A stretch of 64,000 nucleotides of DNA from positions 16,368,001 through 16,432,000 of the forward strand of contig OX597820.1 in the NCBI GenBank assembly GCA_951406725.2, in the 5' to 3' direction. The translations under genes and the position numbers were made by a program. This stretch comes from Octopus vulgaris. Lineage: Eukaryota. Positions 1 to 64,000 of the stretch are shown here, piece by piece; the stretch's first letter is position 1, and every line of letters starts with the position of its first letter. A model generated the notes under the pieces. It saw only the letters and a program-made list of their open reading frames with translations. It ran no database searches and was not told where the DNA came from.

Positions 1-854
1 TTTTACTAAATTCTTTGTTATATTTAAAGTAATTGAAAGAAACACAGAGCATCTCAAAATAAATACAGTAACAAAACGGTTAAGGGGAACATTTCTTTAC
101 GACTGACCAATTCCGGCTGCTTTTCTTCAAATTTTTGTGCAATGTTTCTAATAGACGACAACGCATATGAAAACATAACTCTTCAATACTACTAAATAAA
201 TATGAGATCCTAGGTACACGCAGCCACTGCTTATCTCATACCTTCAAGTTTTACAATAAATCTAAATGCAACCTAAATCACCACACAGTACAAATCCCGA
301 ACACCCCTTAGGTAATCTCCAGCAACCCTATTTGACTTTTCAGTCTCTCCGTTTTAATTGTTTAATAATACATGTATCCTTGCATATGTATGGATGTCTG
401 TGAGTGTATATATATATATATTAGAAGGTTTGGAGATGATGTACATATTAGAAGAAATGAGGTACTAAAAAATTCGGATGGTTTTATATTTACAGATATT
501 TATTTGTATATTACATGTTTTTATACATCATATATCATATATCATATATCATATATCATATATATTAGCGCTTTCGTCCATTCTAGTGGAATTTTCAAAT
601 TGTATATATATATATACATACATATGTGTGTATATGTACACATGTGTAATGTGTGTATGCATATATCTGGGTGTGTGTACATATATATATATATATATGT
701 ATATATGCATATGGGTTTAAGTCCATAAGTATGAGGGCCTATATAATAGTGCATGTACATACGTATATACGTGTGTGAGCATGCGTGTATATATCAATAT
801 ACTGTTTCGTTTTAGTTTAAAACATCATGGTGGACGGCATCCTTAGTATATACT

Positions 855-1110
855 AATAGACACAGTGTAACATTTTTCGGGTGCAGTCTCGGTTTCGGGA
901 TGGACTCTTCTTTTGCATTGGGTGCTGACCATCGTCGTTACCATTGGCTATGATTATCAAGAACCCACTTTTCATTACTTGTGAGGATTCTACCCAGGAA
1001 AAGATCGGTAGCGAATGTGATCTCGGATGACGAACGGAAGGCAAATCTTTGCTTCAGCTGAGAAGCTCTCAGATGATGAGAGACCCACTGACCAAGTTTA
1101 GACAAAATTT
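855..1110 (-). mobile_element. Decayed mariner transposase fragment
   Basis: Minus strand reads LGQWVSHHL (WVPHxL-like), FLGRILTSNEKWV (TxDEKW-like), then after a stop PKPRLHPKNVTLC (PKPxLHPKKVMLC-like). Confidence 0.75.
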
Positions 1111-1596
1111 CTTTGTTCATGAAAGTGTTTTATGCTCGAAGTTTAACTTGAATTGAACTGTTTTGCTAGTTCTTGTGTAGTTTGATTGGGATTTCCCTCA
1201 ACTACGGTTTTCAGAAATTCAATATTGACAGAACTTGGTCGCGCCCAGGTCAAGGAGAATCAGCGACGGAAATTTTTTTTCTAAGCGGAACTTGCCAAAC
1301 TATTGTTGGCCTCTCCGGACATTTACAGCTTCATTTCCATAGACAAAACGAATATTTTTGGTCGCTTATGTTGTTGAAGGGCTCCTTTTTGAATGCATGG
1401 AGCATGCAATGTTTAATATGGATCTGATCTAAACTCAATTTAAATGAGTAAAATCTATAAGAATTTAACCTCGATAGCACCAAGTAATCTGTAAAGCCAA
1501 AAACATTATAATTGTAAAGTTAATATTTATTTTACCGAAGTATTGAAAAAGTGCTGCCAAAGTGATCATGTCAAAAGGACTTTCTTCCCAACCTAA

Positions 1597-1698
1597 TATT
1601 TATATATATATATATGTATGTATATATATATGTATGTATGTATATATGTATACATATATATGTATGTATGTATATATATATATGTATATATGTATATA

Positions 1699-1758
<60 letters not shown>

Positions 1759-1792
1759 CATACATACATATATATATACATATATACATACA

Positions 1793-1828
<36 letters not shown>

Positions 1829-1837
1829 CATACATAT

Positions 1838-1894
<57 letters not shown>

Positions 1895-1941
1895 TACATA
1901 CACACACACATGCATACATATATATATACATACATATATAC
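1597..1941. repeat. Compound (TA)n/(TATG)n/(TACA)n microsatellite, representative of dozens in the window (e.g. 2958-3550, 4445-4570, 11690-11960, 17818-17897, 22437-22525, 31120-31185, 62770-62990)
   Basis: Read directly; these tracts account for most YI/CV/HT-rich ORFs in the track. Confidence 0.97.
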
Positions 1942-1994
1942 AATGGGTTTCTTTCAGTTTCCGAGTTCCAAATCCACTCACAAGTCTGGATTAC

Positions 1995-2345
1995 CGTCTT
2001 TTAGTCGAGCGAATCGACCTAAGGACTTATTCTTTGGAAGCCTAGTACTTATTCTATCGGTCTGTTTTGCCGAACCGCTATGTTACGGGGACGTAAACAG
2101 ACCCCCATCGGTTGTCAAGCGATGTTGGTGGGGAGACAAACACAGACACACAAACACACACACACACATATACATACATACATATATACGACGGGCTTCT
2201 TTCAGTTTCCGTCTACCAAATCCACTCACAGGGCTTTGGTCGGGCCGATGCTATAGTAGAAGACACTTGCACAAGGTGCCATGCAGTGGGACTGAACTCG
2301 GAACCGTGTGGTTGGTAAGCAAGCTACTTACCACACAGCCAATCC
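1995..2345 (-). mobile_element. SINE family A (tRNA-derived head, internal microsatellite)
   Basis: Reverse complement of GGCTGTGTGGTAAGTAGCTTGCTTACCAACCAC..GGTTCCGAGTTCAGTCCC..CCTTGxGCAAGTG..GAAGCCCGTCG-(microsatellite)-..GACTAAAAG; a partial copy lies at about 1940-1985. Confidence 0.9.
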
Positions 2346-3134
2346 ATATAAAAAGTGTGTCATCCTCAATAGAATTTCTTAATTTGTCGTACACGTATAT
2401 TTTAGTTAACATTTTAATTGCCAGAATCAGCACCCGGTATGCATTTAAGACATAGTACGGTAGGGTAGGGTACTAAGATATTTTAAATGAGGAGAGCGGT
2501 CGATGCGGAAGAAGAAATGCCTAAAGAGGGTCGATGGTCGAAAAAGTTTGGCCAGCCCCGGATTAATCGCTACAAATAACTGAAAGGGAGATAAGCAAAT
2601 AATCGCCACCGAAGCAAAATAAAGAAAATACTATGAATGGAAGTAGACAAGTTCGATGGTTATTTCCCCTCTTTTACTAGAAAACAAGCAAAAATTAAAA
2701 AAAATAAACTAGCAAAAAGTTTAATGCGCGTGCGGAACTATTATTAAATAACATACGTTCTAATTTCAGGTTTAAGACTACGTAACTATATTTAGATATG
2801 TACATATCTATCTATTTATCTATTTATCTATCTATCTGTCTGTCTGTCTAAATATTCGTGTATGTTCTTCCCGAGCATCAAATTAATACATTTGCACGTT
2901 GTTCCCTCACCTGTCTTGGGGATTTTTTGTTTGTTTTATTTTCTGTAAATTTTAACTATACATACATACATACATACATACATACATACATACATACATA
3001 CGTACATACATACATAAATACATACATACGTACAAACATACATACATACATACAAATGCGCACGCACACACACAAACATACACACACATGTAAGAATGTA
3101 TGTGTGTGTGTGTGTAAGTATGTATGCAAGTATG

Positions 3135-3197
<63 letters not shown>

Positions 3198-3245
3198 GTA
3201 TATATATACATGTATGTATATATATATATATATATGTGTGTGTGT

Positions 3246-3279
<34 letters not shown>

Positions 3280-3289
3280 CCTATGGATG

Positions 3290-3336
<47 letters not shown>

Positions 3337-3410
3337 GCACACAAGCATACATACATATACAGTGTGTGTATATATGTGTGTGTGGTATGTGTGTATGTAT
3401 GCGCATATAT

Positions 3411-3459
<49 letters not shown>

Positions 3460-3481
3460 CATACATACATACATACATACA

Positions 3482-3514
<33 letters not shown>

Positions 3515-4169
3515 GCATACATACGCATATGTGTATACACACACACACACACTTTATTGACTAGTGTACAAGTCGGGCTTCTGTACAAGTCACGCCCCTA
3601 AATTAGTGTTAAAATTTTAGTAGAAAATCTTTCCGTTTCTGTTCAAACTATGTTATCGGTTTTGCTTCATGTAAAAATCGATTTCTCCCACCACACATTT
3701 CTTTCTTCTCTTTTCATTTCAGTTAAAATCACAGCAAAAACTCGAATAAATACACTACCTGCCGATACATCAAATCACAAATTACAATATTAAGATTCAA
3801 AGCAAACCTCACTTGACAAAAGGAAAAAAAAAACAGAAAAACTTCAAAAAAAAAATTCGAACTTAATAGTCTCCCTTTAACCATCGGATGTCTCGTAACT
3901 AGCTCGGCGCTAAACAGGTTTATATAATAGATCTTTGGACATGTTTTGTGTTGGTGTGTGTGTGTGTACGCGTATACAACTATATAGAGAGAGATTTCTA
4001 TTGAAACTATCTCGTTTACATATATTGAGGTGTCTTTTCTCATTCGATCACCATTCATAACACACCTCTATGTATGTTTGAATGTATGTATGTATGTATG
4101 TATGTATGTATGTATGTATGTATGTATGTATATGTATATGTATATCAATCTATCTATCTATCTATCTAA

Positions 4170-4253
<84 letters not shown>

Positions 4254-4255
<2 letters not shown>

Positions 4256-4398
4256 GCATATTTGCCATTTGAATATGGCTAGCCCCTAAGGGTGGATGCT
4301 ACTGTAGTTTGTAGCCCCAGGAAGATACCTCCTGGGGCTACAAACTACAGTAGCATCCACCCTTAGGGGTTAGCCATATTCAAATGGCAAATATGCGT
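4254..4398. repeat. Near-perfect palindrome, 69-bp arms and 7-nt loop; inverted Penelope-type pLTR tail
   Basis: Arms 4254-4322 and 4330-4398 differ by one G.T pair; the right arm is homologous to 24284-24361, which lies just downstream of a hammerhead motif. Confidence 0.9.
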
Positions 4399-4468
4399 CA
4401 CGATGTGTTACCGCTACTGTTTATAACTCGCTCTGAGATTTATCATTATATATATATATATATATATC

Positions 4469-4572
<104 letters not shown>

Positions 4573-4575
4573 CAC

Positions 4576-4667
4576 GTGGAGGCGCAATGGCCCAGTGGTT
4601 AGGGCAGTGGACTTGCGGCTGTAGGATCGCGGTTTCGATTCCCAGACCGGCCATTGTGAGTGTTTAT
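4576..4667 (+). mobile_element. Truncated SINE family C-related tRNA-like head
   Basis: GTGGAGGCGCAATGGCCCAGTGGTTAG (A box) and GGTTTCGATTCCC (B box); similar to the full copies at 6329 and 10672. Confidence 0.75.
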
Positions 4668-4867
4668 TTTGTTGGCTTAGCGTCATTTGATGCCTAAAAC
4701 AGTGCGAAACGCATTGTGACCTGCGATGTGACCTGCGATGTGACCTGCGATGTGTAGCAACATCTGATAGCCTGGTCGGTCACGGTGATCACAGTGATAT
4801 GTATGCACATACATACACACATACATACACATACATACATACATACATACACACATACATACTTATG

Positions 4868-5160
4868 TATGATGCGAATGTCTCTTCGAAAATCAAAGAG
4901 GTAAAGGATAACTATGGACAGCTGCTTCGATACCTTCAACTTCTACACACAGATTATAAATTCATGATTTCCCCAATTATATTTGGCGCGCTTTGTTTTG
5001 TGTGTAATTGCTCCAGTGATAATCTGGATAAGCTAGGGTCTTCACAAACGAAATCTACCATCAACCTCGCACATTGCCAATACAATCTGTAAGGGGAACG
5101 GTATAAATGTGCAAGACTTTTCTCAAGTTCAACCTGTGAATTTGTTTTTGTTATCAACAT
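4868..5160 (+). mobile_element. 3' fragment of an REL-type (R4-like) non-LTR retrotransposon
   Basis: Translation DANVSSKIKEVKDNYGQLLRYLQLLHTDYKFMISPIIFGAL matches the REL C-terminal DxN..K..KY..L..PIIxGALG pattern. Confidence 0.65.
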
Positions 5161-5298
5161 TGCAACGACTAAGTTTAGTACGTTTGTTCGAAACCAGCTC
5201 CTTCCTTACATGAAGACTTGAAGTAATTAAAAACAGAAGAGAGCTCAAATACACACGCACACACATACACACACTAACACACACACACTCACCTCTCA

Positions 5299-5371
<73 letters not shown>

Positions 5372-5721
5372 ATGCATACAATTTTTTATCTTGTCCCATT
5401 AGACGAAAAGTTTGTCGGATTTCTTGATACTTTAGAGATTGGAATCGAACAGTCGTTGTTGATCTGGAACACACAAGTAAGTAAAAAGTAAGCACAAAGA
5501 CCCATATATCAAAGAAACACATAAACTTACTAAACGAGCGCTAGTGCATTCCCAGATATATAGATACCTTCAAACTAACCGCAGACATTCACATGTATCT
5601 ACACGCAAACCATCAGTCACGTGTTCCCAATTTCCTGGAACCGTTTTGATTCAAACAAGGAAGCTTTGTCCCTTTGGTAGTAACCATCATTAATTCTGTG
5701 AGAAAGCTAAACGATTGGCGT

Positions 5722-6131
5722 AAGAGTGGCTGTTTGGTAAGTAGCTTGCTTTCCAACCACCTGGTTCTGGGTTCAGTCCCACTGCGTGGCACCTTGGGCA
5801 AGTGTCTTCTACTATAGCCTCAGGCCGATCAAAGCCTTGTGAGTGGATTTGGTAGACGGAAACTGAAAGAAGCCCGCCGTATATATGTATGTATATATGT
5901 ATGTGAGCGTGTGTGTTTGTGTGCCTGTGTTTGTCCCCACCCCCCTCCAACATCGCTTGACAACCGATGCTGGTGTGTTTTCATCCCCGTAACTTAGCAG
6001 TTCGGCAAAAGAGACCGATAGAATAAGTACTAGGCTTATAAAGAATAAGTCCTGGGGTCGATTTGCCCGTCTAAATGCGGTGCTCTAGCATGGCCGCAGT
6101 CAAATGACTGAAACAAGTAAAAGAGTAAAAG
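5722..6131 (+). mobile_element. SINE family A
   Basis: Head, internal TA/TG tract and 3' tail ..GACTGAAACAAGTAAAAGAGTAAAAG all present. Confidence 0.92.
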
Positions 6132-6328
6132 AAGGACTATAAATCCTATACGGGACTCCATCACCTTTGATAAAGAATAAATTAATGCGATGGGTCGGTA
6201 ATTAACGGTAGGATAACAGCAATTGTTCCTGGAAATGATACACCGCTGCAGCTTATCTCAAATGATTTAGGTTACCGCGTCTGACTACGAGAGAGACAGG
6301 GGCGTTTGGTGAGGATATGGAACCACCT

Positions 6329-6628
6329 GTGGAGGCACATGGCCTAGTCGTTAGCGCAGCGGACACGCGGTCGAGGAATCGCGGGTTCGAATATCAGATC
6401 GGGTGATGTGTGTGTTTATGAGCGAAACACCTAAGCTCCACGCGGCTCCGGCAGAAGGTAATGGCGAACTTCTACTGACTCTTTCGCCACAACTTTCCCT
6501 CACTCTTTCCTCCTGCATCTTGCATCTCACCTGCGACGGACCGGCATCTCGTCCAGGTGGGGAAGCTATACGCCAAGGAAACCGGGAAACCGGCCCTTAT
6601 GAGGCATGGCTCGAAATAGGAACAAACA
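6329..6628 (+). mobile_element. SINE family C (tRNA-Arg-like head), full length with TSD
   Basis: A box TGGCCTAGTCGTTAG, B box GGGTTCGAATATC; 14-bp TSD ATATGGAACCACCT at 6315-6328 and 6629-6642. Confidence 0.92.
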
Positions 6629-7641
6629 ATATGGAACCACCTATACACCTCGTTCGACCAGAGCGTAGTGGAAGGGACACTACCTACAAGGTAGTTGATT
6701 TAAAGTTAATAGCCACTCATAGTCGTAGGAGTGGCTGTGTGGTAAGTAGCTTGCTTACGAACCTCATGGTTCTGGGTTCAGACCCACTTTGTGACACCTT
6801 GGGCGAGTGTCTTCTACTATAGCCTCGGTGGGGAAGCTATACGCCAAGGAAACCGGGAAACCGGCCCTTATGAGGCATGGCTCGAAATAGGAACAAACAA
6901 TATGGAACCACCTATACACCTCGTTCGACCAGAGCGTAGTGGAAGGGACACTACCTACAAGGTAGTTGATTTAAAGTTAATAGCCACTCATAGTCGTAGG
7001 AGTGGCTGTGTGGTAAGTAGCTTGCTTACGAACCTCATGGTTCTGGGTTCAGACCCACTTTGTGACACCTTGGGCGAGTGTCTTCTACTATAGCCTCGGT
7101 GGGGAAGCTATACGCCAAGGAAACCGGGAAACCGGCCCTTATGAGGCATGGCTCGAAATAGGAACAAACAATATGGAACCACCTATACACCTCGTTCGAC
7201 CAGAGCGTAGTGGAAGGGACACTACCTACAAGGTAGTTGATTTAAAGTTAATAGCCACTCATAGTCGTAGGAGTGGCTGTGTGGTAAGTAGCTTGCTTAC
7301 GAACCTCATGGTTCTGGGTTCAGACCCACTTTGTGACACCTTGGGCGAGTGTCTTCTACTATAGCCTCGGTGGGGAAGCTATACGCCAAGGAAACCGGGA
7401 AACCGGCCCTTATGAGGCATGGCTCGAAATAGGAACAAACAATATGGAACCACCTATACACCTCGTTCGACCAGAGCGTAGTGGAAGGGACACTACCTAC
7501 AAGGTAGTTGATTTAAAGTTAATAGCCACTCATAGTCGTAGGAGTGGCTGTGTGGTAAGTAGCTTGCTTACGAACCTCATGGTTCTGGGTTCAGACCCAC
7601 TTTGTGACACCTTGGGCGAGTGTCTTCTACTATAGCCTCGG
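6556..7641 (+). repeat. Four identical 271-bp tandem units (SINE-C tail + unique spacer + SINE-A head)
   Basis: Units start at 6556, 6827, 7098 and 7369; identical 100-aa ORFs at 271-bp offsets confirm the period; GG microhomology at the junction. Confidence 0.97.
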
Positions 7642-7703
7642 GTCGACCAAAGCCTTGTGAATGGATTTGGTAGACGGAAACTGAACGAAGCCCGTCGTAT
7701 GAC

Positions 7704-7770
<67 letters not shown>

Positions 7771-7958
7771 TGTGTCTGTGTTAGTCCCCCAACATCGCTT
7801 GACAACTGATGCTGGTGTCTTTACGTCCCCATAACTTAACGGTTCGGCAAAAGAGACCGATAGAATAAGTACTAGGTTTACAAAGAATAAGTCCTGGGGT
7901 CGATTTGCTCGGCTAAAGGCTGTGCTCCAGCATGGCCACGGTCAAAAGAGTAAAAGAG
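7535..7958 (+). mobile_element. SINE family A (completes the last tandem unit)
   Basis: Head continues into body, (TG)n insert and tail. Confidence 0.9.
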
Positions 7959-8528
7959 GTGTTGTGTTGCATTTGGTGCGTAGTGATAAGCTTGCTGGGG
8001 AATGCAGGAATAGTTTTTGAGAAACGGGGGCATCAAGTGTGGAATATCACTAACTGAACCATGAAGCTTGAGAACTGAACAGGAGGAGAATTTCACGAAG
8101 TTGATGGACATTCTTTCAGCAAAGAATCAAAAGTATCGGCTGCAATTGAGAGGCAATGATTGCGTTTTGTATGAAGGCAGTGGTCAGTTTGTAAGGGTAT
8201 TTCGTTTTCTGATAGCGTTGTAATCTGGTGGAGGGTTTGTTGTTTTGGTGGAGGATTTTGCGGGTTATGCAAATAATCCCTACTGCATATGACTATAAGA
8301 AAATGGGGTTTTTTTCATTCTTGAAGTCAAATTGGTAAGAGTTCGATAATGGTTACTTCTGACCAGAGAGCGGTGAGCAATTAATTCTGTCACACTGGCA
8401 TAAATTACATAAAGACAGGACGATCAAATAGGTAACGTTAGTTTTACGGTGAAATGCCAGACATCTTATACCTCATCTGAAGAATCGATTGTAGGAAATT
8501 TGTTTCAGGTATGTATAATTATAATTTT

Positions 8529-8594
<66 letters not shown>

Positions 8595-8699
8595 ACATTT
8601 ACACAAACATACACATAAATAATTACATACACATAAATAATTACATACACATACATAATTACATACATACATAAATTAATTTTAAAATTTAGCATGAGG

Positions 8700-9041
8700 G
8701 CGGGAGTAAGTCGATTACATCGACCCCCCCCCCCCCCAGTGCTCGACTGGTACCTCGAAAGGATGAAAGATAGAATTTGAACTCAGAACGTAGCGGCAGA
8801 CGAAATACCTATTTCTTTACTACCCACAAGGGGCTACACACAGAGGGGACAAACAAGGACAGACAAACGGATTAAGTCGATTATATCGACCCCAGTGTGT
8901 AACTGGTACTTATTTAAACGACCCCGAAAGGATGAAAGGCAAAGTTGACCTCGGCGGAATTTGAACTCAGAACGTAACGGCAGAGGAAATGCCGCTAAGC
9001 ATTTCGCCCGGCGTACTAACGTTTCTGCTAGCTCGCCGCCT
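8700..9041 (-). mobile_element. SINE family B, nested/dimeric
   Basis: Reverse complement of GGCGGCGAGCTAGCAGAAACGTTAG..GAGTTCAAATTC..GCCTTTCATCCTTTCGGGGTCG..; the tail AAAGAAATA joins GGTATTTCGTCTGCC of a second copy. Confidence 0.88.
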
Positions 9042-9204
9042 TACATGCATACACAGACATTGACTACATAATTATACACACACACGTAATTACATATATA
9101 TGAGCGTGTATATAAAAACAGACCCTACACACTTCTGACAAGTATATATGGAACACTGTTTTAATTTCGTACGGAACAACACACATACACACACACATAT
9201 GAAG

Positions 9205-10105
9205 AGAGTGCGAGACATAGGAAGAGATAGAGAGAGGGGGTAGAAGAAGTGAGAGAGACTGAAAGAGAGAGAGACTGAAAGAGGGAGAGAGACTGAAAGA
9301 GGGAGAGAGACTGAAAGAGAGAGAGAGATACATAGGAAGTGATAGAGAAAGGGGGTAGAAGAAGTGAGAGAGACTGAAAGAGAGAGAGAGACATAGGAAG
9401 AGATAGTGAGAGGGGGTAGAAGAAGTGAGAGAGACTGAAAGAGAGAGAGAGACTGAAAGAGAGAGAGACTGAAAGAGAGAGAGAGACATAGGAAGAGATA
9501 GAGAGAGGGGGTAGAAGAAGTGAGAGAGACTGAAAGAGAGAGAGAGACATAGGAAGAGATAGTGAGAGGGGGTAGAAGAAGTGAGAGAGACTGAAAGAGA
9601 GAGAGAGACTGAAAGAGAGAGAGACTGAAAGAGAGAGAGAGACATAGGAAGAGATAGAGAGAGGGGGTAGAAGAAGTGAGAGAGACTGAAAGAGAGAGAG
9701 AGACTGAAAGAGGGAGAGAGACTGAAAGAGGGAGAGAGACTGAAAGAGGGAGAGAGACTGAAAGAGGGAGAGAGACTGAAAGAGAGAGAGAGACATAGGA
9801 AGAGATAGAGAAAGGGGGTAGAAGAAGTGAGAGAGACTGAAAGAGAGAGAGAGACATAGGAAGAGATAGAGAGAGGGGGTAGAAGAAGTGAGAGAGACTG
9901 AAAGAGAGAGAGAGACTGAAAGAGAGAGAGAGACTGAAAGAGAGAGAGAGACATAGGAAGAGATAGAGAGAGGGGGTAGAAGAAGTGAGAGAGACTGAAA
10001 GAGAGAGAGAGACTGAAAGAGAGAGAGAGACTGAAAGAGAGAGAGAGAGACTGAAAGAGGGAGAGAGAGAGAGACTGTGAGACAGACAGACAGACAGACA
10101 GACAG
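9205..10105 (+). repeat. Polypurine compound minisatellite with higher-order arrangement
   Basis: Alternating modules GACATAGGAAGAGATAGAGAGAGGGGGTAGAAGAAGTGA and (GAGACTGAAAGAGAGA)1-5; source of the SL-rich minus-strand ORFs. Confidence 0.95.
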
Positions 10106-10671
10106 AAATATAGAGATATATTCAAATAACACATTTGACATATATCCTGCGGCACAAGAGTCTTTCAGCAATACCATCACCACAAGGCATCGAACCAGAG
10201 AACAACAAGCTCAGCAGCCGTAGAAAATCGCTATTCACGACTCAACGATGCCTGATCGACCATTTCCATTCTCTAGAAAGACATCCTGACGGCTCGTTTG
10301 GCTGGAACTGAGATTTAAAGAGCAGAAATCACCATCTTCAAACACATTAACTGATTTGGTGATTTAATTCCGGAGACAATTGGCCCAGTGATTATGAATA
10401 GACGTATATAACGCTATAATAATCTCATAGATATATCTTCTAATGGATATAAATGTAAATATAAACCTATAATGCTTGTTTGTTGCTTTTTTTTTTTTTT
10501 GTACTTCATCTGAAACTAACTAAATCGTTAGCTATCTACGCCATTTGCAATCTATAATTTATTTTCAATGTGATAAATCTATATTTTGGTAACTACGACT
10601 AACCCGCTTCTAGCACAAAGGCACGTTCTATGATCTGTTTAGCTTTTTATTCATATTCTGTAAATGTTCTA

Positions 10672-10952
10672 GTGGAGGCACATGGCCTAGTGGTTAGAGC
10701 AGCGGACTCGCGGTCGAGGGATCACGGGTTCGAATCTCAGACCGGGCGATGTGTGTGTGTGTATGAGCGAAACACCTAAGCTCCACGCGGCTCCGGCAGA
10801 AGGTAATGGCGAAACTTCTGCTGACTCTTTCGCCGCAACTTTCTCTCACTCTTTCCTCTTGCGGCGTCGCGTCCAGGTAGGGGAACCTATACACCAAGGA
10901 AACTGGGAAACCGGCCCTTATGAGCCAGGCATGGCTCGAGAAGGAACAAACA
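10672..10952 (+). mobile_element. SINE family C with TSD
   Basis: Head TGGCCTAGTGGTTAGAGCAGCGGACTCGCGG (TCG anticodon-like) and GGTTCGAATC; TSD TAAAT(G/A)TTCTA at 10661-10671 and 10953-10963. Confidence 0.92.
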
Positions 10953-11100
10953 TAAATATTCTAGATTGCTCTTGTTGTAGTTGTTGTTGTTGTTGTTGTT
11001 GTTGCTGCTGCTGTTCTGAGTTCAAATCCCGTCGAGGTTGACTTTGCTTTTCCGTTCATCCTTCGTGAGTCGATAAACTAAACTATGTATCAAATACTCG

Positions 11101-11216
11101 TGGCACTCCGTCGGTTACGACGACGAGGGTTCCTGTTGATCCGATCAACGGAACAGCCTGCTCGTGAAGTTAACATGCATGTGGCTGAGCACTCCACAGA
11201 CACATGTATCCTTAAT
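11101..11216 (-). mobile_element. 3' fragment of SINE family D
   Basis: Reverse complement of the 3' part of the copies at 29155 and 40699 (..CACGAGCAGGCTGTTCC..CCCTCGTCGTC..CGGAGTGCCA). Confidence 0.8.
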
Positions 11217-11312
11217 TGGCCCTAACTGGAGTTTCTCCTTATCAGGAGGACTGTATCATTTATTCACACTATTTACATTTCACATTATATTTGTCCTCAT
11301 CTTGTTTGTTGT

Positions 11313-11356
11313 TAAAACATTTCGGCTGATATACTCTCTAGCCTTCATCAGGTGTT
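11313..11356 (-). ncRNA. Degenerate minimal type I hammerhead ribozyme in a Penelope-like pLTR fragment (about 11255-11400)
   Basis: Minus strand AACAC-CUGAUGA-A-GGCU-agagaguauauc-AGCC-GAAA-UG-UU; core and stem II intact, stems I and III eroded. The downstream AACAAGATGAGGACAAATAT recurs at 17271 and in the 16985 palindrome. Confidence 0.6.
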
Positions 11357-11417
11357 CTGGGAAAATTTCGAACCTGGGTTCTCATTCCTAGGGTATTTTT
11401 TGATGTTATTGTTGTTG

Positions 11418-11463
<46 letters not shown>

Positions 11464-12361
11464 CATACATATATGCGTACACGCACGCGCGCACACACAC
11501 ACACACACACACGCACACTCAGAGTCCTCTCATTCTAATGTCAAAGCTCACAACATTGGAAGGCATCCTATTTATTCTATGTATCCCAGCCTCTCTCACA
11601 TGACTTGACGAAGGAAACGTATTTACTTCCCCTTCGGAACCAACAACGGATACATACCTACATACACACACATAGTTTACTTGTACGCATGTATATATAT
11701 ATATATATATATGTACGTATGTATGTATTATGTATGTATGTATGTATGTATGGATGGATGGATGGATGGATGGATGGATGGATGTATGTATGTATGTATG
11801 TATGGATGGATGGATGGATGGATGGATGGATGGATGTATGTATGTATGTATGTATGTATGGATGGATGGATGGATGGATGTATGTATGTATGTATGTATG
11901 TATGTATGTATGTATGTATGTATGTATGTATTATGTATGTATGTATTATGTATGTGTGTGTGTGCCAGTTTGTAGTATATACAAAAATGTTTTCTTTGAG
12001 TTCTTCTTCGTCTATATATATAATATGGACTCTGTATTCTCCATTCGACAGCTGTTGTTGCACAATAATTCAGACCACCCGGATAAAAAAAAAAAAAAAG
12101 AAAGAAAAAAAAAATAGTATATCTTCTTGATCGAAATACTTTGAATAAAATATTTGTTACCCATAATTTTTATGCTTCTCTGATCAATTAAGTTCTTTCT
12201 ATGGAGTGTGGTGATATTTGCATCTCCTGTTTCCTGCGGAACCTCGACCAATGCTTCGATATTTCAATATCATCTCAGTAAGCGTGTGAGCTTGTATACG
12301 TGTGTGTGTGTGTATATGTATGTATATCTGTACATATGCATATATATACATACATATATAC

Positions 12362-12411
<50 letters not shown>

Positions 12412-12598
12412 ATTATACATAGAAATATGTGTGTGTGTATAGTGTATACATACATACTTATATCTATCTATCTACCTGTCTATATATCTATCTCTCATAT
12501 ATATATCTATTGCAGTTATACATACAAAAATATGTGACTGTAGCACACACATATATATATATATGTATGTGTGTGTGTTTGTGTGGGTGTGTCTCTCC

Positions 12599-12650
<52 letters not shown>

Positions 12651-13084
12651 ATATGTATGTATGTATGCATGTATGTGTGTATATATGTATGTATGTATGT
12701 ATATCTTGTTCATAGAAATGCTACAATTCAGATCTCGAAAACACGATATCTCTCTCTTAGGACTGTCTCAGATGTATTTCCTTTTTATTTTACATATCCT
12801 GTTGCACCCACACACACTCACCCATACGCATGCGCCCGCACACACAAGGTTCCCGGCTTTTTTTTTTTTTTTTCTTTTTTGTAACGTGGAAATTGCGTTA
12901 GAATAATGGCAAGAAGCCGTACAAACCCAGGAGAATAAAACAGCGTTTAGAAACGAAAGAAACGGATTTGTGTACGAAGACTGGATTCGAAACGAAGTCT
13001 TTTGAGTCTTAATCTTAAAAATCTGAATCAAAATAACCTTCCATTATGATGGTTCGGGTAGATTTCGTACGTACGTCGTTGGAA

Positions 13085-13499
13085 GGCGGCGAGCTGGCAG
13101 AAACGTTAGCACGCCGGGCGAAATGCTTAGCAGTATTTTATCTGTCTCTATGCTCCGAGTTCAAATTCCGCCAAGGTCGACTTTGCCTTTCATCCTTTCG
13201 GGGTCGATTAAATAAGTACCAGTAACACACTGGGGTCGATATAATCGACTTAATACGTTTGTCTGTCCTTGTTTGAACTCTCTGTGTTTAGTCCCTTGTG
13301 GGTAGTAAAGAAATAAGTATTTCGCCCGTCGCTACGTTCTGAGTTCAAATTCCGCCGAGGTTGACTTTGCCTTTCATCCTTTCGGGGTCGATTAAATAAG
13401 TACCAGTAACACACTGGGGTCGATATAATCGACTTAATCCGTTTGTCTGTCCTTGTTTGAACTCTCTGTGTTTAGCCCCTTGTGGGTAGTAAAGAAATA
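13085..13499 (+). mobile_element. SINE family B dimer (tail type 1)
   Basis: One head followed by two units of about 180 bp, each ending CCTTGTGGGTAGTAAAGAAATA; the central GCCTTTCATCCTTTCGGGGTCG..AAGTACCAG resembles the MetaSINE domain. Confidence 0.92.
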
Positions 13500-13945
13500 G
13501 GTAGAATTTGGCACCTAGGTAGAATTTGAACTCCGAATGCAAAGATCCGGATCAGACACGGCAAGAGATCTAAACTGAAGTTCTCTCAATTCCGTCAAGA
13601 CACAGTCCTGGAATGGTACGTTATGTATCTACCCCGAAATGATGAACGGTGAAGTTGTCCATATGGTGGTGCTGGATCTCCGTCGTTCAACGACGAGGAT
13701 TTCACTTGTTCGATCAACTCCTTTACTTTCTGTATTACATGCTGTACCAATGATTACTGCAAGAGATTGTGGCAGAGCGCCGATTCCACCTGGTTGGTCA
13801 CACTTCTCCATCTAGCCCAGTGGTTCTTTTTATTTGGGGGCTCCTTTAATTCCTTTTTTATTCGAACGTACCCTCCTAGTCATTCTATGTTTTAAAAAAT
13901 CCTGTTATATCTTTATAATTAAATATTATTAGGAACTGTATATAA

Positions 13946-14515
13946 GGCGGCGAACTGGCAGAAACGTTAGCACGCCGGGCGAAATGCTTAGCAGTATTTC
14001 GTCTGCCGCTACGTTCTGAGTTCAAATTCCGCCGAGATCGACTTTGCCTTTCATCCTTTCGGGGTCGATAAAGTAAGTACCAGGTTGCGTACTGAGGTCA
14101 ATCTAATCGACTGGCCCATCCCCCAAAATTTCGGGTCTTTTGCCTAGAGTAGAAAAGATTATTTAAGGCGGCGAGCTGGCAGAATCGTTAGCACGATGGA
14201 CGAAATGCTTAGCAGTATTTCGTCTGCCGTTACGTTATGAGTTCAAATTCCGCCGAGGTCGACTTTACCTTTCATCCCTTTGGGGTCGATAAATTAAGTA
14301 CCAGTTGCGTACTGAGGTCGATCTAATCGACTGATCCCATCCCCAAAATGTTTTGCCTCGAGTAGAAAAGATTATTTAAGGCGGCAGTATTTCCCCCGTC
14401 ACTACGTTCTGAGTTCAGATTCCGTCGAAGGGTCAATAAAGTAAGTACCAGTTGAACACTGGGGTCGATGTAATCGACTCATCCCAAGCTACCCTTGTGG
14501 CAAAAATTTGAAATA
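13946..14515 (+). mobile_element. SINE family B tandem copies (tail type 2)
   Basis: Same head and body but ending ..CCCCAAAAT..GCCTAGAGTAGAAAAGATTATT; two to three head-to-tail copies. Confidence 0.88.
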
Positions 14516-14589
14516 ATAATTAGGAATTGCATTTTAAAATAATTGTTAAAATGTTTTAGGAGTGGCTGTGTGGTAAGTAGCTTGCTTAC

Positions 14590-16647
14590 TTCCGGTTAAT
14601 CAGAATGCAACACTAGTTGGTCTGGACTGTTATAGTGAGATGTGAGTTTCGGCTCCGTGAATAGAAAAAAAGAACAAAAAGAAAAATTGTCAATTATGGC
14701 TCGCTATAGCGAGCAAAATACTGGGTTCCCATCACCGTAACGGTGAATTGAGAATTTTTGCTTGAAAATTTTTTTGTAAATTCTAGTGGGCGTATCTCGC
14801 CAGAAAAATAAGAATAAGCCATTTGGATTACCTTTTTGGAGTATTATACAAAGGATTCTCTGTCTGTTCTATTTGTGAGGTTTTTCTTTTCCTTTTCCCT
14901 TCTTCTATTTTTTCTTTCTTTTTAAATTTTGGTTCATTCTTTTCATTACTTTAATTTCAGTTTCCTCCCTCCTCTTTTATTTTGTTTTATTTTTATTCGG
15001 TTTAATTTTTTGGCAGACTGTCTTTTGAACTACTTTTGAACTGTTTTTTGACATGGCAGAGAAGGAACTTAAAAAGAAAAACCCTGTCTTAGAGTGGGAA
15101 ATTAACCCGCCTAAGCAGTGGTTAAAAGATATGGAGGAGAAGACGATGGTACTTAGAACTTATTCTAAAGTTCTTAATTCCATCACCGTCTTCCCAAAAC
15201 AAGTCATAAAAAAATGAACTTAAAGAACATTTGTCCTCTGTAAAATATATATCCCGTGGTGTCAAACATGCAACCGTATGGTTGCTGTTTGACAACGGGG
15301 AAAAGGCTCGCCAGTTTGCGAGTCAGCGTTTAGAAGGCAAGGAAATCCTGTTCCTTCCGTCATATTGTGGAAGAAAATTAATACAAGCCTGGGTATGTGG
15401 GTTACCCCCAGGCACCGAAACGGATTGGATTGAAGATACCATCCGACGGGGACTGGGGGATGGCGGGCCAAGGCTCTTAAATGTAAGGGTATTGCCGGCG
15501 GTCGATTGGGAAGGGTCAAAAGCGATTTTGACCCTGTGGTCCCCATCGGCCGCAACAGATCTGGTTTTTCCAGATTTCTTGAAAATGGCTGGCTGCAGGT
15601 ATCCGGTGATACTTGAGGGACGTCCCCCCAAGTGTCACTCGTGCCTCGAAGCCAGGCTACATTAAAAGGAACTGCCCCCAGGACCATGGTAAGGTCCTGG
15701 AACAGTCACTAGATGCCACCTCCCCTACCCGGTCAAAGGGAGAGGTGGATGTGGTCGAGGAGGCTTCAGCCTCCTCAACTCAAAAAGGATTAAAAAAGAA
15801 GAAGGCGGGCAACAATAGTTGCCCGCCGAAGGAACCTAAGGCTTCGGGAGGCGGGGGAGAGTCTTCGGACAAAACGGAAGAGCTCCACTCTCCCGAAGTC
15901 AGGAAGAAAAGAATAAAAAGAAGGAAGAAGAACGGGTCATCTCAGCGGGGAGATGATGTGCCGTCTGCATGTTCCGAAGTTGTGCCACCCACGGTGGAAG
16001 AAACCACTCCCACCCTTAAAGATGATCAATTAATTATCTTTTTCTATAAGGGCGGGGAGGTGGAAAAATAGTAGAAGAACATAAAGAGACAGTAGATATG
16101 CCCTTCGCACGGGATCCCGAATGGCCTCCGCAAATAGCTGTGGAGGTCATAAGGTTTCCCTTGTGGGAAAGGCTTAAAGGATTTGGGGAGGAGTGTCGCA
16201 TATGGCCGGGTGGCCCTTACACGACTTACATGTCCTACATGAGTGAGGCATGGGAAATGGCGGAATACAGGAACTCAAGCGGCATTGAAGATAATGATGA
16301 ATATATCGATGGATATATATCGAAGAGTAGGAGGTGAAAGACCCTCGTTATAGGGTTTGAAATCTCATCTTATTGTATTATTTGTAGTGGTTTATAACCT
16401 CAATTGTGTGTTTAAAAAAAAACATGTTAAGTAAGAGGTTTTAGTGCCTCCTTCTTGTAAGAGGTTTGAAACCTCATATTGATTTTTAAAAAAAGAAAAT
16501 ATGTTTTCGAGAAAAATCCAATCGGCGGGTGTTGGGTTTCGTCTCTCATTTATTCATTCTACTTCATTTTCATTCATTAATGTGTTTGTCCAGCCCGCAA
16601 AGCTACACACTCTTTGTACTGTCTATGATGACAAATTTTATGAAATA
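14590..16647 (+). mobile_element. ORF1-only (HAL1-like) non-autonomous Tx1/L1-type retroelement inserted into a SINE-A head
   Basis: 15-bp TSD AAGTAGCTTGCTTAC at 14575-14589 and 16648-16662 splits a SINE-A (head 14558-14589, remainder 16648-16980). It has a T-rich 5' UTR, one gag-like ORF and a 3' UTR ending ATGAAATA; I see no RT or EN sequence. Confidence 0.8.
15053..16337 (+). pseudogene. Frameshifted LINE ORF1 (gag-like, zinc knuckle)
   Basis: ATG 15053 MAEKELKKKNPVLEWEINPP.., frameshift in the A-run near 15210, then ..YPVILEGRPPKCHSCLE/KPGYIKRNCP (CX2CX4H(Y)X4C knuckle across a frameshift) and a Lys/Ser/Glu-rich tail. Confidence 0.75.
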
Positions 16648-16984
16648 AAGTAGCTTGCTTACCAACCACATGGTTCCGGGTTCAGTCCCACTGCGTGGTA
16701 CCTTGGGCAAGTGTTTTCTACTATAGCCTCGGGCCGACCAAAGCCTTGTGAGTGGATTTAGCAGACGGAAACTGAAAGAAGCCCGTCGTATATATGTATA
16801 ATATATATGTATGTGTGTGTGTATGTTTGTGTGTCTGTGTTTGTCCCCCAACATCGCTTGACAACCGATGGTGGTGTGTTTACGTCCCCGTAACTTAGCG
16901 GTTCAGCAAAAGACACCGATAGAATAAGTACTAGGCTTACAAAGAATAAGTCCTGACTGAAACAACTAAGAAATAAAAGATACA

Positions 16985-17310
16985 TACAGTTCTATATTTA
17001 AGCGATGAGGAATTGGGTACATTATTTACATTATTTACATTTGACGGATATTTGTCCTCATCCGTCAAATGTACATAATTGTGTACAAATGTACATAATT
17101 CCTCATCTCTTAAATTTAGAACTGTATTATCTAATTGGTGAGGAGCCGACATTAGACTTCAACGGAGACATATAGAGAAGAAACTCCATCAAAAACTTGC
17201 TCGTCTTTCAAATTATCTAACTTTTCTGTGTAGATGTAGAGACTCAAAGCTAATACCACTTGGCTTAAAAAACAAGATGAGGACAAATATCCGTCAAATA
17301 TCCGTCAGGC
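16985..17310 (+). mobile_element. Penelope-like element remnant: inverted pLTR tail, N-terminal ORF fragment, pLTR tail
   Basis: Inverted repeat TACAGTTCTA..GATGAGGAATT / AATTCCTCATC..TAGAACTGTA (16985-17126). 17181-17270 translates KLHQKLARLSNYLTFLCRCRDSKLIPLGLK, matching the PLE N-terminal NHLxFLxRCxxxxLIPKGL motif. Confidence 0.7.
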
Positions 17311-17812
17311 CATCTTCTTGTAAAAACATATAAATAAATGTTAGGGGGGTAGAATAACTTGACAGCATCAAATCGTTTACCCCTCACCCCCGTATGTACC
17401 TGTAGTTGTTGAAACATCCATCATACCCTAGAAAATGAGGGCTAACTGACGCCGCCATCTGGTGTACTCTACCACGTGGAGTATTCAAAGAGAAGAGCTG
17501 CGATCGCTGAAGTATCAAACCATAGGAAATACCAACTAATCGACACTGACATCACGTCTACTCCGCTACATGGGGTCTCCGAATAAACTAACTGTTGTCG
17601 CTGTGATAGCAAAAGCAACTACATGACTTAAACAAACCAATGAAAGCTTAAATACCCTCACCTAGGAGACATTTGAAATTTCCAATAAAATTTCTTCACG
17701 GTTACTCCGAATATCTGCTGAGGTGGACTTGTCCTACACTCACAAAATTATAATTAATTCGAACTGAGCCAAACTGTTATGAAATACAACGTATGCCAAC
17801 CAAATGTTCTGA

Positions 17813-17896
<84 letters not shown>

Positions 17897-17999
17897 TGCC
17901 TTCCCAATCTCTCTCCATATGCATACACACACACACACGCATACATGTATACATAATATATGCTGAGTGTTCTTACATATATACAAACATAATCACACA

Positions 18000-18171
18000 T
18001 GTACACACACACACACACACATGCACACACACACATACACACACATACAGACACACATAAGCACTTTAGCCAGAACATACACACACACATACACACGCAC
18101 GCACACACAATACACACACACACACACACACACATAAGCACTTTAGCCAGAACATACACACACACACACAC

Positions 18172-18207
<36 letters not shown>

Positions 18208-18632
18208 ACACATACACACACACATAAGCACTTTAGCCAGAACATACACACACACACACACACACACACATACACAAACACATACACACGCACACACACA
18301 CACACACAGACACATACACATACAGACACATACACATACAGACACACATAAGCACTTTAGCCAGAACATACACACACACACACACATACACACGCACGCA
18401 CACACAATACACACACAATACACACACATACAGACACGCATAAGCACTTTGGCCAGAACATACACACACACATACACACGCACGCACACACACATACACA
18501 CACACATAAGCACTTTAGCCAGAACATACACACACACACACATACACACACACATACACAAACACATACATACGCACGCACACACACAGACACATACACA
18601 TACAGATGCGCATAAGCACCTTAGCCAGAACG
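18000..18632 (+). repeat. Minisatellite: constant ATAAGCACTTTAGCCAGAAC anchor, seven copies, separated by variable (CA)n
   Basis: Anchors near 18057, 18134, 18224, 18348, 18440, 18506 and 18612. Confidence 0.92.
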
Positions 18633-18887
18633 GTTTTAGAGATATGGACATAGACAGTTGCCGGGAAACATGAGTTGCTTTCAACCTTCCTTCAAGTGTT
18701 GTCACTTAATGCTGTGAACCAGTATTGGTGCCAAGAACTAAATCTGGAATCCACTTGATTCTTTGATAGATTAATTCCTAACTGATTTACCTTATCATGT
18801 AGTTTCATCGTGCACTTTTGTGTGCATGTGTGTATGTATGTGCGAATGTATGTTTATGTATGTGTGTGATTTTTATATGTGTGTGAT

Positions 18888-19974
<1,087 letters not shown>

Positions 19975-20044
19975 CAAGGCGACATTTATATACGCACACA
20001 TATATGTGTATGTGTGTGAATATGGCTTTGGATTCACATACATA

Positions 20045-20905
20045 CGAGGTGTGATCAATATGTATCTGGACTGTTGCCATAGTAACGAAGATAAAGCACG
20101 CAGAGTGAAGCCGCTTGGTAAAAATTGACCTTGAACTCTCCTGTGCATGCGCACCAAGTTTTAACATTCTAGCTCACTTCCGCTGTTTACAGTAGTGTTT
20201 GGAAGGAAGGCGTGTAGCGTGTGATCGTTGCATTGACCATGACAGAGAAAATTGTCATGGTGTTACCTGCTCAGAGACCTACGCAAAGTTGCAGAAAGTG
20301 TATGGAGAGGAGTGTATGAACCACACACAAGTGTACGAGTAGTTCAGACATTTCCAAGATTGCTGAAAATATGTCTATATTGATGAACGTTCTGGGAGAC
20401 CCGCAACCAGCAGACTTTAGGAAAACAGCACAGATGTACGTGCAGCTGTGTGGGGAAATCCTTGAATCACCATCCGTGAGTTATCAGAGGATGTGCAGAT
20501 TAGTCACGGTTCAGTTCAGTCATTATCACTGAAGATTTGGTTATGAGACGTGTGTCTGCCAAGTTTGTGCCAAAACTGATTTCAGCTGACCAAAGAGACA
20601 CTTGTGTAGAGAACGATGAAAACCTTTTGAAAACCTTGCGTAGGCCTCTGAGCTTGGTATCGCCAAGCTTTTAGCAAAATTTGATGCAGATTCTCTGCTC
20701 AACTTTCTCTGTCATGGTCAATGCGACGATCACACGCTACACACCTTCCTTCCAAGCATTGTTGTAAACAGAGAAAGTGAGCTAGGGCGTTAAAACTTAC
20801 TGTGTATACACAGTAGAGTTCAAGATCAATCTGTACCAAGTGGCTTTAATCTGCGTGCTTTAACTTCGTTGTTATAGCAACAGTCCGGATACTTATTGAT
20901 CAGAC
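20045..20905 (+). mobile_element. Mariner-derived foldback element built from two 5' ends
   Basis: Inverted arms of about 210 bp with TA at the left end. Internal decayed transposase ETYAKLQKVYGEECM..DERSGRP..MRRVSAKFVPKL; the right arm read on minus gives MTEKVEQRICIKFC*KLG. Confidence 0.85.
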
Positions 20906-21326
20906 ATATCTATGTAATAGCTTAGTGTAGTCTCAGGCAATATGGCTAGAGTAGAGTAAGACAAGAGAGCAATGCCGTTTGTAGGATGGTAAAGGAGAAG
21001 AGTGAAATAAAATAAGATAAAATAAAATAAAATGTAACCAGATAGAATTAAGTGTTGTGGGGTTTAAATTTCGTGATAGATTTAGGGAGATAAAAGTTTT
21101 CAAGGTTCATGGACGTAAGAGATTAAGGATATATAAATGAAGAATGAGGAAATATCTCAACAAGGCCACATCACTCAGCGCCGTGTTCCAGCACCACCAA
21201 GACCGTGGTTGGGATTTCTCCGCCCGTATACTGGCGAGGGGGGCGGATCACAGGGGGACACTTCATTAAGAAGGCAGTCTTAGTTGCCGTAATGACCTTG
21301 GTGGGTGGAAATAGATCTACTGCCTC

Positions 21327-21728
21327 AGCTGGCAGAATCGTTAGCACGCCGAGTGAAATGCTTAGCGGTCTGCCGTTACGTTCCGATTTCAAATTCCGCC
21401 GAGGTCGACTTTGCCTTTCATCCTTTCGGGGTCGATTAAATAAGTACCAGTTACGCACTGGGGTCGATATAATCGACTTAATCCGTTTGTCTGTCCTTGT
21501 TTGCCCTCTCTGTGTTTAGCCCCTTGTGGGTAGTAAAGAAATAGGTATTTCGTCTGCCGCTACGTTCTGAGTTCAAATTCCGCCGATGTCGACTTTGCCT
21601 TTCATCCTTTCTGGATCGATAAATTAAGTACCAGTTACGCACTGGGGTCGATGTAATCGACTTAATCCGTTTGTCTGTCCTTGTTTGTCCCCTCTATGTT
21701 TAACTCCTCGTGGGTAGTAAAGAAATAA
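21327..21728 (+). mobile_element. SINE family B dimer
   Basis: Head plus two tail-type-1 units joined at AAAGAAATA|GGTATTTCG. Confidence 0.9.
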
Positions 21729-21870
21729 GAATCTTTAACTGGCACCAGCAATAAGAACAAAAAATAAAGAACGTTTGTCGAAGAATCATTGATTCGAAAG
21801 CACTTGCGACATAAAATTTAACACCAGGCAACAAAGCTCTCAACAGATCACCCGTCACATGTAGGTTAAA

Positions 21871-21901
<31 letters not shown>

Positions 21902-22310
21902 CATCAATCTATCTATCCATTTATCTATCTGCGTATCTATTTACCTTTGTATCTATCAACCTACCATTCTCTCTGTCTACTTATTTATCTACCTATCGAC
22001 ACTTATGTCCACTTCCATAGCCATAAATCTTTTGAATATCTTTAATCTTTTAGATCCTTGAACTTTTAAAGCTTTTATATTCCTAAATCTATCGCGAAAA
22101 TTAAACCTCTACATACTTCATTTTATCTTATATATATATTTATTTTAATTTAATTTGTTTCACCTCCTCCTTCTATACTTTCCAAACCTCTCCTACTAAC
22201 ACCGATATCCTGTTATTTGTTATCTTACTATGCATACATACGTATACACATACATACATGCGTAGCCGCTAAGCCTTTTCTATTTTCTCTCCCTGTTTAT
22301 TTCTGTGTTC

Positions 22311-22346
22311 CTTTCTGCTGAAGAGCGTAGGCTCGAAACGTAAAAG
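22311..22346 (+). ncRNA. Minimal hammerhead-like motif with variant core in a Penelope-type pLTR fragment (about 22263-22437)
   Basis: CUUU-CUGCUGA-A-GAGC-guag-GCUC-GAAA-CG-UA-AAAG; stems I and II pair fully, A6 is C. Confidence 0.65.
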
Positions 22347-22436
22347 ACTTTCTCACTTCCCGAGCGTTATACTAATACATCTGTTTGTTGTTTACACACC
22401 CGTCTTCGTCTTTTGTCTTTTTTGTAAATTCTCACT

Positions 22437-22529
<93 letters not shown>

Positions 22530-22851
22530 TATATGTATTATATATATAGACATATATATATATATATATTATATATATATGTTATATATACACATACATT
22601 TTTTATATGTATACATGTATGTTTATCTATCTACCTACCTATCAATCTATCTGTCCGTCTGTCCGTCTGTCCGTCTGTCTGCTTGCCTGTCTATCTGTCT
22701 GTCTGTCTATCTATCTATCTATGTATCAGTCTATCCACGTAAGTATGTAGCTATCTCTCTCTCTTGCTCTCTCTTACTCTTTCTCTCTCGCCTCTCTTTC
22801 TCATTCTCTCTCTCTCTCATACTCTCTCTATTTCTCTCTCTCTCTTTTGAG

Positions 22852-22890
<39 letters not shown>

Positions 22891-22891
<1 letters not shown>

Positions 22892-24118
22892 CGGATGTAA
22901 CAGTAAAATTGTCACGCGCACAAATTCTTAAAATTTCTTAAAATCAATAAATGAATCGATTTGCAATTTTCCATTTTTCCAGACAAGGCATCTGGCCATA
23001 CTGACAATCAGTTTTTGTAAGGATTAGTAAAATATCCTTTGGAATATTTAGTTAGAAAGAGAAGAAGCTGAAGTCGTTTTGTGCCAGCCTCACCATGTCT
23101 TCCCAAATGAGCAATGTTGAAAGGGCTAAAATAGTCCAGGCCTTCAGTAATGATACCTACATTCATTCTCTGGCTTCCATCTTGAAAGTCCATTGAAAAA
23201 CCATCAAGAGAATTGTGAATAAGTTTGAGAAAGAGGGACTAGTAGAGAGGAAAACTGGACCAGGAGGTCATGACTGCAAGAGAGATCATCATTTTAATCT
23301 GGAGCTGAGGAGATCAATCAGAAAAGACCCAACTCAATCTATAAGGCGTTTGGTTCATAAGAGGAGTTTCAGCTGTGAAATTTCCAAGAGCGGTGACAGA
23401 GGATTTGAAAATGAAATCGTGTTGAAACCTGTGTGGTACCTTGTTATTCCAGGACAAAACGTTAGAAGGCTGGAGAGTGAATATCATCTTGAACATAGTG
23501 AAACATAATCCTGGAGTTATCTTTTATACAAATGAGAAGAATTTCACTCAACACAAACAAACACAACAGCCTCGTTCTGGCTTCACCTCCTCACGAGAGA
23601 GCCAAAATGTAATTTTCAGGTGCAAAAACCCTGCTCTGCTGGTGATTTTTGCCTGTGTGGCCTGTAATGGCAAGAAGATGCCATTGCTCATCTTTGAGAA
23701 GACTGACAGGAATTTGTTATGTTCAGGTTTTGAAAGATGTAAAGACCTGGATTCTTTCTGAATATTCTGAGACAAGAGACGAGGGAAACCTCAACATGAT
23801 CGCTAAGGACTTCAAGATTACATTCCAGCAAGATGGGGCTCCTTGTCACGCAAGTGCAGTGAATCAAATATTTCTCATGAACGAGTTTGGGAACAGGTTT
23901 GGGGATACTGACACTTGGCCTCTTCATTACATGATTTGAACCCTTTAGACTTCAGCGTCTGGAATGAACTTGTCAGAAAACCTTGTGAGAAACTCCACAG
24001 TAACATGCAAGCCCTCAAAAACTCTATCTGTAGGAGGTAGGAAGAAGACATTGATGAGGAATTCATTATGAAAGCTCGCGGTGTAGTCAGGAAGAGGATT
24101 AAGGAAGTCATTGCACTT
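22891..24118 (+). mobile_element. Decayed DD37D (maT)-like Tc1/mariner transposon
   Basis: Motifs across frameshifts: FYTNEKNFT, KNPALLVIFACVACNGKKMPLLIF, TFQQDGAPCHAS, WP..DLNPLDFSVW; about 38 residues between the last two Asp after frameshift repair. The 3' end is replaced by a pLTR. Confidence 0.8.
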
Positions 24119-24152
24119 TCTGTGCCTACTTCGCATCGACAACTGTAATTGT

Positions 24153-24197
24153 CACACGCTGATGACGGGTCAATACCCAGAAACTCGAGTCCGTGTG
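24153..24197 (+). ncRNA. Type I hammerhead ribozyme in a Penelope-type pLTR (about 24118-24362)
   Basis: CACACG-CUGAUGA-C-GGGU-caau-ACCC-A-GAAA-CUCGAG-UC-CGUGUG: 6-bp stem I, canonical core, palindromic stem III ACUCGAGU, GUC cleavage triplet at 24189-24191. Confidence 0.8.
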
Positions 24198-24359
24198 TTT
24201 CATAGGTTGAAGACGGGAAGGATGGCTTCCCTTTGCAAATACTGATAGGGCACATATAGTGTGTCAATAGCCAGCTGGAGATGTCCTCCTGGGGCTACAA
24301 GCTACAGTAGCATCCACCCTTAGGGGATAGCCACATTTAAGTGGAAAATATAGTTCACG

Positions 24360-24391
<32 letters not shown>

Positions 24392-24396
24392 GGGGG

Positions 24397-24612
24397 AGTA
24401 AGCCCTCGACTATCGCGAGTGTTACGTTCCACCCCGCGATAGGTGAAAATCAGCGAAGTAGAAACAGTGCTGTACTGTATATTAATTATTATTGTTTTAT
24501 ACTTTGTATATATTTATTTTATTATAAATGCAAAACAACACCGCGGAGGAATCAACATAAGCTTAAATAATAAACCGTGATAGGTGAACCGCGATATGGC
24601 TAGGGTTTACTG
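24397..24612. mobile_element. Tigger/pogo-like MITE
   Basis: Imperfect TIRs AGTAAGCCCTCGACTATCGCG and CGCGATATGGCTAGGGTTTACTG, followed by TA. Confidence 0.65.
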
Positions 24613-25339
24613 TATATATAAGTTGTAGAAGTACAAACTGGGTTCAGTTCATTGGGCAAGTGTCTTCTCCTATAGCCTCCGTCCGACCAAAGCCTTGTGA
24701 GTGGATTCGGTAGACGGAAACTGAAAGAAGCCCGTCGTGTATATGTGTGTGTGTGTGTGTGTGTGTATGCGTATTTGTGTGTGTCTGTGTGTGTGTGTGT
24801 CTGTATTACGTATGTATGTATGTATGTATGTATGTGTGTGTATGTATGTATCTGATTCTCTCGGTCTCGCTTGCATTTAAACCGACAATGACCCTATAGC
24901 TGTCATAGCCTCTGGTATTTCTGATGGATTAGAATAACCATTGCTTTAAATTAATTTAATTTAAATTAGTTTTCATTAATCATGTCTCATAATTGCTCAG
25001 CAATTAAATTAATTATGCCTAATCCTGATGAAATACCTGTTGAAGTTAGTTAAATTATGATCTACCTGTGAAATTTATGCTTTTCTAAATTATATGCGGG
25101 AATTCCGGAATCACCTCACAGCGTAACGACTGTCCCCTATATAATAACGGATCGCCCTTTGGCAGGGCATAGCACCATTTCAGCCACCCTTTCAGGGATT
25201 CGGCAAAGTCACAGGACTACAGCATGGCGGATCGTGAAGAGACAACTGTAGAGCTCAACTGAGCCAATGGCGCTTCTTTAATTGATGTTGAGCGGAGAAA
25301 TCCTGGAAGATCAACGGTGTGGATCACCAGGCTTTATCG

Positions 25340-25510
25340 AAAAGAGTAAGTGCATTGCATCCTTAGAGACGGCGTCAATGTTTGCGTAATCAGCTAATGA
25401 AAGATTCATTGTGACTCAAGCTCTGAATTCAAACATGAATAATACAATTGGGAGGAGACAGAGAGTTTCGTGAATCCGTGCAAACAGCGCGACCGGATGA
25501 TGATGATACT
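25340..25510 (+). mobile_element. Possible decayed RTE-type LINE 3' end
   Basis: Ends ..RQRVS*IRANSATG followed by (TGA)n, like RTE/RTEX C-termini and tails; heavily degraded. Confidence 0.35.
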
Positions 25511-25982
25511 AAATATGTGTTACTCATAAGGGTCGATTTAGCCGATTATGTGTAAACAGGCAAGTTTTGGCATTGAATTAATTGCCAAGCTATAGCAACC
25601 TATTATTAACTAGGTTCTTAATTATTGTGGGTTGCATATTTATTATACACACACATACATAACACATATGTATATATATATATTTATATATATACATATG
25701 TGTGTGTGTGTATTGTCTTAATGCATCTTCTTAATAAGACTTGAAAGGCATCATTAATAAAAGCGAATTAAAAGAAAGATAATCATTCACGAAGCCTTGT
25801 TGGAAGTATTTATTAGATTAATCTATCAGAACTTTCTTTCTCTCTTTCGCACATGAACCGGCTTTCAGATGTGTAAAGAGGGAATAAAACAATAGCAGGC
25901 AGACGCTTTCATGGTTGTGTGGCTAAGAAGCTCGCTTGACAACCATGTGCTTTCGGGTTCCGTCCTACTACTACATCAGGGC

Positions 25983-26048
<66 letters not shown>

Positions 26049-26076
26049 TACTATTATTATTATTATTATTATTATT

Positions 26077-27804
26077 CAGTAGTTTTATTTTTATAGCGTG
26101 CTTTCACTTCACTACCGAGCGCAGCTCTGTGTGCCTTGGGTATGTGCTGTGATTTGTTGTGATGCTCTGATGGTTATTGTATGGAAAGTGTTCTGCGTAG
26201 GATGTGTGCAGTGCCTAGTAGTGCAATTTTCTGTATGTTATATGTGTTTGTAAGTCCTGGTGTTTTTGTTATGTATTTGTCTGAATATTTTTTTATCATG
26301 CCTAATGCACCTACTATGATAGGAATTGTTTCTGTTTTCAGATTCCACATTCTAGTTACCTCTATTTCCAGGTTTTTGTATTTTGAGAGTTTCTCCATTT
26401 CTTTTAGAGACACGTTGTCATCAGCCGGTATTGATACATCAATTAGAAAGCATTTTTTTTCTTCATGATCTCTGACAACTATATCTGGTCTGTTGGCCTT
26501 AATTTCTCTATCTGTGTGTATCGGCATATCCCAGAGTATGGTTGCTTTCTCGTTTTCTGTGACCTTTTCTGGTGTGTGCCTATACCATCTTTTTTCTGTT
26601 GTTATTCCATAATGTTGGCATAGCTTCCAATGTATGTAGGTTCCAACTCTGTCATGTCTGTGAATATATTCCTTCTTAGCCAAGACTGGGCAGCTAGAGA
26701 TAATATGATTTATTGTTTCTTGTCCATCTCCACATATTCTGCAGTTACTTGTAATATTTCTTTTCATTACATGTTTTTGGTAATTTCTGGTGGGGAGGCT
26801 TTGGTCTTGTGCTGCAATTAAAAATCCCTCTGTTTCTGTTTTGAGTCCTGAGCTTCTCAACCATTGCTGGGATTTTTCTTTGGCTATTTCTTTTGCGTTT
26901 AGTTTAGTTCAGTATTTACCATGAAGGGGCTTTTCTTGCCATCGTTTTATCATGGTTCGTTGCTGTTCTATTTTTAGTTTGGATTTCATTTGTTTTATAG
27001 CTTTTGTTGTTTCTTCATCTTCTTCTTCTTCTTCATGTTTATTAGGTGGTATGATTTCTTGTTTGTATTTGTCAGCTTCCTTAAATACTGAGAACAGTTT
27101 TTTGTTTTGCTCGTGTTTTGCCGTTATCTGGATCAGTTTTCCTTCCTTCTGAAGTAGATATTTTTGCAGTCCTATGGTGGCTATTTTATAGTAGTTTTCC
27201 AGCTGTATAAGGCCTCTACCACCTTCTATACGTTGTATATATAGTCTTTCTATGTCAGATTTTGGGTGATGCATCCTAGATCCTGTCATTATTTTTCTTG
27301 TTTTCCTATCTATTTTGGTCAGTTCATTTCGTGTCCAGTTAAGGATATTGTAGCTGTAACTTATAACTGGGACAGCTAAAGTGTTGATACCTATTATCTT
27401 GTTTTTAGCATTGAGCTCTGTGTTTAGTATTGATCTAACTCGTCTATAATATTCTTTTTTTATTTTCTCTTTCATTTGTGTGTGTTGTGTCTTATCTAGT
27501 TCATGGATTCCTAAGTATTTGTAAGTTTGGCTTTGGTCTAATTCTTTTATTTCATTGGTTTTACCTAGTGTGATGTTGTTACTCTTAACTAGTTTTCCTC
27601 TTTTCAGGGTTACTTTGGCGCATTTTTCTAATCCAAATTTCATATCTATTTCTTTGGTAAATCCATGAACTGTCTTTAATAGTGTTTCCAGCTGTTTGTC
27701 ATTTGCAGCGTATAGTTTTAGGTCATCCATATATAAAAGGTGGCTGATCGTTTTGCCGTAACATTTATATCCGCATCCAGTTCTATTTAGCATATCAGAT
27801 AGAG

Positions 27805-27805
<1 letters not shown>
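26077..27805 (-). mobile_element. 5'-truncated R4/Dong-like RT-REL non-LTR retrotransposon inserted in (TAA)n
   Basis: Flanked by (ATT)n at about 25985-26076 and 27806-27923; carries the RT C-terminus, a CCHC finger and the REL domain. Confidence 0.92.
26174..27793 (-). pseudogene. RT C-terminus, zinc finger and restriction-like endonuclease; one in-frame stop
   Basis: SHLLYMDDLKLY (RT), CRICG..ETINHIISSC, RHD, RPDIVV..IDVSIP..KLSKY. ORFs 26909-27793 and 26174-26860 share a frame, separated by a TGA after HGKY, likely a former TGG. Confidence 0.92.
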
Positions 27806-27866
<61 letters not shown>

Positions 27867-27883
27867 TATTATTATTATTATTA

Positions 27884-27923
<40 letters not shown>

Positions 27924-27924
<1 letters not shown>

Positions 27925-28475
27925 GAGTGAGAGAGCAGTGCATGCCATCAAAGTGACACTGGGGTAAAATATACGAAGCTCAGTATACCCATCATAACTA
28001 CCCATCTAATAAGGGTACACTAGGCACATACATCACAACCATATGTGCGCAACATGCTGATCTCATATCAAGATAAACAGCGCATGATCTTGAAGGTGGA
28101 GCCCAGTTAGAATTTTCTTCTGGTCGAGTAGTCCATCCTGCACAAAAGGTCTCTGAGTAAGGATTGTTTAAGGATGTTGAACGAAACACCCATGTTTCCA
28201 ATGGTGAATTATCCAAACCTCCAAGAATTTCTTTCACGGCTATGATGCTCCCCCACTACTTCTGCTCATGATCAGTGATGCACATATCGTCAGCCACTAA
28301 AGGACAAGCTCAACTGGTTAAGGTCAAACAACTGACAAGCAAATCTGTGGTATTGAGCAGAATATTTGCTGTAGCCCATCTTTTATACCAAGACAAAACA
28401 ATGTACATGATAACACTTCCAATCAGTTAAGATCAGAAGCCATGAGAGCCACTGCCTGGTATTGCATCAGGGCAT
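27924..28475. mobile_element. Unclassified 550-bp repeat bounded by (ATT)n on both sides
   Basis: The terminus CATCAGGGCAT-(ATT)n recurs at about 25973-25984, and an internal segment recurs at about 38505-38645. Confidence 0.6.
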
Positions 28476-28521
28476 AATATTATTATCATCATCATCATCA
28501 TCATTATTATTATTATTATTA

Positions 28522-28552
<31 letters not shown>

Positions 28553-28564
28553 CAATATTATTAA

Positions 28565-29475
28565 GGCGGCGAGCTGGCAGCACCGTTAGCACGCTGGACA
28601 AAATGCTTAGCAGTGTTTAGCCCGTCGCTACGTTCTGAGATCAAATTCCGCCGTGGTCGACTTTGCCTTTCATCCTTTCGGGGTCGATTAAATAAGTACC
28701 AGTTACGCACTGGGGTCGATAAAATCGACTTAATCCGTTTGTCTGTCCTTGTTTGTCCCCTCTGTGTGTAGCCCCTTGTGGGAAGTAAAGAAATAAGAAG
28801 CTTGCTTCCCAACCACATGGACTCCGTGGTCGATCCCACTGTGTAGCCCCTTGGACAAGTATCTTCTACTATAGCCTCGGGCTGACCAGAATGGATTTGG
28901 TAGGCGGAAACTGAAAGAAGCCCGTCGTGTATTTATATATATATATAATGTTTGTGTCTGTGTTTGTTACCGTACCATCGCGTGACAACCGATGCTGGTG
29001 GGTTTACGTCCCTGTAACCAAGCGGTTCGACAAAAGTGACCGATAGAATAAGTACTAGGCTTACAAAAAATAAGTCCTGGGATCATTTTGTTCGACTAAA
29101 GGCGGTGCTCCAGCAAGGCCGCAGTCAAATTACTGAAACAAGTAAAATAATCGTGAAGGTGCGTGGTTTCGTGGTTAGGGTATTCTGTTCACCTTCATAA
29201 AGTCATGAGTTCGGTTCCCGGTAGAGTATTGTCTCCTTGAGCAAGACACTTTATTTCACGTTGCTCCAGTTCATTAAGTTGACAAAATTGAGCTGTACCT
29301 GTAATTCAAAAGGCCAGCCTAGTCACACTCTGTGTCACGCCGAATCTCTCTAAGAACTATGTTAAGGGTACACGTGTCTGTGAAGTGCTCAGCCACTTGC
29401 ACGTTAATTTCACGAGCAGGCTGTTCCATTAATCGGATCTACTGGAACCCTTGCTTGCCATCAAAACGGAAGGAG
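28565..29475 (+). mobile_element. Chain of SINE-B (28565-28794), headless SINE-A (28795-29148) and SINE-D (29155-29475)
   Basis: The SINE-B tail AAAGAAATA joins AGAAGCTTGCTTCCC of SINE-A. SINE-D has a tRNA head and the CORE-like TCCTTGAGCAAGACACTTTATTTCACGTTGCTCCAG. Confidence 0.85.
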
Positions 29476-29726
29476 AGCCAGGTTTTTAAACAAGGTACAT
29501 TTCTTTATAATAACTAATCTATGGAAGAAGATAAATGACATTTCCCATGGCCGTGGTTGCTTTGCAAATTGATGTGATTGATTCAGATGTTGATGAGATT
29601 TAATTTCTGCAAGTTAATTCATGAGGGACAACATGTTGGCCGTGAGTAGGAAGATCATTTCTAGGAAGATCATTTCTGGGCGTTAGCTTTGCAAATAGGA
29701 ACTTACACCAAGCGCAGTCCCTAACG

Positions 29727-29759
<33 letters not shown>

Positions 29760-29854
29760 CAGAAGTGTTGTGTTAAAGTCTTCTGATTGAAAAATTACTT
29801 GCAAAAGAGAAGCATACCAGCCAGTGCGGAGAGGAGGAAAAGATAGAATATCTA

Positions 29855-30113
29855 AGCTGCTTATTTCAGTCATTGGACTGCGGTCATGCTGGGGCACTGC
29901 CTTGAAGGGTATTGTGTTGAACATTCCGACTCCAGTACTTTATTTTTTCGGTCTCTATTACCCAATCACTAAGCCACGAAGACGTAAACCAACCAACACC
30001 GGTTCTCGGGTGATATGAGAGTGGGATAAACGCAAGCACAAGACCACATCCGCCCACACACATGCACACATTCACACATACATACATACACATACATACA
30101 CACACACTCACAC

Positions 30114-30166
<53 letters not shown>

Positions 30167-30342
30167 TGTGTGTGTACGACGGACTTCCACACAGTTCCCG
30201 TCTCCCAAATTCACTCTCAAGGCATTGATCGACCCTGGGCCTTTGGTAGAAGATACTCGCCCAAGATGCCGTGCAGTGGGGCTGAACCCGAAACCACGGG
30301 ATCACAAAACGAGCTTCTTAACCACTTAATCCTGCCTGCACC
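29855..30342 (-). mobile_element. Diverged SINE-A-related copy (similar old copies at about 34040-34530 and 55330-55510)
   Basis: Recognisable TTTCAGTCATTGGACTGCGG.. tail and ..GCAGTGGGGCTGAACCCG.. head on the reverse strand. Confidence 0.7.
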
Positions 30343-31111
30343 AATAATGGTGAAACAAGAGAGGAGAAGACTCGCCCCTGTAAACCCCCGACCATTTAGA
30401 AATAACGAACTAAACAACTAATTTATGTTTTAATTAAACAACTAACTAATATTGACGTATGTAATTCGTATGGAATATTTATTTATTTTTTTCTTTCAGA
30501 ATTTCAAATTTGACCTTCAGTTGAAACGATCAAATGAAACCAGTGTCAAATAAAAGAGATAAGTAACACTTACTGTGTTGTGCAATAATAACTTTTCTTT
30601 GCCTCGAGACTAGTTTGGACTTGACAGCAACGAGATCGGGTTGTCACTAGGTTATAATTTTGTGTATGTTATTTCCAAGTCTCACACAAGCGTTATGCTA
30701 AAGGAGACGACAGAAATACCCCAAAAAGCGAAGGTTGTCTTGCGGTTTTATTTGGTAAAATAATTTTGTCTCGGCTTTTTTACAAACTTTATGAGAATAC
30801 AATCGTCTCAGACCAAATATATCTCTTTTCCGTGCAGGTCAGTAACACAAGATTGTATTAAACTAAACACATTGTTTGAAAACTAACACACACTTATATA
30901 TGTGCACTAATAATATATATGGTATTAAACTGGAAAGTTCTGCTTTACGACACTTAATGGTGTATCACTTTAAACAAGTTCATTACAATATGGGTTTCCA
31001 ATTTAAACCAACAAACTATATTGATTATATTTGATTAAGAAAAAGACCATCTTTTTAAAAGAACGAATCAAATTTTTTCATTATATATAAGTGACTACGT
31101 TTGCATACGTG

Positions 31112-31188
<77 letters not shown>

Positions 31189-31781
31189 TATATATAAACG
31201 CAACGTCAAGTCATATAGGATTTGTACATATAACAATGAAGCACCGAATTATATAGAATAAATTGTCTTTCTTTTTTGATTGCCTCTTCTGCTTTTTATG
31301 CGCCACTAAATTCTTTATATACATATATATTCACACACACAGACAAAACTCACAAACACACACACATACATACATACATACATCCATCCATCCATCCATC
31401 CCATACATACATACATACATACATACATACATACATACATACATACATACATACATACATACATACATACATGCGTACATATATACATAATTACAGTTAT
31501 TATTGGTACTGAATTTTTCAACGGTCAAGATGTAAAAACAAATCGTCAAATCCAGGGAGAATTTGAAATAATAACGAGAACGTACCGAATTAAATATTGT
31601 GTGTGTGTGGAGAGAGAGAGAGAGAGGGAGAGAGAGAGAGATGTACAAATTATACCAAATTATTTTACCTCAGCAACATGAAACTGTTAGCAGCTCTTTT
31701 GTAAAGTGTATATATTAAATGAAATTTATTTCTCACTGGATGGAGTACTTTTATGTTGATCCAGCTTATACCGAGACAGTA

Positions 31782-31878
<97 letters not shown>

Positions 31879-31945
31879 GTCAGTCGCCATGATAGATCTT
31901 AGCCACTACACACATTTTTTTCTCTCCTTGTTTTTTTCTGTGTCC

Positions 31946-31981
31946 CTTTCTGTAGAAGAGCGTAGGCTCGAAACGTAAAGG
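31946..31981 (+). ncRNA. Minimal hammerhead-like motif with variant core in a pLTR fragment (about 31880-32070) within (TA)n
   Basis: CUUU-CUGUAGA-A-GAGC-guag-GCUC-GAAA-CG-UA-AAGG. Confidence 0.6.
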
Positions 31982-32236
31982 ACTTTTTCTATTCCTAAGC
32001 GTTATACTAATACATCTGTTTCTTTTGTACACCACCTGTCTTCGTCTTTTGTTTTTTCATAAACTCTCCCTATATATATATATATATAACGCAAAGTCAG
32101 CTCAAATAGGATTTGTACTTATAACAATGAAGCACCGAATTATATAGAATAAATTGCTTTTCTTTTTCGGCTGCCTTTTCTGCTTTTTCTTCGCCACTAA
32201 ATTCTTTACGCAAGAAAATTCTTCAAAACCCCTCGC

Positions 32237-32296
<60 letters not shown>

Positions 32297-32624
32297 TATA
32301 TATTAGCGTCCATGATAGTCTGTCTTGAAACAGATTTCTCGCCAATTTTCTTTCCGAAATCATTCAAGAATAATACACGAAAAGAGACCCTGATTCGAAT
32401 TTCCTTCGGAGTAAAAAGAAGGAGAGGGTTCTAGAAAAGAGACGTAGAAATGGTAGTAAAATAGAAGCATTATAATGTAAAATATATGTAAATGTAATTA
32501 CATACAAAAGGAACTGTAAAAATGTGATATGAACTAAATGAACTGGTTTAAAGAGGAACTGTTTCAACATGTTAAGTGCCCGGACAACACCGGGTACCGC
32601 ATCTGGCATATGCGCGCGCGCACT

Positions 32625-32666
<42 letters not shown>

Positions 32667-32808
32667 TATACGCACACGCACACAGGCACACACAGGCAAA
32701 CACACACGGATTATAGATATCTCGTGGAGGAAGCGTTATAAGTACAAAGTGTTGAGTATTTATTTATGGCGCGCACTAGTTTGACATCTCGTCATCAGTG
32801 GTACTCAC

Positions 32809-33029
32809 TGGCAGAAACGTTAGCACGACGGACGAGATGCTTAGCGGCATTTCGTCTGCCACTACGTTCTGAGTTCAAATTCCACCGAGGTCGACTTTGC
32901 CTTTCATCATTTCGGGGTTGATTAAATAAGTACCAGTTACGCACTGGGGTCAATATAATCGACTTAATCCGTTTGTCTGTCCTTCTTTGTCATCTCTGTG
33001 TTTAGCCCCTTGTGGGTAGTAAAGAAATA
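32809..33029 (+). mobile_element. SINE-B monomer with short TSD
   Basis: GGTA(C/T)TCAC at 32800-32808 and 33030-33038. Confidence 0.85.
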
Positions 33030-33139
33030 GGTATTCACCAACGTCAGGGGAAATAAATGAGATGTTTATGCATTTTGTAACGATATCGGTGGGGCAAGGG
33101 AAATAGCTTCACCCTGGATTCCTAATCTGGTTCTCCTAG

Positions 33140-33550
33140 AGCTAATGACCTCGAGCGTGACGTCTCACATACACACACGCGCGCGCACGTGTGTGTGCGT
33201 GCATGAAATATTTACTGGAGAAACTTTGACCCCCTGCAGAAACCGCAGGAGCTACTCAGGGGTATTGCAAGCACTTCTGAATCCATCGCAACGTTGGAAA
33301 CCTTTCCCTATCATCAGCAGGTATCTCAGGGTGACAAGCATTTCGCCCCTTAGTCTGTGCGCTTTACTTGAGTGGGGCAGCGACGACTGAATTTGTATTC
33401 GCTTGTTGGCGGGATTTCAACTGTTGTCTCTTTTCAACTCCAGCCGCCATGTGCTGGTTTCTTCAGTTGTCCAGGTTTCAAACCAGTCTTTCTACAGGAA
33501 ATAACGCAACGATCCAGCAGGCCTCTCCCTACAACTTGACTCAGGTGAGC
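33140..33550 (+). promoter_or_regulatory. Candidate promoter / non-coding first exon
   Basis: Unique GC- and CpG-richer island, CRE-like TGACGT at 33158, strong donor CAG|GTGAG at 33544/33545, then GA-rich tracts. Confidence 0.3.
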
Positions 33551-34299
33551 ATCTAGAATTCGTGTGTATGTGTGCATGTGTGTGTGAGAGAGAGAAAGAG
33601 AGTGAGAAAGAGTGAGAGAGAGGGGAGACAGACAGACAGGCAGACAGTAGCGTAGCTAGGAGAAGAAGAAGCAGTAAGAGTCGTCCGTCGCGAGCGAAGA
33701 TTTTATAGGGGTGAAACTTTTGTGTCTGTTGTAAAAGTTTGTATACCAGGCGGGGGCAACAAAATGAGGGGCTGCCCCAAGCGACACCCATACTATCTAC
33801 GCCATTGTTCAGACAGAAAGAGAGTTGGGTGGGGTTATACAATCCCCCGGTTTGTGCTCACTCCAGCAGCACTCATTCCAGAAAATACAAAAAAACACCA
33901 CGTACAGTTTCGACCAGGAATTGAACTCACGACCTAATTATAAACCGAGTGCTGTATCCACTCAGCCACGGACCTTCACCGACTCAATCTACGACTACTG
34001 TATTAAAACCACATTTATATTTTAGTTGCTTTTTGCCTTTTATGTAGTCATTGGACTGCGGCCATGTTACCGCACCACTTTGATGGGTTTTAGTCGAACC
34101 GTTAAGTTGCAGGGACGTAAACCAACCAATACCGATTGTCAAACTGGGAGTGAGGTGACAAACGCAGACACAAAGATACACATATACACATGGACACACA
34201 CACACACATATACATATATATATACACATATGTGTGTGTGTACCTATATATATATAGATAGAGAGATTGATATACATATATATACACATACATATACAT

Positions 34300-34379
<80 letters not shown>

Positions 34380-35008
34380 CAGGCGGCTTCCGCACAGTTT
34401 CTGTCTGCTAAAAATTCACTCACTAAGCATCGGTCCCGGAGCTATAGTCGAAGGTGCTGCGCTGCTCTGTGAGAATTGAACTCGAACCTACATAACTGCA
34501 ATGCGAACCTTTTCCCCACACAGCCATGCCTTATCAATATACATTTAATACCATCTACCAGACATGGCCATCATGTGACCAAATAAATGCACTGACGTGA
34601 AACGACATATTCCTTGCGCTTACAAAACGCCAGCTCTATGATTATAACAGAAAACACTCTGACTCGTCTAGTTACTATGACAACTAATATATACATAAGC
34701 ACATGGACCAACCATAATTTCTACGTGTTTTCTAATCTAGTTACTGTTTGTTATTGTATGACGCCAGCCAAATATATATATATAACAGTGTTGCGTGAGT
34801 ATAGTTGCTGATTACATATCAGAACAGCTATTACAGTCTCTATGGCAACAGAATAGAATATTTTTCAATGAAATTTGTTTACTAATTTGACTAATGAATG
34901 CATTATATTGACTGGTGAAAAATATTATTCAAATTGATTTAGTTTTCCACGCGATATCAAATACGTATATTTCTTCGGAATATTTTTGTCTATTGTATGG
35001 AGGAACGT

Positions 35009-35762
35009 GGCGGCGAGCTGGCAGAAACGTTAGCACGCCGGGCGAAATGCGTAGCCGTATTTCGTCTGCCGTTACGTTCTGAGTTCAAATTCCGCCGAGG
35101 TCGACTTTGCCTTTCATCCTTTCGGGGTCGATTAAATAAGTACCAGTTACACACTGGTATCGATGTAATCGACTTAGTCCGTTTGTCTGTCCTCGTTTGT
35201 CCTCTCTGAGTTTAGCCCCTTGTGGGTAGTAAAGAAATAGGTATATCGTCTGTCTTTTCGTTCTGAGTTCAAATTCCACCGAGGTCGACTCTGCCTTTCA
35301 ACCTTTCGGGGTCGATTAAATAAGTACCAGTTACGCACTGGGGTCGATATAATCGACTTAATTCGTTTGTCTGTCATTGTTTGTCCTCTCTGAGTTTAGC
35401 CCCTTGTGGGTAGTAAAGAAATAGAAATTGGTATTTTGTCTGCCAAAGGCGGTGAGCTGGCAGAATCGGTAGCACGCCGGGTGAATCGGTAGCACGCCGT
35501 TTGTCTGTCCTCGTTTGTCCTCTCTGAGTTTAGCCCCTTGTGGGTAGTAAAGAAATAGGTATATCGTCTGTCTTTTCGTTCTGAGTTCAAATTCCACCGA
35601 GGTCGACTCTGCCTTTCAACCTTTCGGGGTCGATTAAATAAGTACCAGTTACGCACTGGGGTCAATATAATCGACTTGATCCGTTTGTCCTCTCTGTATT
35701 TAGCCACTTGTGGGTAGTAAAGAAATAGGTATTTCGTCTGTCTTTACGTTCTAAGTTCAAAT
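35009..35762 (+). mobile_element. SINE-B rearranged tandem array
   Basis: Several tail-type-1 units joined at GAAATA|GGTAT. Confidence 0.88.
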
Positions 35763-36564
35763 TACGATCCAGTGATTAAGTGCTCATCTCACGATCGATA
35801 AGTCGTAGTTTCGATCCTCAGACCATGCAGTGTGCTGTGTCCTCGAGAAAGGCACTTCATTCTACATTCTTCCAGTGGTTAATCCTCCCTTTTATTCCTA
35901 CATAATTCTCACGCTCCCTTCATATCAGAAATTAGCTTGTTATTTATCAGTCCCTATTTACATCAGAAATTATCTTGCCCCTGTGAAACCAGAAAAACAT
36001 AAAAACTATTTGTGAAATCCATCGCTGGGATTGAACTCCTGCTTGTGTTGATAGATTTAATCCGCCGCTCAGTTTAACATCTGACTATTGGGTACCTTTA
36101 TTAAAGTGAACCTGCCCTGTTGCTAGCATTCAGGTAGAATATCAGGTCTGAAGATAACCCAAGAAGCGTGGCTCTCCTCTTTCTCCACAATTGCCGGAGA
36201 ACTTGCAACACTGTCATGGACGCTGATGTCCCTTTTCTAAGTCATAAGAAAGAAGGGACACGAGTAAACGAACCTCAGGGTTCCAGCTCAAATAGAATAA
36301 TCTAGAGCTTCATAAGGAATCGAAAGCACTGATTACAAGAATGCTGTATCACAGGCTTCATATTATTTAGATTAGTTGCCTGGTTATAAATGTTGTCTGT
36401 CGCCTTGATTAAAATCTTTAACTGTGATAATTAGTAAAGCGTCTAGACATTTCGAGTGCTACGTCTCTCTTGCTGCTTCTATCTTTTATAAGCTGGGAAA
36501 CGGTAGATTTGTAACCACGTCTTGTCTTGTCTCTGTCACCTGAGACTCGGAATAGATTACGCTT

Positions 36565-36777
36565 TTACTTTTTTTACTTGGTTCAGTCATTTGGTTGCGG
36601 CCATGCTGGAGCACCGCCTTTAGTCGAGCAAATCGACCCCAGGACTTATTCTTTGTAAGCCTATCGGTCTATTTTGCCGAACTGATAATTTACGGGGAGG
36701 TAAACACACCAGCATCGGTTGTCAAGCGATGTTGGGAGGGGGGACAAACACAAACACACGCACACACGCACACACAT

Positions 36778-36847
<70 letters not shown>

Positions 36848-37012
36848 ATGACGGGCTTCTTTCAGTTTCCGCCTATCAAATCCACTCACAAGGCTTTGGT
36901 CGGCCCGAGGATATAGTAGAAGACACTTGCCTAAGGTGACACGCAGTGAGACTGAACCCGGAACCATGTGGTTGGTAAGCAAGCTACTTACCACACAGCC
37001 ACTCCTACGCCT
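36565..37012 (-). mobile_element. SINE family A
   Basis: Full reverse-complement copy with an internal CA/TA tract. Confidence 0.9.
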
Positions 37013-37584
37013 ACTGATTGATAACATTAATACCTTAACTTGAAGTTCTCTATTGTTTTTATATTTGGGTTTCAAGATTCTTGGCGTGAATTCGTGCGTT
37101 GAAACATATTCTGTTGTATTTCAGGAGAGTCATTATGCTAATAATAAATACACGCACTGGTTCTGTTTCACTTCTTTTATTAGTAGTACTAGTAGTCGTT
37201 GGGTCAATCATTTAGCCAATTAACTCATTAATTGTTTGATTAATCGTTCGGTCAATCAATCAATCAGCTAAGTTTGTCAAAGTACTTTCATTGCCTTTCC
37301 AAACTCCATTCTAGCCATCCTCAGACAGACCCAAAACGGTGCGTCAATTAAGCTTTTAACTGACCATATTTACACAGTAGGCAGCTACAACTTCAACTGG
37401 TTTTCAACTATGTCGCTATCATACTAACCCAACAAAACTACTCCCGACATAATTAGAATATATTTGCTGACACGTTGATTAAAACAGTGTAGGAATAAGA
37501 ATTCTGTATCTGAATATTTCGACAAATGTGCCCCTCTCTCTCTTTTACTCCTGTCTTTTATCGAACAATATACATAACACTGTA

Positions 37585-38382
37585 GGTGGTGAGCTGGCAG
37601 AAACGTTAGCACGCCGGGCGAAATGCTTAGCAGTATTTCGTCTGCCGCTACGTTCTGAGTTCAAATTCCGCCGAGGTCGACTTTGCCTTTCATTCTTTCG
37701 GGGTCGATAAATTAAGTACCAGTTACGCACTGGAGTCGATATAATCGACTTAATCTGTTTGTCTGTCCATGTTCGTACCCTCAGTGTTTAGCCCCTTGTG
37801 GGTAGTAAAGAAATAGGTATTTCGTCTGCCGTTACGTTCTGAGTTCAAATTCCGCCGAGGTCGACTTTGACTTTCATCCTTTCGGGGTCGATTAAATAAG
37901 TACCAGTTACGCACTGAGGTCGATATAATCGACTTAATTCGTTTGTCTGTCCTTGTTTGTCCCCTCAGTGTTTAGCCCCTTGTGGGTAGTAAAGAAATAG
38001 GTATTTCGTCTGCCGTTACGTTCTGAGTTCAAATTCAGCCGAGGTCGACTTTGCTTTTCATCCTTTCGAGATCGATTTAAAAAGTACCAGTTATGCATTG
38101 GGGTCGATCTAATCGACTTAACCCCTTTGTCTGTCCTTGTTTGTCCGCTCTGTGTTTAGCCCCTTGTGGGCAATAAAGAAATAAGAAACGTTAGCACGCC
38201 GGGCGAAATGCTTCGCGGTATTTCGTCAGCCGCTACGTTCTGAGTTCAAATTCCCCCGAGGTTGACTTTGCCTTTCATCCTTTCGGAATCGATAAATTAG
38301 CACCAGTTGCGTAGTGGGTCAATCTAATCGACTGGTATCCTCCCCAAAAATTTCGTGCCTTCTGCCTAGAGTAGAAAAGAAT
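37585..38382 (+). mobile_element. SINE-B array: three tail-1 units nested in a tail-2 copy
   Basis: Junctions GAAATA|GGTATTTCG (twice) and GAAATA|AGAAACGTTAGC; the final tail is ..GCCTAGAGTAGAAAAGAATAT. Confidence 0.9.
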
Positions 38383-39182
38383 ATATATAACTTGTACCAT
38401 GATTTTTGTTCTTGAATAGTATAATTGTTATTCCTGTTTGCTTACCCTTGGAAAATATGAAGAATGGCTTATATTTCCTCCAAACTTTGCTTCTGTAACA
38501 TTTACTCAAACCCTGAAGAATCCCTCTCAACATATGGCTATGATGCTCCCCCACTACTCCTGCTCATGATCAGAGATGCACATATCGTCGGCCACTAAGG
38601 GACATGCTCAAGTGGTTATGGTCAAGCAACTGACAAGCAAATCTGTGTGTGTTGAGCTTTAGCCATATTTCTGCTTGAGCAACTCAGCGTTGAATCTGTC
38701 TGAAATGCAGTGGAAAATAGGTCAGTTTCAAGACATTAATGTCCAGGTCACAAAAGCAAAGTTTGAAGGGAATAGTAGTCATTTCCTTTGATTTCTAGAT
38801 GGAAACAAATAGGAAATAACACCTGCTGGCCAAAGACCTAAAAAAAATTGAAATTAAAATTGTGTTACACAATGTAGAAAATTTAAAGCGGAGAGCTGGC
38901 AGAATCGTTAACACGACCGGTAAAATACATAGCGGCATTTCGTCCGGCTTTACGTTCTGAGTTCAAATTCCGCCGAGGTTGACTTTACCTTTCATCCTTT
39001 CGGTCGATTAAATAAGTACCAGCTTTCCCTTACCCCGAAATTCTTAGCCTTGTGTCAAGATTTCAAACCAATATATATATTTGATAGATTTGTAACCATC
39101 CAATTCTTGCTGCCATCTCTTGGGAAGATTTTCACTATTATTGTCTCAAGTTCCTGGCTCCGAGAGTACAACTTTCATGTTT

Positions 39183-39637
39183 TACTGTCAAATTCCGCCG
39201 AGGTCGACTTTGCCTTTCATCCTTACGGGGTCGATTAAATAAGTACCAGTTACGCACTGGGGTTGATATAATCGACTTAATCCGTTTGTCTGTCCCTGTT
39301 TGTCCTCACTATCTTTAGCCCCTTGTGGGTAGTAAAGAAATAGGTATTTCGTCTGCCGCTACGTTTTGAGTTCAAATTCCGCCAAGGCCGACTTTGCCTT
39401 TCATCCTTTCGGGATCGATTAAATAAGTACCAGTTACGCACTGGGTGCGATATAATCGACTAAAACCGTTTGTCCCCTCTGTGTTTAGCCCCTTATGGTC
39501 GACTTTAACTTTCATCCTCTCGGAGTCGATAAATTAAGTACCAGTTACGCACTGGGGTCGATGTAATCGACTTAATCCCATTGTCTGTCCTTGTTTGTCC
39601 TCTCTGTGTTTAGCTCCTTGTGGGCAATAAAGAAATA
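39183..39637 (+). mobile_element. 5'-truncated SINE-B multimer with 18-bp TSD
   Basis: AGTACAACTTTCATGTTT at 39165-39182 and 39638-39655; an uninterrupted paralogous site lies at 41089-41106. Confidence 0.88.
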
Positions 39638-40097
39638 AGTACAACTTTCATGTTTGGTGGCTGGTTGTACCATTTTCAAAAAAAAAAAAGCAAACTCCTT
39701 TCTATCCTATCTACAAGTTCTTCATTCTTTGCAACTATATTTTATCACTACACTGTTATGGAACCTAATCGACTCCTTTCTATTATTTTTTTCTTCTTTA
39801 CGCCAATCCTCGTTATATTAGTAAGAAGTGCCTTGAGTTAAAATTTTCTCAGTTCCGTTATCCGATTCCTGCTGACTCCTCTTACTTAGAAATTACAGAA
39901 GCTATGTCTGTGTCTATAAGTTCAGCATAATTTCCTCGTACATAGCGTACGAATGGATTATGCATAGACAACAGTTTCGAACTCCGAGATTAAGCCGTAT
40001 CCGCTCCTTTAATTAAAACATTAAGTATAGTTTAGCTGATCTACTACGGTTGCTTTCCGTTCACTACAACGTAGCTGGATTAACTAATTGATATGTC

Positions 40098-40997
40098 AAA
40101 CAATTATGATTATCATAATTCCCACCGAAACCGCGTCGGTGGGAATTGTGTCACCGGCGGAGGAAACTGTGGGCCCTTCCTATGCATCGGATGAGGACGC
40201 TTGTTGCCCTCATTAATCATCATTTTCATTTTTCATTTCATATAACATTATGTCTATGTCCAGCCCGCAGCTTCCTTTCTCTATGTAAGGCTTTTATGGC
40301 CAATATAATGAAATAAAGAAACTTGCTTCCCAACCACATGACTCCGGGTTCAGCCTCCCTGCATGGCACCTTGGGCAAATGTCTTCTACTATAGCCTCAG
40401 TCCGACCAAAGCCTTGTGAGTGGATGTGGTAGGCGGAAACTGAAAGAAGCCTGTCGTAATACATACATATATATATGCGTGTGTGTGTTTGTGTTTGCCC
40501 CCTCCACCTTTTGACAACCAGTGTTGGGGTGCTTATGTCCCCGTAACTTAGCGGTTCAGCCTAAGATATCGATAGTACCAGGCTTAAAGCAAAAAGTACT
40601 GGGATCGATACATTTGACTATTAATTCTTCATGGCGGTGCTCCAGCATGGCCGCAGTCTAATGACTGAAACAAGTAAAAGATAAGAAATATGTAATAGAA
40701 GGCGCGTGGCTTAGTGGTCAGGGTAATCGGCTCACGGTCTTAAGGTTGTGAGTTCAATTCCCGGCGACGCGTTGTGTCCTTGAGTAAAACACTTTATTTT
40801 CACGTTGCTCCAGTCCACTCAGCTGGCAAAAATTAGTAATACCCGTATTTCAAAGGGCCAGCCTTGTCACACTGAATCTACGTTAAGGGTACACGTGTCT
40901 GTAGAATGTTCAACCACATGCACGTTAATTTCACGAGCAGGCTGTTCCTTTGAATGGGTCAACTAGAACCCTCGTCGTCATAACCGTCGGAGTGCCA
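40098..40997 (+). mobile_element. LINE-like 3' end (40098-40317) fused to headless SINE-A (40318-40685), then SINE-D (40699-40997)
   Basis: Shares TGTCCAGCCCGCA..ATGAAATAAAG with the 3' UTR of the 14590 element and joins SINE-A at the same head position. Confidence 0.75.
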
Positions 40998-41805
40998 TGA
41001 TACGTAATAGACTTATACAACCAAGCCTTCTTGCTGCCGTCTCTTGGGAAGATTTTCACTATTATTGTCTCAAGTTCTTGGCTCCGACAGTACAACTTTC
41101 ATGTTTGGTGGTTGGCTGTACCATTTTCAATAAAAAAAAAAGCAAACTCTTTTATATCCTATCTACAAGTTCTATCCAGTATCTCTATATACATCCAGAG
41201 TGCATCAAAAATGCCATTCCAGTCCTCTGTTAATATGAGTGAATAGAATATTTCTGCTAATACCTCGAAATGTTTGAAGGAGTCTGACTATTCAGCTATT
41301 TTCTCACCTTTAATTACCATTGTCAATAAAGACATGAAAACCTATCTTTCAAGATGCATCCTATGGATGCTATGAGATGCATCACCTGTAATGTTTCTTG
41401 GGTATCAGGTAATCTCGGGTCTTTTAACATCAGACCTTCCTCACTCGGTTAACTCAGACGGGATTAATCAAACCCTAGCTTGCATCCTAGTAACAACAAA
41501 CAACTAGTCCGCCCTCAGTATCCAATACCATTTGTGGTCTTCTATGCAGCATCAGTTATGGAATTTATGAACCTCATCTTTACTACACTAGTAAGACCCA
41601 GCCCAATCAGAGCTTTCAGAGTTTACGCGCCACAAAACCCCGGTAGCCCACTTCAATTGCCTCACAACGTGTCTACCTGCCCTATTTCTGGGTTACTCTA
41701 CCAGCTCCTTGTATACTGATTTGAGGGCCCACTTCAATTGCCTGGCAACGTGCCTACCTGCCCTATTTCTAGATTACTTTATCAGCTCCTGGTATACTGA
41801 TTTGA

Positions 41806-42033
41806 GGGCGGCGGGATGGCAGAAATGTTAGCACGCCGGGCGAAATGCTTAGCAGTATTTCGTCTGCCGCTACGTTCTGATGTCAAATTCCACCGAGGTC
41901 GACTTTGCCTTTGATCCTTTCGGGGTCGATTAAATAAGTACCAGTTAAGCATTGGGGTCGATATAATCGACTTAATCCGTTTGTCTTTGTTTGTCCCCTC
42001 TGTGTTTAGCCCCTCGTGGGTAATAAAGAAATA
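41806..42033 (+). mobile_element. SINE-B monomer with 14-bp TSD
   Basis: GGTATACTGATTTG at 41791-41804 and 42034-42047. Confidence 0.9.
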
Positions 42034-42756
42034 GGTATACTGATTTGTGGTTTGTTTTTCTCCTCTTCTCAAGTCCTCGTATCTACCACCTTTCCTACAT
42101 CCGTAACAATTTTCTTTCTCCGATATTTCTCGTAAATTATTCAGCCGCTATTCAATAAATAATTCCATCAGTTAAACAGCAGCAATTAAAATCGCTAACC
42201 TCATCCACTCCCTCTCATTTACTTAATACACATCACCGAGGCAAAATCTCTTTAATGTAAATAAATTAAACAGTATCAAAATATTTTATTTAACAAAAAT
42301 CTCTTCATTTTCATTACAGATTCTGAAGATTTACTGATACACTTTTATCTCCTTCATTAGACGGTCCTCATTATGCTTCACAGGATATGCATCGCATGAT
42401 CGATCTGCTGTATTAAGAGCAACAGATTTCGTTCCATCAATCAATCGACTGATATATCTTCTATGGTACTCATTAGAAGAAATAAAAACCTCCCACCTGT
42501 TCGTGAAATCACTGATCCATATCTAGTTTGGTAACATTCATGTACTCTAACGTTTGACCAAATAACGCATCAGGTATACTTCTCATTACTTTTTTGTTCC
42601 TTTTTAACCTGCTCTTTCTTTTCGTTTTCCTTTTCTTTCGTTATAAGCATATTTCCATTGGAAATGCTCAAGCGACTACTTTTCATTCTTGATTTGAGCT
42701 ATTTATCAAACGACGATTTTTCAGCTTCGGTCTCTCAGATATATAACCTTTTACAT

Positions 42757-42802
<46 letters not shown>

Positions 42803-42803
<1 letters not shown>

Positions 42804-43840
42804 TCTTTTACTTGTTTCAGTCATTTGACTGCGGCCATGCTGGAGCACCGCCTTTAGTCGAGCAAATCGACCCCGGGACTTATTCTTTGTAAGCCCAGTA
42901 CTTATTCTATCAGTCTCTTTTGCCGAACCGCTAAGTGATGGGGATGGAAACACACCAGCATCGGTTGTCAAGCAATGCTAGGGGGACAAACACAGACACA
43001 CAAACACACACACATACATACATATATATACATATATACGACAGGCTTCTTTCAGCTTCCGTCTACCAAATCCACTCACAAGGCATTGGTCGGCCTGGGG
43101 CTATAGCAGAAGACACTTGCCCAAGATGCCACGCAGTGGGACTGAACCCGGAACCATGTGGTTGTTTAGCAAGCTACTTACCACACAGCCACTCCTGCGC
43201 CTATATATATATATTTCTTTACTGCTCACAAGGGGCTAAACATAGAGGGGATAAACAAGGACAGACGAAGGGATATTGAGTCGATTATATCGCCCCCAGT
43301 GCGAAACTGGTACTTTATTTATCAACCCAGAAAGGATGAAAGGCAAAGTTGACCTCGGCGGAATTTGAACTCAGAACGTAACGACAGACGAAATACCGCT
43401 AAGCATTTCGCCCGGCGTGCTAACGTGTCTGCCAGCTCGCCGCAGGCGCAGCAGTGACTATGTGGTAAGTTAGCTTGCTTCCCAACCACAGTTCCGGGTT
43501 CAGTCCCACTGCGTGGGCATCTTGGGCAAGTGTCTTCTGCTATAGCCTCGGGCCGACTAAAGCCTTGTGAGTGGATTTGGTAAACGGAAACTGAAGAAGC
43601 CCGTCGTTTGTATATATGTGTGTGTGTATGTGTGTGTGTTTGTGTCTCTGTTTGTCTCCCTCTACCATCCCTTGCCAACCGATGCTGGTGTGTTTACGTC
43701 ACCATAACTTAGCGGTTCAGCAAAGAGATTGATAAGTACTAGGCTTACAAAGAATAAGTCCTGGGGTCAATTTGCTCGACTAAAGGCGGTGTTCCAGCAT
43801 GGCCGCAATCAAATGACTGAAACAAATAAGAGAATAAAAG
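42803..43840. mobile_element. Divergent SINE-A pair (minus 42803-43203, plus 43444-43840) around a minus-strand SINE-B
   Basis: Two near-complete inverted copies about 240 bp apart. Confidence 0.88.
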
Positions 43841-44236
43841 AATATATATATACATATATATGTGCGTGTGCCTCTCTCTCTCATTGCTCTCTCTCTCTCT
43901 CTCTCTCTCACTCTCTCTCTCTCACTCTCTCTCTCTGAGCGTCTGGAAAAATGATTTGCAGTATTTGTTCCGGCCCTTTACGTTGTGAGTTCAAAAATCA
44001 CCGAGGCTGGGCCTCACCTGTCATTCTTTTGAGGTCGATAAAATAAATTACAAGTCGAGTACTGAGATCGATGATATCGATTAGCACTCTCCCCTAAAAA
44101 CTGCTGGCTTAGGACTAAATCGGAAACCATCATAATTGTTGTTGTTGTTCTTGTTCTTGTTTAACACAACAACTTCGCAGGTGAAAGTAACAAGGTGTCA
44201 CCTGTCCACAATCATTTGACTAAGGTAACACTCTTC

Positions 44237-44870
44237 GTCTAGATTTCGAGAACTCTGCGGGGATGTTGTGCAATTCCAAGCAACACTGTTTTCTGTGTGT
44301 GCTCTATCTTTGCATTTAATCGTATCTTTTCAATCCAGTTTGTCAGCTTGATCCTTACAAATCCCAATGCTCCAACAACAGCAGGTAAAATACTCACCTT
44401 GTTTCAATAACCACAGTTTTATTATCTCCCATTTCCATTATACCTGACCTGCAGTTTCTCTTCTTTTTCCGATAATCTGTAATCACCCGAGTATGCAATA
44501 TCTATCATTAAACAGGCTTTTTTTTTCTTGTTGTTCACAACCACTACATCCGGCTTTCGATTTCACAATCTCATTGGATAATACATCCTTACCTTGTGCT
44601 CATATCACGTTTTTGCTCTATCCAATCCATATTTGCCACACAGCTTCCAATGAATCGTTCTTACAATATTATCGTTTCACTTTTTAAGCTAGCTTCGTGC
44701 ACTCATTCACAATGTGTTGTACAGTAACACCGCATAACCTGCACTTGTCATTTTCTGCTGCCTTGTCAATCTTGCATTTTGGTGTAATCTGTCCTAAATG
44801 CATGTACACTTTGTATTCAAAAATCTCGCCTCAACCACCTTCATAGTGAAGTAGATACTTCCAAATTGAG
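44237..44870 (-). mobile_element. Decayed R4-like REL retrotransposon 3' fragment
   Basis: Minus strand ENDKCRLCGVTVQHIVNECTKLA and ILPAVVGALG..QKTVLLGIAQHPRRVLEI*. Confidence 0.75.
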
Positions 44871-44965
44871 CAAGAGAATCCAAATATAATTCCGAAATCA
44901 CAAGTTTTCGTCTTGGAAAAGAACTGTCAGAGGACACACATAAAATGCTCTACAGATAGCCTTAA

Positions 44966-45379
44966 GGCAGTGAGCTGGCAGAAACGTTAGCACGCCGGGC
45001 GAAATGCTTAGCGGTATTTCGTCTGCGTTACGTTGTGAGTTCAAATTCCGCCGAGGTCGACTTTGCCTTTCATCCTTTCGGCGTCGATAAATTAAGTACC
45101 AGTTACGCACTGGGGTCGATATAATCAACTTAATCCGTTTGTCAGTCCTTGTTTGTCCACTCTGTGTTTAGCCCCTTGTGGGCAATAAAGAAATAGGTAT
45201 TTCGTCTGCCGTTACGTTCTGAGTTCAAATTCCGCCGAGGTCGACTTTGCCTTTCATCCTTTCGGGGTCGATAAATTAAGTACCAGTTACGCACTGGGGT
45301 CGATGTAATCGACTTAATCCGTTTGTCTGTCCTTGTTTTTCCCCTCTATGTTTAGCCCCTTGTAGGCAATAAAGAAATA
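44966..45379 (+). mobile_element. SINE-B dimer with 24-bp TSD
   Basis: AAAATGCTCTACAGATA(G/A)CCTTAA at 44942-44965 and 45380-45403. Confidence 0.92.
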
Positions 45380-45895
45380 AAAATGCTCTACAGATAACCT
45401 TAAAAGTAATGGGAACTACCTCCAGACCATCCACTGAAGGATATTGTGATAAATTAGTACATAGTTCAAGCTACTGTATTATGCTAGTGCATGGCTACAT
45501 AAAGTTTTCATTTTGCACAGTAGCGTAGAAAGACCGTTCGTTATATTAGTACGGTGACATAAATACTCTAAACTCTTCAACCTATACCTTAATGACTTTC
45601 AAAATCAGTCATTCTTCATCTTAAATAACTAATTAATACGCTCTTTTCAGTATATCTCTCGTCTTTTATGCATCATAAATGATCATTCTTAAAACTTTCT
45701 AAGAATTTTCTGGGTTTTTTTGTTTTCTCGTTGATGCCTGTTAAATATTAATAAAGCATAAGTACTTTTGGTGTTCATACACGCGGTGTGTTCTGGTGGC
45801 CGATTTTTGGAGGGAAGACAATCATATCTAGATCAATTTTGGCGGGATTTGAAGTTTGAATTTGAAATCATAGATTAATGAAAAAGTCGAGAAGA

Positions 45896-46119
45896 GTTAT
45901 GTCATACTGATGATTTCAAATAAAGATGAAATGACATAGATGCTTACCTACGACTAGAAATTTTAAGGCATTTCTAGTGTGTAAGAAGAAAGGAATATTA
46001 AATATATATATATTTAATATTCCTTTCTTCTTACACACTAGAAATGCCTTAAAATTTCTAGTCGTAGGTAAGCATCTATGTCATTTCGTCCTTATTTGAA
46101 ATCATCAGTATGACATAAC
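45896..46119. repeat. 224-bp near-perfect palindrome centred on (TA)n
   Basis: GTTATGTCATACTGATGATTTC.. and ..GAAATCATCAGTATGACATAAC; about two mismatches and no spacer. Confidence 0.95.
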
Positions 46120-46351
46120 CGGAGGCAATTAGATTACACTAAATTAAACATTTTACGAAGTTAGTTCTTAAAGAGAGAAAATGGTGGTAGTTGGTACGTA
46201 TGTTTGTCAATACCCCTGTACACTTTAGTTATCTTGTATGGTTCTTCTATCCCATTTAGCTTTATACCACACTAAGCTATAGCTTTAAAACCAGATCTTG
46301 TTTTACGCAGCTAGCACCATCAATAGCTTGTTAGAAGCGGGCTTTTTGTAA

Positions 46352-46800
46352 TTGACTTGACTTGACAGCATTCACCCGGGGTGGGTTGAGCTGGCTTCAT
46401 TCATCCTCAATTTAATGCTGCATCTCTCACAAACGCCGACCAGGCCTGGCGATTTGAGGCTAACGACCGCGTGATCTTCAACCACTCCTTATTCCAGCGG
46501 CGAACGCCGTAGATATGGGAACCTAAGTTGGGTTCCAGATCAGCCTTGACTGTCATCAGCCAGGTTTTTCGTTGTCCACCACATCACTTTCGCCAACCCT
46601 GAAGGGGAGCTGGGGAAATTGCTTCGTAGATGAATTCTCCTGGTTGACGCCAAAGGGCATGACCCAGCCAACGCAGACGTCTCGTTAGGATGACTTGTCA
46701 GAGGGAGGTGATTTTGCACTGGTGTCGCACCGAATTGTTGGAGACAATGTGATGCCATCGGACACGAAGGATGCGGCGTAGACAGAGGTGATCGAAGGAT
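46352..46800 (-). mobile_element. RTE-clade LINE 3' end
   Basis: FDHLCLRRILRVRW..RRLRWLGHAL..GGQRKTWLMTVKADLE..LASNRQAWSAFVRDA with two stops; the tail is (TCAAG)n. Confidence 0.9.
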
Positions 46801-47358
46801 TCTTGTCGCTTAATATCTTTTCTTAATAAGTATATATTCATGGCTTGATACCATTTACACTGGTGACAAAGACTTAAACATGTCTGGAGGTGTCTTTAAG
46901 CAAAGATCAAATTCACTTTACTGCATTCTCCTTGCTATTCAGTTCTTAATCAATTAGAATTTAACAGTTTACTCGCTTGCCTTTCTTGAAAACAATTATC
47001 ACTGACGCTTATGATTCTTCTCTTCATTACGGCTCTACTTTTAATTGCTGTTTTTGTTTTTCTTTTGCTTACGACGTTATGTTTGCTCTCTCACCGCTTA
47101 ACGATCTTCTTAACTATAAGATATCAAAGAGAGAGAGAGAGAGATCGTTACCACAGATTCGTTCTTAAACATTTAATTAGTCTTTGTGTCTAGTCAAAAC
47201 AAAAAAGAAGACGAAAGCAATACTAACCCTTTGCTTGTCCTGCGTATCACATATGATACACAGGACATATTTCCCTGGCATCCATACATGTACAATAGTC
47301 ATTACAAATTTCTTTCAACTTCGAGAGTAACTTAGGACTATGAAAAGATAACTTTATA

Positions 47359-47933
47359 TTGGGTTGTCCGGAAAGTTCGTGCCGATTTATAGTAGCTTAC
47401 ATTTCGACTTATTTTAGAACATGTTTGAGTCCATAAAATAGGATTTGACTGCACCTCCATCCAGAGCACAGTTTAAGCTATTTTTTCGTGGAAGAAGGTT
47501 TATGTTCCTATAACCTGTGTTAATTCTGTAACCCTTTAAAATGGAAGATAAGAAAGTTCATTTTCGGCACTTGATGCTTTTCATTTTCTGTAAAGGGAAA
47601 AATACCTCACAAGCAACCAAAGAAATATGCGCAGTTTACGGTGATATTTCTTTATCCGAAAGAATTGTATGGAAGTGGTTCGCAAGGTTCCGAGCTGGAG
47701 ATTGTATCCTTATTGATAAAGAGCGATCAAGCAGACCATCCACTACAGATGATGACCAAATCAAGTCATTAATTGAGAATAAACCCACATTGCACAACCC
47801 GAGAATTGGCAGAAAGCCTCAACCTATCAAAATCCGTCGTTCATGAGCACCTTGTAAAGCTTGGGTAAGGCCAAGTATTTATTGACCTTTTTCTTTCCTT
47901 TAAAAATCGGCACGAACTTTCCGGACAACCCAA
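47359..47933 (+). mobile_element. Internally deleted mariner retaining the transposase N-terminus
   Basis: TIRs TTGGGTTGTCCGGAAAGTTCGTGCCGATTT, TA TSD on both sides; ORF 47541-47846 MEDKKVHFRHLML..WFARFRAGD..ERSSRP. Confidence 0.95.
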
Positions 47934-48337
47934 TATTATTCAGAACATATAAAAAAAACAAAGCTAACTAATAGTCTGAAAACAGGTATGGATATTTAGG
48001 ATAGACTTATGAAAATGGTTTGGGCAGAAAACGGACAGGTATGATAGCTTATTCGCCACTTAAACGTGTTCTTGACTATAAAATATAAAAGAGACTGAAT
48101 TGTCCAACGGATTCGTTTTTATTCATTTAATGAGTCCTTGTAACGAGGTAGAAGAAACATCAGTATTAATAGTTAATACATAATATTGTTGTGATATATT
48201 ATAAATAGTCTGTGGTACTGATTTCTTATTCTGTTTCCTTTTCTCTTTCTTTTGTATTTGTATGAGACCACATATTTGTAAGGGAGTGTGATTATCAACT
48301 CTGTTTTTCTCATTCTATTATTAAGACATTTAAAGAA

Positions 48338-49382
48338 GGCGGCGAACTGGCAGAACTGTTAGCACGTCGGGCGAAATGCCTAGCAATATATCGTCTGCCT
48401 TTATGTTCTGAGTTCAAATTCCGCCGAGGTCAACTTTGACTTTCATCCTTTCGGGGTCGATTAAATAAGTACCAGTTACGCACTGGGGTCGATATAATCG
48501 ACTTAATTCGTTTGTCTGTCCTTGTTTGTCCTCTCTGTGTTTAGCCCCTTGTGGGTAGTAAAGAAATAAGTATTTCGTCTGCCGCTACGTTCTGAGTTCA
48601 AATTCCGCCGAGGTCAACTTTGACTTTCATCCTTTCGGGGTCGATAAATTAAGTACCAGTTACGCACTGGAGTCAATGTAATCGTCTTAATACCTTTGTC
48701 TGTCCTTGTTCGTCTCCTCTATGTTTAGCCCATTGTGGGTAGTAAAGAGATAAGAATCGTTAGCACGCCGGGCGAAATGCTTAGCAGTATTTCGTCTGCC
48801 GCTACGTTCTGAGTTCAAATTCCGCCGGGGTCGACTTTACCTTTCATCCTTTCAGTACCAGTTACGCACTGGGGTCGATGAAATCGACTAGCCCGCTCCC
48901 GCCAAATTTCAGGCCTTGTGCCTATAGCAGAAAGGATTATTGCGAAATTTTAAAAAAAGCGGTGAACTGGCATAATCGTTAGCACGCCAGGCAAAACGCC
49001 TAGCGACATTACGTCCGTTCTGAGTTCAAATTCCACCGAGGTCGATTTTTGCTTTTCATCTTTCCGGGGTCGATAAATTAAGTACCAATCGAGTACTGGG
49101 GTCAATGTAATCGACTATCCTCCTCCTCATAAATTTCAGCCTTGTGCTTATAACAGCAAGGAGGATTACGACATTTAAAGGCGGTCAGATGGCTGACCCG
49201 TTAGCGTACCTAACAAAATGTTTAGCAGTATTTCTCCAAGCTTTACGTTCTGAGTTCAAATACCTGTCGAGACTAAATTTGCCTTTCTTCTTTTCGCTGG
49301 CAATAAAATAAAAACTACCAATCGACTGGCCCCCATTTCATAAAATTTCACGCCTTGCACCTATATAACAGAAAGACTTATT
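48338..49382 (+). mobile_element. SINE-B array (tail-1 units nested in tail-2 copies, then older copies)
   Basis: At least five repeats of GAGTTCAAAT..TTTCATC, increasingly diverged towards the 3' end. Confidence 0.88.
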
Positions 49383-49950
49383 ATGACATTTATGGCCCAT
49401 AATCGACATTGCTGTAAAACTATATTCTAAACGATATCAAATTGCAAAACTTCTGTTTTATACTGTACTACTGAAAATTATTAGCATGTGGTGTTGGCTT
49501 TTATACACGTTTGGATCTACTAAACTTGTGCCAACATGGCTGAAGCTTAAACGACTTTGGTCATTGAGTGCTTAGCCTTGGTAATCTTATGAATTATATT
49601 GCTATAACGGGTTAATGTGCCATATCGCTGTGGTGATTTAATATCGAGTATTAACACCACTTATGTTGTCATAGGTGTATGCGCGTGTATGTGTTGTGTG
49701 TGTTTGCTCGTCTTATTGTATGTATGTAGTAATGTATATATATATATATTTATGTGTGTGTGTGTAAAATTGTATACGTATGACTCGGACGTGTGTGAAT
49801 ATAGGTGCGTGTTCGTGAGCATTGATTTTCGCATTTGGACTAGTTTAATGAGAAACCTGTTCCCGTACCTTAGTCTACATATTCAGGAATATAAATGTGT
49901 GTATGCACTTTTGTATATTCTTGTTCACATACATACATACATACATACAT

Positions 49951-50368
49951 AGTCGCAGGAGTGGCTGTGTGGTAAGTAGCTTGCTTACCAACCACATGGT
50001 TCCGGGTTCAGTCCCACTACGTGGGCACCTTGGGCAAGTGTCTTCTACTATAGCCTCGTGCCGACCAAAGCCTCGTGAGTGGATTTGGTAGACGGAAATT
50101 GAAAGAAGCCCGTCGTATATATGTATATATATATATGTGTGTGTATGTATATGTTTGTGTCTGTGATTGTCCCTCCAACATCACTTGACAACCGACGGTG
50201 GTGTGTTTATGTTCCCTTAACTTAGCGGTTCGGCAAAAGAGACCGATAGAATAAGTACTAGGCTTACAAAGAATAAGTCGTGGGGTCGATTTGCTCGACT
50301 AAAGGCGGTGCTCCAGCATGGCCACAGTCAAATGACTGAAACAAGTAAAAGAGTAAAAGAGTAAAAAG
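49951..50368 (+). mobile_element. SINE family A (older 3' half follows at about 50420-50635)
   Basis: Complete head, body and tail. Confidence 0.9.
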
Positions 50369-50399
<31 letters not shown>

Positions 50400-51196
50400 C
50401 TTGCATACATATACATGCATGTGTGTGTTTGTGTGTGTATTAGATATCTTTATATTTGTGTTTGTCAATCCCACCGCTTGCCAAAATTCCCGTAACTTAG
50501 CGGTTCGGTAAAAGAAGGGCGATAGAATAAGTACCAGAAAAATTTTTAAATACGTGCAAGGATCGATTTGTTCGACTAGAAACCCTTCTAGGCGGTGTTC
50601 CAGCTTGGCTACAATTCAATGACTGAAACAAGATAAATGGTGAAATACATTCGAACCCCTACAAAATACCATGATTGTCTCATCGGAAGAAAACTCTTCT
50701 TGGTTATCGGTTCTCAATTGTGATTATAATTACTTCTCTGCCTACTTATGTTGCTAAATATTAATGCAAAACTTGAAACGTTGGAGTTCTTGGACAAAGG
50801 GAAAAACTCAGAAGAAAAATATAGACAAGTGGTTCTAAAATGCCATTGTTTCCTAACTACAAAAGAGGTTCTTATAATTCTTCAGTAAAATAAATTCAGG
50901 AATACACACGAAGTGAAGTGTAAGTGTATATAAGTTCAAAGACATACATACATACATACTTACATACATACATATGTGAGATATGCAAGAATATATATGA
51001 GAAGACATACATAATACAAAACATACAAATTTGTACGCTTACATATATACATACAAAAATACCCTGTTGTTGATGTTGAAATTTCAATGAGAGAGCCTTG
51101 GATCTAGGATAGAAACCGGGTCTTTATTAGCAAGAAATCTTAAAATTAAACTGAATAATGACATACATACAAACATATATACATACATACATACAC

Positions 51197-51356
51197 ACCA
51201 TGATAGATCGTTAGCCACTACACACATTTTTTTTCTCTCCTTGTTTTTTTCTGTGTAGCTCGAAGCCTAAAAGACTTTTTTCTATTCCAGAGCGTTATAC
51301 TAATACATCTGTTTGTTTTGTACACCACCTGTCTTCGTCTTTTGTTTTTTCGCAAA

Positions 51357-51403
<47 letters not shown>

Positions 51404-51564
51404 CCATGATAGATCGCTAGCTTCTAATTCTTTATCTTCCCTCCTTGTTTCTTTCTATGTTCTTTTCTGTGGAAGAGAGTAGGCTCGAAACGTTAAAGAC
51501 TTTTTCGCTTCCCGAGCGTTAAACTAATACATCTATTTATTGTCTTCGTCTTTTTTTTTTATTC

Positions 51565-51570
<6 letters not shown>
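51197..51570 (+). mobile_element. Two tandem Penelope-type pLTR fragments in (TA)n; the second has a variant hammerhead (51463-51498)
   Basis: Both begin CCATGATAGATCG. The second reads UUUU-CUGUGGA-A-GAGA-guag-GCUC-GAAA-CG-UU-AAAG; the first has lost the core by deletion. Confidence 0.65.
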
Positions 51571-51635
<65 letters not shown>

Positions 51636-51641
51636 TATATT

Positions 51642-51741
51642 TTAGTTAATTTCAATGAGGAAAATTGACTTGTAAAACGAGTCAATCGTAAGACGAGCTC
51701 TGTCATAGAACAAATTAAACTCGTACTACGAGGTATCACTG
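51642..51741. mobile_element. Terminal fragment of a Tigger-like MITE
   Basis: Ends ..AAACTCGTACTACGAGGTATCACTG-TA. Confidence 0.45.
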
Positions 51742-52639
51742 TATATTGATATTCCGATAGAAACACAGAGCTTAATATGGCTTCCAAATTGCACAGAAAC
51801 ATTTGTCTTCATATATGAATGTATCTACATATGCATGTACGAATGTGTGTGTGTATGTATATGTTTTATGTGTATGTATATATGTAAGCGTGTGTGTATG
51901 TGTGTGTGTGTGCGTGTGTATTTATGCATATACATGCACATGTGCACGCATTTACACTCGTGTACACACACATACACACACACATATAAAGACACAAACG
52001 CACACACACACACATACATATATACACGTACACGTATATACATATATACACGCACCTATTTATAGAGACACACATTGTGATACAAACCAATACACACTTA
52101 TATATGCATTCAGTCACATACACTCATACACAGACGTCTACACACACAGACACACACACATACACACACACACATACACACACACACATACACACACACA
52201 CACACAGTAATAGTCAATAGCGCGTACTTAGAAATATATTATGAATAAGAACATTCGCATTAAGTGAACTCTCCGCTTTAGCTAATGATTTCTTACTTCC
52301 GGTTTTGGTTCTCGTATCTAAACAGTTGGTCGTTTGGTTAAATGTATTGTTCATTCTGTTTCTGGATTTCAACCAAACCTGAAGAACAAAACCAGTTTCC
52401 TTCTCGTTATAACAACTCAGATAAAACAAATGTTTCCAAATATAAATTGAAAATTATCTTCCCTTTCTTTAGGGAAAAAAAATATGTCTCATCACTTAAG
52501 ATTACTTCCTGAAAATGTCGTGTTTTATTTACATCAGTCAGAGATTTCTGTAGGTCCTGTAATGGTCCATATATCTGCCATTGATTTGCGAAGACCTGAG
52601 CAAGGTTCTTTTGTGAAAGACTAAAAGTTGCCCATGCAT

Positions 52640-52710
<71 letters not shown>

Positions 52711-53438
52711 TCCCTCTTAATGTTGTCCAGAAGAAAGGCTGCTGCTTTTAGAGCCGCTACAGCTTGGCAGCTTTGTTGGGGTCCGTTTGCAACACTCAAG
52801 GGATTCTGTAGGACTTGAATGGCTATATATCTGTACTAGATTGTGCAGGCCTGAGCAAGATTCTTTTGTGCAAGACAGGAAGTTGCTTCTGCATGCATGC
52901 CTCCTTTCTCGATGTTGTCCAGAGAAGAGGCCAGAGTTTTTAGGGCCGCTACAGTTGGAACTGGTGTCGTCGCAGACGTTGCTGTCAGAAAGCAAATACC
53001 TGGAGCAAATACCGCACGGGTTTCTCGACTGATCCTCAAACAGTTCCACCAACTCATGTCTTGGATTCATACATTTTTATTGACCCCTAAAAGAATGAAA
53101 GGCAAAGTTGGCTTCAACGGGATTTGAACTCAGAGTTCAGAGAATCGTAACAAACAACGCGACACGTTCTGTTCCACGCTCTAACGATTCCACTAATTCG
53201 CCGTCCTGCAATGGTAACTGACTCAATGAGTGGACAAACGAGCCAACAAGGGATCCTTCGTGCGGTCGCTCGAGCAACTAAAACGTGGAGAAGGGGTTTC
53301 TAGGATTCCAGAGTAAAGAATTAAAGGATCTCAAGGGAGAAATTTTATATAGATTTAAAAATACATTATCCTTATTTTTCCCTGTTTTTGCTAGATTTTA
53401 TTACAGAATTTAAAGATGCTAATGTTAAATGTATATAA

Positions 53439-54185
53439 GGCGGCGAACTGGCCGAATCGTTAGCGCACCGGGAAAAATGCTTAGCGGCATTTCGTCCATC
53501 TTTACGTTCTGAGTTCAAATTCCGCTGAGGTCGACTTCGCCTTTCATCCTTTCGGGGCTGATAAATTAAGTACCAGTGAAACACTGGGGTCGATGTAATT
53601 GACTTAATCCCTTTGTCTGTCCTTGTTTGTCCCTTCTGTGTTTAGCCCCTTGTGGGCAATAAAGAAATATGAAACGCTAGCACGCCGGGAGAAATGTTTA
53701 GCGGTATTTCGTCCATCTTTACATTCCGAATTCAAATTCCGCTGAGGTCGACTTTGCCTTTCATCCTTTTGGGGTTGATAAATTAAGTACCAGTGAAACA
53801 CTGGGGTCGTTGTAATCGACAAGCCCCTCCCCTCAAAATTTCAAGCCGTGTGCCTTTAGTAGAAAAGAATCATTAGCGGGTCGGGAAAAATTGCTTTGCA
53901 GCATTTTTTCAGATTCATAAAGTTCAGAGTTCAAATCTCGTACTGATCGACTTTGCCTGTCACCAATCGAGTATTGGGGTATTGATGGTATTCGACTAAC
54001 CCCCACCTCCTCAAAATTGCTGGCCTTGCGCCAAAATTAGTAACTATAATTTCTAGCTTTAGAGGTAAGCTAGAACAATCATTAGAGTGCTGGAAAACGT
54101 GCCCTACCTTAATTCCCGGGGTCGAAGACATCGACTTGCTCCTCCCACCTAAAATTGTTGGCTCTGAGCGAGAATTAGAAAGAAA
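53439..54185 (+). mobile_element. SINE-B array with diverged downstream copies
   Basis: The tail-1 unit joins TGAAACGCTAGCACG of a tail-2 copy near 53670. Confidence 0.85.
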
Positions 54186-54192
54186 TGTTAAA

Positions 54193-54234
<42 letters not shown>

Positions 54235-54378
54235 AAAAAGGAGATGTGGAACACGAGTTGTGATATATAAAAAGGAAATGAAGAAAATGCTGACAAAATA
54301 ATTTAAGTAATTTAAGTAATTTAATTAGGTGAAAGTTCTTTTTACCGGTTAAGAGAGCATTTGTTATGCTTATCAGAA

Positions 54379-54472
54379 AGATGCTTTTTAAAACAGAGAT
54401 AGAGTTCATTTCTGATAGATTTTGAGGAAAAAATCTATCAGAAAGGAACTCTATATCTCTTAAAAAACATCT
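54379..54472. repeat. Imperfect palindrome with arms of about 45 bp
   Basis: AGAGATAGAGTTCATTTCTGATAGATTTT / AAAATCTATCAGAAAGGAACTCTATATCT. Confidence 0.8.
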
Positions 54473-54692
54473 AAGAAAATGGAGGAGAACAATAGTTGGT
54501 TCATCAACTTTAGGACATTAAAAATGTTAACTTATTTATTTATTAAACTGATAATTATAATAACATACATATAGCATATTCTATACATATAAGATAAGGA
54601 TGCAAGTAATTATCATCCCTTAGTGGGTTGGATTCACAACTCCTAACTTTCTTGGAGGTATATATATATATATATAGATATATATATATATA

Positions 54693-55066
54693 TCTTTATA
54701 TATCAAAGAGAAGTTGTGTGTCTGGCTCCTACGATTTAGATTCCTAACTACTCCCACATTTTGCGGTGCAGTTTAACCAAAACCGGGTATCTTATAGTCG
54801 TGATTCATATCGAGCCCTTCTGGTATTAGCGCGCGTCTATGATGAGTCTACGATTTAAAAAAAAATTTACCATCATTTTTTTCCATTTTAATGCATTTTT
54901 TCGCTATTATATAAGGGAAGTAACTCTCTAAAAATGTCTACGATGAGTCAACGATTTTTAAAAAATTTACCATCATTTGTTTTCCATTTTTAATGAATTT
55001 TTTGCTATTTTTTGGCTATAACTCTCTAAAAATGATTATATAGTTATTTCCCTTACAAACCTGCGA

Positions 55067-55067
<1 letters not shown>
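54693..55067 (+). mobile_element. Possible non-autonomous Helitron in (TA)n
   Basis: 5' A|TCTTTATATATCAAAG start, internal tandem duplication of about 100 bp, and a CTAG-like end (CGAG|T); the 3' hairpin is absent. Confidence 0.4.
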
Positions 55068-55127
<60 letters not shown>

Positions 55128-55514
55128 ATAATTCATTTTCATTCAAGATTTCTTGCCAATAGAGAAAGAACTGGTTTCTAAACTAGATCCAAGGGTCATT
55201 GATTGGAATTTCAACAACATCAACAGGGTATTTTTGTATGTATGTATATGTTCAGATGTGTGTGTGTGTGTCTGTGTGTGTCTGTTGTGTATGTCTGTGT
55301 GTGTGTGTCTGTGTGTGTGTATGTGTGTATCTGTGCCTGTGCACACGATAGGCTTCCGCACAGTTTCAATCTACCAGATTTACTCACAAGGCATTGATCG
55401 GCGCCGGGGCTATAGTAGAAGACAATTTCCTAAGGTGCCGCGTATTGGGACTGAGCCTGAAATTACATTGTTGCCAAGCAAGCGTCTTAACCACATAGCC
55501 ATGCCGGCACCTGC

Positions 55515-56650
55515 GGTTTCTAACATGGGCTTGAAAACTGGGGGGGGGGGATGTGTTAGTCGATTAAATCGATCCCAGTACTCGACTGCTACTTATTTTA
55601 TCGACCCTGAGAGGATGACGGGCAAAGTCGACCTCGGCGGAATTTGAACTCAGAACGTAAAGACAGACGAAATGCTGCTAAGCATTTTGTCCGACGTCCT
55701 AACGATTCTGCCAGCTCGTCTACTGTAACTGAAATAAATCTTTCTAATCTAGGTGTAATTTTGAGGGAAGGGGCTAGTCGCTACCATCGACCTCAATTCT
55801 TGTTTGGTGTTTTATTTAATTGAACCCGAAAGGATGAAAAATAGAATTAACCTCGGAGGGAGTTGAACTCAGAATATAAGGAGTCGTAGGAAATACTGTA
55901 AGTCATTTTCTCCGACACTCTATCGATTCTGACAGCTATTCACCATCTGATATAAACACATGGCCAGCAAATTTGAGGGATGTCGTTAGTTGCTACCATC
56001 GACCCGAATACTTGACTGTTATTTTATTTTATCGACTGCGAAAGAAGAAAAAACTAAGTTGACCACGATGTAATTTGAACTCGAAATGTAAAGAACCAGA
56101 ACAAATACTGCAAAGCGTTTTACCACTGCTCTAACGTTTCTGCCAACTCAGTCTATTGTGTTAGAAATCTTTGACGGGGTTAGCAATATTTTAGTGTGAG
56201 GAGGAGTCGATTACATCGACCCCAGTTCCTTCTCAAGCCATGCCTGGCTCATAGGGCCGGTTTCCCGGTTTCCTTGGCGTATAGGTTCCCCACCTGGACG
56301 GGACGCCGGTCCGTCGCAGGTGAGCTGCAAGATGCAGGAGGAAAGAGTGAGAGAAAGTTGTGGTGAAAGAGTCAGCAGAAGTTTGCCATTACCTTCTGCC
56401 GGAGCCGCGTGGAGCTTAGGTGTTTCACTCATAAACACACACATCGCCCGGTCTGAGATTCGATCCCGCGATCCCCCGACCGCGAGTCCGCTGCTCTAAC
56501 TACTAGGCCATGTGCCTCCACTATATCGACTCCAGTGTACAACTGGCACTTGTTTTAACGACGTCGGAAGGATGAAAGGCAAAGTCAAGCTCGGTAGAGT
56601 TTGAACTCAGAATGTTAAGACGGATGAAATGGCGCTAAGCATTTTATCTG
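55515..56650 (-). mobile_element. Old SINE-B cluster with a SINE-C (56225-56521) nested in it
   Basis: SINE-C is flanked by TACATCGACCCCAGT and TATATCGACTCCAGT, a duplication of SINE-B sequence. Confidence 0.85.
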
Positions 56651-57492
56651 GCGAATTGTGCTGGAAATAGTAACAACCCAATCGTCCTCAAATTACAACC
56701 CTTGTCTTTAAGAAGGACAATGTAGTGCTACTACAAAAAAAAAAAGGATGGAATAATTGTACAACATTTGATCATTGATCTCAATCAGAGATTGTGTGGA
56801 ACTTTTTATTCATTTATCTATTTGCGTCAACGATCTGGGAAAAAGTTTGCGAAATTGGATATGTTCTAATGTCTTGGGGGAACGTGAATACTAACGTTTC
56901 AAATAAATCCCACCTTCGGAAAGATAACAATTTTAAAATTATTTTCCCCTTATTTCTCTCTGAAGAACGGAGCGGCCTTGCTTTCATTATCCGAACTCAT
57001 TTTTCCCCAGAATATTCGAATCTAATTTACGAATATTACTGAATTATTTTTGGTCGAAGCAAACAATTACTAGTTTCTCCAGAATCTGGTTTTCATTTAT
57101 TAGAAAGAATAAGTCTAGACTATTTTTATTATATCTAAGTCTGTGCTTCATATTTTGGCATTCGAACAAACAAATAAAGACATAAATATATAAGCAAATA
57201 CAGCCGGCTTAAGGGCAAAACCACGATTCCTACCCATGTACCAATACAAACGAATAAATAAATAATAATATAACTAATGTAAATATTAATGATATTATAA
57301 ATAAATAAATGCTAATATACTAGACTAATAAATAATATTCTTTTCCTGCCAAAGGATGGCTTAACACCACGCTAGGCTTTGATGCCTACGCTTTTGAGTA
57401 ATAACTAAGCAACGAAGAGAAAAAAAGACAACACTAGACAGACAAGTTTTAATAAATGTTGTATTAGTGTAACGCTTAAAAAAAGGAAAGAG

Positions 57493-57528
57493 TCTTGACG
57501 TTTCGGACGCTAGTCCCTCATCAGAAGA
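57493..57528 (-). ncRNA. Minimal type I hammerhead ribozyme (Penelope type)
   Basis: UCUU-CUGAUGA-G-GGAC-uagc-GUCC-GAAA-CG-UC-AAGA: canonical core, fully paired stems I and II, palindromic ACGU stem III, GUC triplet. The downstream AGCGTTACACTAATACA is shared with the 22311 family. Confidence 0.8.
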
Positions 57529-57729
57529 ATTTGCGTGGTATATTTATATAGATTCAATCGTCTTATTTTCCCTCTTGTGGTTAATAGAAAAACTCGCCGG
57601 GACCATCATTCACCATCACCACCACCATTATCATCATCATCATCCTCATCATCATCATCATCATCATCATCATAAGTCAGCTGTGTTGATGGACATTCTG
57701 CTGAGACACAGCAGAGCCATCTTTGTATA

Positions 57730-59745
57730 AATGGACATTACCTTTATACTATCAGAAATCGTCATGGTCAGCACTGCGCTGCAGGAATATGAGATAAGAA
57801 AAGCATGTATTATAGTGGACAAGTTTGTGGGTTTGCAGCTTAGCATCTGGAGAAATAAATCCGTCGTCCGTCAGCGCCTGTCACTGTACTGGTTAAAGAT
57901 TTTGAGAGTCTGGTTCGGTCCAAATCTTCAGATGGAGATGAACCAGGGTAGAATTGATGTAAAGAGGAATCTTTCCCTGAAGGGTCACTACTGCTATAGG
58001 TTACTATTTCACCATCATACTTTGACCTGGCTGCATCTGACTAAATTTGAACGTCCGTTGCTTTGCTCCTTGCTCGAACTCTCTCTACGCAAAGTGGTCG
58101 GTATGATGCGGCTAATGATGTGCATCGACAGAGTTTACTAATGAGAAACTATGGTCGCGTTTTATCAGATGCGTCTTCAAATAGTTGGTCTTTCTGGCAG
58201 ATTCACAGTACTCAGTCAAGCATATACTAATATTTAGCGCTCGATAGCTGAAACGTTTTCCTGTGTCGTAGCTATTTAGCTATTCGTGTTATTCGGTCGG
58301 TTGAAGGTTAATACATACAATTTATAAAAGATTAATAATGGACAAGAGCGATGACGTTCTCGATGAGTTTTTAGCCTTCGACGAAGACCTGCTAAGCAGT
58401 TTATTCTGGATGACTATGGAAAACTTCCAGAAATCTCTGAAGGGCAATGTTAGTGGGATACTTTGCCAATTTGGGACAAACTCAACAGGCATGAGACTAC
58501 CATCAATCGGAAGTGATCAAGATACGAGCAGAGAGCGAAATCGTTCTACACGCATTTGTTTAGTATACGAGCACTGATGACTTGTGGTATTTTGTCAAAT
58601 AGCTGTTATTTCATGTAGGACAGATCCGGCCATCAGCCGATGTTGTGCAAATAGTCCTACCGCATTAATTTTCTATGTCGGAAAAGCAAATAAGTTCCTT
58701 CAGTGTGGTGGTTATAACGAAAGAGGTTGTATGTTTGAGAACACTGAGAGCAATAAGAACAGACACTTCCTTCTTCAAGCAAATCCTAACCAACTTCTAC
58801 AAATACCTATTTCTTTACTAGCCACAGGGGGCTAAACATAGAGGGGACAAACAAGGATAGACAGAGGGATTAAGTCGATTACATCGACCCCAGTGCGTAA
58901 CTGGTCCTTAATTTATCAACCCTGAAAAGATGAAAGGCAAAGTTGACCTCGGCGGAATTTGAACTCAGAACGTAACGACAGACGAAATACCTATTTCTTT
59001 ATTACCCACAAGGGGCTAAACACAGAGGGGACAAACAAGGACAGACATAGGTATTAAGTCGATTACATCGACCCCAGTGCGTAACTGGTACTTAATTTAT
59101 CAACCCAGAAAGGATGAAAGGCAAAGTCGACCTCGGCGGAATTTGAACTCAGAACGTAACGGCAGACGAAATACCTATTTCTTTACTACCCACAAGGGGC
59201 TAAACACAGAGGGGACAAACAAGGACAGACAAACGGATTAAGTCGATTATATCGACCCCAGTGCGTAACTGGTACTTATTTAATCGACCCTGAAAGTATG
59301 AAAGGAGAAGTCGACCTCGACGGAATTTGAACTCAGAACGTAACGGCAGACGAAATATGACTACGTAATTCGCCCGGCGTGCTAACGTTTCTGCCAGCTC
59401 GCCGCCTTCTACAAATACCATTTGAAGGGGAAGATGAAGATAGACAATGAGATGCTAAGTTCCATTAAATATTTTGGGACGTGTAGGAAAGCGGCAAGCA
59501 TGGATTGGGTGAAAGGGTCTCTCTTAGTTAGTGCCCATAGGCCCCTTGAGAACACAGCTGGGAAAAGAAAATTGCCCTCAATAGACCGGGTAATCCTGGA
59601 TCTAAGGGGATTCTTCGTTGACCTTTGTTCTCCGAGTCTCCACAATGTAATTTTAATTTTTTGTATTTTTTGTATCTTTCTTTTACTTCTTTGAAGTTTG
59701 TTTTTGTAATGTCATCAAATCCGTTGCTCTCATTGCAAAATAAAT
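57730..59745 (+). mobile_element. Highly decayed Tx1/L1-like ORF2 C-terminus and 3' UTR, interrupted by SINE-B
   Basis: VGLQLSIWR..LKILRVWFGPNLQMEMN..RNLSLKG and HLKGKMKIDNEMLS; T-rich 3' UTR ending AAATAAA. Confidence 0.55.
58808..59405 (-). mobile_element. SINE-B trimer with 14-bp TSD
   Basis: CTTCTACAAATACC at 58794-58807 and 59406-59419 (GGTATTTGTAGAAG in element orientation). Confidence 0.92.
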
Positions 59746-59854
59746 TGTCGTTATCATTATTGTTATGATTATAAGCCTACTAGATGGGTCAATAGTACGT
59801 GTGGCTGTTGGGAGCAGAGAGCCGAGTGTCACCTGTGCGAGAATACAAACTATC

Positions 59855-60372
<518 letters not shown>

Positions 60373-61045
60373 TTCAATATTTTTTTCTTACCCACTGTTT
60401 ACACATTTTAAAACCCGTTGTATCGTCCTGTATTGTCATTTCCTGTTGTTTTATGTAAGCCCCTTGTGGCTAATAAAGAATTAATCATTACTAGTATTAT
60501 TACTAGTATTAGTAGTAGCAGTTGTGGAAGTAGTGGTAGTAGTCGATAATCCGATTGTTTAGAGTGGTGATCCTATTTCGATCCGTCTCTGCGATAACGA
60601 TCAAGAAAAGCGTTAAATGGAAGTTCTGCCAGGAAATCATGTCACAGCTTGTATTGTTTCCTCGACTTGGCTAAACCCAACACTGCTTTCATTAAAGTTC
60701 CGGTTATAATATTTATGAAGGTGACGGTAATGGTTGCAGCGGTGGCGGTGGTGGTGCTGGCAGTAGTGATGGTAGTGGTGGTAGTGGCAGTGGCAGTGGC
60801 AGTGGCAATGGTGATGTGTACTGGTAGGGCGGTGGTGATGTTGGCGGTGGTGATGTTGGCGGTGTTGGTGGTAGAATTGGCAGTGGTGTTGTATATCGGT
60901 AGTGATAATAATTTTTGTGGTGGTTACCATTTAGGAGAGGCTAGCGGTTGTTGTTGTTGTTTAGTTCTAGTGGTCAATCCGAGCATAGCCATCCCTTCTT
61001 TATTTTAACGGGAACAGTTTGCCTTAGGATACATTATTTAAACTA

Positions 61046-61610
61046 TTGGGTTGTCCGGAAAGTTCTTGCCGATTTTTAAAGGAAAGAAAAAGGTTAATAA
61101 ATACTTGCCATTACATTTTTAATCAACCAAATATGAACCATTTTGTTGCACAATGCGTCTCCATCTTTCCTTTAACTTGAAAATACCCTCTTCCCAGAAT
61201 TCAGGTGGTTTCATGGCAAAGAATTCATCAAGGTATCTTTTTACGTCATCCAAGGAATTGAAATTTTTACCATTAAGACTATTCTGCAGAGACTTGAATA
61301 AGTGGAAATCCGAAGGAGCAATATCTGGTGAATATTGAGGGTAGGGTAACACATCCCAGCCGAGCTGCAGCAATTTTTGTCTGGTTCCCAAAGCATCAAG
61401 TGCCGAAACTGGACTTTCTTATCTTCCATTTTAAAGGGTTACAGAATTAACACAGGTTATAGGAACATAAACTTCTTCCATGAAAAGATAGCTTAAACTG
61501 TGCTCTAAATGGAGGTGTAGTCAAATCCTATTTTATGGACTCAGCCATGTTCTAAAATAAGTCGAAAGGTAAGCTACTATAAATCGGCACGAACTTTCCG
61601 GACAACCCAA
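61046..61610 (-). mobile_element. Internally deleted mariner (same family as 47359) retaining the transposase C-terminus
   Basis: Same TIRs and TA TSDs; MEDKKVQFRHLMLW is joined out of frame to TRQKLLQLGWDVLPYPQYSPDIAPSDFHLF..GSYLVD*. Confidence 0.95.
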
Positions 61611-62270
61611 TATTTTTAAGCACAGTAGAGCTTGTAACCACAGTAGACAAATAATTGGTTAGTATTGTCAAGTTTTGTAATTTGCTTAGTTCATAAGCAC
61701 CGGTATAGGAACGAGAATCAAATAGCCGTAAACTGTGAATTTCCATCTCGCCGTAGCAGAAGCACAAACAATAGCAGAAAGTAGGAGGAGGAGTAACAAC
61801 ATCAACTGTGATCCCGCAGCGATGGAATCAATTGTGTCTCCCCGTTTATTTTAATCGCAATATATATGAGAAAAAAAAACGGACGATTTCTCATTAAACT
61901 CATGGCGGTTTTTAATTATTTAAACAAATATACAGCATTTGTTATATATTTATTAGGAGTTCAGTACACGGCAAGTATGTCAAGCAAGTTGATTCATTTC
62001 ACTGTAGTTTGGCTGCTATTTCTAGCGTGTAAAGCCATGGTATAGAAATTCTTTTGCCAGTTGAGGGTCTTAGGTTGGACACAAATATATCCAAAATAGA
62101 AAATCTTCAGCACATCTCGAGACACGTGTGATTCGAACTAGAAACTTTCTCAGAGTGAGAGAGTCCGGAAGTGAACACTATTGAATTTACATCTAATATA
62201 GGATAAAATGTTTCGAAAAAATTCTATCAATGGCCAGCATATTAAAAAATACATTTAAAGGTTAAATTCA

Positions 62271-62421
62271 TAAATAACTTATAAAATAAAGGCAAAAGAA
62301 AAATTTAATGCCAAATATGCCGAAAATAGACAAATTGTCAATAACCATTATGACAATTTGTCTATTTTCGGCATATTTGGCATTAGAATTTTTTCTTTTG
62401 CCCATATTTTATAAGTTATTT
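62271..62421. repeat. Palindrome with arms of about 69 bp
   Basis: TAAATAACTTATAAAAT..GCCAAATATGCCGAAAATAGACAAATTGTCA / TGACAATTTGTCTATTTTCGGCATATTTGGC..ATTTTATAAGTTATTTA. Confidence 0.9.
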
Positions 62422-62427
62422 ATACAC

Positions 62428-62515
<88 letters not shown>

Positions 62516-62767
62516 CAACAATAATAAGGATTATTAAGAAGTGGCATAGCATTACCTTTAATTCTTTTAATACATATACAGCTTTACATAGACCTACACA
62601 TGTTTCAACTGCAACGATTAGTGACAGTTGCAATTGGAACCCTATTATAATACCGGTGCCGTTTCTTCAGGGTCCTTACTTAATATCCTTCGATTTAAAT
62701 GTTTAAAGTTTTTCGTTATATCTACTCTACGTTGTATGAAGTAAAGTTCTTCGCTAAGTCATATATA

Positions 62768-62868
<101 letters not shown>

Positions 62869-63579
62869 TATATAACTATACATATATATATATATATATA
62901 CATACATACATATATATACATACACATACATACATACATACATACATACATACATACATACATACATACATACATACATACATACATGTAAGTATCTAGA
63001 GTGTGGTAAAATTAGTCTAGAGGACTGATACTTTAACAATGGTGTAGGGTGTGTGCTGCCCGGCTGGCCTTTAGGTTGGCTATTCACCCACACTCCACTT
63101 CCGCCCCTATACATGCTTATATGGCAAACCCCCAAAATGCAACTACTATAACAGCGCCCTTCCTCCTCACTTGAATATGCTACTGTATTTTGTACATTCA
63201 TAGATAATAAAAAAACGCTTCTGGGATCAAATATGTATACCAGTGGCGTACGGTGGTCTCTGTATTGGAAAGACTGATGCCTCGTTCGGCCCACACACGT
63301 GTCCAAAGTCTGCCAATACATACAACATCTTTTGACCACCAAGTGTTGAGGTGCATCCCTTGATCAAGTTTGCATACATGAAGCTGATAACATCATAAGA
63401 CTTGGAAGGCAGCTCCTTGAGCAACACTCTTTGTCTGATAACCTAAAATATATGCCCAAAGACGTCGCACGACTCTACTGCATCATATCATGAGATGAAA
63501 GGACGAGACTGTATGAGTAGAAGACTAAGCATGGATATGTTAGTAGAAAACTCTTTGATGATAGTAACATTGATTATCA

Positions 63580-64000
63580 AAGCAGTTTATCATGGACGAA
63601 GAGCCAGATTATTACCTCCCACTTTCAATCCAGGAACAGGAAATATTAACCAAGCACCTGATGCACAAAAGGGATACAGATGCGGGAAAAGCCGTAAAAT
63701 GTGACAACCGATGCAGACTTTGTGGAGTTCACACTAAAGATATCACCCTCATCATAAGCAGTTGTCCGAAAATGTATTATCTACCGATGAGACATGACGT
63801 AGTTAGGACACTCTATGGAGAAATCCGTCGGAAGGATAATCCCGAGAACAAAGAAATAAAACCCCACAATATGGTAGAAGCCATAGCCACTCATAATGAA
63901 AAGGATGTACCAGTAGTGGAATATACCAGTGAAGACCTCAATAAAATGTAAGCACAACAGGCCTGACATAATGATTTGGGATGGAGAAGAGAAACTGTGC
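63580..64000 (+). mobile_element. REL-type (R4-like) retrotransposon fragment running off the window end
   Basis: IQEQEILTK..CDNRCRLCG..DITLIISSCPKM..YYLPMRHDVV, then after a frameshift WNIPVKTSIKCKHNRPDIMIWD. Confidence 0.8.

Follow-up and report, generated by a model that had tools for sequence, protein, structure and literature searches.

How does a retrotransposon that encodes no reverse transcriptase come to lie at a defined base of a SINE, and has that base been used more than once? The question is raised by a 64-kb window of the Octopus vulgaris genome, by which we mean the whole stretch of 64,000 nucleotides analysed here, in a setting of many SINEs and microsatellites. An initial annotation, made from the letters alone, had described an ORF1-only LINE derivative splitting a copy of a SINE that we call SINE-A. 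We followed up the element itself, its relatives in public contigs, and the site at which it lies.

The boundaries of the insert are exact. A sequence search of the window recovered two identical copies of a 15-mer (14575-14589 and 16648-16662), and the 2058 nt between them (14590-16647; Table 1) agree in length with the element first proposed, as does its 15-bp target-site duplication (TSD). The marks of retrotransposition are the duplication and the absence of long terminal repeats and terminal inverted repeats (neither direct nor inverted terminal words reach 8 nt). A 3' poly(A) run is absent from the insert. An AATAAA straddles its junction with SINE-A (16644-16649). The longest stop-free frame is 153 aa in the insert as a whole and 55 aa in its 3' UTR, and no Pfam match to a reverse transcriptase (RT) or endonuclease (EN) was obtained in the six insert frames scanned, in agreement with the original description of an insert without either enzyme.

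Table 1. Features of the insert, its target and the two further SINE-A junctions in the window (positions are those of the 64-kb window)
Feature	Position	Strand	Basis
SINE-A 5' head with A-box-like motif (14563-14573) and left TSD copy (14575-14589)	14558-14589	+	Motif match
Decayed ORF1-only non-LTR element of a multicopy family	14590-16647	+	TSD, contigs; 2058 bp
5' UTR, 463 nt, second half T-rich	14590-15052	+	Sequence; contig coverage in 4/4 runs
ORF1 N-terminal part: predicted tandem RRM-like region and first knuckle half, divided between two frames near 15210	15053-15662	+	67-69% identity to P0001; P0001 fold
ORF1 middle piece past second break: remaining knuckle and basic low-complexity linker	15648-16068	+	46% identity to P0001 186-272
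Likely ORF1 C-terminal piece, 95 aa, past third break near 16063, TGA 16335-16337	16050-16337	+	Frames
3' UTR, 310 nt	16338-16647	+	Sequence; final ~140 nt homologous to tail 40178-40315
Right TSD copy 16648-16662 and SINE-A body, B-box-like motif 16679-16689	16648-16980	+	Alignment
Full SINE-B (28564-28795), then headless SINE-A from model position 19	28564-29140	+	Alignment
3' end of related, diverged element	40178-40315	+	Tail alignment
Headless SINE-A, more diverged type, from model position 18, then second SINE family	40316-40690	+	Alignment

The coding capacity of the window copy is decayed. Three frameshifts divide ORF1, some 427 codons long, into four pieces (15053-15214, 15210-15662, about 15648-16068 and 16050-16337), and an imperfect palindrome lies within it (15498-15553). 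The last piece is likely to be continuous with the rest of ORF1; relatives of it were looked for and none were found. An Octopus sinensis protein, P0001, matched the insert in three pieces by TBLASTN, at 67%, 69% and 46% identity. The protein search with ORF1 gave one match at E 8e-64 and 13 weak ones, 11 of which look like members of the same family and six of which carry Octopus protein names; P0007 and P0010 (unrelated repeats) and P0015 (a near-duplicate) were omitted from the alignment. Further ORF1 remnants were not found within the window.

For P0001 the AlphaFold model (pLDDT 73, pTM 0.50; 14 sequences) has tandem-RRM proteins as its best PDB matches, at low global TM-scores of about 0.2-0.27, and its Atlas neighbours comprise RNA-binding clusters of CCHC and ZCCHC3 type (0.90-0.92) and one cluster with RRM plus CCHC (TM 0.56). 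The ORF1 protein is accordingly modelled as two predicted RRM folds and one predicted CCHC knuckle. This combination of RRM and CCHC knuckle is the Type I layout, which has been linked, in non-mammalian animals, to the Tx1 clade, and in plants to L1s as well (PMC5203782); not being exclusive to Tx1, it is a likeness to that clade and not a test of membership. Transposase_22, the mammalian L1 ORF1 type, gave no match, and the relatives show only zf-CCHC, below or near the cut-off. The zinc knuckle named in the initial annotation is thus recovered, in an ORF1 that is not intact: the knuckle of the window copy spans the second frameshift and reads C-x2-C-x4-Y-x4-C, its His codon having become Tyr at 15658.

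Parts of the insert were present in 20 of the 24 public runs listed, under four organism labels. Four runs (X1, X3, X5 and X15) were aligned to the insert and its SINE flanks at 80% likeness, and in every one of them all 30 bins of the insert were covered. In the three larger runs, a single variant letter was carried by 9-16 contigs near the 5' end and by as many as 103 near the 3' end. The element is therefore multicopy, on the strength of full bin coverage and of the many contigs per variant letter; contig depth was not taken as copy number.

ORF2 is absent in several diverged copies. Among the 32 pieces listed, at least four contigs from three runs pass the ORF1 stop with at least 31 nt on either side: X1#7 (16243-16449; 24 other letters in 207), X3#24 (16167-16388; 13 in 218), X5#30 (16145-16558; 56 in about 406, with 22 gaps) and X5#32 (16236-16513; 29 in 278). 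Two more contigs, X15#16 (16446-16604) and X1#8 (16459-16672), extend the tile, which is then continuous over 16145-16672, and since it is collinear from the ORF1 stop to the tail, no ORF2 fits between stop and tail in these copies. The proposal of an ORF1-only family is borne out by these diverged contigs, which share the layout from ORF1 stop to 3' end without ORF2, and we regard such a family as highly probable.

Two explanations would deny the existence of that family. Internal deletions are frequent in LINE copies, and the initial annotation had itself allowed that a normal two-ORF LINE might have lost ORF2 in the window copy only. Yet at least four contigs in three runs, 13-56 substitutions away from the window copy, are collinear past the ORF1 stop, and the tile reaches the tail; a private deletion is largely refuted and now appears very improbable. 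The copies might instead be retrocopies of a host RRM-CCHC gene (ZCCHC3-like) and not a selfish element at all. P0001 is indeed a RefSeq gene model with three accessions, and ZCCHC3-type domains occur among its Atlas neighbours, but the protein ends after 281 aa and is without the first Cys of its knuckle, and the many diverged Octopus paralogues, the dozens of variant contigs per site and the absence of a poly(A) tail all speak for an element, so that a host-gene origin seems to us most unlikely. The sections of PMC10351740 consulted contain no statement on the origin of ZCCHC3.

The contigs also indicate which lesions of ORF1 belong to the window copy. Most contig depth retains the His codon (C at 15658; 12810 of 13163 in X1 and 7688 of 8069 in X3). 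Of the extra bases, the one at 15208 is missing from most of the depth in X3, X5 and X15, though not X1, and that at 15647 from most of the depth in X1 and X3 and from a fifth of it in X5. Because most contig depth thus has the His codon and is without the extra bases (in three and two of the four runs, respectively), the breaks at 15208 and 15647 look private to the window copy. Two observations weigh on the other side: the third frameshift is missing in only 11-27% of contig depth, and contig X3#19, in which the match starts at 15575, has 641 further letters that do not align to the element. An autonomous sibling with ORF2 may exist, and its contigs would then show as loose ends. Over 16065-16289 the three larger runs have roughly threefold the contig depth of adjacent bins; given this depth, there may be further subfamilies conserved in the C-terminal piece.

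The target, SINE-A, is abundant in the window, where the stretch 14559-14589 occurs identically at seven places. With the insert taken out, the two halves join into a SINE-A whose identity to 10 free copies in the window is 89-94% (model positions 18-154). In an unsplit copy at 49957, the A-box-like motif occupies model positions 6-16 and the B-box-like motif positions 49-59 (relaxed consensus patterns), and it is by this spacing, with motif starts at 6 and 49 and 43 nt apart, that SINE-A is classed as tRNA-derived. Neither ARAGORN nor Rfam, even at E 10, returned a tRNA match for it; SINE heads are commonly without a detectable tRNA match. The initial annotation had placed the split just after the A box, and this was confirmed: a single base separates the motif from the duplication, and the A and B boxes now lie on opposite sides of the insert. 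Elsewhere in the window, four head-to-tail 271-bp units (6727-7692), identical where shown, each contain the first ~100 nt of SINE-A.

Evidence that the site has been used again comes from a second tail. A related 3' end had been reported at 40098-40317, next to SINE-A at the same position; both the homology and the shared base were upheld, with the tail ending at 40315. Alignment of the tail that ends at 16647 with the one that ends at 40315 shows them to be homologous: the local score is 77, with 68 matches in 97 columns, and none of 500 dinucleotide shuffles scored above 47. About 140 nt can be aligned, back to about 40178, and both tails adjoin SINE-A at model position 18. The SINE-A copies that follow them, at 16648 and 40316, are of different types, 87% alike. 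The chance that the second tail would meet the same SINE-A base is 0.0004 without motif bias, and 0.007 (AAG, RGWA) to 0.03 (TAAG, AAGWA) with it, values that were computed post hoc and assume 17 SINE-A sites, where the window listing gives about 20.

The second locus is less complete than the first. No Pfam match to RT, EN or ORF1 was found in 11 frames around 39614-41716. Of 13 SINE-A head matches in the window (up to 10 mismatches), only that at 14560 is split, and neither a head nor a duplication was found 5' of 40316 or of the further SINE-A junction at 28794, so that each of these sites shows a 3' junction only. At 40316 the 5' part may have been lost by rearrangement, since the second element and its SINEs are bracketed by a direct repeat of about 170 bp (39084-39721 and 41007-41175; 89-94% alike). 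Template switching between RNAs is a possible alternative origin of a headless SINE behind an intact tail. A SINE-B tandem, which has an 18-nt duplication, interrupts the first copy of the direct repeat, and a near-perfect 15-bp hairpin (40115-40151) lies 5' of the second element's tail. A headless SINE-A of the diverged type, followed by the same second SINE family, is found at both 28794-29451 and 40316-40990, with 73% likeness over about 700 nt.

Two contigs also reach into SINE-A, X1#8 (27 other letters, 7 gaps) entering the body by 25 nt and X15#9 (14563-14997; 10 other letters, 10 gaps) entering the head by 27 nt, both short of the junction threshold of 31 nt. Assembly from 31-letter words can be expected to end a contig some 30 nt inside a repeat of such abundance. 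The distance to the contig end was 42, 42, 41 and 37 in the four runs at 14599, and 48, 46, 46 and 39 at 16631, which places the ends at roughly that depth in every run, whereas at many internal places in X3 it was 75-150; this is an indirect reading. Among the junctions listed, every one of the family is at SINE-A position 18, with no counter-example. The reuse of the site, as first claimed, receives weak to moderate support from the second tail and the two sub-threshold contigs, and a strong preference for this SINE-A position strikes us as somewhat more probable than its absence.

The initial annotation had added a third case, a SINE-B tail at 28794 said to adjoin SINE-A at the same position. 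It does adjoin SINE-A, albeit at position 19, as against 18 for the elements; as independent evidence for targeting it was not supported. In the window, 22 of 27 SINE-B tails precede RGWA (GGTA, AGTA or AGAA), and five of the six single SINE-B sites judged duplicated start with RGTA, against a background of 1.8%. Thirteen of the 27 tails adjoin SINE-B near position 49 and three adjoin it near position 17, making 16 in SINE-B copies, and one adjoins SINE-A. Position 17 of SINE-B falls within the A-box-like motif of that SINE and not beyond it; the common feature is thus a short motif and not a tRNA position. The 28794 junction is best read as one case of the RGWA preference of SINE-B, and is weak evidence for the targeting of SINE-A, although one enzyme could serve both SINE-B and the element.

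Homology of the SINE-B tail to the element tails was rejected, their scores being reached by 30-135 of 500 shuffles; the last six bases are common. At 25924, 14 nt match the flank of the 28794 junction; this match was likewise rejected as a duplication, being an unsplit SINE head. SINE-B (GAAATA tail, 13084-59407) shows 9-24-nt duplications at single sites, also forms 184-bp tandems in which the join falls at its own position 49, and adjoins an older sister type at position 17 (38184, 48753 and 53670); at 41646-41809, two tandem 81-bp units lie directly 5' of a SINE-B.

What SINE-B does in this window could also be what the element does. The same ORF1-only family might be served by an endonuclease that prefers a short motif only (T/AAG or RGWA), which the abundant SINE-A heads contain, and besides the bias of SINE-B tails and duplicated sites described above, AGTA lies one base into the duplication at the SINE-A site. 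Against this, all junctions seen (5' and 3' in the window, 40316, X1#8 and X15#9) fall at one SINE-A position, where each extra match has a chance of 0.007-0.03, and we consider a purely motif-driven choice unlikely, if deserving of serious attention. Shared junctions would equally be expected if a few old SINE-A insertions had been amplified as composites of head, element and body through the SINE tail, with their flanks inherited; such composites exist here, as the ~700-nt block of headless SINE-A and second SINE is present twice. Yet the SINE-A sequence around the element is as near to free copies (89-94%) as those are to one another, whereas divergence reaches 14% among copies of the element and is higher still between the two tails, which are followed by SINE-A of different types. 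An outer duplication was looked for and not found, and all of this makes inheritance of the flanks improbable. We think it similarly improbable that the partner endonuclease evolved for the D-loop region of a true tRNA gene, with the SINE head as a decoy. By box spacing the site is the equivalent of the tRNA D-loop, and Dada elements do target the A-box region of tRNA genes (PMC8869645), but no tRNA gene lies within the window and SINE-A, as noted, has no Rfam tRNA match.

The reading that we prefer, at slightly better than even confidence, is that of a non-autonomous, ORF1-only retrotransposon of L1/Tx1 type, copied in trans by a partner LINE that prefers this SINE-A site. The partner is probably of Tx1 type. 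In O. vulgaris, 13 recently active L1-Tx1 families with 421 insertions have been recorded (PMC13282606, table 1), and candidate partners therefore exist. A profile search among 5734 candidates of 1092-3115 aa yielded no ORF1-ORF2 fusion, which is a weak negative. A search by tail pattern returned no viral contigs and 23 metagenome stretches, which had no BLAST likeness to the element or to SINE-A and were dismissed as chance. The window also holds a LINE remnant on the minus strand (26174-27793), between (TTA)n runs, with an RT (Pfam RVT_1) and, downstream of it, a region of zinc-binding and restriction-endonuclease-like character; we take it to resemble R4/Dong elements.

Under the preferred reading, the element would be transcribed from its own 5' UTR and its RNA coated by the ORF1 protein. 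The ORF2 protein of the partner would bind the conserved ~140-nt 3' tail and nick the bottom strand of the SINE head no more than two bases from the T/AAG step; A residues at the RNA end could pair at the nick, where reverse transcription would be target-primed. A top-strand cut about 15 nt downstream would then give the 15-bp duplication, and the insertion, by setting the A and B boxes 2 kb apart, would silence the SINE copy while sparing genes. The Tx1-like endonuclease and the safe harbour of the initial annotation are inferences, and the search for an RT or EN linked to this ORF1 or tail found none, a weak negative. More tentatively, and at a likelihood that we put well below even, the element may have persisted for long as an ORF1-only parasite of a Tx1-type LINE that targets SINEs, keeping a working RRM-CCHC protein across subfamilies at least 14% apart and disabling a competing abundant SINE between its A and B boxes, with ORF1 perhaps aiming insertion as the HeT-A Gag does. 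If the preference is real, the partner endonuclease has thousands of natural target variants per genome, from which its recognition rules could be read, and the family would offer a non-mammalian test of why non-autonomous LINEs retain ORF1.

Among known systems, the closest in mode of action is HAL1 (half-L1) of mammals, a non-autonomous LINE derivative that encodes ORF1p only (PMC5753468). The octopus element is likewise ORF1-only: it has a single ORF1-type gene without RT or EN, bears the marks of retrotransposition, and lacks ORF2 in several copies (the four contigs among the 32 pieces listed). It is not HAL1 proper, which derives from mammalian L1 and has a Transposase_22 ORF1, whereas the octopus element has a predicted RRM and CCHC ORF1, no poly(A) and an appearance of site bias; by mode of action it is a HAL1-like non-autonomous LINE, likely with a target preference. 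HeT-A of Drosophila telomeres is also Gag/ORF1-only, without pol, site-restricted and in need of a partner RT (PMC5537684). It belongs to another lineage, however, targets telomere ends via Gag and benefits its host, while the octopus insertion is internal and duplicates its target.

As to the choice of site, Tx1, Keno, Kibi, Koshi and Tx1-Mar occupy fixed positions in multicopy sequences, including other transposons, and the targets named for the Tx1 clade are DNA transposons, LTR elements, U2 and U5 snRNA, 5S rRNA, satellites and microsatellites; a non-LTR family has there been called target-specific when more than 20% of its flanks are of one type (PMC4494074). Such LINEs share with the octopus element a Type I-like ORF1 and the targeting of repeats, but they encode ORF2, and neither a SINE head nor the tRNA arrays cited in the initial annotation are among the targets named in the sections of that source consulted. 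The crocodilian SINEU shares the target preference of its presumed mobiliser, Tx1-Mar (PMC4494074), and so pairs a non-autonomous element with another repeat as target, as here; unlike the octopus element, SINEU is non-coding, has snRNA-derived heads and targets Mariner. Dada transposons insert around the A box of tRNA (Pol III) genes (PMC8869645), again the A-box region of Pol III units, although these are DNA transposons and their targets are real tRNA genes. Our search of the literature, Repbase Reports and the O. vulgaris Zenodo library apart, found no octopus family that is ORF1-only or that targets SINEs. ORF1-only LINEs and repeat-targeting Tx1 LINEs are thus each known, and what appears to be new here is their combination, with a SINE promoter as the probable target.
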